Source: an uncultured Saprospiraceae bacterium (GTDB lineage: Bacteria > Bacteroidota > Bacteroidia > Chitinophagales > Saprospiraceae). Taken from it: a stretch of DNA of 64,000 bases. Shown here in pieces: positions 1-64,000 of the stretch; the first letter of the stretch is position 1; each line of letters opens with the position of its first letter. Location: positions 3,208 to 67,207 of the forward strand of contig CALFWZ010000143.1 of NCBI GenBank assembly GCA_937928405.1, in the 5' to 3' direction. The notes under the pieces were generated by a model. That model ran no database searches and was not told where the DNA came from. It saw nothing but the letters and a program-made list of their open reading frames with translations. A program made the translations under genes and the position numbers.

Positions 1-1
1 T

Positions 2-172
2 TTGAGCTTTTTAAAAGTCTTCGTACGCGTCATTGCCACTAATACCGCCAGTCTAGCGCTCGCTAAAAAATGCGGATTTATCCAGGAAGGATATCTAAAA
101 GAAGAATACCGGACGGGCAACAAACAACTAGTCGACCTAGTCTACTTTGGTATCTTTCCAAAAAATAATTGA
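2..172 (+). CDS. GNAT-family N-acetyltransferase, C-terminal fragment (5' end outside window)
   Basis: Frame-2 translation reads ...VIATNTASLALAKKCGFIQEGYLKEEYRTGNKQLVDLVYFGIFPKNN*, with TGA at 170-172. This resembles the C-terminus of RimJ/RimL-type GNAT enzymes. Confidence 0.55.
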   Translation: MSFLKVFVRVIATNTASLALAKKCGFIQEGYLKEEYRTGNKQLVDLVYFGIFPKNN

Positions 173-185
173 ATGACCACCTGAG

Positions 186-290
186 ATATATCTGCATTTA
201 TAATCTACAAATCCGCACATTCGCACATCCACTAATCCGCACATCAAACAATCCGCATATCCACTAATCTACAAATCTGCACATCCAAAT
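186..290. repeat. Degenerate tandem repeat of ATCCGCACAT / ATCTACAA-type units
   Basis: Direct reading gives atctacaaatccgcacattcgcacatccactaatccgcacatcaaacaatccgcatatccactaatctacaaatctgcacatcc. It lies immediately 3' of the minus-strand FtsX gene stop, and in that gene's sense it is G/T-rich (gatgtgcggatt...). Confidence 0.7.
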
Positions 291-2824
291 CACGATCCCC
301 GCAAAACTTCCAGTGGCGGTTTATTCAATACTTCTCGACTATTGAACAATCCAATCAAAACCGTTAATCCTGTGATAGCAAAAAACACAATAAATGGTGG
401 CAGCCAATCCGGCTTAAACGGAATATCAAAACTATACTTTGCGAGCAACCAACTTCCAATAAAAGACAGCCCAATACCGGTCAATGTCGCCAACGCTCCC
501 AGCATAAAATATTCCAATAGGTTAATCAATAAAATCTGCCGACTCTGTGCCCCAATAGTCCTCAACAATACGCTTTCTTTTATCCGTTGATATTTACTCA
601 AAACTACCGAACTAATTAAAACCAATAAGCCTGTCAAAATACTAAACAAGGCCATAAAGCGAATGACAAATGATATTTTACCCAACACATCTTCTACTGA
701 TTGTAGAATCGCTGACAAGTCTACCACCGATACATTCGGAAAATTCTGAATTAATTTTTGTTGAAATTTAGCAGATTGCTCTATGTTGGCGGTCTTCGAT
801 ACAATAACATTAAATTGCGGAGCTCGCTCCAACACGCCTTTCGGAAAGACCACAAAAAAGTTGGTTTGCAATCTCCCCCAGTCAATCTTTCTGGTACTGC
901 CCACTACTGTTTCAATCATCGCTCCTTGTACATTAAAGGTCAGTTTAGAACCAATTTCCACATCCATGTCTTCTAACATATTTTCGCTTATAGATACGTA
1001 GATCGTTCCATCTTCCGATTTCTCACCCATCCACTTTCCATCCATTACTTCCTCCGATTCAATCAACGTATCACGATAAGTCACTCGGTACTCGCGGTTA
1101 TAAACCCAGTTTCGCGGCGATCGGGTCGTATCGGCTTTCATTTCCATTTTGGTCATACCATCTATCTCTGCCAACCGGATGGTCACAATAGGCACTTCTT
1201 GTAAAATAGGCATCGAAAATTCCTGTGTTAAATCTGCTACTTGTTCTTGTTGATTGGGTTGAATATTAAACAGAATCATATTGGGCTGATCTCCCTGTCC
1301 GGTAAACTCTACTTGACTAAGGAGCAAACCTTGCACAAAAAACAAAGTCGAAATCAAGGCGGATCCCAATCCAATGGACACCACTAAAATTAGGGTTTGG
1401 TTTTGTGGTCGGTACAGATTGGCAATCCCCTGTCGCCAGATATAGCTCCAGTTGACGGGAAAAAATTTTCGCACCAAAACCATTAATAATTTAGCCACGC
1501 CCGTTAATAACAAAAACGCCACAACAATCGCTACTGGGAAAACAATGGCTACCATTCCTTTTCCTGTTTGCCAATAAGTAAAACCCGCTACAAATAAAAA
1601 AATCGCAACATATACTAACCAAGGCAACCAGTCTTGTTCATTCGTATCTTGCTCGAAGGAAGCGTTTAAGGTCCGCAACGGCGAGGTCTTACGAATCGCC
1701 AATAAAGGCAATACGGCAAACAACAGAGCGATCGACAACCCAGTAAACATTCCACTAAAAATAGAAGTCCAAGAAATATTAGCACTCACATTTTGCACTG
1801 GTAAGAAATCACTTAACACCTTGGGTAATAATACCTGTAAACCACTCCCCAACATGGCTCCTAGCACGGCACCGAAAAATCCTAACAAAGCAATTTGTAA
1901 CAAAAAAATCAAGAAAGCCTGACGACCACTGGTCCCCATACAGCGTAGGACCGCTACGACCGAAAGCTTGTCTTTTACATAGATATGAACCGCACTCGCC
2001 ACGCCAATGCAACCTAATAACAAGGCGATAAAACCAACAAGATTTAAAAAGGTCGCCATGTTAGAGAATGCTTCCCCGATGCTTTCTTTTCTTCTTTCAA
2101 CCGTCGTCCAACGTACTCCATTCTTCTGAAGGGTAGTTTTTAAACTGTCCACCAACACTTCTACTTCCTGCGTTTCTGCTATTTTAAAAAAATATTGATA
2201 TTCTATTCTACTACCTGGTTGAATCAGTCCTGTATCATCTAGATATTTTTGTCCTATAAAGATAGCTGGTGCCACTGACGAAGCGATACCAGATCGTCCT
2301 GGTACAGATTTTAGCGCGCCTACAATTTCAAAAGTGAGATTTCCCACCTGAATCGAGTCGCCCATTTTTACATCAAATTGTAATAATAGCGTACGGTCCA
2401 CCAACGCTTTTTGCTCATTTCTGATATTGTCTACCGCGCCTAGTGGTTCGGTATTAAAATTTCCATAGAATGGATAGTTGCCTTCTAGGGCAGAAATTTG
2501 TGCCAGTCTTGTTCCACCGTTTTTGGGAAATAATATCATGGAGACAAAATCGGTCGTTTGTGCTCGCTCGCCTTCAATGATTTCTAAAGCCATCCGCAAA
2601 GAGTCTGGCATTGGGCGATTGACTTCTATCTTCAAATCCGCTCCAAGTAGTGTTTTCGCCTCTCGGTTAATATCCGCCTGTAAATTTTCACTAAAGGAGT
2701 TAATCGCTACCAAGGCACCAATCCCAAGAATAATGGAAGAGATAAAAAGTAGTAATCGGCCTTGATTACGTCGGCTGTCTCGCCAAGCCATTTTTAATAG
2801 CCAGGAAATTCCGGGTTGGGTCAT
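290..2824 (-). CDS. ABC transporter permease, FtsX/MacB-like with two FtsX domains (YbbP-type)
   Basis: 844-aa ORF. The N-terminus WRDSRRNQGRLLLFISSIILGIGALVAINSF, about 10 predicted TM helices and two large extracytoplasmic loops match the YbbP-like fused FtsX permease architecture. Confidence 0.8.
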   Translation of the reverse strand: MTQPGISWLLKMAWRDSRRNQGRLLLFISSIILGIGALVAINSFSENLQADINREAKTLLGADLKIEVNRPMPDSLRMALEIIEGERAQTTDFVSMILFPKNGGTRLAQISALEGNYPFYGNFNTEPLGAVDNIRNEQKALVDRTLLLQFDVKMGDSIQVGNLTFEIVGALKSVPGRSGIASSVAPAIFIGQKYLDDTGLIQPGSRIEYQYFFKIAETQEVEVLVDSLKTTLQKNGVRWTTVERRKESIGEAFSNMATFLNLVGFIALLLGCIGVASAVHIYVKDKLSVVAVLRCMGTSGRQAFLIFLLQIALLGFFGAVLGAMLGSGLQVLLPKVLSDFLPVQNVSANISWTSIFSGMFTGLSIALLFAVLPLLAIRKTSPLRTLNASFEQDTNEQDWLPWLVYVAIFLFVAGFTYWQTGKGMVAIVFPVAIVVAFLLLTGVAKLLMVLVRKFFPVNWSYIWRQGIANLYRPQNQTLILVVSIGLGSALISTLFFVQGLLLSQVEFTGQGDQPNMILFNIQPNQQEQVADLTQEFSMPILQEVPIVTIRLAEIDGMTKMEMKADTTRSPRNWVYNREYRVTYRDTLIESEEVMDGKWMGEKSEDGTIYVSISENMLEDMDVEIGSKLTFNVQGAMIETVVGSTRKIDWGRLQTNFFVVFPKGVLERAPQFNVIVSKTANIEQSAKFQQKLIQNFPNVSVVDLSAILQSVEDVLGKISFVIRFMALFSILTGLLVLISSVVLSKYQRIKESVLLRTIGAQSRQILLINLLEYFMLGALATLTGIGLSFIGSWLLAKYSFDIPFKPDWLPPFIVFFAITGLTVLIGLFNSREVLNKPPLEVLRGS

Positions 2825-3045
2825 ATTTTTTTACTATTGGCATTTGGCCATTAGTCTTAACTCCCATTAATCGTGTTTTATAGAAGTCGATAACTAATAG
2901 ATCTAAAACCAGTTTAGAAATGGATAACAGATTTCTTTTTTTCTTATAAAATACTTTATTCTAAAGCACCGCAAAAGTATACATTTAATTAGGACAATTT
3001 AGCTCCACTAAAGTTCAGCAAACTATCAACTAACCACGATTTTAC

Positions 3046-3053
3046 TATCTTTG
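3046..3053 (+). promoter_or_regulatory. Candidate Bacteroidota -7 promoter box (TATCTTTG = TAnnTTTG)
   Basis: Exact TAnnTTTG match 30 nt upstream of the dacB ATG. Confidence 0.4.
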
Positions 3054-3082
3054 ATTTCTCAAATTTCCACAAAAAAATCATC

Positions 3083-4543
3083 ATGAATCGTCTGTTATTT
3101 ATATTGGTCTTCTTACTTACAGTCAATGCGCTATATGCTCAACCTCCCATCCAAAAAAAAATAAACGCCTTCGCCGCTCATCCCGACTTAGTTCATGGAC
3201 AACTAAGCGTTGCCCTTATAGACTTATCTACTAACCAACTGATCGCAGGACATCGCGCTGATAAAACCATGATTCCTGCTTCTTCCCTCAAAGTATTGGT
3301 CACTGGAATTGCGCTAAAAAAACTAGGCAAAGATTATCGTTTTAAAACAGAATTAGGGTATGATGGTACCATTACGGCACATGGTATTTTGCAAGGCAAT
3401 CTGATTATTCGAGGTTATGGTGATCCAACCCTCGGTTCTCATCATTTCGACAAAGCAGAAACCCACGAGGTCGTTTTAAAAAAATGGACCAGCGCCATCA
3501 AAAAAGCAGGCATCAAAAAAATTGAAGGCTATATTATTGGGGATGCTTCTTATTTTTCTACTCAAGTGGATAGTCGAACCTGGCTCTGGGAGGACCTCGG
3601 CAATTATTACGGCGCTGGTGCTTGGGGTCTAAATTTCCATGAAAACCTTTATCAATTAGATCTCAAACAGCACAGTAAATTTGGTGCTACTCCACCCGTA
3701 GTGAACGTTCGTCCTACCGTTCCTAATCTACATTTGATCAACGAACTAACACAGGCCGAAAAAGGCAGCGGAGATAATGCCTACATTTTTGGATCACCTT
3801 ATGGGTATACTCGTTTCATTCGAGGTACAATTCCTGTCGGAACGGGAACTTTTACCATTAAAGGTAGCGTACCCGATCCTCCATTTTTTGCTGCTTTTCA
3901 GCTAATGCAGCACCTAGAAAAATCAGGCGTTGCAACCAGTCAGCGAGCCGCTTCCTTGTATCAGTTAAAACAGGAAGGAGTAGATATTGGTGAACCTAAA
4001 ATTATAGATACATATCTTTCTCCAACCTTAGAAGCAATTGTCAAAGAGACAAATTTGAAGAGCGTAAATTTATATTGTGAAGCACTTCTTCGATTGCTTG
4101 GTAAAACTGAAAAAGGAGATCCGCATCCATCCCAGGGATTAGAAGTAATCATGGAGTACCTAGATAATAATGGATTGCCAACGGCAGGCCTCTTTCTAGC
4201 GGATGCCAGTGGATTGTCACCTCGCAATGCTGTTTCCGCCCGACATCTGAGCGCGTATCTCGCTTATTTAAAAAAACAAAACGATATTTTTCCAAGTTTT
4301 AAAGCTTCTCTTCCCGTCGGTGGAAAATCAGGTGCTTTGAAATATTTATTTAGAGGAACCTCGGCAGAAAATCAGGTATTTGCTAAAAGTGGAGGTATGG
4401 CCCGAGTCCGTAGTTATTCCGGTTATGTCCAAAACAAAGCTGGAAAATGGCTAAGTTTTTCAATTATTGCTAATAACTTTACTGGAAAAAGTGCCGCCAT
4501 GCGTAAAGAAATGGAAAAGCTGATGTTGGCATTTTGTCAATGA
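3083..4543 (+). CDS. dacB: D-alanyl-D-alanine carboxypeptidase/endopeptidase (PBP4, peptidase S13)
   Basis: 486 aa with a signal peptide and an SxxK motif (PASSLKVLVTG). The length and C-terminal KSGG/ARVRSYSGY region are typical of the PBP4 family. Confidence 0.8.
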   Translation: MNRLLFILVFLLTVNALYAQPPIQKKINAFAAHPDLVHGQLSVALIDLSTNQLIAGHRADKTMIPASSLKVLVTGIALKKLGKDYRFKTELGYDGTITAHGILQGNLIIRGYGDPTLGSHHFDKAETHEVVLKKWTSAIKKAGIKKIEGYIIGDASYFSTQVDSRTWLWEDLGNYYGAGAWGLNFHENLYQLDLKQHSKFGATPPVVNVRPTVPNLHLINELTQAEKGSGDNAYIFGSPYGYTRFIRGTIPVGTGTFTIKGSVPDPPFFAAFQLMQHLEKSGVATSQRAASLYQLKQEGVDIGEPKIIDTYLSPTLEAIVKETNLKSVNLYCEALLRLLGKTEKGDPHPSQGLEVIMEYLDNNGLPTAGLFLADASGLSPRNAVSARHLSAYLAYLKKQNDIFPSFKASLPVGGKSGALKYLFRGTSAENQVFAKSGGMARVRSYSGYVQNKAGKWLSFSIIANNFTGKSAAMRKEMEKLMLAFCQ

Positions 4544-4567
4544 CGCTGAAAAACGTAATTTTAACGG

Positions 4568-5284
4568 GTGAAAAATTATATCCTTCCTCTGCTGCTTATT
4601 ATGATCCTTACAGGAATGCTTTCCTGTGATGACGGTCTCGGTCCTTCGCAAAGTACCAAACATACGACTACGCACGAATACGACCCTAGCATTAATCAAA
4701 ACAAACAACCTACCTCGCCCGACCCTGACCTTACTCAAAAGGAAAGCAATCGTTGGATTTGGCAAAAACCAGAGCTCGTAATTCGAAAAATAGGAGATCT
4801 AGATAACAAGACCGTTGTAGATATCGGAGCCGGACCATATGGTTATTTTTCTTTCATCATTGCTGGAAAGACGCCTGCCAAAAAAGTAATCGCCCTCGAC
4901 ATAGACGAAGAGGCCGTCAAATTCATGAACGATGCTCGAAAATTATTACCCGATGCTCGTCGCGATAAATTTGAAACCCGACTCGTCAAACCTAATGATC
5001 CGATGCTAAAATCCAATGAAGCGGATGTGGTGCTGATCGTCAACACCGTTACGTATTTTAATGATGCGGTTGACTATTTAACCAACTTACGTCGCGGTAT
5101 CTCCACTGGTGGTCGCCTTGTTATTATTGATTTTAAAAAAAGAACTACCACCATCGGCCCAAACCTCTCAGACCGGATCGCTATTGGAGAACTCGAAATT
5201 GTTCTTAAAAAGGCAGGATACAGCAATATAGAGTTTGATGACCGCACGTTGGATTATCAGTATATTGTTACCGCTTATAAATAG
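4568..5284 (+). CDS. Class I SAM-dependent methyltransferase with lipoprotein-type signal peptide
   Basis: GTG start and an N-terminal lipobox-like LTGMLSC. Motif I VVDIGAGPYGYF and acidic motif II VIALDIDEE fit the Rossmann-fold methyltransferase pattern. Confidence 0.65.
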   Translation: MKNYILPLLLIMILTGMLSCDDGLGPSQSTKHTTTHEYDPSINQNKQPTSPDPDLTQKESNRWIWQKPELVIRKIGDLDNKTVVDIGAGPYGYFSFIIAGKTPAKKVIALDIDEEAVKFMNDARKLLPDARRDKFETRLVKPNDPMLKSNEADVVLIVNTVTYFNDAVDYLTNLRRGISTGGRLVIIDFKKRTTTIGPNLSDRIAIGELEIVLKKAGYSNIEFDDRTLDYQYIVTAYK

Positions 5285-5286
5285 AA

Positions 5287-7038
5287 TTACTTAAGAAGTA
5301 TGGTTTTATTAGTAAGCAACTGGCCTTGATCGTCGCTAATCAAAAAGGAATAAATACCAGAGGACAGATGACCAATACTAATTTTCACTTCCTCCTCCCT
5401 TTGAAATAATGCTGTTTTTTCAAAAACAATGCTTCCATTGGTATCCATAATTTGAATGAGACCTTCTGTATCTTGCCTAAGTTGCTTTGAACTAATGGTC
5501 ATCATATCCAAAACTGGATTGGGAAATATACTCCAATACTTTTCTGATTGAGCTGTTTGAATGGTAATCATTTCACTGAATTCTGAGCGCCCGTCCATGT
5601 CAATTTGTTGAAGCCGATAATAATATCTTTTCCCCAGTTCAATGATCTTATCATTAAAGCTATAATCAACCATAATATTAGAATTGCCACTTCCTTCTAT
5701 CCATCCTATCACCTCAAATTCATTGTTTGGATTCATTGCTCGTTCTATCTTAAAACCTTTATTATTCGTTTCCGAGGCAGTTCTCCAACGTAAACCAACT
5801 TGATTATTTCGTTCATTAAAGGAGCCATCAAAACTGATCAGGTCTACAGGCAATGCCGTTAATAAAGTGGTAAAGTTCGGTCCCTCTCCATCGCTATAAT
5901 TGCTACCCGATCCATCTGGACATTTGGCTCTCACTTGCCATTCGTATTCTGTATCTTCTATTAATCCTTCAATATCAAAATTCACCGTAGAACCAGAAAC
6001 TGTAAAATCACCCTCCCCTAATCTTAATGAAGTAAAAAAATCCCAAGTACTACTACCTGCTGGTCGATACCTCACATTATAGTGATCCATACTAGATTCG
6101 TATTCCCAGTTTAGCGTTACACTATTGACACCTATATTATTCGTCGCTCGATTAGCAGGAAGTATCGGCGAACAAATAGCTTGAACACCTAATTCTAATC
6201 TGCTAAAGCGAACTTCACCATAGGCGGTCGGAAGCTCATCGCCGACACCATTTTTTTCTGCCCAAATAGAAGATTGCGTATAACAACCAGCTTTAAAATA
6301 GCCCCAATCATAAGCACTAGCATATTGGTTGAAATAGGTATCCCCCGTGGTCGTATTGGTCAATTCAACTGTTACGTCCCCATTGTTGACATATAGTCTA
6401 GCTTCGATAGTTTCACCTAAAGCATAGTCCATAATATCATTCAGTGTGGTGGTTTCATTTACGATCAAATGCAACCCCTGACCACTATTTGCCCGATACT
6501 CTAGCCGTAATGTTTCGCTGGTATTTGAAGTACTAGGAGTGGTATTTCCTTTGATTTGTAGCATGCAAACTTCCTGCTTCAAATCTGGAAGATGGGTGAC
6601 TCTAAACGTTGCATTTAATTCTTGCTCATCCGCAAAATTCCAAAAACCATCCGTTCCATTTACTCTTTCTCGCAGCTCAGAGCGAGGATAAGCATTGATA
6701 CTCGTTAAGGCACCTGCACAATGTGCTTTAAAAACTACTTCGTTGCCATCAACAAAAAAATAATCAAGATAAGGTGCCGGAGCAACATAGCCCGATAAGT
6801 TAGTTATATTCTCACTACTAATGTGCGGATTATCTCGATCTTCCCAAGCAACTCCAGTATAGTCATCACCATTTTCATCTAGTGGATATTGAATTTTAAA
6901 TGCTGCGATGTCTGGCAAAATAGTAGTTGGTGCCTGAGCCGTCAGACCTGTTGCAAATAAAAATACCAACAAAAATGTAAACGAAATATTAGAAAAAGGT
7001 CCAAGTGTTCCTTGCTTAATAGTTTGGGTAACCTTCAT
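5287..7038 (-). CDS. Secreted PL7-like polysaccharide (alginate-type) lyase with FN3 domain and T9SS C-terminal sorting domain
   Basis: PL7 signature blocks RSELRE, LQIKG (the canonical form is QIH) and YFKAGCYTQS are present. An FN3-like region (VTLNWEY...YEWQVRAKC) follows, and the C-terminus IFPNPVLDMMTISS...LTNKTILLK is typical of a type A T9SS CTD. Confidence 0.65.
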   Translation of the reverse strand: MKVTQTIKQGTLGPFSNISFTFLLVFLFATGLTAQAPTTILPDIAAFKIQYPLDENGDDYTGVAWEDRDNPHISSENITNLSGYVAPAPYLDYFFVDGNEVVFKAHCAGALTSINAYPRSELRERVNGTDGFWNFADEQELNATFRVTHLPDLKQEVCMLQIKGNTTPSTSNTSETLRLEYRANSGQGLHLIVNETTTLNDIMDYALGETIEARLYVNNGDVTVELTNTTTGDTYFNQYASAYDWGYFKAGCYTQSSIWAEKNGVGDELPTAYGEVRFSRLELGVQAICSPILPANRATNNIGVNSVTLNWEYESSMDHYNVRYRPAGSSTWDFFTSLRLGEGDFTVSGSTVNFDIEGLIEDTEYEWQVRAKCPDGSGSNYSDGEGPNFTTLLTALPVDLISFDGSFNERNNQVGLRWRTASETNNKGFKIERAMNPNNEFEVIGWIEGSGNSNIMVDYSFNDKIIELGKRYYYRLQQIDMDGRSEFSEMITIQTAQSEKYWSIFPNPVLDMMTISSKQLRQDTEGLIQIMDTNGSIVFEKTALFQREEEVKISIGHLSSGIYSFLISDDQGQLLTNKTILLK

Positions 7039-7603
7039 GATATAGGTAGTTTCAAAAATTTAGAATGATAAACACTTTCAGTTGGCTGAATTGGTTGACC
7101 AATTTAGGAAAATATCAGACATTTCCAAAATATTTGATGATAAAAAGATATTCTTGTCGCTTAGCAACTGTACAATAATAAATTTGCAGTCTTTTATTTC
7201 TTCTTGTTTCCTTTATAAAATAGAGGTAAACATTGCTAAAATTTATCATTCAAAATGAAGCAGTAGATCGGCTGATTATAAATGCTGATTAAAAAAAATC
7301 TCCCTCAGCTTGTAACTTTTTTGCAATTCATTCATTATGATAACAAATAGACCGCAAATACAGCGGCGATTTTCCTCCCATAAAGTTTTACGTTTTTATT
7401 AAAAAAAATAATTGCTAAACGCTTAACCAATTTGGCTGCCCGATACTTTCATAATCGAAAGTGCTCATAACAGCCCAGTCCAAACTATTTCTAAATTTTA
7501 ATAACTAGCTATTGCCTGTGATTAGTGCAAACACTGTTTGTTGTGTTGTCAACAAGCCCGAAATTACTATATCCAAAGGTCATCAGCAAAAAATAAAAAA
7601 CCT

Positions 7604-9121
7604 ATGTCTATTCCAAAAGAACCTCGGCAACTCATGATCAATCTCATGTACATTGTTTTGACTGCCATGCTTGCGCTTAATGTATCGGCAGAAGTACTCA
7701 ATGCCTTTCTTTCCATGAATCGCAGTCTCAACGAAAGTACGGACATCATGGATAAATCTAATCAACAACTAATGGCCGCCATTACGGAACAGGCCGAAGC
7801 TTATTCACAATTTCAGCCGTATGCAGAAAGCGGATTGGAAGTACAAAAAATCGCTCAAGAATTTTCAGCATACGTCAATACTTTAAAAACAGAACTTATT
7901 GAGACTTCCGGTGGAATAGACGAAAACGGCCAACCCATCGGTATTAAGGACAAAGATGTCACCACCCGAATGCTCGTCACAGAAGGCCGTGGTAGTGATC
8001 TTGAAGAACGAATCAAAAAAGTCCGAACCGATCTCCTGGCTCAAATTAAAGACGAAGATGTCCGACAGCAACTCGCCGCTACCCTTCCAATTAAAATCGA
8101 GGAGATTCCAGAAGATTCTGATAAAGAAAACTGGGCGCAGTTTAAATTTCAACAAATGCCAGTCGCGGCAGTACTTCCTCTTTTGGCCAAAATCCAAAAT
8201 GATATTGAAATATCTGAGACCTCTATTCTAGGATATTTTTATAAAAAAACAGGAAGTACGGCACTCAAGCCAGACGAATTTCTTCCCATCGCCGCCACTA
8301 ATAGTAGCTACCTGACTGTAGGCGAAAAATTTTCTGCGGAATTATTTCTCGGTGCTTATTCCAGCACAGCAGACAATATCAGTATCCAAGTGGATGGCCG
8401 AAATGTTCCCGTACGTAATGGAAAGGCGGTCTTCAGTACTACCGCTGGCAGCCTTGGAGAGCAGTCCCACCGGATGATCGTCAGACTAAAAGATCCAGTC
8501 TCCGGTAGGGTCCAAAAATTTGAAAAAACCTTTGGGTATACCGTAGGGGAAAAATCAGTAGCCGTAGCAGCAGACAAGATGAATGTGTTTTATGTTGGTG
8601 TCGACAACCCTCTTTCCCTATCCGCAGCGGGCGTTCCTAGTACCGAAATTCGAGTGCAAGCCACTGGGGCAAATCTCCAAAAAATCAGTAACGGAAAGTA
8701 CGTTGTTAAACCCACTAAAATTGGAAAAAGTGTTATCACTGTTACAGGTGGCGGACTAGATCCCGCGACTTTTGAATATCGAGTCAAAAAAATTCCTGAT
8801 CCACAAATTATGATCGGAAACGAAAAAGGAGGAATCATGAGTGCCGCAGAATTTAGAGTGCATCCAGGCATTCGCGCACACTTAGAAAATTTTGATTTTG
8901 AAGCTCGCTGTAATATTCAAGGGTTTGAACTCACCCGTGTACCCAAGGGAGGAGATGCCCAAAGTGAATTAAATCGAGGTGGAACTTATACTGGCGCTAC
9001 CAAACGATTGGTGCAAGCGGCCAGATCTGGCGATACTTATTATTTCGAAAAAATAAAAGTCCGATGTCCAGGAGATGTTGTGGGCCGAAAAATGAACGGG
9101 ATGATTTTTAAAATTAAGTGA
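7604..9121 (+). CDS. gldM: Gliding motility / T9SS protein GldM (PorM)
   Basis: The conserved N-terminus MSIPKEPRQLMINLMYIVLTAMLALNVS is followed by a long periplasmic region. I prefer the ATG at 7604 because the track's 7538 start adds 22 non-conserved residues. Confidence 0.85.
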   Translation: MSIPKEPRQLMINLMYIVLTAMLALNVSAEVLNAFLSMNRSLNESTDIMDKSNQQLMAAITEQAEAYSQFQPYAESGLEVQKIAQEFSAYVNTLKTELIETSGGIDENGQPIGIKDKDVTTRMLVTEGRGSDLEERIKKVRTDLLAQIKDEDVRQQLAATLPIKIEEIPEDSDKENWAQFKFQQMPVAAVLPLLAKIQNDIEISETSILGYFYKKTGSTALKPDEFLPIAATNSSYLTVGEKFSAELFLGAYSSTADNISIQVDGRNVPVRNGKAVFSTTAGSLGEQSHRMIVRLKDPVSGRVQKFEKTFGYTVGEKSVAVAADKMNVFYVGVDNPLSLSAAGVPSTEIRVQATGANLQKISNGKYVVKPTKIGKSVITVTGGGLDPATFEYRVKKIPDPQIMIGNEKGGIMSAAEFRVHPGIRAHLENFDFEARCNIQGFELTRVPKGGDAQSELNRGGTYTGATKRLVQAARSGDTYYFEKIKVRCPGDVVGRKMNGMIFKIK

Positions 9122-9180
9122 AATCATTGAATTGTTGAGGCAATATATTCTTAGTCTCTTTAACTAAAATTAATTAAAAT

Positions 9181-9990
9181 ATGTCTTTATTAAAATTATT
9201 TTCTATCCTTCTTTTAGTATCATTATTTACTGCTGCTGAGGCACAGGTTCGCGACGATATTGTAGACCGAAATTTATTACAGGATCGTCAAGTACTAGCA
9301 TATCAACCATTACGAGAAGCTGATATTTTTTGGGAAAAAAGAATCTGGCGGGTCGTGGATTTCCGAGAAAAAATGAATCAACCGTTCGCTTATCCGGAAG
9401 CGCCCTTTTTTAATATCATCAAAGATGCAGCACTGCAAGGAGATATTACCCTCTACTCTACGGAAGATGATAAATTTTCTTTTCCGCTCAACGAAGCAGA
9501 TATCGAAAATATACTTTTCAAATCGGATACCGTCGGCGTTTTTGATTTCGAAACCAATACAGAAAAAATAACCGTCGTCAGAGATGAAATTGCTTGGGAA
9601 GATGTTAAACGTATCCGTATCAAAGAGCAATGGTTCTTTGATGAGAACACGTCCACCCTACAAGTCCGTATTCTAGGAATTGCTCCGATGATTAATGTAA
9701 ATGATAACCAAGGAAATTTCCGTTACGAGAAACCGCTATTCTGGGCTTATTATCCAGAGATGCGGCCAATCTTCGCCCGTAAAAAAGTATTTAATAGCTT
9801 AAATGATGCGGCGCTGACCAGTTGGGATGATTTATTCGAAAGACGCTTTTTTGCTAGCTATATTTTCAAGCAGAGTAATGTACGGGACGAAAGATTGCAG
9901 GGTCTTTATTCTGGAGTAGATTTATTGTTGGAAGCTGATAAGATCAAGCAAGAGATCTTCAATTTTGAGCATGACCTTTGGTCCTATTAA
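9181..9990 (+). CDS. gldN: Gliding motility / T9SS protein GldN (PorN)
   Basis: 269 aa with a signal peptide, located immediately downstream of gldM. Conserved GldN blocks are present: EADIFWEKRIWRVVDFREKMNQPF and IKEQWFFD. Confidence 0.8.
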   Translation: MSLLKLFSILLLVSLFTAAEAQVRDDIVDRNLLQDRQVLAYQPLREADIFWEKRIWRVVDFREKMNQPFAYPEAPFFNIIKDAALQGDITLYSTEDDKFSFPLNEADIENILFKSDTVGVFDFETNTEKITVVRDEIAWEDVKRIRIKEQWFFDENTSTLQVRILGIAPMINVNDNQGNFRYEKPLFWAYYPEMRPIFARKKVFNSLNDAALTSWDDLFERRFFASYIFKQSNVRDERLQGLYSGVDLLLEADKIKQEIFNFEHDLWSY

Positions 9991-10048
9991 ACAAGATTAC
10001 CCAATTGGTTTTTCTTAAGATCATAAAAACCTCCAAGTGTTTTTTTGT

Positions 10049-10056
10049 TATCTTTG
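10049..10056 (+). promoter_or_regulatory. Candidate -7 promoter box (TATCTTTG)
   Basis: Exact TAnnTTTG match 50 nt upstream of the antiporter ATG. It is followed by an 8-bp stem hairpin, GCCCAATA(10061-10068)/TATTGGGC(10088-10095). Confidence 0.4.
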
Positions 10057-10105
10057 CGCCGCCCAATATTAACAAGTTGTTTAAACCTATTGGGCAGCAA
10101 TTAAC

Positions 10106-11035
10106 ATGGAAGAGATTTTAATGTACCTGGGTATATTTATCATTAGTCTGATCGTCCTTTTAAAGGCATCAGATTACTTTATCGAATCTGCCGAAAAGAT
10201 TGGTCTCTCTCTTGGTATTTCACCTTTTATCATTGGAGTAACAATCGTTGCGTTTGGGACATCCCTTCCAGAGCTAGCGACTTCTATTGCCTCCGTTCTA
10301 GCCAATGACTCTGCCATTGTGGTCAGTAACGTGGTTGGTTCTAATATTACCAATATTGCCTTGGTCTTGGGATTGGTGGCAGTCATCGGTCGAAAAATCG
10401 AACTAGAATACAATGTCTGGCACATAGATATGCCTTTCCTGTGGGGATCTGCCTTTTTGCTTTGGTTGGTCTTACAAGATGGTGTCTTTGCTTTCCACGA
10501 GTCGCTCCTCTTTTTAGCGGGAATTATCCTCTTTTTGGCCTATTCTTTTAAAGCCGATAAAGCCGATGAAAGTGAACGCCCTTCCGTAGCTCCCATCACC
10601 TATTTGGTTTTAGTTGGAGGCGGAATTGGCGTGTGGCTAGGAGCAGAATATACGATTGTAGCTGTTAAAGAATTATCTCTAAAAGCGGGCATCAGCTCTG
10701 AATTGATTGCTCAAACGGTCATCGCGTTTGGTACTTCGCTACCAGAGATCGTGGTAAGTATCGCCGCTGTCCGTAAGGGGCAAGCAGGCATTGCGATTGG
10801 TAATGTGCTAGGCTCTAATATTTTCAATACTTATATTGTGATGGCCATCCCTTCTTTTTTTGGTAGTCTGGTTATTCCTTCTATCATCATGAAAACCAGT
10901 ATTCCGATCATGATCATGCTAACCATCCTTTTCGGAATTATTACCAATAATCGTAAAATCACCCGTTGGGAAGGATTTTTACTCCTTATGTTCTATGCTT
11001 ACTTTTTAATGGATAATATCAATCGGGTGATTTAG
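10106..11035 (+). CDS. Calcium/sodium antiporter, CaCA family (YrbG-like)
   Basis: Duplicated alpha-repeat motifs GTSLPELATSI and GTSLPEIVVSI, with about 10 TM helices. Confidence 0.85.
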   Translation: MEEILMYLGIFIISLIVLLKASDYFIESAEKIGLSLGISPFIIGVTIVAFGTSLPELATSIASVLANDSAIVVSNVVGSNITNIALVLGLVAVIGRKIELEYNVWHIDMPFLWGSAFLLWLVLQDGVFAFHESLLFLAGIILFLAYSFKADKADESERPSVAPITYLVLVGGGIGVWLGAEYTIVAVKELSLKAGISSELIAQTVIAFGTSLPEIVVSIAAVRKGQAGIAIGNVLGSNIFNTYIVMAIPSFFGSLVIPSIIMKTSIPIMIMLTILFGIITNNRKITRWEGFLLLMFYAYFLMDNINRVI

Positions 11036-11070
11036 AGATTGTTGAACTGTTGAATCGTTGATTTGTTGAG
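11036..11070 (+). repeat. G/T-rich TTGAA-type degenerate tandem repeat directly after a stop codon
   Basis: The sequence agattgttgaactgttgaatcgttgatttgttgag begins at the first base after the TAG at 11033-11035. Confidence 0.75.
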
Positions 11071-11182
11071 TCTACTTTTCGTATCTACAAGTGGAATTAT
11101 AAACTCATATTTTCTCCCTACTGTTATCGGCGGATAACCATAGCGGTGCCTCATCTAGAGAATCTGAAAGATGCTACTTTTG

Positions 11183-11329
11183 TTATAGATATTTTTTCGT
11201 TAGGTTATGAAGTGCCATCGCATAACACGCTGGAATCCGTATTTCTTCATTACATCCCGCGTAAATTCTTTTCGCTTCTATTGCCAATTGATATCTTGCA
11301 TTATCGTAAGAAATATTATTAGCATCCAT
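11183..11329 (-). CDS. Small hypothetical ORF (48 aa), below the ORF-track cutoff
   Basis: My own translation gives MDANNISYDNARYQLAIEAKRIYAGCNEEIRIPACYAMALHNLTKKYL*. I recognise no homology, and it lies between the two inverted repeat arrays. Confidence 0.15.
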   Translation of the reverse strand: MDANNISYDNARYQLAIEAKRIYAGCNEEIRIPACYAMALHNLTKKYL

Positions 11330-11576
11330 TAATTCTCACCATAAAGGATTTTGATAATATTTGGCTTACATTGCTTTTTGACTAAGACATAATAAGCATA
11401 AATCCTCTTTTGTTCGATTTGTATTTTCCATTAAACAGTTTTTTCCAATAGCACTAAAATAGATAACTAGCAATTGAAATCCTATAACCACAGAAGCGGA
11501 AGTAACTGATTAACTGTGAAATAATAGGGAGTTTATTGAATTATAGAGATTTTACAGCATTTAGTTTACTAATTAA

Positions 11577-11610
11577 TTCAACGATTCAACAGTTCAACGA
11601 TTCAACATTT
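11577..11610 (-). repeat. TTGAA-type repeat array, inverted copy
   Basis: ttcaacgattcaacagttcaacgattcaacattt is the reverse complement of the motif at 11036-11070. It lies just downstream (in gene sense) of the rpsT terminator. Confidence 0.75.
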
Positions 11611-11618
11611 TTCAAACC

Positions 11619-11657
11619 AAAAAAAGTGTATACCGATTACTCAGTATACACTTTTTA
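11619..11657 (-). terminator. Rho-independent (bidirectional) terminator of rpsT
   Basis: Perfect hairpin AAAAAGTGTATAC-loop-GTATACACTTTTT, with a run of 7 T on the minus strand, 21 nt after the rpsT stop. Confidence 0.8.
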
Positions 11658-11677
11658 CTTTCTTACTAAAAGAAACA

Positions 11678-11932
11678 TTATCCCAGCTTATTTACCAGTA
11701 AAGTTAAAGAACTCTTTAGGTTAGCTGCTTTGTTATTGTGCCAGATATTCTTCTTAGCCAATCGATCTACCATAGAAACTACCTTAGGTAAAAATTTCTT
11801 AGCCTCCGCCGCATCTTCCATACCACGTAGCTTTTGGATAGCCGAACGAGTGGTTTTCTTGTAATAACGGTTACGGATTCGCTTAACTGCGTCCTGACGT
11901 ACTCTTTTCTTTGCAGACTTATGATTAGCCAT
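11678..11932 (-). CDS. rpsT: 30S ribosomal protein S20
   Basis: 84 aa; the N-terminus MANHKSAKKRVRQDAVKRIRNRYYK is canonical for S20. Confidence 0.95.
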   Translation of the reverse strand: MANHKSAKKRVRQDAVKRIRNRYYKKTTRSAIQKLRGMEDAAEAKKFLPKVVSMVDRLAKKNIWHNNKAANLKSSLTLLVNKLG

Positions 11933-11989
11933 ATCTATTAAAATATCTTAAATTTTAAAAAAATCCTTTCAATTCCTTGAAATGGAGTG

Positions 11990-11997
11990 CAAAGCTA
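11990..11997 (-). promoter_or_regulatory. Candidate -7 promoter box for rpsT (TAGCTTTG on minus strand)
   Basis: Plus-strand caaagcta is TAGCTTTG on the minus strand, about 58 nt upstream of the rpsT ATG. Confidence 0.4.
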
Positions 11998-12032
11998 AGA
12001 CTTTTTAAGTAATTATGGAAATAATCTCTCGT

Positions 12033-12197
12033 TTATTTTTTTCCTAAAATCATGGCAAATAAGCCAGTAATCTGTTCGAAAAAATTACCAAAAATCTTTC
12101 CTATCGACCGAGTTTGGTCAATTTGAGCAAAAAGTCTCATTTCTGAACCATCAGGCATCTGGTGATCCTCTTCTAATTCTTCAAAACTGTTTTTCAT
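12033..12197 (-). CDS. Small hypothetical ORF (54 aa)
   Basis: My own translation gives MKNSFEELEEDHQMPDGSEMRLFAQIDQTRSIGKIFGNFFEQITGLFAMILGKK*, with an acidic N-terminus and a hydrophobic C-terminus. I recognise no family. Confidence 0.2.
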   Translation of the reverse strand: MKNSFEELEEDHQMPDGSEMRLFAQIDQTRSIGKIFGNFFEQITGLFAMILGKK

Positions 12198-12563
12198 ATC
12201 TTTCTTATTTAAGCTGTGTGTAATTTTCTATTATAGGTATTCTATACACCATATGACAAATAAATGAAATCAAAAGTTCCTTTTATTTATTGTAAAAATA
12301 GCTGGTATACTGCAAAAATTCGTTTGAATTGTCTAAAAATGGTCTTTGTATCTAAATGTTTGGGTCGGAAGAGAGGCTATTTGGGTAGTCACTAATCTAT
12401 AAATAAAGTCATTTTATTAGCGTAATAAACCAAAATCTAAGTAATTATAGTAAATTGCACATTAATATAATTACAATATTTGATACCCCATTTAGACGGA
12501 ACAAATCTATTAAAGTCTCGTTTTTCAAAAAAAATATTTTATAATATAAAAAATTCATCACTC

Positions 12564-15359
12564 ATGAGTGATTTCTCTTACGTATTTAACGCCCATCCCT
12601 CCTATATTGAGTCCCTTTACAAGCAGTACCAGGACAATCCCGAATCAGTCGAAGATGGCTGGCGTACTTTTTTTGCCGGATTTGAGTTTTCCGAACAGGA
12701 TACCAAATCTCTCACTAATGGCATATCAACAACAAATGGTACCACCAACGGTATTCACAACGGAAAAACCGCTTCGATAGCTGGCACAAATGACCGTAAA
12801 AAGGAGTTCGGCGTCATGTCTATCATTCACGGATACCGAAGTCGAGGACATCTTCTTTCTAAGACCAATCCTATCCGAGAGCGACGAGATCGTAAGCCAC
12901 ACCTTGACCTTAATGATTATAATCTTTCTGAAGCTGACCAGGAGCAGGTCTTTCAGGCTGGTAAAGAAATAGGGATGCAAAACGCTACGCTAAAGCAGAT
13001 CCTTGAACGACTCCGTACTATTTATACAGGTAGCATCGGATACGAATACGCGCATATTGAAAAACGCGAAAAAAGAATGTGGCTGCGCGATAAAATCGAA
13101 AATCGCCCCTTGGGAGATGATTACGGTCTTTCAGTAGAAAAGAAAAAGAGAATCTTAGAAAAGCTCAACGGTGCCGTCGGTTTTGAAGATTTCTTACACA
13201 CAAAATATATTGGTCAAAAACGTTTTTCCCTCGAAGGTGGTGAAACGACCATCGCCGCACTCGACGCCATCATCAACAAAGGGGCTGCCGATAAAGTAGA
13301 AGAAGTAATTATCGGTATGGCTCACCGAGGACGATTGAATGTCCTAGCCAACATCATGGGTAAAACCTATGGCCATATCTTCAATGAATTTGAAGGTACC
13401 GCCCTGCCCGATCTTAGTTTCGGTGACGGAGATGTAAAATACCATCTTGGATTTTCTTCGCAAGTAACTACTCCAGAGGGGAATAAAATTCACCTCAAAC
13501 TTGTACCTAACCCTTCGCACTTAGAAAGTGTAGATCCAGTTGTAGAAGGCTTTTCTCGTGCGAAAGCAGATATCCTATACGATAATGACTACGATAGAAT
13601 TCTCCCCATTTTAATTCACGGAGATGCCGCTGCCGCTGGACAGGGTGTTGTTTACGAAACGGTTCAGATGAGTCAGCTCGACGGTTATCACACCGGAGGA
13701 ACGATTCATTTTGTAATCAATAACCAAGTAGGATTTACCACCGATTTTGATGAAGCGCGTTCTTCTACTTATTCTACCGCCGCTGCCAGTCTAGTGCAAG
13801 CACCCGTTTTTCATGTTAATGGTGATGATCCCGAAGCGGTGATTTTTGCCGTAGAATTAGCGACTGAATATCGACAGAAATTTAATAATGATGTCTTTAT
13901 TGATATGGTTTGTTACCGTAAGCATGGACACAACGAGGGAGATGATCCAAAATTTACGCAGCCAGAGATGTATAAGTTCATCAAAGAACACAAAGATCCT
14001 CGCGCGCTCTATTCTCAAAAACTCATTGATCGAGGAGAAGTAGATAAAGCATTGGCAGAAAATATGGAAAAGTCTTTCTGGAATGATTTACAGAATAGAC
14101 TAGATGAGGTTCGACAAAAACCACTTCCTTACGAATATCAAGAGACGGAATTATCTTGGAAAGCTTTACGTAATGCAAATGATCAAGACTTTCTCGTTTC
14201 ACCAAAAACGGGAATCGACAAAAATACCATGGAAAAAATCATCAACCACTTGATGACCATTCCCGCTGATTTTAATGCTTTACCTAAAATCAATCGTCTA
14301 CTGAAAGGGAAGCAAAAACTCCTCGACGCGGGAGTCCTTGACTGGGCCATGGCCGAGCTGATGGCTTACAGTAGTATCTTGTTAGAAAACAAAGATGTTA
14401 GAATGAGTGGTCAAGACGTTCGACGAGGTACTTTCTCTCACCGACACGCAGTGCTCAACGATGTCAAAGAATATGGCAAAGTATACAATCGAATAAACTC
14501 TATTGAGAAAAAACAGGGAAAATATCGAATTTATAACTCTTTACTCTCCGAGTTTGCCGTACTAGGTTTTGAATACGGTTATTCGCTGGCGAATCCCAAT
14601 ACATTGGTTATTTGGGAAGGACAATTTGGAGATTTTTACAATGGTGCACAAACGATTGTCGATCAATACATCGTTGCTGCCGAAAGTAAATGGAGAAGGA
14701 TGAGCGGACTGGTGATGTTACTTCCGCACGGAATGGAAGGTCAAGGACCAGAACACTCTAGTGCGCGTGTAGAACGGTTTTTACAGCAATGTGCTGAAAA
14801 CAATATGATCGTTGCCAACATCACTACACCAGCCAACTTCTTCCACGCCTTGCGTCGACAACTGGCTTGGCAATTTAGAAAACCAATGGTCGTCATGTCT
14901 CCAAAATCTTTATTGAGACATCCGCTTTGTGTTTCTAAAAAAGAAGCATTCACACCTGACAATAATTTCCAGGAATACTATGATGATCCAGCTGTAACTG
15001 ATAAGAATGCCAAAGATATTAAGCGGGTCCTTTTCTGTTCTGGAAAAATTTACTACGAATTACTAGCTAAAAAGCAGGAAGATAAACGTGATGATGTGGC
15101 CATTGTTCGTTTCGAACAACTGTATCCATTCCCACAGAAAAATATAGACGCACTGATGAAGCGTTATGCCACAGCAGAAAAATGTTGGGTACAGGAAGAA
15201 CCTGAAAACATGGGTCCTTGGCGGTATGTTTTTAGTCACCTAAAAATGACGGATGCTAGATATATTGGTCGTAAAGCCAAAGCTTCGCCCGCTTCCGGAT
15301 TTAAAAAAGTACACGACAAACAACAAAAACAAATCATAGACGACGCTTTTAAAAAGTAA
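12564..15359 (+). CDS. sucA: 2-oxoglutarate dehydrogenase E1 component
   Basis: The N-terminus MSDFSYVFNAHPSYIESLYKQYQDNP, the ThDP-binding region GDAAAAGQGVVYE and the block LLPHGMEGQGPEHSSAR are all typical. I prefer the ATG at 12564 over the TTG at 12480. Confidence 0.95.
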   Translation: MSDFSYVFNAHPSYIESLYKQYQDNPESVEDGWRTFFAGFEFSEQDTKSLTNGISTTNGTTNGIHNGKTASIAGTNDRKKEFGVMSIIHGYRSRGHLLSKTNPIRERRDRKPHLDLNDYNLSEADQEQVFQAGKEIGMQNATLKQILERLRTIYTGSIGYEYAHIEKREKRMWLRDKIENRPLGDDYGLSVEKKKRILEKLNGAVGFEDFLHTKYIGQKRFSLEGGETTIAALDAIINKGAADKVEEVIIGMAHRGRLNVLANIMGKTYGHIFNEFEGTALPDLSFGDGDVKYHLGFSSQVTTPEGNKIHLKLVPNPSHLESVDPVVEGFSRAKADILYDNDYDRILPILIHGDAAAAGQGVVYETVQMSQLDGYHTGGTIHFVINNQVGFTTDFDEARSSTYSTAAASLVQAPVFHVNGDDPEAVIFAVELATEYRQKFNNDVFIDMVCYRKHGHNEGDDPKFTQPEMYKFIKEHKDPRALYSQKLIDRGEVDKALAENMEKSFWNDLQNRLDEVRQKPLPYEYQETELSWKALRNANDQDFLVSPKTGIDKNTMEKIINHLMTIPADFNALPKINRLLKGKQKLLDAGVLDWAMAELMAYSSILLENKDVRMSGQDVRRGTFSHRHAVLNDVKEYGKVYNRINSIEKKQGKYRIYNSLLSEFAVLGFEYGYSLANPNTLVIWEGQFGDFYNGAQTIVDQYIVAAESKWRRMSGLVMLLPHGMEGQGPEHSSARVERFLQQCAENNMIVANITTPANFFHALRRQLAWQFRKPMVVMSPKSLLRHPLCVSKKEAFTPDNNFQEYYDDPAVTDKNAKDIKRVLFCSGKIYYELLAKKQEDKRDDVAIVRFEQLYPFPQKNIDALMKRYATAEKCWVQEEPENMGPWRYVFSHLKMTDARYIGRKAKASPASGFKKVHDKQQKQIIDDAFKK

Positions 15360-15386
15360 GTGTTGCAGTGATTTTGTTTAAAAAAT

Positions 15387-15423
15387 AAAAGCAGATTTAG
15401 TGTCTTACTAAATCTGCTTTTTT
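15387..15423 (+). terminator. Rho-independent terminator of sucA
   Basis: AAAAGCAGATTTAGT-gtctt-ACTAAATCTGCTTTTTT, located 28 nt after the stop. Confidence 0.85.
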
Positions 15424-15572
15424 ATTCCATAGGTTTGGTAAACCTTCTTAAATAAAAAATAATGATGAATCCTCTAAATGGTTTTCAAAAAGAAAAAATA
15501 ATCCATCCAAGGATAGGTTTGCTAAACCTAAGCTTGGCTTGTTAAGAGCTACATCTCTATTCCTCAATAAGA

Positions 15573-15612
15573 TTTCCTAAACCCTCTTCAATTGGTGAGG
15601 AGGTTTAGGAAA
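15573..15612. repeat. REP-like palindromic element (family copy 1)
   Basis: TTTCCTAAACC-CTCTTCAATTGGTGAGGA-GGTTTAGGAAA. Shorter related palindromes AGGTTTGGTAAACCT (15431-15445) and AGGTTTGCTAAACCT (15515-15529) lie just upstream. Confidence 0.8.
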
Positions 15613-15625
15613 CCGTGGATAAACC

Positions 15626-17737
15626 TTACTTCACCACAAATCCATTTCCCCATCCTTTCTCTGGACTCACAAAACAAAGGGCTCCTTTTTCGTTTTCCGC
15701 CATCAGGATCATTCCCTGTGATTCGATGCCTCGTAATTTTCGCGGAGCTAGATTGACCAGTAATAAAACTTGTTGACCAATCACTTTTTCTGCTTCGTAG
15801 TATTTTGCAATACCGGAAACGACGGTACGTTTTTCAGTACCTAAGTCTACCGTTAATTTAAGGAGTTTATCTGCTTTCTTTACTTTTTCTGCTTCGATGA
15901 TCGTTCCGGTCCGGAGATCCATTTTGGTAAAATCATCAAAAGTGATTTCTGGTTTGATCGGTTCGCGGTCATTGGCTTTTTCAGCCTCTAGAATCGCTGC
16001 TAGCTTTGCTTTTTGAGCATTGATCAAATCAAGACGACTGGTATCTTTACGGTCATTTATTTTGGCAAATAATAATTCTGGCTCGTTGATAACATGGTCG
16101 GATTGGTAGATTGACACACCGTTTTTAAGATTGGTATGTGCTTTTTCCCAATCTCCATTTCTTAACTCAGGTAGATTGATAAAACGTCGAATCTTAGCCG
16201 CAGAGAACGGTAAAAATGGCGCTACAAAAACACTCAATAATCCCACGATTTCTAGACAAGTAGCGAGACAATCTTTTACTTCGGTGCTATCTGGATTTTC
16301 TTTCCAAATCTTCCACGGAGAAACATCTTGTAAATACGTATTCCCATAACTAGAAATTTCATTGACCAGTTGAATGGCTACTTTAAAATTAAACCCTTCC
16401 AACGCCGTCTCTAGTTGTTCCGCTAATTTTTGAACAGGTGCAAGATGTAAGGCGGTCGCTACTGGTAGTTTTCCTTCATAATATTTCGTCGTCAAGACCG
16501 TTACTCGATTGATAAAATTTCCGAGGTTGGCAACTAATTCATTGTCATGAAATTCTACAAATTCATCCCATTTAAAATCAGCGTCTTTATTTTCAGGAAG
16601 GTTACGAATCAACGCATAACGCAACGCATCTTCTTTATTCGGAAACTCCTTAAACGTTTCTAAATAATCATTCTGCTCAATTCCCCACCCTCTTGATTTA
16701 GAAAATTTCTTTCCTTCAAAATTTAAAAACTGATTGGCCGGTACATTATGTGGTAAGATATAATCTCCGTGTGCTTTCAGCATAGATGGAAAAACAATAC
16801 AGTGAAAAACAATATTATCTTTTCCAATAAAATGAATCAAACGACTGTCTTCGCTTTTCCAATAATCTTCCCAATTTTTGCCGTGGTCTTCTGCCCACTG
16901 CTTGGTCGCTGAAATATAACCGATCGGTGCATCAAACCAAACATACAACACTTTTCCATCCGCTCCTTCCACAGGCACTTTAATTCCCCAATCCAAATCT
17001 CGGGTAATCGCTCGTGGATGTAAACCACCGTCGAGCCAAGACAAACATTGTCCGATCACGTGTTTTTTCCAAGCTTTTGTCTGATGTACTTTTTCACCAT
17101 CTACTTCTCCATTTTCGATCCATCCACGTAGCCATTGCTCGTGTTTGTCGAGTTTAAAATAATAATGCGTCGTAGATTTTAGCGTCGGTTTTTTTCCACT
17201 CAAAGTAGAAACTGGATCGATTAATTCAGAAGGCGACAAAGTAGAACCACAATTTTCACACTGATCGCCAAAAGCCTCGGTATGATTACATTTTGGACAA
17301 GTTCCTTTAATATAACGATCGGCTAAAAATTGATTGAATTCCTCGTCATAATATTGGTCAGAAGTTTTTTCTTCAAATTCACCACCTTGGTCGTAGAGTT
17401 TCTTGAAAAAATCTTGTGCGGTTTTATGATGCAATGGATCGCTAGTGCGGTGATAGATATCAAAAGAAATACCTAGGTTTTCAAAAGTCACCTTGTTGAG
17501 TTCGTGGTATTTATTGATAATGGCTTCCGGTGTTGTGCCTTCTTTTTTGGCCTGAATCGTAATAGCTGCTCCGTGTTCATCCGAGCCACAGACCCAAACG
17601 ACATCTTTGCCTTGCAGACGTAGATAGCGTACATAGATGTCTGCTGGCAGATAAGCACCCGCTAGATGTCCCAGATGGAGGGCACCATTTGCGTAAGGCA
17701 GTGCGGAAGTAATTATATATCGTTTTGGATCGTTCAT
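15626..17737 (-). CDS. metG: Methionine--tRNA ligase
   Basis: 703 aa with the HIGH motif (PYANGALHLGH), the KMSKS motif (KFSKSRG), a Zn knuckle (CPKCN...CENCG) and a C-terminal tRNA-binding (EMAP/Trbp111-like) domain. Confidence 0.95.
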   Translation of the reverse strand: MNDPKRYIITSALPYANGALHLGHLAGAYLPADIYVRYLRLQGKDVVWVCGSDEHGAAITIQAKKEGTTPEAIINKYHELNKVTFENLGISFDIYHRTSDPLHHKTAQDFFKKLYDQGGEFEEKTSDQYYDEEFNQFLADRYIKGTCPKCNHTEAFGDQCENCGSTLSPSELIDPVSTLSGKKPTLKSTTHYYFKLDKHEQWLRGWIENGEVDGEKVHQTKAWKKHVIGQCLSWLDGGLHPRAITRDLDWGIKVPVEGADGKVLYVWFDAPIGYISATKQWAEDHGKNWEDYWKSEDSRLIHFIGKDNIVFHCIVFPSMLKAHGDYILPHNVPANQFLNFEGKKFSKSRGWGIEQNDYLETFKEFPNKEDALRYALIRNLPENKDADFKWDEFVEFHDNELVANLGNFINRVTVLTTKYYEGKLPVATALHLAPVQKLAEQLETALEGFNFKVAIQLVNEISSYGNTYLQDVSPWKIWKENPDSTEVKDCLATCLEIVGLLSVFVAPFLPFSAAKIRRFINLPELRNGDWEKAHTNLKNGVSIYQSDHVINEPELLFAKINDRKDTSRLDLINAQKAKLAAILEAEKANDREPIKPEITFDDFTKMDLRTGTIIEAEKVKKADKLLKLTVDLGTEKRTVVSGIAKYYEAEKVIGQQVLLLVNLAPRKLRGIESQGMILMAENEKGALCFVSPEKGWGNGFVVK

Positions 17738-17909
17738 TTTTATTAATTTGGATGCGAAGATACGGGTTATCAGGGAGTAGGAAAAATATTACCTACTCAT
17801 TCTATAGATTTATTTCCTTTTCCCTAAACAGGATTGCGGCAATGGAAGTTCCTGTCTTTTTGAATCTGCCTTAAAAGCAGGGCCAATGCAAGCATCCTTG
17901 AGCGCCACT

Positions 17910-17951
17910 GTTTACTAAACCTCCTCACCAATTGAAGTGGGTTTAGTAAAC
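17910..17951. repeat. REP-like palindromic element (family copy 2, inverted relative to copy 1)
   Basis: GTTTACTAAACC-TCCTCACCAATTGAAGTG-GGTTTAGTAAAC. Its core is close to the reverse complement of 15573-15612. Confidence 0.8.
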
Positions 17952-18007
17952 ATCGAAGCGGTAGCACAAAATATTCTTAAATCCAAAACTCCTCTCAAAC
18001 TCTCTCA

Positions 18008-18074
18008 AAGTTTACTAAACTTGAGGTAAGTTTTACTAGAACAATCAACTCAGTCTTATAAAGTTTAGTAAACT
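18008..18074. repeat. Inverted repeat of the same arm sequence (AAGTTTACTAAACTT ... AAGTTTAGTAAACT)
   Basis: Arms lie at 18008-18022 and 18061-18074 and are 14/15 complementary, separated by a 38-nt spacer. Confidence 0.7.
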
Positions 18075-18221
18075 AAAACAACCTTATTATTTTCGTAAAA
18101 CCGCTATTTTTAATTTTTCTGGATTTATCCGAAAAGAAAGTTCTATTTTTGGTAGAAAGCTCAACGACCGTGTAAATTTTTCGGTAAACCTTTTATTTTT
18201 TTTATAATAAAAAGAAACTAA

Positions 18222-18677
18222 ATGATAGTGTTTAACATCCGCCAAATCTCAGCAGCCGCAACCATTCCATTACGTCACTCCGTCTTGCGTCCGCACCAAC
18301 CCATTTCCGCCTGTCATTATCCAGGCGATGATGACGAAGTCAATTTTCATATGGGTGCTTTTCACGATGAAACAATTATTTCGGTGGCCTCTTATTTTTT
18401 AGAAAAACATCCAGACTTAGATGGCGCTCCGCAATATCGTTTACGTGGGATGGCGACGAATCCAGATTTTCGTGGACAAGGTGCGGGCAGTCAGTTGCTC
18501 ACCAAAGGCAACGAAATTTTATTAAAAAAAGGTGTACCAGTCTGGTGGTGTAATGCACGGATTTCAGCAGCAGGATATTACGAAAAAGCGGGCCTTTCTC
18601 AGCTGGGGGATATTTTTGAAATTAAGCCGATTGGGATGCACAAGGTGATGTACCTTGCGTTGAGTAGCGGTGTTTAA
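18222..18677 (+). CDS. GNAT-family N-acetyltransferase
   Basis: 151 aa with the acetyl-CoA binding motif RGQGAGSQLL and the C-terminal ARISAAGYYEKAGL block. Confidence 0.8.
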   Translation: MIVFNIRQISAAATIPLRHSVLRPHQPISACHYPGDDDEVNFHMGAFHDETIISVASYFLEKHPDLDGAPQYRLRGMATNPDFRGQGAGSQLLTKGNEILLKKGVPVWWCNARISAAGYYEKAGLSQLGDIFEIKPIGMHKVMYLALSSGV

Positions 18678-18715
18678 GAAAGATGCTTGAGGTAGCGATG
18701 CTCGATATAACGATA

Positions 18716-18755
18716 TTTACTAAGCCCTCTTTTATTGGTGAGAAGGCTTAGTAAA
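18716..18755. repeat. REP-like palindromic element (family copy 3)
   Basis: TTTACTAAGCC-CTCTTTTATTGGTGAGAA-GGCTTAGTAAA, in the convergent intergenic gap 18678-18771. Confidence 0.75.
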
Positions 18756-18771
18756 CATTGTTCGAAATATC

Positions 18772-19908
18772 TTATCTCGCCGCACCATAAATCGGTGAAA
18801 CAAATGGGCCATTCATAAACGCTTCCACATCTAGCTGGCTTTGAAAAACAGGTCCACTCCACTTATCCGTTAGCAACATTCTCGCAACTTCTGCCAAAGG
18901 AGCGGCCGTTGTTGTTTGAATGGCTCTCAGTTTTTTAGTACCCACAAAAGTCGGCTCAATTCGGTAGGAAGACTGAATTCCCCGAAGTACGCCTTGCTGG
19001 TCTCTTCCTTCGATAGCCGCATATACAATCACCACATCATCCTCTACAGACGGAATTCTATTTTGCATGACTTCCTGTAAATACTCGATGGCATTTTTTC
19101 CTACGGGTTCTTCACTTAAAATTTTTCGCACCCAATCATAGTGACCTGGATAACGCAAAGTTTTATAATCTAGATCTTTTATTTTTCCAGCAAAAGCATC
19201 CGGCAAATCTGCCGCTCCACCAGAAGTCAAATTATCTTCGTAGGTCGTCCCATCAATGATCAACGTATTTTTTTCAGACAATGGAGGGAGCATTACTTTT
19301 TCGTGATTTCTCACTGCGATACAATCTTTCAGATATTCGGTGGCTACACCAACTGGGCTCCACGTAAAACCATAAAAATGCGGAGCCTGTGCGTGTCTAG
19401 TTAGGGCCCCCACTTTCATTTCCAAGCGATCCGCTTTTTCTACACCAAACTGTTTGGTAAAACGCTGAAATAATTGATTCCCCAAAACATTAATAAATCC
19501 TGGTGCTAAACCGGCCTGCAGTACAAATCCTTTTTTGGATTGCTTAGCGATCTCAATCACCTCATTGGTTTCTTTGACGTACTCTGTAAGGTTGGCATAG
19601 TGGAGATCATGTTCTGCGGCAAACCGGGCCATTCTTGGAGCTTGGCTACCTGGCAAACAATCCAAGATGATTTGACATTTGTTGAGCACGGTATCCATCG
19701 CGTCATTGGTTCCTTCCCGAGGCATGGTAAATGGATGGGCCACTTTCGCATTGCAACCTTCGTTGATCCAATGAGCAGCTTCCGCCGCCGTTTCTGCATA
19801 AAGATCTCCAATGTGGATTTCTGCTTCGAAAGAAGCATTTTCTGCTAAGATCAGACCTACGGCCCGTCCGATACCGCCGGCACCGGCGATCATAATATAA
19901 TTTGACAT
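18772..19908 (-). CDS. Saccharopine dehydrogenase-family NAD(P)-binding oxidoreductase
   Basis: 378 aa with the N-terminal Rossmann motif IMIAGAGGIGRAVG and the block GLAPGFINVLG typical of the Sacchrp_dh family. Confidence 0.65.
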   Translation of the reverse strand: MSNYIMIAGAGGIGRAVGLILAENASFEAEIHIGDLYAETAAEAAHWINEGCNAKVAHPFTMPREGTNDAMDTVLNKCQIILDCLPGSQAPRMARFAAEHDLHYANLTEYVKETNEVIEIAKQSKKGFVLQAGLAPGFINVLGNQLFQRFTKQFGVEKADRLEMKVGALTRHAQAPHFYGFTWSPVGVATEYLKDCIAVRNHEKVMLPPLSEKNTLIIDGTTYEDNLTSGGAADLPDAFAGKIKDLDYKTLRYPGHYDWVRKILSEEPVGKNAIEYLQEVMQNRIPSVEDDVVIVYAAIEGRDQQGVLRGIQSSYRIEPTFVGTKKLRAIQTTTAAPLAEVARMLLTDKWSGPVFQSQLDVEAFMNGPFVSPIYGAAR

Positions 19909-20073
19909 ATAATTTGGTTTAATTCAGACCAGATAGCTGGTATTATTTTATACTAAATTGCTTGGTTTGGGTTGCTAATAAAGACAGCAAATTAAGATAA
20001 AATTTATTGTTATGACAACATTTCTTTAGTTTTAGTCTAGTAAAACTCTATTTTTAGATTAGTCTAAATTTCT

Positions 20074-20081
20074 TATCTTTG
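20074..20081 (+). promoter_or_regulatory. Candidate -7 promoter box (TATCTTTG)
   Basis: Exact TAnnTTTG match 17 nt upstream of the ATG at 20098. Confidence 0.4.
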
Positions 20082-20097
20082 TGATAAAATACGAAAG

Positions 20098-21126
20098 ATG
20101 AAAAATATATTATTATTGGCATTCCTGCTGTTAAGTTTTGGCAACCTATGCACTGCTCAAAACAAGCCCGTGGTAGCGAGTACTGCCTCTATGATTTGGG
20201 ATATGGCCAGAAATATTGGTGGTGACCATTTTGACCACCGAATGATTGTTCCCATTGGAGGTGATCCTCATATCTACGAGCCGACGCCTAGTGATGCGCG
20301 GCTAGTAGCCAACGCAGATTTGATATTAAAAAACGGACTAACTTTCGAAGGCTGGATCAATTCGTTGATTAAAAATTCGGGAACAAAAGCTCCTGTGATT
20401 ACCGTCACCGAAGGATTACCTGCGCTCACTAGTTTGACTTATAAAGATGCCGCCGACCCACACGCATGGATGGATGCGACCAAGGGAGAATTTTATTTAC
20501 GCAATATTCGAGATGCCTTGATTGAGTTATCGCCAGAACATAAAGCGGATATTATAAAAAATTACGAGACGTATAGTCGCGAGCTTTCTACCCTAGACGA
20601 ATTTATCGAAAACGAAATAAAAAAAATTCCAGCAGCTCAACGGGTATTAATTACCTCTCATGATGCCTTTCAATATTATGGCCGTCGCTATGGTCTTGAG
20701 TTGCAAGCCATTCAAGGCGTTTCGACCGATGCGGAAGTTCAGACGGCAGATATTCGCCGAGTGAATAAAGTAATTCGAGCGTCAGGTGTTCCGGCAGTTT
20801 TTGTCGAATCGACCATCAATCCTAAAATGCTAAATCGAATCGCCAAGGATAATGATATTGTCGTAGGTGGAAGTTTATTTTCCGATTCTATCGGGGACGA
20901 AAATAGTGCGGCTCCGACTTATTTAGAAATGCTTCGTTATAATACCAAAACAATTGTAGCGGCGCTGTCGCGAAAGAAAACGAGTGGTTCAGAAATGGAA
21001 GAAGGACATAATCACGCGGGAGGAAATTCCGATTCCGGTAGTTCTAATTATTTAATGATTGGATTATTAGCAGCGGTTTTTATTGGTGGGATGTTATTTA
21101 TGATTAAGAAAATGAATAACGCATGA
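20098..21126 (+). CDS. Metal (Zn/Mn) ABC transporter substrate-binding protein, cluster A-I (ZnuA/TroA-like), with His/Gly/Ser-rich linker and C-terminal TM helix
   Basis: Signal peptide plus metal-ligand blocks GGDPHIYEPTP and DPHAWMD. The tail EEGHNHAGGNSDSGSSNYLMIGLLAAVFIGGMLFMIKK is unusual. Confidence 0.75.
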   Translation: MKNILLLAFLLLSFGNLCTAQNKPVVASTASMIWDMARNIGGDHFDHRMIVPIGGDPHIYEPTPSDARLVANADLILKNGLTFEGWINSLIKNSGTKAPVITVTEGLPALTSLTYKDAADPHAWMDATKGEFYLRNIRDALIELSPEHKADIIKNYETYSRELSTLDEFIENEIKKIPAAQRVLITSHDAFQYYGRRYGLELQAIQGVSTDAEVQTADIRRVNKVIRASGVPAVFVESTINPKMLNRIAKDNDIVVGGSLFSDSIGDENSAAPTYLEMLRYNTKTIVAALSRKKTSGSEMEEGHNHAGGNSDSGSSNYLMIGLLAAVFIGGMLFMIKKMNNA

Positions 21127-21866
21127 GTCAAGTAACTATTTCGGTCAAAGGGCTTTCTGTTTCTTACGAACGTAAGCGGGTACTAACTAATATTTTTTTA
21201 GAACTCGAAGCCGGCAATGTGTATGGTGTTGTCGGTCCAAACGGTGCTGGAAAGTCTACCTTATTTAAAGCCATTTTAGGTTTGATTGACGTCAATAATG
21301 GCACGATGGTCATCAATGGAAAAACCATTCAGGAAGTTCGTAAAAATGTCGTTTATGTACCTCAAAAATCGGATGTAGATTGGCAATTTCCAGCTACGGT
21401 TTATGATATCATTTTGATGGGGCGCTATCCACATAAGAAGATGTTTCAGCGCATGAATAAAACGGATCATGATTTTGCGCATCAGGCGTTGGAGGAAGTA
21501 GGAATGACCCCATTCAAAAACCGACAGATCGGCGAACTATCCGGAGGGCAGCAACAACGTGTTTTTCTAGGAAGGGCGTTGTGCCAGCAAGCAGATATTT
21601 TTTTATTTGACGAGCCTTTCGTTGGTGTTGATATTACAACAGAAGAAAGAATTATTAAAATTTTAAAAAATCTGGCAGCTCAACAAAAGACTTTATTAGT
21701 GGTGCACCACGATCTATCTTCGGTAAAAAATTATTTTGATAAAGTTATTTTATTGAATCAGCGATTAATTGCGGTGGGAGATACCGATACTACTTTTACG
21801 GAAGAAAATATTTCAAAGGCCTACGGAGCGCAGTTGCCTATTTTGCATAAGACGGGGGGGCTTTAG
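21123..21866 (+). CDS. Metal ABC transporter ATP-binding protein (ZnuC/TroB-like)
   Basis: Walker A GPNGAGKST, signature LSGGQQQRV and Walker B IFLFDEP. It overlaps the SBP gene by 4 nt (ATGA). Confidence 0.9.
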   Translation: MSQVTISVKGLSVSYERKRVLTNIFLELEAGNVYGVVGPNGAGKSTLFKAILGLIDVNNGTMVINGKTIQEVRKNVVYVPQKSDVDWQFPATVYDIILMGRYPHKKMFQRMNKTDHDFAHQALEEVGMTPFKNRQIGELSGGQQQRVFLGRALCQQADIFLFDEPFVGVDITTEERIIKILKNLAAQQKTLLVVHHDLSSVKNYFDKVILLNQRLIAVGDTDTTFTEENISKAYGAQLPILHKTGGL

Positions 21867-21887
21867 ATTTGTTGAATCGTTGATTTT
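21867..21887 (+). repeat. TTGAA-type G/T-rich repeat directly after a stop codon
   Basis: atttgttgaatcgttgatttt starts at the base after the TAG at 21864-21866. Confidence 0.7.
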
Positions 21888-22032
21888 ACTCTAAAAAATG
21901 TATTTCGCGCAGAGGTCGCAAAGACGCAGAGACCTTCTAACGTGTATATCTTTTATCGCAGAGTAAATACATATATTAATTTTATTTCATAAAATTTGAA
22001 AAGTCTGTTTTCTTAGTTTTTAGCGTAAGCTC

Positions 22033-22075
22033 ATCGTTGAAGTGTTGAATCGTTGATTTGCGGATTTTTGAATTG
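22033..22075 (+). repeat. TTGAA-type G/T-rich repeat array
   Basis: atcgttgaagtgttgaatcgttgatttgcggatttttgaattg. It also contains the tgcggatt unit seen (as its reverse complement) at 186-290. Confidence 0.7.
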
Positions 22076-22146
22076 TAAATATGTTACAAACGCTTTTCAA
22101 AAGTATATATATTCAATTTATAAGAGAGACAATTTGTTGATTTTTT

Positions 22147-22986
22147 TTACTGGGAAAATCTTTTTAAATCTCGCTTTTCTTGTTTGGTCAAACTCTCCAT
22201 GCCTTCTTTTCTGATTTTTTCTAAAATTCGGTTGAGTTCTTCTTCGGGATCGACTACTTTTTCTAATTGACTTTCTTCAATTTTTGATTTGAGTACTTTG
22301 TATTTTTTCCCAATAAAGTTATCCACCATCATCATTTCTGGATAACGGTATAACAGAAAAAAGAATATTATACATGGCAATAAAAAAGCCGCTAACACCC
22401 AAGGATGCGCTTGCAAAACGGATGGATAGAGCGCAATGGTCATGATCATTCCTACGATCGCACCTCCGAGATGCGCATCGTGACCAATATTACCCCAACT
22501 ATTTTTTATTCCGAAAATAGAAACAAGGATAAAGACGATCCCAAAGGCCCAAGCCGGAAATTCAATAGGAATCATAATCAACGAAAGGGTACTATCCGGC
22601 ATTAATACAATACTGGCGAATACTACGCCACTGATGGCGCCCGACGCACCAAGCGCCCGATAATCTCCATGATTACGATGAAAAAAAAGAGACAGCAGAC
22701 TTCCGCCCACCAAACTCACAAAAAACAAAATAAGATATTTGACCTTTCCAAAAATGAGTTCAATGGAAGTGCTAAATGATAAAAGTGCAACTAAGTTGAA
22801 AATTAAATGAAACCAACCACCATGTAAAAATCCAGAACTAAAAATCCGGTAATACTGCTTTTCTTTTAGAATTTTATCAACATCGAAAATATATTGATTC
22901 GTGTATTCGGAATCCCGAAAACCTTTGTAAGAACTAAGAAAAATGAAAACCGCAAGAAGAGTTCCCAGCGCACTAGTGTTGTCCAT
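22147..22986 (-). CDS. Rhomboid-family intramembrane serine protease
   Basis: Catalytic GASGAISG and downstream HLGG motifs and about 6 TM helices. A charged C-terminal tail follows. Confidence 0.85.
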   Translation of the reverse strand: MDNTSALGTLLAVFIFLSSYKGFRDSEYTNQYIFDVDKILKEKQYYRIFSSGFLHGGWFHLIFNLVALLSFSTSIELIFGKVKYLILFFVSLVGGSLLSLFFHRNHGDYRALGASGAISGVVFASIVLMPDSTLSLIMIPIEFPAWAFGIVFILVSIFGIKNSWGNIGHDAHLGGAIVGMIMTIALYPSVLQAHPWVLAAFLLPCIIFFFLLYRYPEMMMVDNFIGKKYKVLKSKIEESQLEKVVDPEEELNRILEKIRKEGMESLTKQEKRDLKRFSQ

Positions 22987-23103
22987 ATCGTAGGATTTGA
23001 TTCAAATATAATCCTTTTTTATTATGGACGATAAAAATACTGCTTCTCATCGCTTCCTGTTTGCTTATTTTATCTGCCTATTAAAACTAGCAATAGGTCT
23101 ATG

Positions 23104-23415
23104 CTACTGATTTATTTTTTGCTTTTGCTTTTTATCTAGTTTAAGTTTTTTTCCAAAAAGATAATTATCTGTCTTAAAAAGAGTAGATGTGACCATTGCT
23201 CCTCTATTCGAATCAAATGGAGAGACCGCGACATAAACTTCATCTCCTACATTTAAACCTGGACAAACCATCTTCCCCTTTCCATATAACTGCATATTAA
23301 TTATTTCACTATCGAAGATATCTTCTACTAAATATTGAAAGCGGTTGATAGCTGCGATGATTATTCCTTTTCGCAACTTTAGTGAACGCTTCTTTTTATC
23401 TTTTTTTTCCAACAC
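23104..23415 (-). CDS. Small basic protein with IF-1-like S1/OB-fold core
   Basis: The core GKGKMVCPGLNVGDEVYVAVSPFDSNRGAMV parallels IF-1 [31 protein letters not shown]. Lys-rich N- and C-terminal tails flank it. Confidence 0.4.
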   Translation of the reverse strand: MLEKKDKKKRSLKLRKGIIIAAINRFQYLVEDIFDSEIINMQLYGKGKMVCPGLNVGDEVYVAVSPFDSNRGAMVTSTLFKTDNYLFGKKLKLDKKQKQKINQ

Positions 23416-23449
23416 TATCTTCTCTTTGATTGATTAGATTGGTCATAGT

Positions 23450-23475
23450 CTCGGCAGCCTGTACAGGCTGCCGAG
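23450..23475 (-). terminator. GC-rich perfect palindrome downstream of the CotH gene (possible terminator without U-tract)
   Basis: CTCGGCAGCCTG-TA-CAGGCTGCCGAG, 13 nt after the stop of the 918-aa gene. No T-run follows on either strand. Confidence 0.35.
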
Positions 23476-23487
23476 AACCATTTTAAC

Positions 23488-26244
23488 CTATTTATTAATA
23501 CTCACTTTAAAACTTCGTTGTTCGTTATCCACTCGAACGGTTAGAAAATAAAGTCCCGTCAAAATTCGCTGATCCGTTAAAGGAAGTTTTAGTTGATAAG
23601 CACCTGCCGTTTTACGACCTCCAGCCTCAGGAAAATGCATGATATTTTGGCCAATCGCATTTTCTAAACTAACCGTTACCTGCTGTGTTTTTTCCAAATC
23701 AAATTCTAATTCTAAATAATTTTTAGCAGGATTGGGGAATACTCGCATTGATAACTCATCGGCTAAATCTCGACTGGCGACCGTACCAATAAGGCGAAAT
23801 ACCGCCGTCAACGTATCTGCCTGAGTTAGACTGATATTCGCTCGTCGATCATTTACACTTGGTAAAATTGCGTTGCCAGCATTGCTAATCCAATGACTAA
23901 ATTCGTAGTCATCCTCGAAGTCATTAAATACTTTGGCCTTGATGCGATTATTGGTTCCTCCAAAATAATCGCCCACCCAAGGAAATTCCTCTATGTCTAA
24001 GGTGTTTAAATCAATCTCTCCGATGCCGTTCGGTTCCGTCAAAAGTGTTAAGGGATAAGGACCAGAAAGTTCATCGTAACATTCCAACGCACCATCATCC
24101 AGTAAAGTGCAACGTTGATTAATAAAATCTTTTAAATCTTCTACATTCGACTCCCACTCCATCATCGAACCTCCCCAGCGAGCAATCTGTCGAGGCATCT
24201 CCGGACGAATCACCGCCAGCATTGTATCCAGGGTATTGATCATATTCTCACATGAAAAAACGGTATTCATCATGTCCGTATAACGAGCGTAGTACAACTC
24301 TTTAAATTCAGGACTTTCCTCCAATAATTTTAAAAATATTTTTTCATGCTTTCCTACGTCAGTATTTTCGCCTAGACTGGGTCCACCGCTATTAGCAATC
24401 GTGTTGTAAAGATCTTGACATTGGCCATCCCAATCTGTGTTACAACAAAAGTCGTCTTCATTAATAGTTGCTATAAAGATGGAATCTGTCGCTGGATAAG
24501 GAGATGATCCATTTTGAATCGTCGCACAGTCCCCAGGATTAGCGATTCCATTGCCACTTCCTCCAAAAAATTCGTCGATAAAGTCTGCTATTTCTTCCAA
24601 ATCACATGGATCTGCATCAGGAGAAATATTCGGGACACCACTATAATTAATATAATAATCAAAAGTAGCATCTAGATCCCAGAGAATATATCCCCATTTT
24701 TTGTGATCACCTTCGGGATTTAATCCACGCCACCAACCGGTATTGTAGTTGAGCCAATCGGAAGCAACCACGTTTAGATTGACAATCATGTAATCAATCA
24801 TACTGAGCATATTAATACTATCTTCCGCCAACTGGTAATTAGCAGGATCACTCATATCATTTTCTAGAATAAAATCTCGAATGCCGGCCCATTCATTGAT
24901 CGCTCTTGCTCCACCATACTCAATTTCGGTATTTTGCCAAGTTGAAAGATATTGAATTTCATATTTTCCTTGATCATAATATTCGTCTGTATAGTCATGA
25001 TCCACGGGGCGTTCTCTCATTCCGTATACACCCCAATATTCGCCATTTAAAAACAGGATGACTCGTTCCACGGCACGAAGATCCAGCTTCATTTCACCAT
25101 TCTGAGCAAGGGTCTGTACATACTCGTCCCGAATGTGGGTACTACCTTCGTGGTCTCCATCGTTGATGGCGGGATAGTTGTCATCTCCAGAATTTCTGAA
25201 CATAAATTTCTGGTATTCATCACGATCTGAATAACTAAACAAAGGTGCCAGTACCGCTTTAGAATAGCCCATTTCATCTCTCGAAATCCAATCCAGACTT
25301 CGGTGATCTAGTTGCCAAGAATCTTGTCCATGCCGATTCAAGCTACCAAAGGAGGTGGCTTCACGTTCTTTATTTTTATTAAAATATTCGAGAGACCCAA
25401 TAGGAATAATTTCTCCTTCGCCATTGGCCAAATCAATGACTGAATCTGCTGCTACAGAAAATACGGCTAAAGAAAATTCCTCATTAATAAAGTAAGTATT
25501 GAAATCCATTTTACCGGGTAAAATATTGGGATCATTAGAAAATGCTCTTCCCTTTACTACTTGCGTTTGGTCGATATCAATCGGACCACTGTAGATGGGC
25601 GAATCTGGCGTAGGATTGGTACCATCCGTGGTATAACGTAGGATAGAATTGGGCTCATTATTAATAATTTCTACTACTTGCGCTGCTTCGTAAAAACCAG
25701 CTTCTACCGTAATCGTAGGTGTTTGGGTGTACCCAAGATACGGGTTCGTAAAATTATTAGATGTCCCGAAACTAGGATTCGTACAAACACCCCAGAAGTC
25801 TTCACCGTCAGTGATACGGCAGCGAGAATGCTCTACCAGCGTAAGCGCTAACTCAAAAGATTCCAATACCGTTCCGCTAGCATCAGAGAGTAATACGTAC
25901 TCTCCTTCTTTTGTTTGAGCTAGCTTAAAGTTTGTGTGATATTCTCCATTGACAACCCGATCACGACCAGAACAAAGAAAGGTTAAAAATCCATTGGCGG
26001 GAATAATTGTACCAGCTGGGATTTCCCATTTTTCAGGTTTGGATATTTTATCAGATAAATGCCAACCACTAATATCTACTTCTGTATCACCAGCATTGTA
26101 TAATTCAATCCAATCTTCCGTTCTACCAAAACTATCCATAAAGGAATTTAAATTAGAGGCAGAGTATTCGTTGATATGTACTTGTGTAAAAGCAGTAGAA
26201 ACTAAAAATAGCAATAGAAAAAGCGTAGTATAAATTCTTTTCAT
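23488..26244 (-). CDS. Secreted CotH-family (kinase-like) protein with N-terminal lamin-tail domain (LTD) and T9SS C-terminal sorting domain
   Basis: The N-terminus has LTD motifs INEYSASN...EDWIELYNAGDTEVDISGWHLSD. The central region is CotH-like (FMFRNSGDDNYP...IRDEY). The C-terminus VFPNPAKNYLELEF...YFLTVRV...FKVSINK is a type A CTD. Confidence 0.7.
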   Translation of the reverse strand: MKRIYTTLFLLLFLVSTAFTQVHINEYSASNLNSFMDSFGRTEDWIELYNAGDTEVDISGWHLSDKISKPEKWEIPAGTIIPANGFLTFLCSGRDRVVNGEYHTNFKLAQTKEGEYVLLSDASGTVLESFELALTLVEHSRCRITDGEDFWGVCTNPSFGTSNNFTNPYLGYTQTPTITVEAGFYEAAQVVEIINNEPNSILRYTTDGTNPTPDSPIYSGPIDIDQTQVVKGRAFSNDPNILPGKMDFNTYFINEEFSLAVFSVAADSVIDLANGEGEIIPIGSLEYFNKNKEREATSFGSLNRHGQDSWQLDHRSLDWISRDEMGYSKAVLAPLFSYSDRDEYQKFMFRNSGDDNYPAINDGDHEGSTHIRDEYVQTLAQNGEMKLDLRAVERVILFLNGEYWGVYGMRERPVDHDYTDEYYDQGKYEIQYLSTWQNTEIEYGGARAINEWAGIRDFILENDMSDPANYQLAEDSINMLSMIDYMIVNLNVVASDWLNYNTGWWRGLNPEGDHKKWGYILWDLDATFDYYINYSGVPNISPDADPCDLEEIADFIDEFFGGSGNGIANPGDCATIQNGSSPYPATDSIFIATINEDDFCCNTDWDGQCQDLYNTIANSGGPSLGENTDVGKHEKIFLKLLEESPEFKELYYARYTDMMNTVFSCENMINTLDTMLAVIRPEMPRQIARWGGSMMEWESNVEDLKDFINQRCTLLDDGALECYDELSGPYPLTLLTEPNGIGEIDLNTLDIEEFPWVGDYFGGTNNRIKAKVFNDFEDDYEFSHWISNAGNAILPSVNDRRANISLTQADTLTAVFRLIGTVASRDLADELSMRVFPNPAKNYLELEFDLEKTQQVTVSLENAIGQNIMHFPEAGGRKTAGAYQLKLPLTDQRILTGLYFLTVRVDNEQRSFKVSINK

Positions 26245-26753
26245 TATTAACGTTGAAGAAATTAAAAAAAATAGGTCCTTGTAAGAATATATCTTGCAGA
26301 AGAAATAAATTATTAGTTACAGTTAGATTTGAAACTAACTCTAAAACTTGGATAAATGATGAGCATTTCGACAAATCATTTTTGAACAACTTTATTATTT
26401 CTTAACATCATAAAACTATATGCACACGCTCTTCTTTTCGCTGCACTTACTCAAAAAAAAAATACAAAAAAGAGATAGAAGCGCTTAAATAAAATTCCAA
26501 ACTAAACCTAAATCACTAACTATCAGTCTATTAAATCGATTTAGTCGCTTAGACTGCTTATGGTAAATAAGCACATTAAAGGCCTAAACAAAAGGATATA
26601 TCTGGTTGGGTTTTGAGTTAATAAAAATTAGTGCATTAAATAAAGTTTGCCTTATAAAAACAATAATAAGGGATACAACTATCTTAATTTGGTCAAAACA
26701 ATTATTCGCCAAATGGCAGACTAAATAAAGCATCTAATTGTAAAATAAATGGC

Positions 26754-26782
26754 AAAAAAAAAGCCCTGACTTTCATCAGAGC
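26754..26782 (-). terminator. Rho-independent terminator of the 600-aa gene
   Basis: On the minus strand, GCTCTGA-tgaaag-TCAGGGC is followed by 9 T, 21 nt after the stop. Confidence 0.75.
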
Positions 26783-26802
26783 TTTTAAGAAATTAATTTT
26801 TT

Positions 26803-28605
26803 TTATTCTTCTTCCATCCGTCGCTGGGCTTTGCGATCTACGCCCCCATCCAGTTCATCCTGCCAAGCTTTAAGTTCATCCCATTGGCCATCGGCGGCCA
26901 TTCGAGCTTGCTTAGGCCAGGTAGATGGGTTATGGCTTTTGTAGCGATTTCCCGCAGCTAGCAAAATGCTACTCAATTGAGTAGGTTCTGTTTGTGCTAA
27001 TTGACTCCAAGTCTTAATTCCTACGTTTTGGAGAATTTCTTCGATTTTAGGACCGATGCCTTCGATAATTTTTAGATCATCAGGACGTTCCGTTTTTTGT
27101 TCAGTCGATGGTACTGCGTTGACGGCATTCGTGGTTTTCGGCGTCTCCGTTTTTTTGACCACTTCTTTTATTTCTTCAGCAACTTCCACTACCTTTTCTT
27201 TGGTCTCTGGAATTTCTTCTTTCACTTCTTCGATCGTTTCCTCGATTTTTTCTTTCGCTTCCTGAACCTTCTCGTTGATTTTTCCACCAATCACTTCTGC
27301 GATTGCTTTGACGGTATCCACCGCATCTTCCAATGTATCACGAAGTTGTTCCCCAACTTCATTGGCAGTCTCTGTAACTGCCTCTAGGATATCTTCCGCT
27401 TTACTTTCCGGTCCTTTACCTTTAATAGCATCTGCTGCTTTTTCCAGTTTTTCCCCTTGTGCTTCCCGTGCTGTTTCGGCAGCTTTCATTTCCTCTTTTA
27501 TTTTTGCTTTAGCCACTTCTTTGGCTTCTTTTATTTTTTGCTGCTCAGCCCGTTTTTTATCTCTTTCTTGCTGCGCTACCTTTTTCTTTTCTAGCTCTTC
27601 TCTCGTACGATGCATATCAGCCAACTTCTCTTCTTTAGAACGAATACGTTCCTCAATCATTTTAATTTTTGCTTGGCGAATTTGTGCTTCGAGTTGTCCA
27701 TCACTATTGGCAATTCTTCGATCTTCGTATTTCAGGTCATTCCGATCGCGTTCGATCGAGTGTTCCATTTTTCCAATGGCATTCATCAACCCGTCGTATC
27801 TTTTGTTCAGTCGATCAGTAGGAGAGTTACCACCTGCAGCTTCAGGACCAAATTTTTTCTCTTTTACCACTTTAAAGAGACCATCCAATTTACCCCAAAC
27901 TTTGGAGCGGTGTTCTTTAGTAAGTTTGGTATCGCGAAATCGTTTTTGGACTTCTTTGAGCTCATTAAAAATATTAGTAAGGTTCATGCCTTTGGCCACC
28001 TTTTCTTCTAATTCGCCCAATGTATTTTTGAAAGTTTCGAAGTGCGTTTGAGACATACTCTCAAATTCCTTATTCAAGGCGACCCGCATTTCCTTCATTT
28101 TGGAAAATAGTTCATTGGTGTTTTCTCGCAAACTATTAGCGTGCTCACGAAAAAGGTTGCGTTCTCGCACCTGTCCTTGTACCTTATTCCAAAAGACTTT
28201 AAGTGCCTCCCAAGTTTTGGAATCATAATCAGTCAGCTGATCAATTTTTTCTTTTAATTCTGCTAGTTCAGTTTTATAAACTTGGTTGAGTTTTTCTGAA
28301 AGGACGACAAATTGCCATTCCGTTTGGGCGCGTTGAATAACGTCGCCGCGTTCTACCTTAAGTGTATCTGGTAAAAGTGGTTCGGTGAGGGAGAGTTCTC
28401 TCTCCATAGTTTGGTAACCTTCCGGAAAAAGAACGGCCTGTCCATTTCTCCATTCTTCAAACATTTTTTTACCAAATTCCTCAGTAGCTAAACTTTCTGA
28501 AAAGGTATAAACGTTTACTTTCGATTCGCTGGGTCGAAGTTCTAGTGCAATTAGCACTTTTTCTTCTTTTTCATTGGTACCCCAAAGCACAAGCTTGGTC
28601 TTCAT
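26803..28605 (-). CDS. Lys/Glu-rich coiled-coil protein (DUF349-like repeats) with C-terminal helix-hairpin-helix module
   Basis: 600 aa with long KE-rich helical segments and the C-terminal block DDLKIIEGIGPKIEEILQNVGIKTWSQLAQT (HhH-like). Confidence 0.5.
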   Translation of the reverse strand: MKTKLVLWGTNEKEEKVLIALELRPSESKVNVYTFSESLATEEFGKKMFEEWRNGQAVLFPEGYQTMERELSLTEPLLPDTLKVERGDVIQRAQTEWQFVVLSEKLNQVYKTELAELKEKIDQLTDYDSKTWEALKVFWNKVQGQVRERNLFREHANSLRENTNELFSKMKEMRVALNKEFESMSQTHFETFKNTLGELEEKVAKGMNLTNIFNELKEVQKRFRDTKLTKEHRSKVWGKLDGLFKVVKEKKFGPEAAGGNSPTDRLNKRYDGLMNAIGKMEHSIERDRNDLKYEDRRIANSDGQLEAQIRQAKIKMIEERIRSKEEKLADMHRTREELEKKKVAQQERDKKRAEQQKIKEAKEVAKAKIKEEMKAAETAREAQGEKLEKAADAIKGKGPESKAEDILEAVTETANEVGEQLRDTLEDAVDTVKAIAEVIGGKINEKVQEAKEKIEETIEEVKEEIPETKEKVVEVAEEIKEVVKKTETPKTTNAVNAVPSTEQKTERPDDLKIIEGIGPKIEEILQNVGIKTWSQLAQTEPTQLSSILLAAGNRYKSHNPSTWPKQARMAADGQWDELKAWQDELDGGVDRKAQRRMEEE

Positions 28606-28793
28606 ATAATTACGGTATCTGTTAATAATTTCATTTAATATCAGTGTTTCTCGTGCAATATGTTAGATTCTGTTTGATAAAAGTATAAAAAAGAGATTGA
28701 AAATCAAACTATTATACATTTTACCTTCTCAACTACTTAAAAGCAGTTATCCGTTTCTGTAAATCAGAAAAAGAAAATAACTGTAAAAAGTTT

Positions 28794-29792
28794 CTATACT
28801 AGTTTTTTCTTCATCAAGTATTCCGCAATTTGTACGGCGTTAGTTGCGGCTCCTTTGCGTAAGTTATCAGAAACAATCCAAAGGTTTAAGGCATTTTTTT
28901 CTGAATCATCTCGACGAATTCTACCTACAAAAACATCATCGTGATTATGGGCCGTTCGAGGCATAGGATAAATATTTTTCTTGACATTATCCTGTACAGT
29001 CACTCCCTTGGTTTTTCGTAAAATCCGTTTGATATCTTTTACTTCAAATGGTTTTTTAAAACTAATATTCACCGACTCAGAATGTCCACCTTGTACTGGC
29101 ACTCGTACTGCGGTAGCTGTAATTCTTAATTTTTTATTACTCAGAATTTTTCGGGTTTCATGCACCAATTTCATTTCTTCTTTCGTGTAATCATTTTCTA
29201 AAAAGATATCACAATGTGGCAGACAATTTCCAAAGATCGGATACGGATATGCCATCTCATCTGTTGCTAAAGATTTCCCTTTTTTTTCTGCTTCGTATTG
29301 TTTCACCGCTTTTACTCCCGTTCCGGTAATCGACTGATAAGTAGAAATAACCAATCGCTTCAATCCAAATTCTTTATGCAAAGGCGCCAAAGCAGCCACC
29401 ATCTGAATAGTCGAGCAATTGGGGTTTGCAATAATTTTATCTTTTTTGGTTAACTGGTCTGCATTAATCTCAGGAACGATCAGTTTCTTTTTCGGATCCA
29501 TTCGCCAAGCCGAAGAATTATCAATCACGGTAGTTCCTACTTCAGCAAATTTTGGTGCCCATTGCAAGGAGGTGCTACCCCCCGCTGAAAAAATGGCAAT
29601 ATCAGGACGTTTAGCAATCGCATCTTCTACGCTAATAATTTTATAAGTCTTTCTACCAAATTTGATTTTTTTTCCAACCGAACGAGGAGAAGCCACAGGA
29701 ATAAATTCGGTAATAGGAAATTTACGTTCCTTTAATACTTGCTGCATGACGGTTCCTACCAAACCAGTTACTCCTACTACTGCTAATTTCAT
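28794..29792 (-). CDS. asd: Aspartate-semialdehyde dehydrogenase
   Basis: The N-terminus MKLAVVGVTGLVG, the active-site block NPNCSTIQM and the C-terminal LRKGAATNAVQIAE. Confidence 0.95.
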   Translation of the reverse strand: MKLAVVGVTGLVGTVMQQVLKERKFPITEFIPVASPRSVGKKIKFGRKTYKIISVEDAIAKRPDIAIFSAGGSTSLQWAPKFAEVGTTVIDNSSAWRMDPKKKLIVPEINADQLTKKDKIIANPNCSTIQMVAALAPLHKEFGLKRLVISTYQSITGTGVKAVKQYEAEKKGKSLATDEMAYPYPIFGNCLPHCDIFLENDYTKEEMKLVHETRKILSNKKLRITATAVRVPVQGGHSESVNISFKKPFEVKDIKRILRKTKGVTVQDNVKKNIYPMPRTAHNHDDVFVGRIRRDDSEKNALNLWIVSDNLRKGAATNAVQIAEYLMKKKLV

Positions 29793-29944
29793 TTCATTTA
29801 AGATTTATGTTTAAAAAATAATAGTAAGCTAATCCTATATTCAGACAGCCTACCATCATAAATGAGTTTACTTATGTAATGGGTTTACCTAAAATTTACG
29901 GGCAAAGTTAATTCCATTTACGAATATTTACTATTTTTGATACT

Positions 29945-32900
29945 ATGAATAAATATATAATTACCAGTTTTTTCTTGTCGTTTGCATTATGTCTACAAGC
30001 GCAATTTATCGAAAATTTTACAGACGGTAATTTTACGGATAACCCAACCTGGCAAGGAGACACCGAATGGTATGTAATTAATAGTAATCTTGAGTTACAA
30101 AACATGGATACGATGAGTAGAAGTTCCTACCTATCTGTCCCTGCAACAACTTCGGATAGCACCACTTGGGAATTTTACTTTCGGTTAGAATTTGACCCAT
30201 CTAATTCTAACCAAATGCGTGCCTATCTTAATGCGAGTCAGTCTGATCTAACCGGTCCTCAGGATGCCTACTTTTTACAAGTGGGTGCTAGCGGTGGAGA
30301 TGATGCGGTAGAATTTCGCCGTCAGGATGGAACCGGTTCTACCCTTCTATTAAGCACCCCCACTGGCAGTGCGGCCACTAGTCCAGAAATTCGAGTGCGC
30401 GTTACTCGTGACAATAATCAAGCATGGGAATTATTGGCAGATTTAACCGGTGGTACTAATTTTCAATCTTATGGTACTGTCACTGATGGCACTCATCCAA
30501 TGGGGCAGTATTTTGGTTTCAGTAATAAATATACTTCCACACGAGTTGACAAATTTTTCTTTGATGACATTTCAATTGCTCCACTTTTTACCGACGTCAC
30601 ACCGCCTGTCCTCATTGCAGCCAATGCGGTTGATAATAGTACGGTCACTTTACAATTTAACGAACCACTTGATGAAGCTACTATCGCAATAATTAGCAAC
30701 TACAGTTTTACTCCAACAGTTAATGTAATCAGTGCCATGCTAGACAATAGTGATCCTGCTCGGATTGTCCTTAATGTTGAACCGCTGGTCAATGGTAATA
30801 ATTATATCGTTACCGCTACCGGGATAGCCGATGTTGAAAATAATATAGCAGGTGCCCAAACACAGGATTTTCTTTTTGTTCAAACCGTCAATGCAGCACC
30901 CAACGATATCATCATTAACGAAATTATGGCCGACCAAGCTCCCGAAGTAGGGTTGCCACTTTTTGAATTTGTCGAGCTTTATAATCGTAGTGATAAATTT
31001 ATTAACCTAGAAAACTTTACCATCTCAGATGCTAATAGCACCGCCGATCCGCTCCCTAATTTTGTCTTAGCTCCCGATGGATATATCATCATCTGCGACG
31101 CAGCCAATGTAAGCGCCTTTACTGGATTTGGTCCCACGCTAGGAGTTGGAAATCTGCCTCTCCTAAACAATGGCCAGGATCGTATCAGTTTGCGTAGTAA
31201 TAATAACATTCTAATTCACACCATTCTCTATCAGGATGACTGGTACCGCGATGCCATAAAAGCAGAAGGAGGGTGGACACTAGAGTTAATTAATCCAAAC
31301 CTCTTTTGTTTGGGAGCCGATAATTGGATCGCTTCAAACGATGAAGACGGAGGTACGCCTGGTCGGGTAAACTCCGTGCTAGATAACACACCAGACAATA
31401 CGCCTCCTACTGTTCTGTCTGCTACGGCAATTTCTGATAATAATTTATCAATTGTATTCAGCGAAGTCATGTCTGAGGCGGATGTAGAAAATCCCGCTAA
31501 TTATATAATTACACCAGGAAATTTCTCTCCCATTTCTGTTACCCTTGACGAAGTTGGCACTACTGCCACTGCAATTTTCCCTTCCAGTTTTATGGATCGT
31601 CAAGAATATACAGTCACCATAAATTCGGTCAGTGATTGCGTAGGCAATAGTATTGCGGGAGATAATACTGCTTCTTTCCGTTTTTTTATAACCACCTTGG
31701 CAGAACGGTATGACATTCTAATCAACGAAATATATGCCATTCCAACACCATCGCATGGCTTACCAGAAATAGAATTTGTGGAATTATACAACCGCAGTGA
31801 TAAAGCAATCAATTTAGAAAACTACACTTTTAACGAAGGAAGCAGCAGTGGTAATACGCTACCCTTTTTCGTTTTAGTTCCAGACGCTTATGTGATTTTA
31901 CAAAAATCTGAATTTGATGATTTCGGTGCCTATGGCGACGTCATCAAGTTAAATAATTTTGCTCTGACCAATTCAGGAGAGTTGCTTAATTTAGAAGATC
32001 CATTTGGTAATACCATTGATGCGGTTGAATACGATAGTGATTGGTCTATTCCAGGTCGCTCGGCGGGTTATTCTTTAGAACGAATCAACACGAATAATTT
32101 TTGTACGAATGGAAAGGCAGATTGGAGTAGTAGTTTTGCTGATTTAGGTGGAACTCCTGGTAGTCAAAATAATATATTCAATCAAGATAATCCAAATAAT
32201 GATGGCCCGAATCTGACCAAGGTATACATGAATCGTGGAATTCCAAATCAAGTTGTTCTAAGTTTTGATCAGGCACTTGATCCGATGACTGCTAGTGATA
32301 TTACAAGCTATGGGCTTACGCCTTCGGATCGATCCGTGATAAGTGCCACCTTAGTACCACCGCTTTTTACGGAAGTAAATCTACAACTAAACAACAATGC
32401 GGAACCTCAAACTATTTATACCTTAGCGACTAATACCAATATTGCTAGTTGTAAAAATAACTTTCCCACATTAGAGCAAACTGGTCGATTTGCTATTTCT
32501 GAAGATATAGAAGAAGGCGATTTAATCTTAAACGAAATTTTACATAATCCGTTTACCAATGGAAGTCGATTTATAGAGCTTTATAATCAGAGTAATAAAG
32601 TCGTAGATGTCCAAGAATTATTTTTAGGAAAAAGGATTGGTGTCGACTCAATCGCGTTTGATGAAGCAGTAGAAACGCCTTGTCTATTTTTTCCAAACGA
32701 ATATATTGTACTCACTCCGGAGCCGGAAGATATTTTAGCTCGTTATGAAGTAGAAAACCCCAATGCGCTCGTAGAGACCCCTGTTCCTAGCTATGATGAT
32801 GACGAAGATCAAGTGGTTTTGTTGACCTTTGAATCAGTCATTTTAGATGAACTTGCGTATACCCGTGCATTCAACAATGCCCTACTTGACGACCGAAATG

Positions 32901-33361
32901 GGGTGTCTTTGGAAAGAATCGATTTCAATGAGCCTACTCAAAATATTGGGAACTGGGCTTCCGCAGCAGAAACAGCTGGATTTGCGACGCCTACTTATCA
33001 GAATTCTCAATTTTCAGAAAGGACTGGTGTAGTTACGGAAAATCAATTTATTTCACTAGATGAAACCACTATTTCTCCAGATGGAGATGGTTTTCAAGAT
33101 GCTTTGATTATTGGTTATCAGACGACAGATCCGGGCTTTTTAGCCAATATTAGGATTTACGATGCCCGTGGACGATTGGTAAAGAAACTTAATCAGCAAA
33201 CACTTATTGCCGCAGAAGGAAGCCTAAAATGGGACGGAAGTACGGACAAAGAAGAAAAAGCACCTATTGGTATATATGTCCTAGTAGCGGAATTTACGCA
33301 CCCAGATGGAAGGGTCCAAACAGACAAAGAAACAATCGTAGTTGCGGCAAGATTAGAATAA
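29945..33361 (+). CDS. Large secreted protein with three lamin-tail domains (LTD), Ig-like spacers and CHU_C-like (T9SS type B) C-terminal domain
   Basis: Three internal LTD repeats: INEIMAD...FEFVELYNRSDKFINLENFTISD, INEIYAI...IEFVELYNRSDKAINLENYTFNE and LNEILHNP...RFIELYNQSNKVVDVQELFLG. The C-terminus reads ISPDGDGFQDALII...IRIYDARGRLV...LKWDG...PIGIYVLV. Confidence 0.7.
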   Translation: MNKYIITSFFLSFALCLQAQFIENFTDGNFTDNPTWQGDTEWYVINSNLELQNMDTMSRSSYLSVPATTSDSTTWEFYFRLEFDPSNSNQMRAYLNASQSDLTGPQDAYFLQVGASGGDDAVEFRRQDGTGSTLLLSTPTGSAATSPEIRVRVTRDNNQAWELLADLTGGTNFQSYGTVTDGTHPMGQYFGFSNKYTSTRVDKFFFDDISIAPLFTDVTPPVLIAANAVDNSTVTLQFNEPLDEATIAIISNYSFTPTVNVISAMLDNSDPARIVLNVEPLVNGNNYIVTATGIADVENNIAGAQTQDFLFVQTVNAAPNDIIINEIMADQAPEVGLPLFEFVELYNRSDKFINLENFTISDANSTADPLPNFVLAPDGYIIICDAANVSAFTGFGPTLGVGNLPLLNNGQDRISLRSNNNILIHTILYQDDWYRDAIKAEGGWTLELINPNLFCLGADNWIASNDEDGGTPGRVNSVLDNTPDNTPPTVLSATAISDNNLSIVFSEVMSEADVENPANYIITPGNFSPISVTLDEVGTTATAIFPSSFMDRQEYTVTINSVSDCVGNSIAGDNTASFRFFITTLAERYDILINEIYAIPTPSHGLPEIEFVELYNRSDKAINLENYTFNEGSSSGNTLPFFVLVPDAYVILQKSEFDDFGAYGDVIKLNNFALTNSGELLNLEDPFGNTIDAVEYDSDWSIPGRSAGYSLERINTNNFCTNGKADWSSSFADLGGTPGSQNNIFNQDNPNNDGPNLTKVYMNRGIPNQVVLSFDQALDPMTASDITSYGLTPSDRSVISATLVPPLFTEVNLQLNNNAEPQTIYTLATNTNIASCKNNFPTLEQTGRFAISEDIEEGDLILNEILHNPFTNGSRFIELYNQSNKVVDVQELFLGKRIGVDSIAFDEAVETPCLFFPNEYIVLTPEPEDILARYEVENPNALVETPVPSYDDDEDQVVLLTFESVILDELAYTRAFNNALLDDRNGVSLERIDFNEPTQNIGNWASAAETAGFATPTYQNSQFSERTGVVTENQFISLDETTISPDGDGFQDALIIGYQTTDPGFLANIRIYDARGRLVKKLNQQTLIAAEGSLKWDGSTDKEEKAPIGIYVLVAEFTHPDGRVQTDKETIVVAARLE

Positions 33362-33566
33362 TACTTTCATTAAACCCTAAATTTGTTTAAATTTGTGTCT
33401 AAATTGGAATGAAACCACTGCAAATTATTGATGGTTTCTCCTTTTTGAACCCTACTCAACCCAATATCTGCGCGTTTATTTCCCAAAAACATGTTCGGCT
33501 AACTCCAAAAAACTTGCTGTTACAGAATTTTTATATTAAAAACTATTTTAATATATTTACCCTACT

Positions 33567-34517
33567 ATGGTTACAAAGATCCTCGGTTATCGCTATATTC
33601 AGTTATTCCTCTCTGCCTTTATTATTTTGGGAGCGGTGCTTTGTATTTTTACTCCCAATTATTACCTTTTTAAGATGGGGAGCGAATTTGCCATTCAGAT
33701 TATGTTGGGTTATCTAGTTGGTGGCTTTATTTTCTTATATTTTCAGCAACCCAAATTGACCTTTACTAGCTTTGCCTGTTGTGCCGGATTGTGTTTATTT
33801 TTAAAATATTCCACCAATGCAGAAATGAAGGCTCCCATCATAACGGATTCAGAAATTGTAAATATTGCTCACTTCAATCTTTCTTCTACTGCTTCAGATT
33901 ATGAGCAAATGATTAAAAATATTAGAGCAGCAGATGCAGACCTTGTTTCTATTCAAGAATTAACGCCTGATTGGTTACCAATCCTTGAGGCTGAACTTTC
34001 AGAATTATATCCTTATTCTTCCAGTATTGTACGAATGGATCCATTTGGAATAGCCGTTTTATCCAAGCGTCCTATGCTTAATCTGGACACTTTCTACTAC
34101 GAAAATATTCCAAACATTGCGGGTACATTAAAGTGCGAAAAAGGAGAAAAGTCTTTACACTTTATTGCTGCCCATACGACTCCCCCGCTCTACCAAAAGG
34201 CACATGCCAGAATGCAACAACATTTAGAAGTAATTGGCAATTATATTGACAAGATCAATCTTCCAGTCGTTACAATAGGTGATTTTTACGCACCACCTTG
34301 GTGCCGAGAAATACAAGATTTGAAGTATGCTGCTGGCCTAAATGACAGTCGAAGAACTGCTAAACTAATTGTTTCTCAACTGTTTGAAAACCCGGTTGAC
34401 TATATTCTACATTCTGATCAACTAACTTGTATTGATTTTGAGTCGATCTCTAATCAAGCGTCAGAACATATCGGTATCCGAGGTGCTTATCAGTTCAATT
34501 CCCCAATTGAACAATAA
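33567..34517 (+). CDS. Membrane-anchored endonuclease/exonuclease/phosphatase (EEP) family protein
   Basis: 3-4 N-terminal TM helices are followed by EEP blocks IAHFNL, ADLVSIQELT, HFIAAHTTPP and IGDFY. Confidence 0.7.
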   Translation: MVTKILGYRYIQLFLSAFIILGAVLCIFTPNYYLFKMGSEFAIQIMLGYLVGGFIFLYFQQPKLTFTSFACCAGLCLFLKYSTNAEMKAPIITDSEIVNIAHFNLSSTASDYEQMIKNIRAADADLVSIQELTPDWLPILEAELSELYPYSSSIVRMDPFGIAVLSKRPMLNLDTFYYENIPNIAGTLKCEKGEKSLHFIAAHTTPPLYQKAHARMQQHLEVIGNYIDKINLPVVTIGDFYAPPWCREIQDLKYAAGLNDSRRTAKLIVSQLFENPVDYILHSDQLTCIDFESISNQASEHIGIRGAYQFNSPIEQ

Positions 34518-34523
34518 TAATAG

Positions 34524-34898
34524 ATGTCTATCCTAAAAAAGAGAATTGATAGTTTCCGCTTTGCGTTCAAAGGGCTGGCGGATTTATTTATTTCTCAACC
34601 AAATGCCCGTATTCATGGAGTAGCCTCCATCATAGCACTCGTCTTAGGTGGTGTATTAGGGCTTTCGAAAATAGAATGGTGTCTAGTAATACTCTGTATT
34701 TTTGCGGTATTAGCCGCCGAAGCATTTAACACGGCTTTGGAATATCTTACAGACCTAGTCTCTCCCGAATATCACCCGTTAGCAGGAAAAACCAAAGACG
34801 TCGCCGCAGCCGGTGTACTATTAACTGCGTTTGGTGCGTTCATCATTGGCACAATAATTTATCTCCCAAAGATGCTAATGTATTTGAACGTTAATTGA
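34524..34898 (+). CDS. dgkA: Diacylglycerol kinase (DgkA family)
   Basis: 124 aa with 3 TM helices and the conserved block AEAFNTALEYLTDLVSPEYHPLAGKTKDVAAAGVLL. Confidence 0.85.
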   Translation: MSILKKRIDSFRFAFKGLADLFISQPNARIHGVASIIALVLGGVLGLSKIEWCLVILCIFAVLAAEAFNTALEYLTDLVSPEYHPLAGKTKDVAAAGVLLTAFGAFIIGTIIYLPKMLMYLNVN

Positions 34899-34960
34899 TT
34901 AATGTTCTTTTTACTCCCCGAATCACCTACGATTTACTTTAATTCTGCAAATATTACTTG

Positions 34961-36415
34961 ATGAAGACCCGACTATTCTTTTCTTGCTGTTTATATTTCA
35001 TAATAGGAAGCTTTAGTCTTTTTTCCCAAGAACAGCTGGGTTTAAGAGTAGATAACTTTAGTGGTGTCAACGGTATCGTTTTAAATCCTGCCGCCAATCT
35101 TACTTCTCCTTTTCGGTTTGATATTAATCTTGCCAGTGCTGGTTTTTTCATTGATAATAATTATGGTCACATTCGAAATACACATCTCTTTCATTTTATA
35201 AAAAACAGTCAAGATCCTGATAATCTAGTGAATGCCGTTTATACACCTAACGATGTTGCCAGTGAGGACTCGTGGTTGCTTTTTGATTATTTTGATAATG
35301 ATAAACTGAAATATGCTTCAGCCTCCATGTATGTAATGGGACCATCTTTTAGTATTAAACTGAATAATGGCTATTCTTTTAGTTTTATTTCTGCACTACG
35401 CGGAGCAGGTTCTACCCATCGTTTGCCTCCTAATGCTGCTTTTTATCATATTGACCGAACGCCCTTTGGCGAAGCTATTGATATTGCGCCCATAAACGCT
35501 GCGGGAATGGTTTGGAGTGAATTTGGGATAAACTTTGCCCCGGCTTTCTACACATACAACGGTAAGTTGAGTTTTGGGATTACCGCCAAATATCTTACTG
35601 GCTATGAAGGAGCTTTCGTAGAGACACCCCGCACTTTACAGATAACCCAGTTTCCTGGTGACACCTTATTATTAGACAATAGTTTGATTAAATTTGGGTT
35701 TACTGATTCGAATACTAATACAGATATTGATCCGGCCATTCGTAAAAACGGTCAAGGCCTTAGCTTTGACGTTGGTGCAGTTATGACCATTGAAGGAGAC
35801 GAGGAAGGTTATATCTGGCGATTAGGAGCCAGTATTGTTGATATTGGAAAAATAAATTTCTCCAAAAATACACAGCTACACCAAATTGATCAGTCAAATG
35901 TCTCAGCATTGGGTATTCTACCGCTTGATAATTATAGCGGTTTGTCCGACTTTTCTGATTATGCCAACCTTTTCAGTGACAATATACTCGGAGATTCCCT
36001 TGCTTCCAGAACAGGCGATCGTTTTTCGATCGGACTTCCTACTGCCCTCAGCCTCCAAGCAGATTATCAGTTCTATCCCAATTTGTATGTCAATACTACT
36101 TTGGTACAAAGACTAAAATTCAACGCACAAGCAATTGGTCGAGATAATATTTTTGCTATTACGCCTCGCTATAGTTCCAGATGGATTTCCGCTTCCCTAT
36201 CTTTGATTTTACGCAATTATCAACAAGTCAGGACTGGGTTTTCCGTTCGATTGGCCTGGTTTATCCTCGGATCTGACAACTTGGGTAGTTGGGTCGGAAA
36301 ATCTACCTTCACTGGAACCGATTTTTTCTTTGGTTTAAAGGTAAATCCTTTTCGTACGGGCCCTTGGAATTTTTCCTCTGGAGGAGGCAAAGGAACGAAG
36401 TGTTATGACTTTTAA
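34961..36415 (+). CDS. Predicted outer-membrane beta-barrel protein (hypothetical)
   Basis: Signal peptide and alternating beta-strand pattern, with an aromatic-rich C-terminal region. I prefer the ATG at 34961 to the TTG at 34958. Confidence 0.4.
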   Translation: MKTRLFFSCCLYFIIGSFSLFSQEQLGLRVDNFSGVNGIVLNPAANLTSPFRFDINLASAGFFIDNNYGHIRNTHLFHFIKNSQDPDNLVNAVYTPNDVASEDSWLLFDYFDNDKLKYASASMYVMGPSFSIKLNNGYSFSFISALRGAGSTHRLPPNAAFYHIDRTPFGEAIDIAPINAAGMVWSEFGINFAPAFYTYNGKLSFGITAKYLTGYEGAFVETPRTLQITQFPGDTLLLDNSLIKFGFTDSNTNTDIDPAIRKNGQGLSFDVGAVMTIEGDEEGYIWRLGASIVDIGKINFSKNTQLHQIDQSNVSALGILPLDNYSGLSDFSDYANLFSDNILGDSLASRTGDRFSIGLPTALSLQADYQFYPNLYVNTTLVQRLKFNAQAIGRDNIFAITPRYSSRWISASLSLILRNYQQVRTGFSVRLAWFILGSDNLGSWVGKSTFTGTDFFFGLKVNPFRTGPWNFSSGGGKGTKCYDF

Positions 36416-36653
36416 GACATCATAACCTAAATTCGAGGGTATTTAGCTTTCTATTATCTCTCATCTACTTTTTTCCCTATTCTTGGAATAATCCTTGCTT
36501 TAATATGTCATGGAAACTTTTAATCGTAAGGTTATGACAGGGTTTCTGACTTGGATACTATGAAAATCTACCTATACATCCCCTTTTATGGCAATTTCAA
36601 TGTCACAATTTCGAAAGAAACCGACAAAAAACAATTTGCCAATTAGGTAATTT

Positions 36654-37529
36654 ATGATTCATAAGCAACGCAATATGTATTCACTAATAAAAAGTATGAC
36701 TAGATTATTTTTACTATTAGCGATTTCTATCATTCTTCCCCTCTCGGGAATAATGGCACACGGATTTGGAATTACTCCAAATGAAGGTGATCCAATCGTT
36801 AAAAGTAAAAAATCTGTTAATGAAGTTCCGATGCGCCTAACGCGTAAATTCAAACGGGACGCAGCTCGACTAGCGCTTCGACTCGAAGCAAGCAAAGAAG
36901 ACCTGAGATACCAAAATATTGTTATTCCAAAATCTAACGTGGAAAACATTTATGAAATTCTGACCAACATTTATGTAAAAAATGAAACGGCGCAGTCTAT
37001 TTCTAAGTGTAATGTTCATACTTTTCCAAATCCTTCCATTGATCACCTTGTAATTATTTTCGATCGAGAAATTGAATGGGCCGAACCACTACTGGATGGC
37101 ATTAGCGAGACTGATAGTGATGAATTCAACGCTTTATTGGAAGATTATGACCTTATTATCGATAAGCATGTTCAGTGGGATGACGAAAATGACGCCATTA
37201 CTTTACGCTCTCGAGAGCCGTTAAATATGTCAGCACTTGCCAACGAATTTTATAATATTGAAGGCGTAAAATCCATCGATCTTGGAATTCCAAAAATTGG
37301 TGGTAATGATATCAATATCCAAAGAATTGACGAAGGCTGGGAAGTTCAATACATCCTGCGTTTTGGTTCTTATATTAGCGGAAAAGGGAAAGTACATATC
37401 TGGACTTATAATGCCATGGATGATGGTAATGTCCATTTTGTAAACGAAAGTGGTGATCCAGTTCCAGAATGGATGCGGTGTCACTTTAGACCCGTTCCAT
37501 TGGCACAATCCAATATTTTTAACGGATAA
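36654..37529 (+). CDS. Hypothetical secreted protein
   Basis: 291-aa ORF whose signal-like segment is MTRLFLLLAISIILPLSGIMA. An alternative ATG at 36675 is possible. I recognise no family. Confidence 0.4.
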   Translation: MIHKQRNMYSLIKSMTRLFLLLAISIILPLSGIMAHGFGITPNEGDPIVKSKKSVNEVPMRLTRKFKRDAARLALRLEASKEDLRYQNIVIPKSNVENIYEILTNIYVKNETAQSISKCNVHTFPNPSIDHLVIIFDREIEWAEPLLDGISETDSDEFNALLEDYDLIIDKHVQWDDENDAITLRSREPLNMSALANEFYNIEGVKSIDLGIPKIGGNDINIQRIDEGWEVQYILRFGSYISGKGKVHIWTYNAMDDGNVHFVNESGDPVPEWMRCHFRPVPLAQSNIFNG

Positions 37530-37553
37530 TCACCTATCAAAAAAACTACAAAG

Positions 37554-37589
37554 GCGTTTGTAATCTAAGATGGATTACAAACGCTTTTT
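37554..37589 (+). terminator. Rho-independent terminator
   Basis: GCGTTTGTAATC-taagatg-GATTACAAACGC followed by TTTTT, 25 nt after the stop at 37529. Confidence 0.8.
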
Positions 37590-37658
37590 CATTTTAGGTG
37601 TCTATCCTGATAATTTAAGTAGAATTATTTAACTTACCGAAAATTCAAAATTTTATAA

Positions 37659-38318
37659 TTGGAACACTATAAAGATACCTATCAATACCAAGGCCTACGA
37701 AAAAAATTAGTCAAAGAACTAAAACACAAAGGCATCAAGAGTGCATCCGTCTTGCAAGCTTTTGAAAAGATACCACGCCATTTTTTTTTTGAGAAAGCTT
37801 TTGCAGAATGGGCTTATCAGGACAAAGCTTTTCCGATTGGTAAAGGGCAGACCATCTCTCAACCCTTTACGGTAGCTTTTCAAACTGAACTACTGGACAT
37901 AAAAAAACGAGAATCCGTGATGGAAATTGGGACTGGGTCAGGATTTCAAGCGGCAGTACTTGCGACGTTAGGTGCCCGAGTTTACACGATTGAACGTCAC
38001 GAAACCTTGCATATTACCGCTAAACAACGGCTCAAAAAAATGGGCTATGCCGGTATCCGTTTTTACTTTAAAGATGGTTATAAAGGCTTACCGGAATTTG
38101 CTCCATTTGATAAAATACTGGTAACGGCCGCTGCTCCAATAGTTCCACAGGCACTTAAAACACAATTAAAAACGGGTGGAAAGCTGATCATTCCCGTTGG
38201 AGATGAGAAAGGACAAAAAATGCTGTTGATCACTCGATTGGACCAACAGCATTTTGAGGAAAAAGAAGTAGGAGACTTTAAATTTGTTCCTTTTCTTAAG
38301 GGAATTTCGCGTAAATAA
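37659..38318 (+). CDS. pcm: Protein-L-isoaspartate O-methyltransferase
   Basis: Blocks PRHFF, ISQPFTVA and VMEIGTGSGFQAAVLA; TTG start. Confidence 0.9.
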   Translation: MEHYKDTYQYQGLRKKLVKELKHKGIKSASVLQAFEKIPRHFFFEKAFAEWAYQDKAFPIGKGQTISQPFTVAFQTELLDIKKRESVMEIGTGSGFQAAVLATLGARVYTIERHETLHITAKQRLKKMGYAGIRFYFKDGYKGLPEFAPFDKILVTAAAPIVPQALKTQLKTGGKLIIPVGDEKGQKMLLITRLDQQHFEEKEVGDFKFVPFLKGISRK

Positions 38319-38336
38319 GGATCGATTAAAACATAT

Positions 38337-38879
38337 TTAATCAATCTTTCTCCCTTTGGCAGTTCTGGTTTTTATAGACGTCTTCCTGACTTTTTTCAGA
38401 TCAACCATGAGCGCAGCATATGCACTAGAAGAAGGTGTATAAAAGGGTTTGCCATCATACGTAACGGTCCCTCGGTTTCGCTTCCACTCAGAAGCGAGCA
38501 ATATATAACGATTTCCTGCTTTGGGATTCGGTCCAAACATCAAAAAACGGTCGTCACTCGTCTCAAAACTAACCGCAAAACGCTTTTCTTTAGGCATAAA
38601 AACAAGTACGCCAGGTGTTTTTTTCCGAATGACTATTTCTTCCACTTTTCGTCCATCTACCATCTTTATTTCTCCTCCCTCAATCCTAGAATTTCCTGTC
38701 GAAGCTTCTCGACGTAAGATAACATCGTCGGAAAGATAAAATTGTACTTGTTTTAACTCATCTTCGGTCCAATTATTGCTATCATATAACTGTTGAGTAA
38801 ACGGTGAAAGCCGAGGACTACAACCAGCCACGACAAATAAACTACCAAGCAGAAAGATTAAATATTTTATTTCCTTCAT
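38337..38879 (-). CDS. Hypothetical lipoprotein
   Basis: 180 aa with the lipobox LFVVAGCS. I recognise no family. Confidence 0.45.
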   Translation of the reverse strand: MKEIKYLIFLLGSLFVVAGCSPRLSPFTQQLYDSNNWTEDELKQVQFYLSDDVILRREASTGNSRIEGGEIKMVDGRKVEEIVIRKKTPGVLVFMPKEKRFAVSFETSDDRFLMFGPNPKAGNRYILLASEWKRNRGTVTYDGKPFYTPSSSAYAALMVDLKKVRKTSIKTRTAKGRKID

Positions 38880-39042
38880 GATTTATAATGGGTTTTGAAG
38901 TGAAAATTTGTTATTCTTTAACAGAGAACGAAATATAAAGATCTTTTCACTTCTACGCGCCACTCTTTAACGATACCTTAACGTACAATATTTGTTCGCT
39001 AGGGTTGGTAGAAATTACACAGAATCACCAAATTAATTCACC

Positions 39043-39747
39043 ATGATGAGAAAACACTTTATGCCATCAAAGGTATTATTAAAATCTATTTTTTCCACAC
39101 TTTCATTTATTCTTTTGACAGTACACTCCAAGGCAGAGGTTACGTATGCTTTACCACTTTCGGGAGCCGAATTACAAATCGGAAATATGCTCGAATGGTC
39201 TACTGCTCTAGAGTTAAATAGCGAAAGATTTGTTGTGCAACGATCCTTAGATGGAATCAGCTACGAAGATATTGGTCGAGTGGATGCAGCCGGTCTCTCC
39301 AATGAAGAAAAGCCATATCATTTTATGGATATTGGAATCAACGACCCAAAAGCTTACTATCGACTGAAACAAATTGATGACGACGGAACGACTAGCTACT
39401 CACAAACAGCCCTCGTTCATAAAAAAATGGAAAACAAATTTATGGTCATGTCCATGAGCAGTCCTGAAACAGTCAAAAAATTTGAAGTCGCTATTGATTT
39501 TGCCGAAGAAGGTGTTATTGAGTATCAACTCTGCTCATTGAGTGGTGACAGAATTAAAGAGGTAGAACAATCTGTCAGTCCCGGCTTGAATAGCTTATTT
39601 TTTGACTTAGAAAATGAGCACGAAGGTATTTATAAAATACACATCAAAATGGGCGATGAAGAAGAGTCTCTTATTATCAGAAAAGTTTTGGACGAACTAA
39701 AAAGCAAACCAAATGTTGCTAGTAAAAATGGCGAGATAGGCGGATAA
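39043..39747 (+). CDS. Hypothetical secreted protein
   Basis: Has a signal peptide. The module LEWSTALELNSERFVVQRSLDG...YYRLKQIDDDGTTSYS is also present in the PL7 protein as LRWRTASETNNKGFKIERA...YYRLQQIDMDGRSEFS. Confidence 0.45.
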   Translation: MMRKHFMPSKVLLKSIFSTLSFILLTVHSKAEVTYALPLSGAELQIGNMLEWSTALELNSERFVVQRSLDGISYEDIGRVDAAGLSNEEKPYHFMDIGINDPKAYYRLKQIDDDGTTSYSQTALVHKKMENKFMVMSMSSPETVKKFEVAIDFAEEGVIEYQLCSLSGDRIKEVEQSVSPGLNSLFFDLENEHEGIYKIHIKMGDEEESLIIRKVLDELKSKPNVASKNGEIGG

Positions 39748-39773
39748 TCCCCCGTCTATTTTTCAGTCATTAA

Positions 39774-39807
39774 AGCTCCGGAAGTTACAACTCCCGGGGC
39801 TTTTTTT
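39774..39807 (+). terminator. Rho-independent terminator
   Basis: AGCTCCGG-aagttacaactc-CCGGGGCT followed by 7 T. Confidence 0.7.
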
Positions 39808-39839
39808 AGGCTTAGTGCTTAAATAGAGGGCGGCAAGGG

Positions 39840-40886
39840 TTAATTTAGTACATATGAGATTCCTGCCACGATTAGTGCCAAGATCAATATGAGATTTAGA
39901 ATAAGAAAGAAAAATGAATATAAGATGTTCAATATATACGTGAAATAATATTTTATACTGATTTTTTTAATTGTTGATTTTAAAATTGGTTTAAATAAAA
40001 AAAACATTTGAGAACGATCTCCTGTTTTTAGAAAGGTCAACTGACCTAACTTGTTTAATATTCTAATGAAAAATGGAAGTTTATTTATTTGGAAATTCCA
40101 ATCTCTATCGAAAGTAATAAAGCTATACTTATGCTTTATTTCATCATAGTCAGGTATTTTTTTTGGAAATAAACTCTTAGTTAATTCAATAAATTTTAAA
40201 TAATGTTCTTTATCTATTTTCTTATCGGCGAATTTTACATAAAATAAAACAAATTTTTCAGGCTGATTTAATTTTATTGATTGTTCAACCTCCCAAATCA
40301 AGCCTTTTGAATTACCTAAACTTAAAATAATAAGACTAGTCTTTTCTGCTAATTGAACTACTCTTTCTTGCCAATCTCCTCCTTCTTCAATATAAATTCT
40401 AGAAGCACCAATCTTTTGAAATACTTCATTAGGCGCTCCAATTGCAACAGTAGGCCCAATGTATGTTTTCAGAAAATTAACTAAGATATCCTCCCATTCA
40501 TTATAGGAATCAATTTGTTCATCTATTTTGAATGATCTTAAATATAAACAAAAATTATTCTCTAAGTTTTCTAATAAGAACTCACCATCTTTGCTAATTA
40601 ATTTTCTTCCTATAAGACAAAACTGACCAAATACACCACTTATCAAAAATAAAATGATAAAATAAATTATACATAAAAGACCACCAAAAATATTTGACTT
40701 TGGAATTTGGTAAATTATTTTGAAGGATTCCTCAAAATAAAGAAGGAAAAAAAATAAATATATAAATGAAATTATAATAAGAGTATAGCCAACTAATTTA
40801 TTTTTAATTGGCTTTTCGTTCTTTCTATTCGTCAGAGAAAACAAATGAATAATAGAATTTTCAATATCAAATAAATTGAACTTCAT
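39840..40886 (-). CDS. AT-rich island gene: multi-TM protein with cytoplasmic alpha/beta (TIR/flavodoxin-like) core
   Basis: 348 aa with two N-terminal TM helices and one C-terminal TM helix. The core motifs are CLYLRSFKIDEQ, GPTVAIGAP and SLIILSLGNSKGLIWEVEQ. Codon usage and GC are visibly lower than in the neighbours. Confidence 0.4.
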   Translation of the reverse strand: MKFNLFDIENSIIHLFSLTNRKNEKPIKNKLVGYTLIIISFIYLFFFLLYFEESFKIIYQIPKSNIFGGLLCIIYFIILFLISGVFGQFCLIGRKLISKDGEFLLENLENNFCLYLRSFKIDEQIDSYNEWEDILVNFLKTYIGPTVAIGAPNEVFQKIGASRIYIEEGGDWQERVVQLAEKTSLIILSLGNSKGLIWEVEQSIKLNQPEKFVLFYVKFADKKIDKEHYLKFIELTKSLFPKKIPDYDEIKHKYSFITFDRDWNFQINKLPFFIRILNKLGQLTFLKTGDRSQMFFLFKPILKSTIKKISIKYYFTYILNILYSFFFLILNLILILALIVAGISYVLN

Positions 40887-41088
40887 TTATTGAATTTGTT
40901 TTTTTTCATTGTGCAGAAAGTGTAGTTGCTCACCACAGTAGTCAGAGGTCTCGTCTCGTTAGGTCAGAGAGTTCGCCACTTCTAGCTTTTGATAGGTAGC
41001 ATTTGTTGTCTGTTAGTGTGTTAATTAAAACAACACTTTATTGATGACTACTCCCTAAACATATCTCCTCCTCTACTCTAAATACGCT

Positions 41089-41541
41089 TCAAGCCATTTT
41101 TCTACGATCCTGAAAAAATTTAGTCATTAATGTTTTTGATTCCTCCATCATAATACCAAATTCTACTTTCGTTTTTGGATGTAACATCCGTTTACCAAAT
41201 TGCATAAAGCCCCTTTTATCATCGCTTGCCCCGTACACCAATCGATCCAATTGCGCCCACGCCAATGCACCCGCACACATCGCACAAGGTTCTAGGGTTA
41301 CGTAAAGTGTACAATCTTCTAGGTATTTATTGCCCAAATGAGTGGCCGCTGCTGTCAACGCAATAATTTCTGCGTGAGCGGTCACATCCGTGAGTTGCTC
41401 TGTATTATTATGAGCCCGAGCAATGATCCGCTCGTTGCTCACTACCACAGCACCAACAGGTATCTCTCCCAATTCATAAGCTTTCTCTGCCTCCAACAGC
41501 GCTTGGCGCATGAAATAATGATCATCAAATACTTTTATCAT
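41089..41541 (-). CDS. tadA: tRNA adenosine(34) deaminase
   Basis: CDA zinc motifs HAEIIAL and PCAMCAGAL; 150 aa. Confidence 0.9.
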   Translation of the reverse strand: MIKVFDDHYFMRQALLEAEKAYELGEIPVGAVVVSNERIIARAHNNTEQLTDVTAHAEIIALTAAATHLGNKYLEDCTLYVTLEPCAMCAGALAWAQLDRLVYGASDDKRGFMQFGKRMLHPKTKVEFGIMMEESKTLMTKFFQDRRKMA

Positions 41542-41712
41542 TTCTCTATAGATTAATTATAATATTCAGAATATTCCTTTTTCTAGCTTTACAAGTGATA
41601 TTTTTCAATAGGCTTTCCATAAAAAAACCGTTTTTTTTGTCAAAAAATCAACTTCTTTTTAAAAAACTACTTCAAAAGTAGTTTTTCTTTTTTCAATAAA
41701 ATATCTTTGCGC

Positions 41713-43206
41713 ATGGAAACCATAAAAATACCGCTAACGCAAAGCTCTCAACAAAAGTTTTTGGGAGAAGCTCTTACATACGACGACGTTCTACTCGTAC
41801 CTGCTTATTCTGAAGTCCTTCCTCGTGAAGTTGATATCAGTACGCAACTTACCCGCAATATTCGACTTAATGTTCCTATCGTCTCCGCAGCAATGGATAC
41901 GGTCACCGATGCCCGGCTAGCTATTGCTATCGCCCGACAAGGAGGAATTGGAATTGTCCATAAAAATATGTCGATCGCCGAACAGGCAGCACAAGTTCGT
42001 AAAGTAAAGCGTTCTGAAAGTGGAATGATCATCGATCCGGTCACACTCCGAGGTGATGCCTTGATAGGTGATGCCCTCAAATTAATGCGTCAACACAAAA
42101 TTGGTGGAATTCCCATCGTAGATGATAAAAACCAACTTATCGGGATTCTAACTAACCGAGATCTACGTTTCGAGACGCGAATCAACCGTCCCGTAACCGA
42201 AGTAATGACCAAACTCAACATGATTACCGCTCCAGTTGGGACCACTTTAGAACAGGCTAGAACTATTTTACAACAGCATAAGATTGAAAAGCTCCCGGTT
42301 GTGGATAAAAACCAAAAATTAGCTGGCTTAATTACTTATCGGGATATCATGAAAGTAGAAGATTATCCCATTTCTTGTAAGGATTCTTTTGGTCGTCTTG
42401 TCGTAGGAGCAGCAGTCGGAGTTACCCGAGATATGCTCGAACGAGTGGAAGCATTGCAGAATATGGCCGTAGATGTGATCTGTGTTGATACCGCTCATGG
42501 ACATTCCCGAGGCGTACTGGATGCCATTCGCAATGTCAAAAAGAACTTTCCAGATCTAGATGTAATTGGCGGAAATGTAGCAACTGGAGCGGGAGCCAAA
42601 GCATTGGTAGAGGCAGGAGCGGACGGTGTCAAAGTAGGCGTTGGTCCCGGTAGTATTTGTACCACTCGGGTTATTGCAGGTGTTGGTATGCCCCAGTTAT
42701 CGGCCATTCATGAAGCTAGTAAGGCCATTGAAGGCAGCGGCGTGCCCATCGTAGGAGATGGTGGTATTCGCTATACTGGCGATATTGCTAAAGCAGTAGT
42801 AGCCGGAGCTAGTACCATTATGGCTGGATCATTGTTTGCCGGTGTGGAAGAGGCGCCTGGTGAAACCATTATTTATGATGGTAGAAAATTTAAAATTTAC
42901 CGAGGTATGGGATCCTTAGGAGCAATGGAAATGGGTTCTAAAGATCGTTATTTTCAGGATGTAGAAGATGATATTAAAAAACTGGTACCGGAAGGTATAG
43001 AAGGCCGAGTCCCTTACAAAGGAACACTAGCGGAGGTCATGGTACAATATATTGGTGGCTTAAGAGCTGGAATGGGATATTGCGGAGCCGCTAACATCGA
43101 AGAGATGAAAAAAGCAAGTTTTGTAAAAATAACTTCTGCTGGTTACGCCGAAAGTCATCCTCATAATATTACCATCACTAAAGAAGCTCCTAATTATTCC
43201 AGATAA
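41713..43206 (+). CDS. guaB: IMP dehydrogenase
   Basis: Block [11 protein letters not shown], a CBS pair, the catalytic loop [11 protein letters not shown] and the block GSLGAM. I prefer the ATG at 41713. Confidence 0.95.
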
Positions 43207-43219
43207 AAAACATAAACGG

Positions 43220-43792
43220 TTGTCTCGTTCTTTTTTTATTAACGAGGACGTAGTAGCACTAAGTCGACAACTATTGGGTAAATATCTGGCGACCAATATT
43301 GATGGAGCATATACGGCTGGAAAAATTATTGAAACGGAAGCTTACCGCGCCGACGGTGACAAAGCCTGCCACGCATATAATAACCGACGGACCAAACGAA
43401 CAGAGGTGATGTTTTGGCAAGGAGGTACCGCTTATGTTTATCTTTGTTATGGTATCCATCATCTATTCAACATTGTCACAGGACCAAAAGAAAATGCGCA
43501 GGCAGTATTGATTCGTGCGATTACACCATCCAATAATCTTGCGCTCATGTTGAAACGGCGTAATTTTACTATCCATAAACCACAATTAACTAGAGGGCCC
43601 GGCGTTCTATCTAAGGCTCTGGGTATTCACAAAATCCACACAGGAATGGATCTTTGCCAACCCGATAGCAAAATTTGGGTAGAAGATCGAGGCATCATCA
43701 TCAAACCAGAAGAAATCACTGCCAGCCCTCGGGTTGGGATCGATTACGCAGAAGAATGTGTGGATTGGCCATGGAGATTTAGGATTTTGTAA
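43220..43792 (+). CDS. mpg: DNA-3-methyladenine glycosylase (AAG/Mpg family)
   Basis: Blocks ETEAY, YLCYGIHHLFNIV and GPGVLSKALGI; TTG start. Confidence 0.85.
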   Translation: MSRSFFINEDVVALSRQLLGKYLATNIDGAYTAGKIIETEAYRADGDKACHAYNNRRTKRTEVMFWQGGTAYVYLCYGIHHLFNIVTGPKENAQAVLIRAITPSNNLALMLKRRNFTIHKPQLTRGPGVLSKALGIHKIHTGMDLCQPDSKIWVEDRGIIIKPEEITASPRVGIDYAEECVDWPWRFRIL

Positions 43793-43833
43793 TCAACTTC
43801 TCTTATATTTTTTGAATTTGTAAATCCAATTTA

Positions 43834-45147
43834 ATGGGAATATTAAAATACGGATCAGTTATTTTTTTCTTTTTTAGCTTCCTAGTCCTTAGTCAGGCGC
43901 AGGATGAAGAAATAGAATTTACGGATAAGACTTACGTAGATTATATCCATACCGTACAACTGACCCCATCAAATACGCATAAAGATCCCATCATAAAACT
44001 TAATTCGGGGGAATCCTTTCTCTTTTCATTTGATGATTTCAGTGAAGAAACTCGAAGCTATGTTTATACTATCCAACATTGTAACGCAGATTGGACTCCT
44101 TCAGATTTAAGTGAATTAAACTATACAGATGGATTAACGGAAGGAGACATTGAAGAATACGATTTTTCACTAAATACACTCACCCCTTACACCCGTCATT
44201 CTCTCGTCTTGCCAAACGAGGAAGTACGCTGGACACTATCAGGCAACTATATTTTAAAAGTTTATGATATTGAGGATGAACGTAAATTGGTGATTACACG
44301 GCGTTTTATGATTTACGAAGAGACCCAAGTTTTTGTTGAACTTAATTTTGTTTCTTCTACTGAAAATTTCAATACACATCAAGAAGTTAATTTTGAGTTA
44401 TCCTATAATAATTTAAGAGTTGATAATCCAGAACGTGAGATTACAGTTATACTCCGACAAAACCAACGTTGGGATAATGCTATTTATGCCAATAGACCAC
44501 GCTCAGAGGGAAAGCAAGTACTAAAATATAATTCACGAGGAAAATTCAGTTTTGGTGGAGGAAAAGAATTTCGTTATGTAGACTTAAGATCCGTAGAGCA
44601 ACGGCGTCATAATGTATCCCAAATCATTGAAAGAACAGATACTTACGACGTAACCCTTTATTCGGATGAAATGCGCTCTAATAAGTCTTTTTTACGCCAA
44701 CCAGATATGAATGGAAGATTTGTCATAGAAAATTCCGATCAAGCTAATAGAGATGCCAATATCCGATCAGACTACGCAGATGTATTATTTTCACTTAACG
44801 TCAATCAAGAGATAGAAAATTACGATGTATATCTAAGTGGGGAATTTAGTAATTGGCAACCCGACCCTCGTTATAAAATGGTTTATAATGATGTTATTCA
44901 TGCCTATTTAGTCAAACCGAAATTGAAACAAGGTGTATATGACTATATGTATACCGTTGTTCCTAAAACAGGTAGTACAAAAATGGATTTAACTGAATTG
45001 GAAGGACACTGGTACGAAACAGAAAATGATTATACCATTTTGTCCTATTACCATCCCTTCGGCGCGCGCTATCACCGTTTGGTTGGGTACCATGTGTATA
45101 ATACCATTGATCAAAATCGAATTAACAATCGAGCCAGTAACCGTTAA
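43834..45147 (+). CDS. DUF5103-type protein (T9SS plug protein family) with C-terminal AMPK-CBM-like module
   Basis: Signal peptide and blocks IHTVQL, LFSFDDF, YVYTIQHCNADWTPSDL and SGNYILKVY. The C-terminus reads GEFSNWQP...LKQGVYDYMY. Confidence 0.55.
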   Translation: MGILKYGSVIFFFFSFLVLSQAQDEEIEFTDKTYVDYIHTVQLTPSNTHKDPIIKLNSGESFLFSFDDFSEETRSYVYTIQHCNADWTPSDLSELNYTDGLTEGDIEEYDFSLNTLTPYTRHSLVLPNEEVRWTLSGNYILKVYDIEDERKLVITRRFMIYEETQVFVELNFVSSTENFNTHQEVNFELSYNNLRVDNPEREITVILRQNQRWDNAIYANRPRSEGKQVLKYNSRGKFSFGGGKEFRYVDLRSVEQRRHNVSQIIERTDTYDVTLYSDEMRSNKSFLRQPDMNGRFVIENSDQANRDANIRSDYADVLFSLNVNQEIENYDVYLSGEFSNWQPDPRYKMVYNDVIHAYLVKPKLKQGVYDYMYTVVPKTGSTKMDLTELEGHWYETENDYTILSYYHPFGARYHRLVGYHVYNTIDQNRINNRASNR

Positions 45148-45424
45148 ATTTATCTATTCATGATCCAAAATTGACTAAGTCAATATTCGATATTCCCTAT
45201 TGCTACTACTGATTCGAATTATTCCTATATTTGGTATATCTGATCCCTTATTTATTTTATTTTTACGATCCTGATCGCTATTTTGGGCCTTTTAGTCCTA
45301 AATTAGCCCCCTTTGATATAAATTATTGGGGAAGTTCTTTAAGAATGGGGTACTTAGCAACGAAATGCTATTTTGCATAAGCAACCATTTTTAATAAATG
45401 CTAGTCATTAAGGGTGACAAAAAA

Positions 45425-45432
45425 TATTTTTG
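45425..45432 (+). promoter_or_regulatory. Candidate -7 promoter box (TATTTTTG)
   Basis: TAnnTTTG match 26 nt upstream of the TolC-family ATG. Confidence 0.4.
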
Positions 45433-45457
45433 CAATAGCTTCTAAAACCAATTCCTT

Positions 45458-46906
45458 ATGTTTTTAAAACGATTTACGACCTTAGCCATTTGTTTATTCT
45501 TCCTTCAGTTCAGTTATGGACAGAAAACTTGGTCTCTGACCCAATGTATTCAGTACGCTCAACAAAATAGTTTAAGCGTAAAACAAGGACAAAATCAAAT
45601 TGAACAAGCGCAGCTTTCCGAGCAAGAGGCTCGTTTTTCACGCTACCCTAGCGTTAATTCTAGTTTGAGTGGCGGTATCAACTTTGGACGAACCATTGAT
45701 CCTGTAACCAATGATTTTACCTCTGAATCAGTTATTAATAGCAGTCTTGGAATTAATGCGGGTGTTACGCTTTATAACGGTGGACGAATTCGCAATCAGA
45801 TCAAACAAAGTAAAATTGACGTAGATATTGCCAAAGCGGATAACGAACAGGTCAAAAACAATCTAGCACTCGACGTAGCCGCCGCTTATCTACAAATATT
45901 ATTAGACCAAGAGCAGCTGGTCAATGCTCAAAATCGACTGGCACAAACTCAAGCCCAACTGTCCCAAACAGATCGGCTGATTCAGGCAGGTACCCTACCA
46001 CAAGCAGACCGACTAGAAATTCTAGCGAATTTAGCTAGGGATGAACAAAGTATTGTTACCCAACAAAATGCGGTGGAGATCAGTTACCTAAATCTTAAAA
46101 ACCTTCTGCAGATCAATCCAGATGAAGATATTGAAATTGAAAAAATAAAAACACTAGAAATCCCCGTCAATGCTGACCCAGACGGTGTTGCACTGACTCA
46201 AGTCTACAATCGGGCCTTGGGCAACCAACCGTTTATCCAAGCGGATCAAGCTAGACTGAGCAGCGCTAATCTAGAGACAGAAATTGCTAAGTCTCAAGGA
46301 CTTCCAGTAGTCAGTCTTTTTGGAAATATTAATTCTTTTTACTCCAATAAAGTACCTGATTTTAACAAGGTTACCAATCCTGGAACTATCGTTACGACTG
46401 CTCCAGAAGACGTCATCATCGACGGAATGGTTAGTCAGTTACAATCGTTCCGACTACAAGGATTGACATTTGGTAAACGTGGATACTTCAATCAATTAAA
46501 TGACAACTTTGGTCAGAGTCTTGGATTAAGCGTCAGTATTCCTATTTATAATCAAGCACGAACCAGACTGTCGAAAGAACGCGCTCAGCTGAACATTCTC
46601 AATACTCAAATTACTGCACAACAAAATAAGCAGCAATTAAAAATGGATATTCAACGTGCTATTGCCAACGCCCGCGCGAATAAAAAACAGTATGAAGCTT
46701 CAGAAAAAACAGTAAAATCACTGGACCTAGCGTATATCAATACTGAAAAAAGATACAAATTAGGAGCAGTTAATACCTTCCAATATACTACTGCAAAAAA
46801 TACACTAGATCAGGCGGCTATTGATTTAATCATTGCAAAATATAATTATCTCTATTCTTTACAGATCCTTGATTTTTATCAGGGTAAACGACTAGAATTA
46901 AAATAG
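45458..46906 (+). CDS. TolC-family outer membrane efflux protein
   Basis: 482 aa with a signal peptide and two OEP repeats. The N-terminus reads WSLTQCIQYAQQNSLSVK. Confidence 0.85.
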   Translation: MFLKRFTTLAICLFFLQFSYGQKTWSLTQCIQYAQQNSLSVKQGQNQIEQAQLSEQEARFSRYPSVNSSLSGGINFGRTIDPVTNDFTSESVINSSLGINAGVTLYNGGRIRNQIKQSKIDVDIAKADNEQVKNNLALDVAAAYLQILLDQEQLVNAQNRLAQTQAQLSQTDRLIQAGTLPQADRLEILANLARDEQSIVTQQNAVEISYLNLKNLLQINPDEDIEIEKIKTLEIPVNADPDGVALTQVYNRALGNQPFIQADQARLSSANLETEIAKSQGLPVVSLFGNINSFYSNKVPDFNKVTNPGTIVTTAPEDVIIDGMVSQLQSFRLQGLTFGKRGYFNQLNDNFGQSLGLSVSIPIYNQARTRLSKERAQLNILNTQITAQQNKQQLKMDIQRAIANARANKKQYEASEKTVKSLDLAYINTEKRYKLGAVNTFQYTTAKNTLDQAAIDLIIAKYNYLYSLQILDFYQGKRLELK

Positions 46907-46959
46907 AGCAATTGATCAACTAACCAACTGACTTTATTAAAAACAAAACATCCTCCAAA

Positions 46960-48357
46960 ATGGCCAAAACAGGGAAAAACAAGTTAATTATTTTTTTAGT
47001 CTTTCTATTCATCTGCCTAATTGGTTTTGCGATTTATAAAAGTCGCAGTAAACCAAAGGGAGTGGCGGTCACGACCGAAGAAGTAGTCAAAAGAACCATC
47101 CGAGAACAGGTCTCTGCTAGTGGTAAGGTTTTTCCAGAAACGGAGGTGAAAATAAGTTCTGATATCTCTGGGGAGATTGTAGAACTCTTTGTCGAAGAAG
47201 GAGACACCGTCAAAGCTGGCCAGTTGCTAGGCCGCATCGACGCCGATACGTATCAAGCCCAAGTACAACGAAGTCAGGCAAGTGTCAGTAACGCCCGCGC
47301 CCAAGTTGCCAACAGTGAAGCAGGTATCACTCGAGCCGAAGCGATCCTTAAACAATCTCAAGCACAACGCGATCAAATCATGGCTCAGGTCGTAAATACC
47401 CGCGCCATCCACACCCGAAATAAAGAACTTTTTGACGAGGGAGTTATCTCTGCCGCTGACTTCGAAAATTCTACCTCTACTCTAGACGGAATTGAAGCCA
47501 ACCTAGCATCAGCTGAAGCAACGATTTCCTCTAATCGCGCCAATCTAGAAGCCGCCCGACAAAGTGTGAAAGCGGCCGAATTTAACGTAAAGAGTGCACA
47601 AGCAACGCTCGGTGAAGTAAACACCAGTTTACGCAGAACCAATATTGTTGCTCCAATGGACGGAATTATTTCCCGACTGGACGTCGAACAAGGAGAACGG
47701 GTAGTAGGAACTTTACAGATGGCGGGAACAGAAATGATGCGGGTAGCTGACTTGAGTACGATCGAAGTCCAAGTGGACGTCAGCGAAAACGATGTACTCC
47801 GTGTCAATGTAGGTGATCCAGCCGAAATCGAAGTGGATGCTTATTTAGATGAAAATTTTACCGGCTACGTAACAGAAATTGCCAACTCAGCTACCAACAG
47901 TACGGCCGCCAGCCTGACCACAGATCAAGTGACCAACTTCGTTGTAAAAATCAGAATCAACCCAGAATCTTATCGCGAAATGATGATCAAAAATCGACGA
48001 TTTCCATTTCGACCTGGCATGTCTGCTTCGGTTGATATTAATACCAATACCGAAAAAGACGCACTCACTATTCCTATTCAAGCTGTGACAACCCGAGACA
48101 TCAATCAGGTGGGAAAGAAAAAACGTGGTAAAAAGAAAAAAGAGAAAAAGAAAGATGCGGAAGAAAATATCAAAGAAGTAGTCTTTATCATGGAAGCAGA
48201 TACGGCTAGGATGATCCAAGTTACTACAGGAATTCAGGATGATAAATATATTCAAATATTAGATGGACTAACCGAAGGCATGAATATTATCGATGGACCG
48301 TATAGCGTAGTGTCTAAGAAATTAGAACAAGGAGAGGATTTACGAGTGGAGGATTAA
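46960..48357 (+). CDS. Efflux transporter periplasmic adaptor (HlyD/MacA-type MFP)
   Basis: N-terminal TM helix, lipoyl-like motif GDTVKAGQLLGRID, a coiled-coil hairpin and a beta-barrel domain. There is an unusual poly-Lys insert, GKKKRGKKKKEKKKD. Confidence 0.85.
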   Translation: MAKTGKNKLIIFLVFLFICLIGFAIYKSRSKPKGVAVTTEEVVKRTIREQVSASGKVFPETEVKISSDISGEIVELFVEEGDTVKAGQLLGRIDADTYQAQVQRSQASVSNARAQVANSEAGITRAEAILKQSQAQRDQIMAQVVNTRAIHTRNKELFDEGVISAADFENSTSTLDGIEANLASAEATISSNRANLEAARQSVKAAEFNVKSAQATLGEVNTSLRRTNIVAPMDGIISRLDVEQGERVVGTLQMAGTEMMRVADLSTIEVQVDVSENDVLRVNVGDPAEIEVDAYLDENFTGYVTEIANSATNSTAASLTTDQVTNFVVKIRINPESYREMMIKNRRFPFRPGMSASVDINTNTEKDALTIPIQAVTTRDINQVGKKKRGKKKKEKKKDAEENIKEVVFIMEADTARMIQVTTGIQDDKYIQILDGLTEGMNIIDGPYSVVSKKLEQGEDLRVED

Positions 48358-48440
48358 TGAATATCCAATCTCGAATATCCAATATTGATTTATTGAATAA
48401 TGCGCTTCAATCGTATTGCTTTACTAAGAAAACAAAATAA

Positions 48441-49034
48441 TTATCTATCAACGCATTAATTTTATTTATCAAAAATCCTGAAAAGGGAAAAGTAAAAACC
48501 CGCTTAGCCAAGACGGTTGGAGATGATCGAGCTTTGGCGATTTATAAAGCCTTACTGGAACATACCCGTAAGTTGACCTTACCGATAGATGTTACGCGCT
48601 TTCTTTTTTATAGTAATAAAATTAATTCCAAGGACGACTGGTCTGCGGAAGATTTTCATAAAGCAGTTCAACACGACGGAGATCTTGGTGATCGCATGAA
48701 AGCAGCCTTTGCCAAAGCATTTGAAAAACATGATCAAGTCTTAATCATTGGCAGTGATTGTGCCAGTCTGACTACCGAAATTGTCAACGAGGGATTTGCT
48801 GCTTTAGCGAATCATGACTTTGTCTTGGGACCTGCGATGGACGGTGGTTATTATTTATTAGGTATGAAAAAATATACTCCTGCCCTGTTTGAAGATATGC
48901 CGTGGAGTACAGAAACGGTCGCACAGATCACCCAAGATCGAATCAAAACAATGGATAAGTCCTGTTTCATTTTGAAGGAGTTAAGTGATATTGATTTTGA
49001 GGAAGATTGGGAAAAGTGGGGATGGGAAATTTAG
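48441..49034 (+). CDS. DUF2064/TIGR04282-family protein (putative nucleotidyl/glycosyltransferase); no canonical start codon for the conserved N-terminus
   Basis: In-frame translation upstream of the track ORF (TTG 48534) gives LSINALILFIKNPEKGKVKTRLAKTVGDDRALAIYKALLEHT, the conserved family N-terminus. A stop lies at 48438-48440, with no ATG/GTG/TTG between 48441 and 48533. Confidence 0.6.
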   Translation, partial: LSINALILFIKNPEKGKVKTRLAKTVGDDRALAIYKALLEHTRKLTLPIDVTRFLFYSNKINSKDDWSAEDFHKAVQHDGDLGDRMKAAFAKAFEKHDQVLIIGSDCASLTTEIVNEGFAALANHDFVLGPAMDGGYYLLGMKKYTPALFEDMPWSTETVAQITQDRIKTMDKSCFILKELSDIDFEEDWEKWGWEI

Positions 49035-49085
49035 GATGGGATGGGAAAACGGTAAAGACAATTCATGAATTGACACTATGTTTTT

Positions 49086-50057
49086 TTAGATAACATCAAT
49101 CCTTGACGGTGGTAACATTCTACTATTGTCATTTCCTATAATTTTAGAATTTTTTAATCTAATTTTAGAAAGTAATCCTTTTGGTGAAAAAAGATATAAC
49201 TCAAACGGAAATGTTCTATTCTCAACACAATTTCTAAGTTCATAGTCCTTATAACGTCGGGCGAAACTAAAAACTCTTTCAACCGAATCATTGGGTGCTA
49301 TAATTATTGATTCATTTTGTGTATTAATAAACTTACCATCTGACAATCTAAAAATATCTCTTAAGGGAAGCGGCATCCTTTCTGATTCTTTTCCTATTTC
49401 TACGAACGCACCAGTTATTGCAATGGGTCTGGTTCCATAATTCTGAATTATAACCTGAAAACCCACAGAACCAACATTTATATCACGGAATGCACAATCA
49501 AAAATTTCAACTCTTTCCTCTTGGATAATATTTTTCCGATCATAATACATCATTTCAATGTCATGCTTGCTTGCGTGTTGAATTGTGGTGCCTTTCCTAA
49601 CCCAGATACAATGTTGAATTTCTTTTTTTAGATTGTTATTTTTATCGAAGGTTTGATAATTCTTTATTATCACGGGTTTTGAAAAAGAAGGAGGAATATG
49701 TATTATACTTAACGTGTTGTTATCAATTATTTCATCATGTATTGTAACATCAAATAAATCGCTACATCTTTTTGCTATAATTCCTTGAATTTCGTTCGAA
49801 TCTTTTAATCCACAATCTGTAAATTTTGCTTCATGATTTTTATTTTCTTCTTCGTCCCATCCAATAATTATTAATCCATCCAGTCCGACCGTATTTACAT
49901 TTGCAGTTATATTTCTTAAAAAATCATTTATTCCTTTTCCACTAGTTAAGTCGAACCACTTTCTTTTAAAGTCAACTTTAGGAAGTTCAACTTTAAGGCC
50001 TAAACTTGATTTTAGGAGGTATTCTCTAGTCTTTCTTATTATCTCTTGTCGTTCCAT
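49086..50057 (-). CDS. AT-rich island gene B: AlbA_2 (Schlafen-type) domain protein with uncharacterised beta-rich C-terminal domain
   Basis: Blocks VDFKRKW, ITANVNTVGLDGLIIIGWDEE, LSIIHIPPSFSKPVIIK and IWVRKGTTIQHASKHDIEMMYY follow the AlbA_2 pattern (E/DFK ... AfaNt.GG.iiiGv ... i.v.ps...P ... vR.gs.t..a). The C-terminal half is unassigned. Confidence 0.55.
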   Translation of the reverse strand: MERQEIIRKTREYLLKSSLGLKVELPKVDFKRKWFDLTSGKGINDFLRNITANVNTVGLDGLIIIGWDEEENKNHEAKFTDCGLKDSNEIQGIIAKRCSDLFDVTIHDEIIDNNTLSIIHIPPSFSKPVIIKNYQTFDKNNNLKKEIQHCIWVRKGTTIQHASKHDIEMMYYDRKNIIQEERVEIFDCAFRDINVGSVGFQVIIQNYGTRPIAITGAFVEIGKESERMPLPLRDIFRLSDGKFINTQNESIIIAPNDSVERVFSFARRYKDYELRNCVENRTFPFELYLFSPKGLLSKIRLKNSKIIGNDNSRMLPPSRIDVI

Positions 50058-50237
50058 TTCGAGTTTTCATTTAATTTTACTATTCTATATTGGTATTGAA
50101 TTTATACAGTTGTCCTAAAAATTAGATTATTTTTTATCATTTTTTTCTTCATATTTATTCTCCCTTATAGATAAAATTTCCATTTTTTTTACTAGTGATT
50201 CATCATCAACAAATTTGTATTCCACCTCATCCTTATA

Positions 50238-51248
50238 TTATGGAATGACGCTTAGAATAAGACTACCTTTTTTATGAAAATCTCGTGCTTTTAATTCCCA
50301 TTCAATTTTTATTTCGTACTCCTTAGGAATTGGGATTAGCTCAAGTGAAAAATCTTTTTTATCATTTTGAACAAGAGGTTTATTATCTTGAGGTATGTAT
50401 TTTACTTCATGTTTTTCTACTATTTTTCTTTCTTTAGTATCAAAGCCAAAATTTGGTACTCCTGCAATATATCTTGATTCTTTTATTGGTTTATGTTCTC
50501 CAATAACTCTGAATAGGATATGCCAATCTTCAATCACGACACTCCCTGTATTTCTCATTTCCAAATCAATCTCAGTTATCGCTACATTTGTATTGTTGAA
50601 CATAGAATTGTAAGATTCGGAAAAATTTAGATGCGGACCCAAAAGTCGTGAATGTAAGATTTGTTTATGTAAATTTGATTTTCCTTCATTCAAATAAAAT
50701 TTTCTTACTTTTCTATAAAACGTGGGATAAATAGACTTTTGCATAGCACTCTCTTCTAAAAATATTGCAAAATCAAAGCTATCTTTAAATTGAATGTTAT
50801 TTAAATAAAATTGGTATGTGGTCCTATTTTCTACGATTAGATCTACTATGTCTTCCCAGCAAAATAAAAGAATTTCGAATGATTGATTCTTTCTGTTTTC
50901 AATGTCAAGGAGTCTAATTTCTTTTTCTATTTTAGCGTCTTTATTTGAAGTTGTAGCAAGAATAAAAACTTCTAACTTAGGTTCAAACATTTTTGCCTTT
51001 TTAATTTCTTCTACTATCTCTTTTTTTGTGATTTTGGCATGAGTATATTCATCCTTTCCTTTACATTGAATCCCCCAATAACTTGATTCACCATTTGGAA
51101 TGCCATAAATATCTATTCCGTTTTGATCTTGCCCAGCTCTACCATTTTTTTTTATTTTGTATGGAATATTCCATATTTCACCCCATAACTTCTTGCAGAG
51201 TGTTTCAAAGTCTTGCCAATTTTCTGGCTTAGGTAACTGTTTTTTCAT
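50238..51248 (-). CDS. AT-rich island gene A: Mrr-like PD-(D/E)xK restriction-endonuclease-fold protein with uncharacterised beta-rich C-terminal domain
   Basis: Nuclease motifs in order: WQDFETLCKKLW (E), QNGIDIYG (D), WGIQCKGK (QxK) and VFILATTSN. I prefer the ATG at 51248 (MKKQLPKPENW); the track's start is 51272. Confidence 0.55.
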   Translation of the reverse strand: MKKQLPKPENWQDFETLCKKLWGEIWNIPYKIKKNGRAGQDQNGIDIYGIPNGESSYWGIQCKGKDEYTHAKITKKEIVEEIKKAKMFEPKLEVFILATTSNKDAKIEKEIRLLDIENRKNQSFEILLFCWEDIVDLIVENRTTYQFYLNNIQFKDSFDFAIFLEESAMQKSIYPTFYRKVRKFYLNEGKSNLHKQILHSRLLGPHLNFSESYNSMFNNTNVAITEIDLEMRNTGSVVIEDWHILFRVIGEHKPIKESRYIAGVPNFGFDTKERKIVEKHEVKYIPQDNKPLVQNDKKDFSLELIPIPKEYEIKIEWELKARDFHKKGSLILSVIP

Positions 51249-51487
51249 TTTTATGAATTTCAAAAGACACATTTAAATCTTAATATTCCACTAGCAAATA
51301 TAGAATATGCCCAGAGTCTTTCTAATTTATAACATTGCTAGAAATGGACCTAATGTAAAAAATTAAGGATGGAGAACTGGATTTGTTTCTTTTGAAGAAT
51401 TGTAAAATTTTTTGTCGAATTTTAACGGCGAATATTTGGGACTGTTCAATAAACTGTGTCAAAATAGATTTGAAAATTCAAAAACAA

Positions 51488-52837
51488 TGTCGTGCGAGTT
51501 AAACTTATACTACTTGCAAACGCACTAAGGTTATGGTAATTTTGGTTTCAACATTATTGAGTGCCTAAATTTTACTACTATGAAAGCCTACGATCAAGCA
51601 AAACGAATGGAAGTTATTCGACTATATACCAATGAAGGTTATACGATGTCAAAGATTAGTGAAGAGCTTGATATTTCCTATAACAGTGTGAGAAATTGGA
51701 TCAAAAGGTATAAAGAAAAAGGAGAGGCAGGTTTGATTCCTAACTATTCGTCTGATGGCCGTCCTACTATTTATTCTAAGAAGATAATTGAGAAAGCGAT
51801 AATTTATAAAAAGACACATCCAGAATGGGGTGCACCTTTTATTTTGATCAAATTGAAAGATGACTTTCCTGATTTGGAGCGACCCAAAGCAAGATGGCTA
51901 CAGCAAATTTTTAAAAGAAATGGGTTACAACCAAAAAAGAATAAAATACCTCAACCTACTAATATATGGGCTAACAAGGTATTTGATTGCGTACAAGTAG
52001 ATGCGAAAGAAAAAATGAAAACGGCAGATGGTCAAGATTGCTGTTATCTAAATTTTGTAGATGAATTTTCGGGAAGTGAACTGGACGCTTTTCTTTTTCC
52101 CCTGTGCACAAATTTGTCAAGTATCTCCTAGAATTGCAATCCAATGTGCCTTATATGTGATGCACCGATGGGGACATATAAAATGTTTCCGCTTTGACAA
52201 CGGCCTACCCTTTGGAGATCCGAGACGAGAATGTATGACTCCAAGTGCGCTGCATCTAGTGGCCAGAGGATGTGAGGTAAAATTTAATCCTCCACGATCT
52301 CCAACACGAAATGCTAAAGTAGAAAGGAATCAAGGAACAACAGCCAAATGGGCAGATATCAAGACTTCTGCTAATTTTTCAACATTTTATGAAAATTTAA
52401 GATATGCCGTTATTGTACAGAGAGAAAAATATCCAACTAGAGTATGCAACTATCAGACTCGAATGAAGTATTACCCAGCACTTACCAAAAATCCAAGAAA
52501 ATATAATTCTCTAGATTTTGACAAAATACGAGTCTACAAAAAATTAGCTCAAGGAAAATGGTTCAGAAAGGTATCTTCTCATGGGCAAATCAAAATTTTT
52601 GGAAAAGTTTATCAGGCCGGCTTTAAATATCGGGGCCAATCAATCATAGTTAAATTAATCATTGAAAACGAAAAACCATACTGGCAATGCTACAATCAAA
52701 ATCAGGAACCTATTGCAAAATTATTTGCCGAGAATATTGCTGATGAGTCTTACTATAAACTGCATTAATATATGAAAAATCTATAAGTGACAAATATTTA
52801 ATGCGTTTTAGTCAGTAAAGGTTTAACTCGCACGACA
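51488..52837 (+). mobile_element. IS element (IS481/IS3-superfamily DDE transposase), 1350 bp, with terminal inverted repeats and 5-bp target site duplication
   Basis: Perfect 17-bp IRs: TGTCGTGCGAGTTAAAC at 51488-51504 and its reverse complement at 52821-52837. Flanking direct repeats AACAA lie at 51483-51487 and 52838-52842. Confidence 0.85.
51580..52768 (+). pseudogene. DDE (rve-type) transposase interrupted by a +1 frameshift inside the catalytic core
   Basis: The N-terminal HTH reads YTMSKISEELDISYNSVRNWIKRY. D1 is in VQVDAKE, D2 is in FRFDNGLPF and E is in NAKVERNQG. The frames switch at the T5C4 run at 52093-52102, and removing one base there restores a 395-aa ORF. Confidence 0.8.
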
Positions 52838-52839
52838 AA

Positions 52840-52994
52840 CAACCTCAACTTCAATCTCAATGCCTAAAAATAATTGCATTTAATAAACTGATAATCAGTA
52901 GTTTTAAATTATTTTTTTCACGTTAGCAGAAAAATTGAAGTTGCCCGCCAACTTGTCGGACAGGTTTTTGAGGTTGAGATTGAGGTTAAGGTTG
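52840..52994. repeat. Inverted GAGGTTGAG-type repeat arms around a 107-nt spacer
   Basis: caacctcaacttcaatctcaa (52840-52860) pairs with ttgaggttgagattgaggttaaggttg (52968-52994). The left arm starts at the IS target site. Confidence 0.65.
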
Positions 52995-53043
52995 AAAAAC
53001 ATAGAATTTGGAACCGTCCCGTCTCTACATAAATTGTTTGTCT

Positions 53044-53568
53044 TTACAACTCACCATACATAATCTCTCCTTCCTCATTAGCGTACCTTTCGCGAATCAA
53101 TTCCTTCATTTCCTTACGGGCAAAGAAAATGCGACTCTTAATTGTTCCAAGGGGAGCATCGAGTTTTTGTGAAATTTCTTCGTAAGAATATCCTTTATAA
53201 TACATCAAAAAGGGAATACTGAATTTTTTGTCCAGCTGCTCAATAATTTCGTGAATTTCCTGCATCATAATACTGGATTCACCAGAATTGAAAGCTTGTG
53301 GTTTTTCTGCAAAGATCGACGTGATCTTCTGACCAATATATTTCATAAATCGCTTTTTACGGCGATAGTTATTAATAAAAGTGTTGCGCATAATCGTTTT
53401 GATCCAAGCATTATAGTTGGTTCCACCGCGAAATTTGTCGCGATTTTTCAAAGCCAAAAAGATCGTTTCTTGTACCAAGTCATTCGCATCCTCTTGATTC
53501 TGCGTCAGTCGGTAAGCGAAAGCTTTCAGGCTTGGGTTATTTTCGGTAATTTTATTCGTTATATCCAT
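53044..53568 (-). CDS. ECF-type RNA polymerase sigma-70 family factor (paralog 1)
   Basis: Region 2 reads DLVQETIFLALKNRDKFRGGTNYNAWIKTIMRNTFINNYRR. Region 4 reads YSYEEISQKLDAPLGTIKSRIFFARKEMK. Confidence 0.85.
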   Translation of the reverse strand: MDITNKITENNPSLKAFAYRLTQNQEDANDLVQETIFLALKNRDKFRGGTNYNAWIKTIMRNTFINNYRRKKRFMKYIGQKITSIFAEKPQAFNSGESSIMMQEIHEIIEQLDKKFSIPFLMYYKGYSYEEISQKLDAPLGTIKSRIFFARKEMKELIRERYANEEGEIMYGEL

Positions 53569-53723
53569 TAGTTCGATTGTTTTAAATTTATTACACTTGT
53601 AATTGGGGGTCGTTTGATTTCTTTATTGATTACAACCTCAAATTAGAATAAAACCACGTTTTTAAACTTATATTTCGACTAATGTCCTTAAAAAAACGAT
53701 AAACGAAACCTTTAAATAAAACG

Positions 53724-54470
53724 ATGCGGTACTTTATTGAACTCAGTTATAATGGTACAAATTACTGTGGCTGGCAACGACAACCCCACGATATGTCCGT
53801 CCAGCAAAAGATCGAAGAGTCACTTGCGACGGTTCTACGGAAGGAAACGCCCATCGTCGGTTGTGGCCGAACCGATAGCGGCGTACATGCCAGCCAGTAT
53901 TTTTTGCATTTTGACTACCCAACTCCGCTTCCAGATAACTTTATGAATCGTATGAATAAGGTGTTACCGACCGATATTGCGTTTTACGACCTAAAAGCAG
54001 TAGCCGACGACGCCCATACCCGTTTTGACGCTTCCCGACGAGCTTACCAATATCATATCATTTTTAGAAAGAATCCTTTCCATCAACAAACAAAATATTT
54101 TTTCCCACAATGGAATAAGCTCCATATTGATAAGATGCAAGAAGCGGCTAGTTTGTTGCTTGAGTACTCCGCTTTTTATACTTTTTGTAAATCTAATACA
54201 GAAGTCAAAACCATGAATTGTGATCTCATGGATAGCCACTGGGAAATCCACCCGAACGGCAAAGGGTTAACCTACCATATAGCGGCCAATCGATTTTTGC
54301 GCGGTATGGTGCGTTTGATCGTGGGTATGGGAATAAATGTAGGAATGGGAAAACTAAAGATTGACACCGTGCGGCAGGCACTCGACCGACAAGAACGACT
54401 CACCAAAAGTCTGAGCGTTCCTCCTCATGGATTGTTTTTGACCGAGGTGGAGTATCCAGTGACTACTTAA
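53724..54470 (+). CDS. truA: tRNA pseudouridine(38-40) synthase
   Basis: The N-terminus YFIELSYNGTNYCGWQRQ, the catalytic block GCGRTDSGVHA and RFLRGMVR. Confidence 0.95.
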   Translation: MRYFIELSYNGTNYCGWQRQPHDMSVQQKIEESLATVLRKETPIVGCGRTDSGVHASQYFLHFDYPTPLPDNFMNRMNKVLPTDIAFYDLKAVADDAHTRFDASRRAYQYHIIFRKNPFHQQTKYFFPQWNKLHIDKMQEAASLLLEYSAFYTFCKSNTEVKTMNCDLMDSHWEIHPNGKGLTYHIAANRFLRGMVRLIVGMGINVGMGKLKIDTVRQALDRQERLTKSLSVPPHGLFLTEVEYPVTT

Positions 54471-54473
54471 TCT

Positions 54474-55310
54474 TTATCTTTTTTTATAGTTGGAATTAAA
54501 TCCAAATCTTACAGAAATTCCGGCTTTTGAGAATCCTTGAACAAAGGTTCCTTCAAATACTGTATGATCATTTTTAACGGTTACCTCTCCTTGCACCAAG
54601 GTTCCTAAGCTATAATTAAAAACAAATCCTATCGCCCAGAAAAAACGCTTTTTCAAACCAAGTAATACCTCTGGTCTATATTCTAAGCCTCCTAATAATT
54701 GATTCGTTTGAGGTCCAAAAAAGCTTCTTTCTACCAAAATCGCATCAGAATAGTCTTGGTTTAGAAAATTATCTATACTCGGAAAATCTAGCGGTTCCCA
54801 TTTAGCGGTTGTAGAACCATCTCTAAGAAAAGGAATCTGAAAGGTAGTTACTATGGTATGTTGCAGGAATTGCTTTCCAATAGGATGCTTGTAAGCAAAA
54901 CCAATACTTGGTAATAAATAAAAACTTACAGGACCTCCACTCAAACCAGAAGAAATAGCTTGCCCATGCTTCGTAAAATCAGCGGATGCTTTGAATCTAT
55001 GACCAATTTCATTTGTTCCTGCTCCTATTGAAAAAACAAGAGCCCAGTTATCCTTATTAGGGTTTACAATTTCTGCCGTTATTCCAAACTGATAAGTCAA
55101 GGTGGCTCTTGATCCAGCAACAGAAAAACTATCAATACTCGCCATTGGAAAATCATACCTTACTGGACTTGGTCCATATAACTGCATATCGGCAGATAAT
55201 CGAATATATTTTTTCTTATCTGAAGTTTCTACCTGTGCTTTAACATAACAATAGGAAAAACAAAAAAAGAATAGACATAGCGATTTTAACCAAGTGGAGG
55301 TTTTTTGCAT
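54474..55310 (-). CDS. Predicted outer-membrane beta-barrel protein (hypothetical)
   Basis: Signal peptide, alternating amphipathic strands and the C-terminus GISVRFGFNSNYKKR. Confidence 0.4.
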   Translation of the reverse strand: MQKTSTWLKSLCLFFFCFSYCYVKAQVETSDKKKYIRLSADMQLYGPSPVRYDFPMASIDSFSVAGSRATLTYQFGITAEIVNPNKDNWALVFSIGAGTNEIGHRFKASADFTKHGQAISSGLSGGPVSFYLLPSIGFAYKHPIGKQFLQHTIVTTFQIPFLRDGSTTAKWEPLDFPSIDNFLNQDYSDAILVERSFFGPQTNQLLGGLEYRPEVLLGLKKRFFWAIGFVFNYSLGTLVQGEVTVKNDHTVFEGTFVQGFSKAGISVRFGFNSNYKKR

Positions 55311-55701
55311 GATTTGATTTCATATCAATTTTAAAATAAGTGCTCGTTCTTATAACTAACTAACCAAATTTTTATTTTTTAAAACTAATAATTAACCAAT
55401 TCCGATAATCAACGATTAGCTTTTAGATAAAAAAATTGTTCACAGTTATTTAGATCATTTATGTTAAAATTGAGGTTGACTAGCTTCTTTCTACAAAAAA
55501 ATTTAAAAATAAAATTGCAGAACTATTTGTTTTATAACATATTTTGTTTTAACTTAGCGGCTGAAAGAAATAAATAGGTTGTTTTACTATCGTCGATTTT
55601 TTCAGTAAACAATTCTAATATTAATCATCAAAGTTGCGCAGTAAGGCTCCTCGCCTTCTAGACACTTCACTATGAAACGCAACTTATAAATACTTTTAGT
55701 T

Positions 55702-56448
55702 ATGATCAGAGAAGACAGAGTTCAATTAAACGAACGGTTCATGAAAGTCTTTAAACTCCTACAGGATCGTGGAGATATTATATTGAATGATCGTGGTGGA
55801 AAAGGAATGGGAGATTTTGCAAAAAAAGTACTTGGAAACCGTGCCTACGGACACATCATTCGTGCTTTTTTAACGGATACGGACAAACGGGTAATTGATT
55901 ATCACCAAGCACGAATCGTTTGTCGAGAGTATGGAATTAATGAGTCTTATCTGATTGATGGTACCGGTACGCCTTTTGGCCGTGAATTACCTAAGGTACA
56001 ATTTGCGGATAGTAACGTAAATGCAATTCGCCCCAATATCGTATTTACCTCCGTCCAAGCTTTTGCAGGATCAGGAGATAGCGCAACGGATACCTTTGGT
56101 TCTCAAGCGGAAGACAATGAGCTTTTTGCATTACCAGGTGTTAGTGGTGCTGGCCTTGTTGCTTTTCCAGTTGAAGGAAATAGTATGGAGCCTGTCATCA
56201 ACGATCATGATATCGTGATCTGCCGCGAGATTGATGGCGTAGGTGATATCAAAGACAACGAAATATACGCTGTCAAAAGCAATGGACATTTATGGATCAA
56301 GCACGTACAGCGGATTAAAAATAATAAGGGGCGTACCGTTCAATTAAAAATGATTTCTGCTAATCATCTTGAACACGAACCTTTTACGCACGATGTCAGC
56401 GAGTACACGCGCTTATATAAAGTAATTAGAAAAATTAGTGAAATCTAA
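55702..56448 (+). CDS. HTH-like / S24 (LexA-type) peptidase-domain regulator, paralog 1
   Basis: The C-terminal S24 block is VEGNSMEPVINDHDIVICREI...NEIYAVKSNGHLWIKHV (nucleophile Ser in GNSM; candidate general-base Lys in WIKHV). The N-terminal half is HTH-like. Confidence 0.7.
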   Translation: MIREDRVQLNERFMKVFKLLQDRGDIILNDRGGKGMGDFAKKVLGNRAYGHIIRAFLTDTDKRVIDYHQARIVCREYGINESYLIDGTGTPFGRELPKVQFADSNVNAIRPNIVFTSVQAFAGSGDSATDTFGSQAEDNELFALPGVSGAGLVAFPVEGNSMEPVINDHDIVICREIDGVGDIKDNEIYAVKSNGHLWIKHVQRIKNNKGRTVQLKMISANHLEHEPFTHDVSEYTRLYKVIRKISEI

Positions 56449-56548
56449 TCTTAACTTAGACGCCACCTAAGTCGTGAATAACTACTTCGTTTAGAATTTG
56501 GAATAAATAAATTTTCCAGTTCAGATTGGTTTTCATTCCACGTCGCTT

Positions 56549-56586
56549 AATAGCTGATCAGAAATTCTGATCAGCTATTTTTTTTT
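56549..56586 (+). terminator. Rho-independent terminator after S24 paralog 1
   Basis: AATAGCTGATCAG-aaatt-CTGATCAGCTATT followed by a T-run. Confidence 0.85.
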
Positions 56587-56683
56587 GAAAAAATTGTGTT
56601 TTAATTTTCCATAATAACATAAATTGTTTTATATTGCAATGAAGAAATAAGTTCCATTATTTTATTAAAAGCAGAATGATATT

Positions 56684-57415
56684 ATGGTACAAGCAGAAGA
56701 ACGGAAAGAACTGAATCGACGGTTTAAGACGGTTTTCCAGTTACTAACCAAGCGTGGGGAGATTATCAAAAATAATCGGCAAAAAAGTAAAACTGTTTTT
56801 GCAGAGAATCTTGGTACCAAAGGGCATATTATTGATAAATATTTGGACGATCGTCGTTTTATCACGTATCCGCAAGCAAAATTACTGTGTGCGAAATATC
56901 AGGTAAGCGAGCTTTACTTATTTCAAGGAATCGGCAATCCATTTGATCCACCACCCTCTAAATTACCAGACTCTGAAGATAAATTAGCTATGGCTTTAGG
57001 AATTAATTTTTCTCCAAATATTCTTTTTACCAACGTAGAAGCATTTGCCAGTAATACCGTTGGAGTAGATCTATTAGAAGAACATCAGCGCTTTCATATT
57101 CCTGGCGTAAATGGAGATCTCGTTGCGTTTAACATCAAAGGCAATAGTATGGCACCGACCATTATGACAGGTGATATGGTGATTTGTGCACCGCTTGAAG
57201 AAAAAAATGAAATGATCGACAACGAGATATATGCCGTCGTAACAAATAATTCGGTTTATGTAAAAAGAGTCATGCGCTATTTTGACCGCTTGAAAAACTG
57301 GACACACTTAAAATTAATTTCGGATAATCATACAGAATTTGATCCTTTCATTTTGGAAATTGCAGAAGTCCGAAAACTACTCAAGGTCAAAAGAAAGCTG
57401 ACTGGACTCGGCTAA
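56684..57415 (+). CDS. HTH-like / S24 (LexA-type) peptidase-domain regulator, paralog 2
   Basis: IKGNSMAPTIMTGDMVICAPL...NEIYAVVTNNSVYVKRV. It is collinear with paralog 1 over its full length. Confidence 0.7.
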   Translation: MVQAEERKELNRRFKTVFQLLTKRGEIIKNNRQKSKTVFAENLGTKGHIIDKYLDDRRFITYPQAKLLCAKYQVSELYLFQGIGNPFDPPPSKLPDSEDKLAMALGINFSPNILFTNVEAFASNTVGVDLLEEHQRFHIPGVNGDLVAFNIKGNSMAPTIMTGDMVICAPLEEKNEMIDNEIYAVVTNNSVYVKRVMRYFDRLKNWTHLKLISDNHTEFDPFILEIAEVRKLLKVKRKLTGLG

Positions 57416-57547
57416 TTTCTTTGATATACCAAAACGATAAATAAGAGACCTGAACTAATAAATTGTACTGCTACAGCAAGAGAAAAATGATGTAAAAAAA
57501 ATATTCAATCATCTAGACTACTTAGTCTGTATCAACAATATTAAATT

Positions 57548-57982
57548 ATGAACACTACTCAATTAGCGCACCGTGCCCCAGTAATCAATACTGATGCTTT
57601 TCAAACTTATCGAAAAGTCGGTGCGTGGCGAAATATGGATGTTTACGTGTATGAAAGTGTCAATCTACGTTTTCATCCCATCGCCAAAAATGGAAAAATC
57701 TTAGTCAAACTGGAGTTTAATACTTTTGACAAGTACCGAAAAGAATTGGTCTTCTTCGATCAATTTAATGAAATCGAATGCCAAGATTATCAAACAGATT
57801 TACGACAAGTCGTCAAAGAAAATAGTGCCCTACTCTATCATGAACTACTAATACAAATTAAAAAAGACGTGCGTGCATCCGCTAATCTCTATTTACCTGA
57901 TTGGAATAAATTGAGAATATCTAATATTCAGGAAGATGGTTTATTGACAAAACCCATGAAAGCCCACACCACTGAAGACTAA
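57548..57982 (+). CDS. Hypothetical protein (144 aa)
   Basis: ORF with its own terminator. I recognise no family. Confidence 0.4.
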   Translation: MNTTQLAHRAPVINTDAFQTYRKVGAWRNMDVYVYESVNLRFHPIAKNGKILVKLEFNTFDKYRKELVFFDQFNEIECQDYQTDLRQVVKENSALLYHELLIQIKKDVRASANLYLPDWNKLRISNIQEDGLLTKPMKAHTTED

Positions 57983-58068
57983 GTACTGCCGTCTCAAAAA
58001 TTTTAGCCTATCGGATGCCTCATGTATTCGATAACGCTATTTTAATTACCTGCTGTTTTTTGAATTTG

Positions 58069-58101
58069 ACTCCCGAAGTAAATTTCGGGAGTTCTTTTTT
58101 T
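58069..58101 (+). terminator. Rho-independent terminator
   Basis: ACTCCCGAA-gtaaat-TTCGGGAGT followed by tcTTTTTTT. Confidence 0.8.
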
Positions 58102-58128
58102 AAGAATTGCTATGTTAAAAACCTGATT

Positions 58129-58584
58129 TTAGTGCGCATACTTTTCAATGATGGCCGTACAAGCACGATCCAACATTTGATAAACACCTTCAAAACCATC
58201 ATCTCCATAATAAGGATCGGGGACATTTTGGTTATGGTCTGGTTTTTCCATATTCATGATAAGCTGTACTTTTTCGCGCTGCACATCGGTGGTGGCGAGT
58301 AGCAATATATGCTGAAAATTCATGCTATCCATTGCAAAAATTAAATCATAGTTTTCCAAATCAGCAGGCTTAAGCTGCCGACCACGCTGAGAGGTGATAT
58401 CCAAACCGTGAGTAGCAGCTACGGCGATAGAACGTGGGTCCGGCGCGTCTCCTACATGCCAGCTCCCCGTACCAGCTGAATCAACCGTCCAGTCTAGATT
58501 TTTTGCTTTTACTTTTTCTTTTAGGATACCTTCTGCTAGTGGAGAACGACAGATATTTCCGAGACAGACCATTAAAACTTTCAT
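58129..58584 (-). CDS. Low-molecular-weight protein-tyrosine phosphatase
   Basis: P-loop VCLGNICRSP at the N-terminus and the DPYY block near the C-terminus. Confidence 0.9.
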   Translation of the reverse strand: MKVLMVCLGNICRSPLAEGILKEKVKAKNLDWTVDSAGTGSWHVGDAPDPRSIAVAATHGLDITSQRGRQLKPADLENYDLIFAMDSMNFQHILLLATTDVQREKVQLIMNMEKPDHNQNVPDPYYGDDGFEGVYQMLDRACTAIIEKYAH

Positions 58585-58616
58585 TGGATTTGTTTAGTTT
58601 AGTACAAAATTACGAA

Positions 58617-59360
58617 ATGCAGAAATTCAAAGCTATAATAATTGATGACATTGCTCAATCTAGAGCAACGCTCAAAGAAGATCTGGAAGCTTATTGCCCA
58701 GAAATTGAAGTTATTGGTGAAGCCGAAGGTGTGGTCAGTGGCGCCCGCTTACTCAAAGAAATTACGCCAGATGTCTTGTTTTTAGATATTCAAATGCCAG
58801 ATGGAACAGGCTTTGATTTGTTAGAAATATTACCCAAAATATCTTTTAAAATAATTTTCACGACGGCCTCTGATGCTTTTGCCATTCGTGCTTTTCGTTT
58901 TTCAGCAGTGGATTATTTGTTGAAGCCCGTTGATCCAGATGACCTTATAGAAGCAGTCAACAAATTAAAAACAGCTCCTGCTACTGGACAAGATTTAGAT
59001 CTCTTGCTGGACAACATGAAAAACCAGGAAGCTCCGAAGAAACTCTCCTTACATACACAGGATAAAATTCAGATCGTCAACCTAAGCGATATTATTCGTT
59101 GTGAATCAAGCGGAAATTATACGATTTTTCATTTTGCAGATGGTACCAATCTCATGGTTACGCGGACACTAAAAGAATATGACCAACTGCTTAGCGACAG
59201 CGGATTTTTTCGGGTACACCAATCCCACTTAGTCAACCAAAAGCACATCACCGCTTATGTAAAAACAGAAGGCGGATATCTATTGATGTCTAACAAACAA
59301 CACGTAGCAGTTTCATTACGTAAAAAAGCAGCTGTGATGGAAATGCTGGAGAAACTGTGA
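58617..59360 (+). CDS. LytTR-family two-component response regulator (REC + LytTR DNA-binding domain)
   Basis: REC blocks IIIDD, LFLDIQMPDGTG and DYLLKP. LytTR blocks are IIRCESSGNYTIFH and FFRVHQSHLVN. The ATG at 58617 is preferred; the track's 58434 start overlaps the PTP gene. Confidence 0.85.
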   Translation: MQKFKAIIIDDIAQSRATLKEDLEAYCPEIEVIGEAEGVVSGARLLKEITPDVLFLDIQMPDGTGFDLLEILPKISFKIIFTTASDAFAIRAFRFSAVDYLLKPVDPDDLIEAVNKLKTAPATGQDLDLLLDNMKNQEAPKKLSLHTQDKIQIVNLSDIIRCESSGNYTIFHFADGTNLMVTRTLKEYDQLLSDSGFFRVHQSHLVNQKHITAYVKTEGGYLLMSNKQHVAVSLRKKAAVMEMLEKL

Positions 59361-59410
59361 ATTGTTGAATAAGGTATTTAAGATAGTTTTGATCCCAATG
59401 TTTTATTTTT

Positions 59411-59452
59411 TTTGAATTTGAATTTGAGGTTGTGGTTGAGATTGCCCTTGAG
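59411..59452 (+). repeat. TTGAA/GAGGTTG-type G/T-rich repeat array
   Basis: tttgaatttgaatttgaggttgtggttgagattgcccttgag, followed by gcccgcctaccggccgggtttt. The latter resembles gcccgccaacttgtcggacaggttttt at 52943-52969. Confidence 0.65.
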
Positions 59453-59510
59453 CCCGCCTACCGGCCGGGTTTTAACATAGTTTACTGAACAGTTCAAAAA
59501 CGAAATTCCA

Positions 59511-60158
59511 TCAAATTCCTCCTGGTTTATCTTTGCTACTCAAGGAGATGTGGAGATGATCCGCCGTTCCCACGTGGCGTAAGGTATTCAGTCCCATCAA
59601 ATTGAAATATAATTTTAGTAAACCATTTCTAAATTCTCCATGTCTTTTGGTTCGAATATCCACAGCATGAACATAGCCGTTGGATTGAACATAATGTAAA
59701 GACTGACGCTTTGTTTTTAACCCCATCTTTTTATAATCCTCTGGTTGCCGTTTCCCATCGGTAATCAATAGGCTTTTATCGATGAATACAATCGTGCTTA
59801 TACTAAGTCGCAATATCGGATGCAAGCTCGAATAGGTAGTTTTAATCTCTGGCGATTTTACATGACTATCCGACAAATAAACCACCGCATAGATACTGTA
59901 ACCAATTACTAAAAAAAAGGCAAAAAGGACTCGAATCTTAAAACTACGAGCACTACCAATCTTACCAGTGATTCTACCATAAATAAAGCTGAAATATATA
60001 ATCAGCAGAAATACGGTAATTCCTACCCCTAATAAAATAGCTGACCAAGGGGATAGTTGGTAATACTCGTGCCCAAATACGGCTCCTCGAATCAAACATA
60101 TAAAAGGTAAGACCAACAGAAGGGCCAAACGAATGAGGAAAAAGAAGATTTTTTTCAT
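59511..60158 (-). CDS. Membrane protein with possible LAS/M15-like zinc-peptidase motifs
   Basis: Four N-terminal TM helices. The C-terminal motifs are SLHYVQSNGYVHAVDI (resembling SxHxxGxAxD with an insertion) and ADHLHISL (HxH). Confidence 0.3.
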   Translation of the reverse strand: MKKIFFFLIRLALLLVLPFICLIRGAVFGHEYYQLSPWSAILLGVGITVFLLIIYFSFIYGRITGKIGSARSFKIRVLFAFFLVIGYSIYAVVYLSDSHVKSPEIKTTYSSLHPILRLSISTIVFIDKSLLITDGKRQPEDYKKMGLKTKRQSLHYVQSNGYVHAVDIRTKRHGEFRNGLLKLYFNLMGLNTLRHVGTADHLHISLSSKDKPGGI

Positions 60159-60262
60159 AAGTAATTACTATGTATACCTTAAACAAACCAACCCTAGGAT
60201 AAAGTTTTGAGTAGAAATTCTCTAATTTTCAATATTTATTGAAATAAATATCTGCTCTTATG

Positions 60263-60467
60263 AATTTTGTTTAACAAAAAAAATTGCACTATTTTTATTG
60301 TAAATCACTAACAATCAATCACTTAACAATAAAATTAAACTTAAGGAACATGTTAAGCAAAAATAAAAATTTAAATTTTGTTTAACTTTTTCTTGGAAAA
60401 CATTAAACAAGAGTGTATATTTGTTAAACAAAACCGTACTACGACTTCATTTTGTTTAACTTTTTTT
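60263..60467 (+). promoter_or_regulatory. Cluster of TTTGTTTAAC / TTTGTTAAACAAA boxes upstream of ECF sigma paralog 2
   Basis: gaattttgtttaacaaaa begins at 60263, aaattttgtttaactttt at 60373, tatatttgttaaacaaaac at 60416 and tcattttgtttaactttt at 60447. Two of these sites are near-palindromic. Confidence 0.35.
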
Positions 60468-60480
60468 AAAATAAAGTACT

Positions 60481-61017
60481 ATGTCAACCCTAGATTTCTA
60501 CTCAAATTTAAACAAGGTAACCAACGTTCTTAAGTCATTTGCATATAATTTGACACAAAACGTTGAGGATGCACGAGATCTTTATCAAGAAACAGCTTAT
60601 CGAGCTATCAAGAATAAAGAAAAATTTAATCCTGGTACTAACTTTAAAGCGTGGTTAATGACCATCATGAAAAACATCTTTATCAATAACTACCGCAAAA
60701 AGATGAAGCAAAATACCATTATTGATAAAACTGATAATAACTACTTTATCAACTCTAGTGGAAATGCGACCCAAAACGAAGCAGAATCTTCTATCTTGAT
60801 GAAAGAAATTACAGCGATGATTACTGCTCTAGAGGATGGACTTAAAATTCCCTTTATGATGCATTATCAGGGATTTAAGTATCAGGAAATTGCCGACAAG
60901 ATGGAACTCCCCTTAGGAACGGTAAAAAGTAGAATATTTTTTGCTCGTCGAGAATTGAAAGTAAAAATTAAAAATAGATACAACCAACCAGTAAGTGAAC
61001 TAATGAAAGCTGGCTAA
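60481..61017 (+). CDS. ECF-type RNA polymerase sigma-70 family factor (paralog 2)
   Basis: DLYQETAYRAIKNKEKFNPGTNFKAWLMTIMKNIFINNYRK and FKYQEIADKMELPLGTVKSRIFFARRELK. By eye it is roughly half identical to paralog 1. Confidence 0.85.
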   Translation: MSTLDFYSNLNKVTNVLKSFAYNLTQNVEDARDLYQETAYRAIKNKEKFNPGTNFKAWLMTIMKNIFINNYRKKMKQNTIIDKTDNNYFINSSGNATQNEAESSILMKEITAMITALEDGLKIPFMMHYQGFKYQEIADKMELPLGTVKSRIFFARRELKVKIKNRYNQPVSELMKAG

Positions 61018-61058
61018 AAATAGAAATAGCCCCAAAATATTTAGATAGAGTGGATATT

Positions 61059-61097
61059 AAAGGATTTTTTGCGAATACGTGAAAAATCCTTTTTTTA
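61059..61097 (+). terminator. Rho-independent terminator
   Basis: AAAGGATTTTT-tgcgaatacgtg-AAAAATCCTTT followed by a T-run. Confidence 0.75.
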
Positions 61098-61199
61098 TGG
61101 CCGGAACTTTGCGAATCCCATAATAGCGACTACCTTTGGTCTGATAAAAGACGTCGACTAGATAAAATCTAATATCCTGCTAAGGATAATAAAACTATC

Positions 61200-62318
61200 A
61201 TGACAAATTCAAAGAAAGAATCCGAAATTACTTCCAAAGAAGGACTGTCTTTTCACCTAACTACACAGGTGGATGACGATCAACCTATTTTCCTTACAGG
61301 CTCCTTCAATAACTGGAACGTCGCAGATCGGCGTTATCAACTCAAAAAAACTGGACCGAAGACCTATTACGGAGCTATTCCAGCAGGTATGGAATTACGG
61401 TATCCACTAGAATATAAATTTGTACGTGGTGGATGGGACGAGGTTGAATTGGATGAGAAAGGCAATCTAACAGATAATAGAATTCTGGAGAAGCCTATTT
61501 CAGAAGTAAAAATTTACGTGCCTTTATTCGCAAAAAAAGACAAACTTTACGACAGCGACCGATTGCCAAAAATTGTGATTATTTCTAATCATTTTGAAAT
61601 ACCACAACTCATCAAAACCCGGCGAATTACGGCCCTACTTCCACACGATTATTACGAAACAGACAAACGATATCCAGTTTTGTACTTACAGGATGGACAA
61701 AATCTTTTCGACGATTACGCACCTTACGGTAATTGGGGCGTTGATAAAAAATTGGCGGAAATGAGCGGAAAAGGAATGGGAGACATCATCGTCATTGCAA
61801 TCGACCACGGAAAGGATGAACGCATGGCCGAATTTACACCAAATCACAGCTCTGGAAAATTTAGAAAAAAAGAAGGTAAACAATATATTCGCTTTCTAGC
61901 GGACACCCTAAAACCTCATATTGATAAAAATTTTCGAACCCTACCCGATGTCAAAAACACAGGTATTGGTGGCAGCTCCATGGGGGGGCTGGTCAGTATT
62001 TATGCTGGTCTCGTTTATCCGGAAGTCTATTCTCGACTGATGATATTTTCTCCTTCCCTGTGGGTGATGCCCAATATGTACTTTGGTAGTATTCACGTGG
62101 AACAAAGTTTTGACACCCGTATTTATCTCTACGCTGGTGGAAAGGAAAGCGAGAATATGGTTCCCAATGCACAGAAATTTAAGGATATGGTTTCTAAAAA
62201 AGGGCCAGATGGTTCTCAAATAGATTTTCACTTATCCTTAGATCCAGAAGGAGTCCATAGCGAATACCACTGGGGGCAAGAATTTCCAAAAGCACTCGAA
62301 TGGTTGTTTTTCCGGTAG
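61200..62318 (+). CDS. Alpha/beta hydrolase (esterase family) with N-terminal CBM48/AMPK-CBM-like domain
   Basis: The N-terminus has LTGSFNNWNV...YKFVRGGW. The nucleophile elbow is GGSSMGG, and there is a YLQDGQN block. Confidence 0.75.
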   Translation: MTNSKKESEITSKEGLSFHLTTQVDDDQPIFLTGSFNNWNVADRRYQLKKTGPKTYYGAIPAGMELRYPLEYKFVRGGWDEVELDEKGNLTDNRILEKPISEVKIYVPLFAKKDKLYDSDRLPKIVIISNHFEIPQLIKTRRITALLPHDYYETDKRYPVLYLQDGQNLFDDYAPYGNWGVDKKLAEMSGKGMGDIIVIAIDHGKDERMAEFTPNHSSGKFRKKEGKQYIRFLADTLKPHIDKNFRTLPDVKNTGIGGSSMGGLVSIYAGLVYPEVYSRLMIFSPSLWVMPNMYFGSIHVEQSFDTRIYLYAGGKESENMVPNAQKFKDMVSKKGPDGSQIDFHLSLDPEGVHSEYHWGQEFPKALEWLFFR

Positions 62319-62516
62319 TTAAATACACTGTGTATTAAATACATTACCATAAATAATCTTTCGTTTTGACTATTTTTTTGATGCTACTTTTCCCTGTCTG
62401 TCCAACAGACAGTCCTGAAAACTCCTTAAATAGCTATGCTATGGCTATTCGTATCGTTTTCAAATCGATTGAGCTCAAAAATTAATTAATGCAATTTATT
62501 TATAAAAAGTCTTCTG

Positions 62517-64000
62517 ATGAAAATCAAAATAAAACACCCCGCTAAAACAACTTGGCCATTAGTTATCATTCCGATGATGCCTCGTGATTTGGCTTCCGCC
62601 AATTTTAAAAATTTTAGTAAAAAAGAAGATTTACCAAAAAAAATAATCTCCTCTTTTTCAGCAAAAAAAGCCACCTGTTTATTATTAGCCGGATCGCAGA
62701 CAGAACAAATCATCCTTGTTGGAATAGGGGAAGATCCTACCTATAAAGACATCTTATTTGTCTTTAGAAAATTCGCCGTAGATCATAAAAAACAACTGAA
62801 TACTAAGTTAACACTACACCTTAGTTTCACGAGTATGGCCAAAAATGCTCAAAAAATTACCTTACTCACTGCTGCGGCAGTCAACGGCTTACAACTAAGC
62901 ACCTACGATATTGGTCTTTATAAAACCCATGATAAAATAGTTCATCCACTGGCAAAATCAACCAGCACTTTGACCATTTTAGTAGATAAAACATTTCAAA
63001 ATGAGGTCGAGGACGCTGCTTTGGAAGGAGCCGCTAAAGGGAGTACCCAACTAAGCATTATGGATTTGGTCAACGCCCCGGGAAACAAAGCTATTCCAGA
63101 AGTGCTAGGACAATGGGCGATTAATTCTGGCAAACGCTTCGGTTATAAAACCACAGTATTCTCAAAAAAGAAAATTACTAGCACTGGTCTACATGCCCTA
63201 CTTGCGGTCAACCGCGGCAGCGAATATATGCCTGCTTTTGTCGTCATGGAATACAAACCAAAAAATGCGGGCAAGAAAAAACTTCCCAAAGTAGGACTGG
63301 TTGGAAAAGGCGTTACCTTTGATACCGGTGGAATTTCTATCAAGGGACATCAGAATATGCACTACATGAAAAGCGATATGGGCGGTGCTGCTGCCGTGCT
63401 CGGAACCATGGAATTAACGGCAAAATTACAGCTACCTGTCCATCTGATCGGAATCGTTCCAGCTACCGATAACTGTGTCGATGCCACCGCCATCAAACCT
63501 GGAGACGTCATAAATTCTTATAGCGGCAAAACCATTGAAATTATTGATACTGATGCCGAAGGTCGGCTCATTCTCGCCGATGGACTCGCCTATCTCAACA
63601 AAAAATTCAATCCAGAGATCATGCTTGATTTGGCTACCTTAACAGGTAGTAGTGTTCGTACATTTGGCTACCAGTGTGGTGCTGCCTTTAGTAAAAATGA
63701 ACAGTTGATCGCACAACTTACCGCAGCCGGCGATGCCACGGGAGAACGAATTTGGCCACTCCCGCTTTGGGACGATTATCAAAATCATATGGATAGTGAC
63801 GTAGCGGATATTAAAAATTTTAGTGGACGGCCAGTGGCAGGAGCCATCAGTGCCGCTAAATTTCTAGAATTTTTTACAAATAAACATCCTCAGTGGGCAC
63901 ATCTTGATATAGCTGGGGTAGCTTTCGGTGATACCGGTTTTTCTAAACAAAAAAGTGCCACGGGATACGGCGTTGGATTATTAGTAGAATTTCTTAAAAA
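62517..64000 (+). CDS. pepA: Leucyl aminopeptidase (peptidase M17), 3' end outside window
   Basis: My own translation from the ATG at 62517 gives MKIKIKHPAKTTWPLVIIP.... M17 blocks VGKGVTFDTGGISIK, MKSDMGGAA and DTDAEGRLILAD are present. The ORF stays open to the window edge, so it is absent from the track. Confidence 0.9.
   Translation, partial: MKIKIKHPAKTTWPLVIIPMMPRDLASANFKNFSKKEDLPKKIISSFSAKKATCLLLAGSQTEQIILVGIGEDPTYKDILFVFRKFAVDHKKQLNTKLTLHLSFTSMAKNAQKITLLTAAAVNGLQLSTYDIGLYKTHDKIVHPLAKSTSTLTILVDKTFQNEVEDAALEGAAKGSTQLSIMDLVNAPGNKAIPEVLGQWAINSGKRFGYKTTVFSKKKITSTGLHALLAVNRGSEYMPAFVVMEYKPKNAGKKKLPKVGLVGKGVTFDTGGISIKGHQNMHYMKSDMGGAAAVLGTMELTAKLQLPVHLIGIVPATDNCVDATAIKPGDVINSYSGKTIEIIDTDAEGRLILADGLAYLNKKFNPEIMLDLATLTGSSVRTFGYQCGAAFSKNEQLIAQLTAAGDATGERIWPLPLWDDYQNHMDSDVADIKNFSGRPVAGAISAAKFLEFFTNKHPQWAHLDIAGVAFGDTGFSKQKSATGYGVGLLVEFLK

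Follow-up and report, generated by a model that had tools for sequence, protein, structure and literature searches.

A recent low-GC island of a Saprospiraceae bacterium with an intact Schlafen-type gene and a nonsense-truncated Mrr-like gene, two candidate single-gene immune effectors

Prokaryotic Schlafen proteins (pSlfn) carry the catalytic motif Ex4(E/D)xK (PMC13056530). In pSlfn5, including RorSlfn5, a Schlafen nuclease is combined with an Ig-like sensor, and the protein is a phage-triggered tRNase of which the specificity is determined by the Ig-like domain (Perez Taboada et al., Nat Microbiol 2026, PMC13056530). Domain swaps and phage escapers have been used to study pSlfn5, and its class is associated with a phage tail-assembly chaperone as trigger. 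CbCash is a CRISPR-associated Schlafen that acts downstream of type III CRISPR and has Csx15, a Rossmann-like domain, as its cA4 sensor; its catalytic triad E17/D22/K24 was validated by mutation (PMC13462974). Schlafen nucleases are also known as partner effectors of short Argonautes, as are SMEK and HNH nucleases (PMC10810196).

Here, we compare these systems with a locus in the window (the whole stretch of 64,000 nucleotides that was analyzed), where two genes, A and B, are located on the minus strand between a DUF2064 gene and a sigma factor gene. Our best explanation, which we give a probability of about 0.6, is a recent low-GC island with two independent single-polypeptide genes of immune type, each comprising a nuclease and a fast-diverging putative sensor. 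The locus is composed as follows:

48534..49034, DUF2064 gene
49035..52890, no strand, strain-specific inserted block of 3856 bp with gene B, gene A and a nested insertion sequence (IS), delimited by blastn against relatives
49086..50057, minus strand, gene B ORF, 323 aa, intact
50238..51272, minus strand, gene A ORF, 344 aa from the first ATG, 336 aa from M9
50238..51248, minus strand, gene A from M9, nonsense-truncated, Mrr_cat_2 nuclease and C-terminal beta-sandwich
51273..51487, no strand, upstream region of the gene A ORF, 215 bp, far end interrupted by the IS
51488..52837, plus strand, IS of 1350 bp, recognized by terminal inverted repeats and target duplication
52838..52890, no strand, final 53 bp of the inserted block, past the IS
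53044..53568, sigma factor gene
53724..54470, truA

A strain-specific block with a nested insertion sequence

The block is absent from a relative (L143) that is 99.5% identical over 17.7 kb, and blastn reveals the same empty site in two more distant relatives (L139, 88% identity; L142, 81%). The alignable flanks run up to 49034 and resume from 52891. In all three relatives the sigma gene directly follows DUF2064, with 135 bp of intergenic DNA, including a hairpin that is likely a terminator, in place of the block. As a strain of 99.5% identity lacks it, the insertion is recent. The insertion site is the convergent intergenic region of the DUF2064 and sigma-factor genes. The combination of presence/absence polymorphism and deviant composition identifies the block as a horizontally acquired genomic island, in agreement with the horizontal acquisition suggested by the original prediction.

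Of all stretches of 2187 bp in the window, the one formed by the two genes has the lowest G+C (0.7th percentile), 29.6% against a mean of 38.0-38.1% (sd 2.7%), and G+C is 29.7% over 49035-51579, the portion left of the IS ORFs. Codon usage deviates as well (GC3 of 0.22 versus 0.35 ± 0.04 in 19 background genes), and both values are outliers. Windows of 60 nt within the block have a mean of 30% and a minimum of 20% G+C, and the DUF2064 gene has 40%; the AT-richness that was originally noticed is real, while the reported contrast of 18% versus 38% was overstated. No flanking direct repeats of site-specific integration were found at the island edges, the left junction showing a 10-bp local repeat only. 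Scanning the block with Rfam and for tRNAs gave no match, which argues against a tRNA-linked integration and against a retron-like RNA. In a promoter and terminator scan, with models that do not cover Bacteroidota promoters, sigma-70-type sites were not more common than in shuffled sequences.

The IS has 24-nt terminal inverted repeats (51488-51511 and 52814-52837) that are 92% complementary and perfect over the outer 17 nt, and it is flanked by the target duplication AACAA (51483-51487 and 52838-52842). It comprises an HTH ORF (51580-52131) and an overlapping ORF with a weak rve_3 match (52061-52768). Because 53 bp of the block lie beyond it, the IS was inserted into the block and does not form its edge. 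A role of the IS as mobilizer of the block is unsupported: the window holds a single copy, which is flanked by a target duplication of its own, and 53 bp of the block separate it from the right end.

At the level of observation, the original prediction is partly confirmed. The coordinates of two minus-strand ORFs 180 bp apart are borne out, all peptide motifs quoted for both genes occur in the translations, and the DUF2064, sigma factor and truA genes are all located nearby. The IS indeed starts 215 bp from the first ATG of gene A and carries a 5-bp target duplication. Its nearness to the genes was thus correctly described, but its role as a boundary was not: the nesting was overlooked, just like a premature stop in gene A and the sensor-like character of the C-terminal domain in either protein. 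The gap of 180 bp, although correctly measured, is partly an artifact of this in-frame TAA.

Gene B as a candidate Schlafen nuclease

The following parts of gene B are distinguished:

49527..50057, minus strand, residues 1-177, Schlafen nuclease domain (Pfam PF04326, PDB profile match, Foldseek)
49965..49988, minus strand, catalytic motif E24-LPKV-D29-F-K31, followed by R32
49155..49511, minus strand, residues 183-301, Ig-like beta-sandwich, putative sensor (AlphaFold2, Foldseek)

Pfam, motif and predicted fold identify gene B as an intact Schlafen nuclease of the prokaryotic type. The SLFN_AlbA_2 profile (PF04326) matches residues 27-162 with 30.8 bits, against a gathering cut-off of 25.3 (E = 4.7e-7), and is present in all 39 relatives. 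The family profile matches the structure of CbCash (PDB 9ylu) at E = 4e-11. Foldseek with the AlphaFold2 model (mean pLDDT 89.7, above 90 for the nuclease domain) retrieves the SAMD9 tRNase (9o0d, E = 2e-5), as well as SLFN13 (5yd0) and SLFN11 (7fex and 7zel). The catalytic motif fits the pSlfn consensus: its E and K are conserved in 37 of 37 family members and its D in 36, the remaining one having E instead. Residues E24/D29/K31/R32 align with E17/D22/K24/R25 of CbCash.

Residues 183-301 are all-beta in the model, and the Foldseek matches of this sandwich are arrestin-like Spo0M, the N-domain of TXNIP, Fn3-like domains of GH3 enzymes, ApaG and integrin. Mean pairwise identity in the family is 51% for the nuclease domain and 19% for the C-terminal domain. 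By architecture alone (Slfn plus Ig-like), gene B would be assigned to the pSlfn5 class, with the domains called here by AlphaFold2 and Foldseek and in the published scheme by DPAM and ECOD. By analogy with RorSlfn5, gene B may be inactive by default and be switched on when a phage protein binds to its Ig-like domain; the activated site E24/D29/K31 would then cleave tRNAs, and the resulting shutdown of translation would lower phage yield. Gene B would in that case carry a newly established class of anti-phage Schlafen tRNases into the Bacteroidota and offer a compact, intact candidate.

Among the neighbor families listed for gene B relatives (the top 25 per scan, sampled without a matched control, as for gene A below) are AbiEi/AbiEii, JetD, GmrSD, a type I methyltransferase and toxin-antitoxin genes, and many of the neighbors are housekeeping genes. 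In public annotation, gene B relatives, one of which is WP_074242682.1, are named 'AlbA family DNA-binding domain-containing protein'.

Gene A and its shuffled C-terminal module

Gene A and the region between both genes are composed as follows:

50778..51248, minus strand, residues 9-165, PD-(D/E)xK Mrr-like nuclease domain (Mrr_cat_2, motif conservation)
50241..50768, minus strand, residues 169-344, truncated C-terminal beta-sandwich, putative sensor (Foldseek, profiles)
50238..50240, minus strand, premature TAA at the site of Glu337 in homologue P0002
50127..50237, minus strand, untranslated remnant of the gene A tail, 36 codons and the original stop
50058..50126, minus strand, ancestral spacer between A and B, ~69 bp

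The true start of gene A is probably M9 at 51248. Mrr_cat_2 (PF13156) is matched with a borderline 23.9 bits, the cut-off being 22 (E = 4.3e-5), and is also matched by 107 of 119 homologues (E ≤ 0.01; best 1.7e-7). The counterparts of the catalytic residues E23, D54 and Q69-x-K71 are invariant (119/119), and that of D21 is conserved in 118 of 119. In the model, the order of elements (helix 11-26, strands 47-49 and 57-63, helix 75-86, strand 92-99) fits a restriction-endonuclease core. The nuclease fold call, which draws on a borderline Pfam score and motif conservation, is tentative. Foldseek searches of PDB and BFVD with the gene A model returned generic beta-sandwiches only and never aligned the nuclease domain; restriction-endonuclease structures are missing from the lists because the sandwich dominated them. 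A PDB sequence search with the family profile gave no significant match, the E-value of a chitinase CBM region being 0.11, and an NCBIfam search gave no usable match.

Members of the gene A family are ~365-390 aa long, occur mostly in Bacteroidota and can be grouped into ~400 clusters at 50% and into more than 1200 clusters at 90% identity. A literature search (Mrr_cat_2/PF13156; Mrr-like plus Ig-like) yielded no paper describing them. From its profiles, this is a large, uncharacterized family with an Mrr_cat_2 nuclease and a beta-sandwich, with a mean pairwise identity of 71% in the N-terminal and 41% in the C-terminal domain.

The sandwich is of an Ig/Fn3/MG-like type and distantly CBM2-like, its profile matching a CBM_2 repeat protein. 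Its Foldseek matches (E = 1e-5 to 5e-4) are complement MG domains, Fn3 of C5a-peptidase, Fn3-like domains of GH3 enzymes and arrestin. An exhaustive profile search located the same C-terminal domain on two Slfn proteins (P0381, P0413), two HNH proteins (P0286, P0306) and an SMEK_N protein (P0285). The N-terminus of P0286 matches PDB 9om4 at E = 4.8e-5 and, more weakly, SAVED-domain proteins, which we take to be Cap5. Occurring on Schlafen, Cap5-like HNH and SMEK nucleases as well, the domain is a shuffled module, and it is probably a sensor. In the gene A family, an Mrr-like PD-(D/E)xK DNase would thus be joined to a CBM2-like/Ig-like sandwich of ~200 residues as regulatory or sensor module. 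We tentatively consider it possible that this sandwich is a widespread, undescribed phage-sensing module on at least four types of nucleases, and that its Mrr-like version is a new single-gene defense. If true, the Mrr-like family would act like pSlfn5 but destroy DNA rather than tRNA, and the sharing of the domain with Slfn, HNH and SMEK proteins predicts that the sensor is transferable. Defense in Bacteroidota, gut and marine groups included, is poorly charted, and a common single-gene system there would be relevant to the ecology of phages and to phage therapy. Homology between the C-terminal domains of A and B was considered and rejected (hhalign probability of 3%; HMM E-values of 0.001-0.04 in tiny databases). 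The weak profile-profile and HMM matches center on an 'xNxGxxP/I' strand, and we treat both domains as analogous, with no homology demonstrable from sequence.

In Mrr proper, the catalytic domain is C-terminal and is preceded by a winged-helix DNA-binding domain at the N-terminus. A different view of the gene A family is that of a Type IV modification-dependent restriction endonuclease, the sandwich of which binds DNA or modified bases instead of a phage protein. Mrr_cat_2 is a restriction-endonuclease family, a distantly CBM2-like sandwich is a ligand-binding fold, and restriction-modification genes are the most common recognizable neighbors of gene A relatives among the families listed, which at immediately adjoining positions include N6_N4_Mtase (at least five members), ResIII, HSDR_N and DUF2971 (at least three each), and AbiH, AbiGi and Eco57I (at least two each). 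Nonetheless, we regard this as unlikely: the domain order is opposite to that of Mrr, as the nuclease comes first and a winged helix is lacking, and the same C-terminal domain is found on a Schlafen RNase, which does not need a reader of DNA modification. In addition, the low identity of the C-terminal domain relative to the nuclease fits an arms race with a protein target better than recognition of a fixed mark.

The copy in the window is truncated by a GAA-to-TAA change at a position where homologues have Glu, and an independent Logan contig (L001) has the identical stop. The full tail is kept by 118 of 119 aligned family members; the window copy is 36 residues short. Read in frame beyond the stop, the remnant is YKDEVEYKFVDDESLVKKMEILSIRENKYEEKNDKK*, of which 29 of 33 residues (88%) are identical in the C-terminal tail (residues 338-370) of P0002, the closest homologue. 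With 36 tail codons still readable, the ancestral spacer between A and B measures ~69 bp, and the high identity of the remnant implies that the stop is recent and not the result of long decay. In the model, the lost part comprises strands 337-347 and 357-362, the last two of the sandwich, in a region predicted with confidence (in residues 331-370, three of four blocks of 10 residues average a pLDDT of 90 or more); the truncated copy is therefore probably inactive.

This truncation also suits a reading in which the locus is decaying acquired DNA without a current defense role, gene A being a pseudogene and gene B an AlbA-type nucleic-acid-binding protein with a function that is regulatory or otherwise non-immune. 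The IS that landed in the block, the AlbA name in public annotation and the lack of a defense neighbor for 30% of pSlfn genes (PMC13056530) are compatible with it. So is the result of PADLOC 2.0, of which the models match neither protein at E ≤ 1. This reading is nonetheless quite improbable, as gene B is full length, is modeled with high confidence and retains the full catalytic triad of its family, the gene A stop is recent, and defense and toxin-antitoxin genes recur in the contexts of both families.

Independence of both genes and likeness to known systems

The pairing of genes A and B is not conserved. An A relative occurs at none of 57 B loci, and at 80 A loci only two AlbA_2-like matches are present, both weak and non-adjacent; a conserved neighbor of either family is absent among the families listed. 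Besides the window, only a sister island (L144/L145) has the pairing, with the A-B arrangement including the spacer in common at 83.6% nucleotide identity (~16% diverged). In L144, the gene A homologue is intact and gene B is deleted after ~45 codons, the reciprocal of the window, where A is truncated and B intact. A retron type III-A PRTase gene adjoins the A homologue there, just downstream of the break in B. The locus also illustrates the turnover of such islands by insertion, landing of an IS, decay through a nonsense mutation and replacement with a retron gene. Since two islands at 83.6% identity share the arrangement, the pair persisted through some divergence. Given co-orientation, the short ancestral spacer and joint presence in a common ancestor, some functional coupling in this lineage is conceivable. 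Both families are rarely carried by phages, with three loci for A and one for B in IMG/VR scans.

That A and B form one two-gene system, either as sensor and executor or as two nucleases co-regulated in one operon, would agree with their shared strand, the short spacer and the arrangement in common with the sister island, but is very improbable given the near absence of co-occurrence, the lack of a conserved neighbor, the own effector and putative sensor domain of each protein and the reciprocal losses.

The interpretation in the original prediction is accordingly partly supported. Its proposal of an effector and a sensing partner fails, as the partner is never adjacent at 80 loci of A relatives and 57 of B relatives, and its fallback of two independent single-gene systems gains support from the same counts. 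Its Mrr-like call for gene A and AlbA_2/Schlafen call for gene B both exceed the Pfam gathering score. The qualification 'uncharacterised' applies to the gene A family and no longer to the class of gene B, which was characterized in 2025-2026 (PMC13056530).

With two independent genes as the preferred reading, each can be placed beside its closest described system. Gene B resembles pSlfn5/RorSlfn5 as a single polypeptide of similar size with an N-terminal Schlafen domain, the Ex4(E/D)xK motif at the very N-terminus and a predicted C-terminal Ig-like sandwich, with a conserved nuclease and a highly divergent C-terminal domain, and as a solitary gene in variable or defense contexts. It differs in its occurrence in Bacteroidota and is ~50 residues shorter (323 aa versus a 43-kDa protein). 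Among solved structures, CbCash (PDB 9ylu, PMC13462974) is nearest in sequence to the nuclease domain, and the E-D-K triad and the next Arg align residue for residue; unlike CbCash, gene B has a predicted Ig-like domain, and no CRISPR genes were found in the ORFs on either side of the block.

Gene A shares with Mrr/Mrr_cat_2 Type IV enzymes the match of its N-terminal domain to PF13156 and the retained E...D...QxK. It departs from Mrr proper by its N-terminal nuclease without winged helix and by a sandwich of ~200 residues that is common to non-DNase effectors, and the copy in the window is truncated. Compared with short-pAgo and CBASS effectors (PMC10810196), the constant module of gene A is not APAZ-Argonaute or SAVED but a beta-sandwich that belongs to the same polypeptide as the nuclease, and implies no nucleotide signal or guide. 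What they have in common is that HNH, SMEK and Schlafen nucleases also occur on the gene A-type C-terminal domain. As in short-pAgo and the HNH-SAVED protein Cap5 of CBASS, effectors are swapped on a constant regulatory module, following the same evolutionary logic.

Origin of the AT-rich block

The original interpretation of the block at 49035-52890 is partly supported: this is an islet gained by horizontal transfer, and its two candidate defence proteins are independent single-gene ones and not a two-gene system. Its main features, together with an ORF from a second AT-rich patch, are as follows.

49086..50057, minus strand: gene B ORF, 323 aa
50238..51272, minus strand: gene A ORF, 344 aa
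51488-51511 and 52814-52837: 24-nt terminal inverted repeats of an IS element, outer 17 nt perfect
39840-40886, minus strand: 348-aa ORF in the patch 38751-40937

Both minus-strand ORFs are present as given in the original prediction, 180 bp apart, and every peptide motif quoted for them was found. The domain assignments also held, with Pfam scores above the curated cut-offs: residues 27-162 of gene B match SLFN_AlbA_2 (E 4.7e-7; 30.8 bits vs 25.3) and residues 27-149 of gene A match Mrr_cat_2 (E 4.3e-5; 23.9 bits vs 22). In the PADLOC search proposed with the original prediction, neither protein matched any of 5027 PADLOC 2.0 models, and NCBIfam gave a usable match for neither. Overall the observation stood once its G+C values, the gap between the genes and the status of gene A as intact had been corrected.

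The stretch 49086-51272 is the most AT-rich 2.2 kb of the window, with a G+C content of 29.6% against a window mean of 38.0% (sd 2.7%; 0.7th percentile). GC3 is 0.22 in both genes, compared with 0.35 ± 0.04 in 19 background genes. The claimed AT-richness is real in GC and GC3, but the contrast of 18% versus 38%, taken from 60-nt counts, was too large: 60-nt windows within the block average 30% (minimum 20%), and the DUF2064 gene, its left neighbour, has 40%. Next lowest in G+C within the window is the patch 38751-40937 (31.3%). Within it, 39811-41093 looks like another variable insertion, as it is missing from the related contig L142; the ORFs at 39840-40886, 39043-39747 and 38337-38879 had no match in Pfam or PADLOC.

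Three related contigs were retrieved with TruA as single-copy anchor. L143, 99.5% identical to the window across 17.7 kb, lacks 49035-52890 (3856 bp) and has 135 bp instead (L143:6068-6202), between convergent DUF2064 and sigma-factor genes. The same empty arrangement, with an equivalent site, occurs in L139 (about 88% identity) and L142 (about 81%). The block is a recent insertion, and the predicted horizontal acquisition is borne out by its absence from all three relatives. The empty site contains a long hairpin, AACCCCTATTATTTCGTAAA...TTTATGAAATAATAGGGGTT, which is conserved in the L139 and L142 equivalents and is probably a bidirectional terminator. The window lost this hairpin through the insertion, so that termination of the DUF2064 and sigma-factor genes may now be altered.

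The block begins immediately after the stop codon of DUF2064, and its right end lies 53 bp past the IS. Since the block extends beyond the IS, the element landed within it and does not form its boundary. No att-like repeats flank the block, no tRNA genes are present across the window and neither the block nor its surroundings gave an Rfam match. Copies of the 10-bp sequence GGATGGGAAA lie in direct orientation at 49020-49029 and 49039-49048, on either side of the left junction (49034/49035), and may represent microhomology at the recombination point. An inverted pair at 52840-52869 and 52965-52994 (30 nt, 80% complementary, degenerate hexamer repeats of the type CAACCT CAACTT CAATCT...) has one arm inside the block, in the 53 bp to the right of the IS, and the other in backbone common to the island-free strain. 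Directly after truA, the segment 54472-55457 carries a 278-aa ORF (54474-55310, minus strand) whose product has no match in Pfam or PADLOC; this segment is present in L143 (99.5% identical) and missing from L139 and L142.

The IS, predicted about 215 bp away with a target duplication, was confirmed by its inverted repeats, by the 5-bp direct repeat AACAA adjoining both ends and by a distance of 215 bp from its start to the first ATG of the gene A ORF. The outer 17 nt of the repeats have no other occurrence in the window. The element is 1350 bp long and comprises an HTH ORF (51580-52131) and an overlapping ORF (52061-52768) with a weak integrase-core match (rve_3, E 0.023). From the first ORF to the second the frame changes by +1 and not by -1, the shift expected where a two-ORF IS element relies on the common programmed frameshift. 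It may be that this transposase is atypical or has degenerated.

Co-occurrence and genomic context of genes A and B

The proposal that both genes form one system finds little in their distribution. When the whole gene B family was compared with 80 gene A loci (tblastn, ±10 kb), two weak, non-adjacent AlbA_2-like matches were obtained (2/80), and the gene A family had no match at 57 gene B loci (0/57). Neighbour clustering revealed no conserved partner for gene A, the best cluster occurring in 11 of 80 loci at about 2.6 kb. The closest relatives of gene B (50-53% identical) lie between DUF6940 and NTP-transferase genes, in loci with varying toxin-antitoxin modules (BrnT, XisH/XisI).

The sole exception is a sister island (L144, Logan ERR9287619; L145, ENA ERZ6863577) that carries P0002, the closest intact gene A homologue. 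It aligns with window 49908-51250 at 83.6% nucleotide identity, and the aligned part takes in gene A with its tail, the spacer and a gene B orthologue up to codon 45. As the alignment spans both genes, the pair was ancestral to the two islands. In L144, homology to gene B breaks after codon 45 and a stop follows, leaving a 46-codon remnant. Downstream of intact P0002, at L144:4081-4839, this remnant gives way to a PRTase gene of retron type III-A (PADLOC PDLC02934, E 6.5e-48; Pfam PRTase-CE). On the upstream side of P0002, an ORF of 956 aa or more matched nothing in Pfam or PADLOC. Each island has since lost a different member, gene A in the window and gene B in L144/L145, as would be expected of independent genes in a defence islet with rapid turnover and not of an obligate pair. 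Missing co-occurrence and reciprocal loss thus favour the alternative also offered in the original prediction, two independent single-gene systems, as candidates.

We surveyed 150 immediate neighbours of gene A relatives and 105 of gene B relatives, considering the top families only. Among the families listed, the commonest recognisable gene A neighbours are N6_N4 DNA methylase (5 members), ResIII (3), HSDR_N (3) and DUF2971 (3), followed by AbiH, AbiGi, Eco57I, Methylase_S and UvrD-type helicases (2 each); the mobile-element markers SSB, RadC and DUF932 also occur. Gene B neighbours include AbiEi/AbiEii, JetD, GmrSD, a type I methyltransferase, PDDEXK_13 and XisH, and many others are housekeeping genes. 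This defence context is qualitative support and no measure of enrichment. Both families are rare in IMG/VR (3 loci for gene A, 1 for gene B).

Truncation of gene A and its sandwich module

Gene A belongs to a large uncharacterised nuclease + sandwich family, for which literature searches found no published description. A word-index search gave 1221 clusters (E<=1e-3), far more than for gene B, and a pattern scan of species-representative genomes gave 209 confirmed loci, mostly in Bacteroidota, with some in Ignavibacteria, Kapaibacteria, Cloacimonadota and Thermodesulfobacteriota and a few in Firmicutes MAGs. The N-terminal domain matches Mrr_cat_2 in 107 of 119 members; equivalents of E23, D54, Q69 and K71 (window numbering) are invariant in 119/119 and D21 is kept in 118. 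The C-terminal 200 residues form a beta-sandwich that matches complement MG domains, C5a-peptidase Fn3, GH3 Fn3-like domains and arrestin (Foldseek, E 1e-5 to 5e-4). Mean pairwise identity is 71% for the nuclease and 41% for the sandwich.

Homologues begin at M9 of the window protein and are 360-405 aa long. Gene A stops early, at a TAA (50240..50238) where homologues have Glu; the same stop is present in the independent Logan assembly L001. Past it, 36 in-frame codons still encode the family tail (29/33 identical to P0002), which is kept in 118 of 119 aligned members. P0002 is 79% identical to gene A (model pLDDT 83), and in its model the missing tail forms two strands of the C-terminal sandwich, 337-347 and 357-362. 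Across 331-370, mean pLDDT is at least 90 in three out of four 10-residue blocks. Given the lost strands, the still encoded tail and its retention elsewhere, the window copy is probably inactive and the stop mutation is recent.

A profile of the sandwich alone (A7), searched exhaustively against 1.84 billion representative proteins, gave 402 matching proteins with E<=1e-3, 49 of them with E<=1e-30. Among the listed representatives, 86 have at least 330 aa, and 78 of these carry an A-type nuclease; in the exceptions a different N-terminus precedes the same sandwich and its tail.

Table. N-termini joined to the gene A sandwich
P0381, P0413: SLFN_AlbA_2, E-x4-(E/D)-x-K intact (Pfam E 5e-20, 2e-17); sandwich E 6.6e-21, 6.7e-18
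P0285: SMEK_N (Pfam E 8.7e-24); sandwich E 1.6e-56
P0286: HNH (PDB 9om4 'HNH endonuclease', E 4.8e-5); sandwich E 2.2e-56
P0306: HNH (motif common with P0286, by eye only); sandwich E 1.0e-36
P0387, P0415: no domain assignment; sandwich E 3.4e-20, 8.7e-18

The P0286 N-terminus also has weaker matches to SAVED-domain proteins (8ysq, 7rwm), which we take to be Cap5. The signature P...NxG...W...G...P and the tail align between the C-domains of all these architectures. The sandwich is a shuffled module, common to four nuclease types. SMEK, HNH and Schlafen are interchangeable effectors in defence systems, e.g., short Argonautes (PMC10810196). A constant domain joined to alternative nucleases, one of them an experimentally validated Schlafen effector, is our strongest argument; it points to a sensory or regulatory role of the sandwich and to an immune role of the gene A family.

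The sandwich is distantly CBM2-like, as the A7 profile core also matches a CBM_2 repeat protein. In P0371 (1788 aa, representative library; CBM_2 and DUF11 repeats), ten repeats match the gene A C-domain profile, and the gene A profile weakly matches a chitinase carbohydrate-binding region (6bt9). Together, these matches hint that the putative sensor descended from carbohydrate-binding sandwiches.

Gene B and the Schlafen + Ig-like class

Gene B relatives are few (39 clusters in a word-index search, 190-343 aa, mostly 300-330 aa), and all 39 clusters carry PF04326. The family profile matches one solved structure, the CRISPR-associated Schlafen CbCash (9ylu, E 4e-11), in which mutation of E17/D22/K24/R25 abolishes tRNA cleavage (PMC13462974); V-E24-LPKV-D29-F-K31-R32 of gene B aligns with these residues. 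It also fits the prokaryotic Schlafen signature Ex4(E/D)xK (PMC13056530). E24 and K31 are invariant in 37/37 aligned members, and position 29 has D in 36 of them and E in the other. Foldseek relates residues 1-177 of the confident AlphaFold2 model (mean pLDDT 89.7) to the SAMD9 tRNase domain (9o0d, E 2e-5), SLFN13 and SLFN11. For residues 183-301, which are a beta-sandwich, the similar structures are arrestin-like Spo0M, the TXNIP N-domain, GH3 Fn3-like domains, ApaG and integrin. Mean pairwise identity is 51% in the nuclease domain and 19% in the sandwich.

In RorSlfn5, a pSlfn5-class protein, the Ig-like domain senses the phage T5 tail-assembly chaperone and the nuclease cuts tRNA anticodon arms; swapping the Ig-like domain carries specificity across (PMC13056530). 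For pSlfn genes a defence-neighbour fraction of 70% has been reported. The label 'uncharacterised' in the original prediction therefore fits the gene A family but not gene B, whose class has recently been characterised. Gene B is like pSlfn5 in architecture and evolutionary pattern, the sandwiches being likened by architecture and not by sequence homology, and on this likeness it is best filed as a new member of the Schlafen + Ig-like class.
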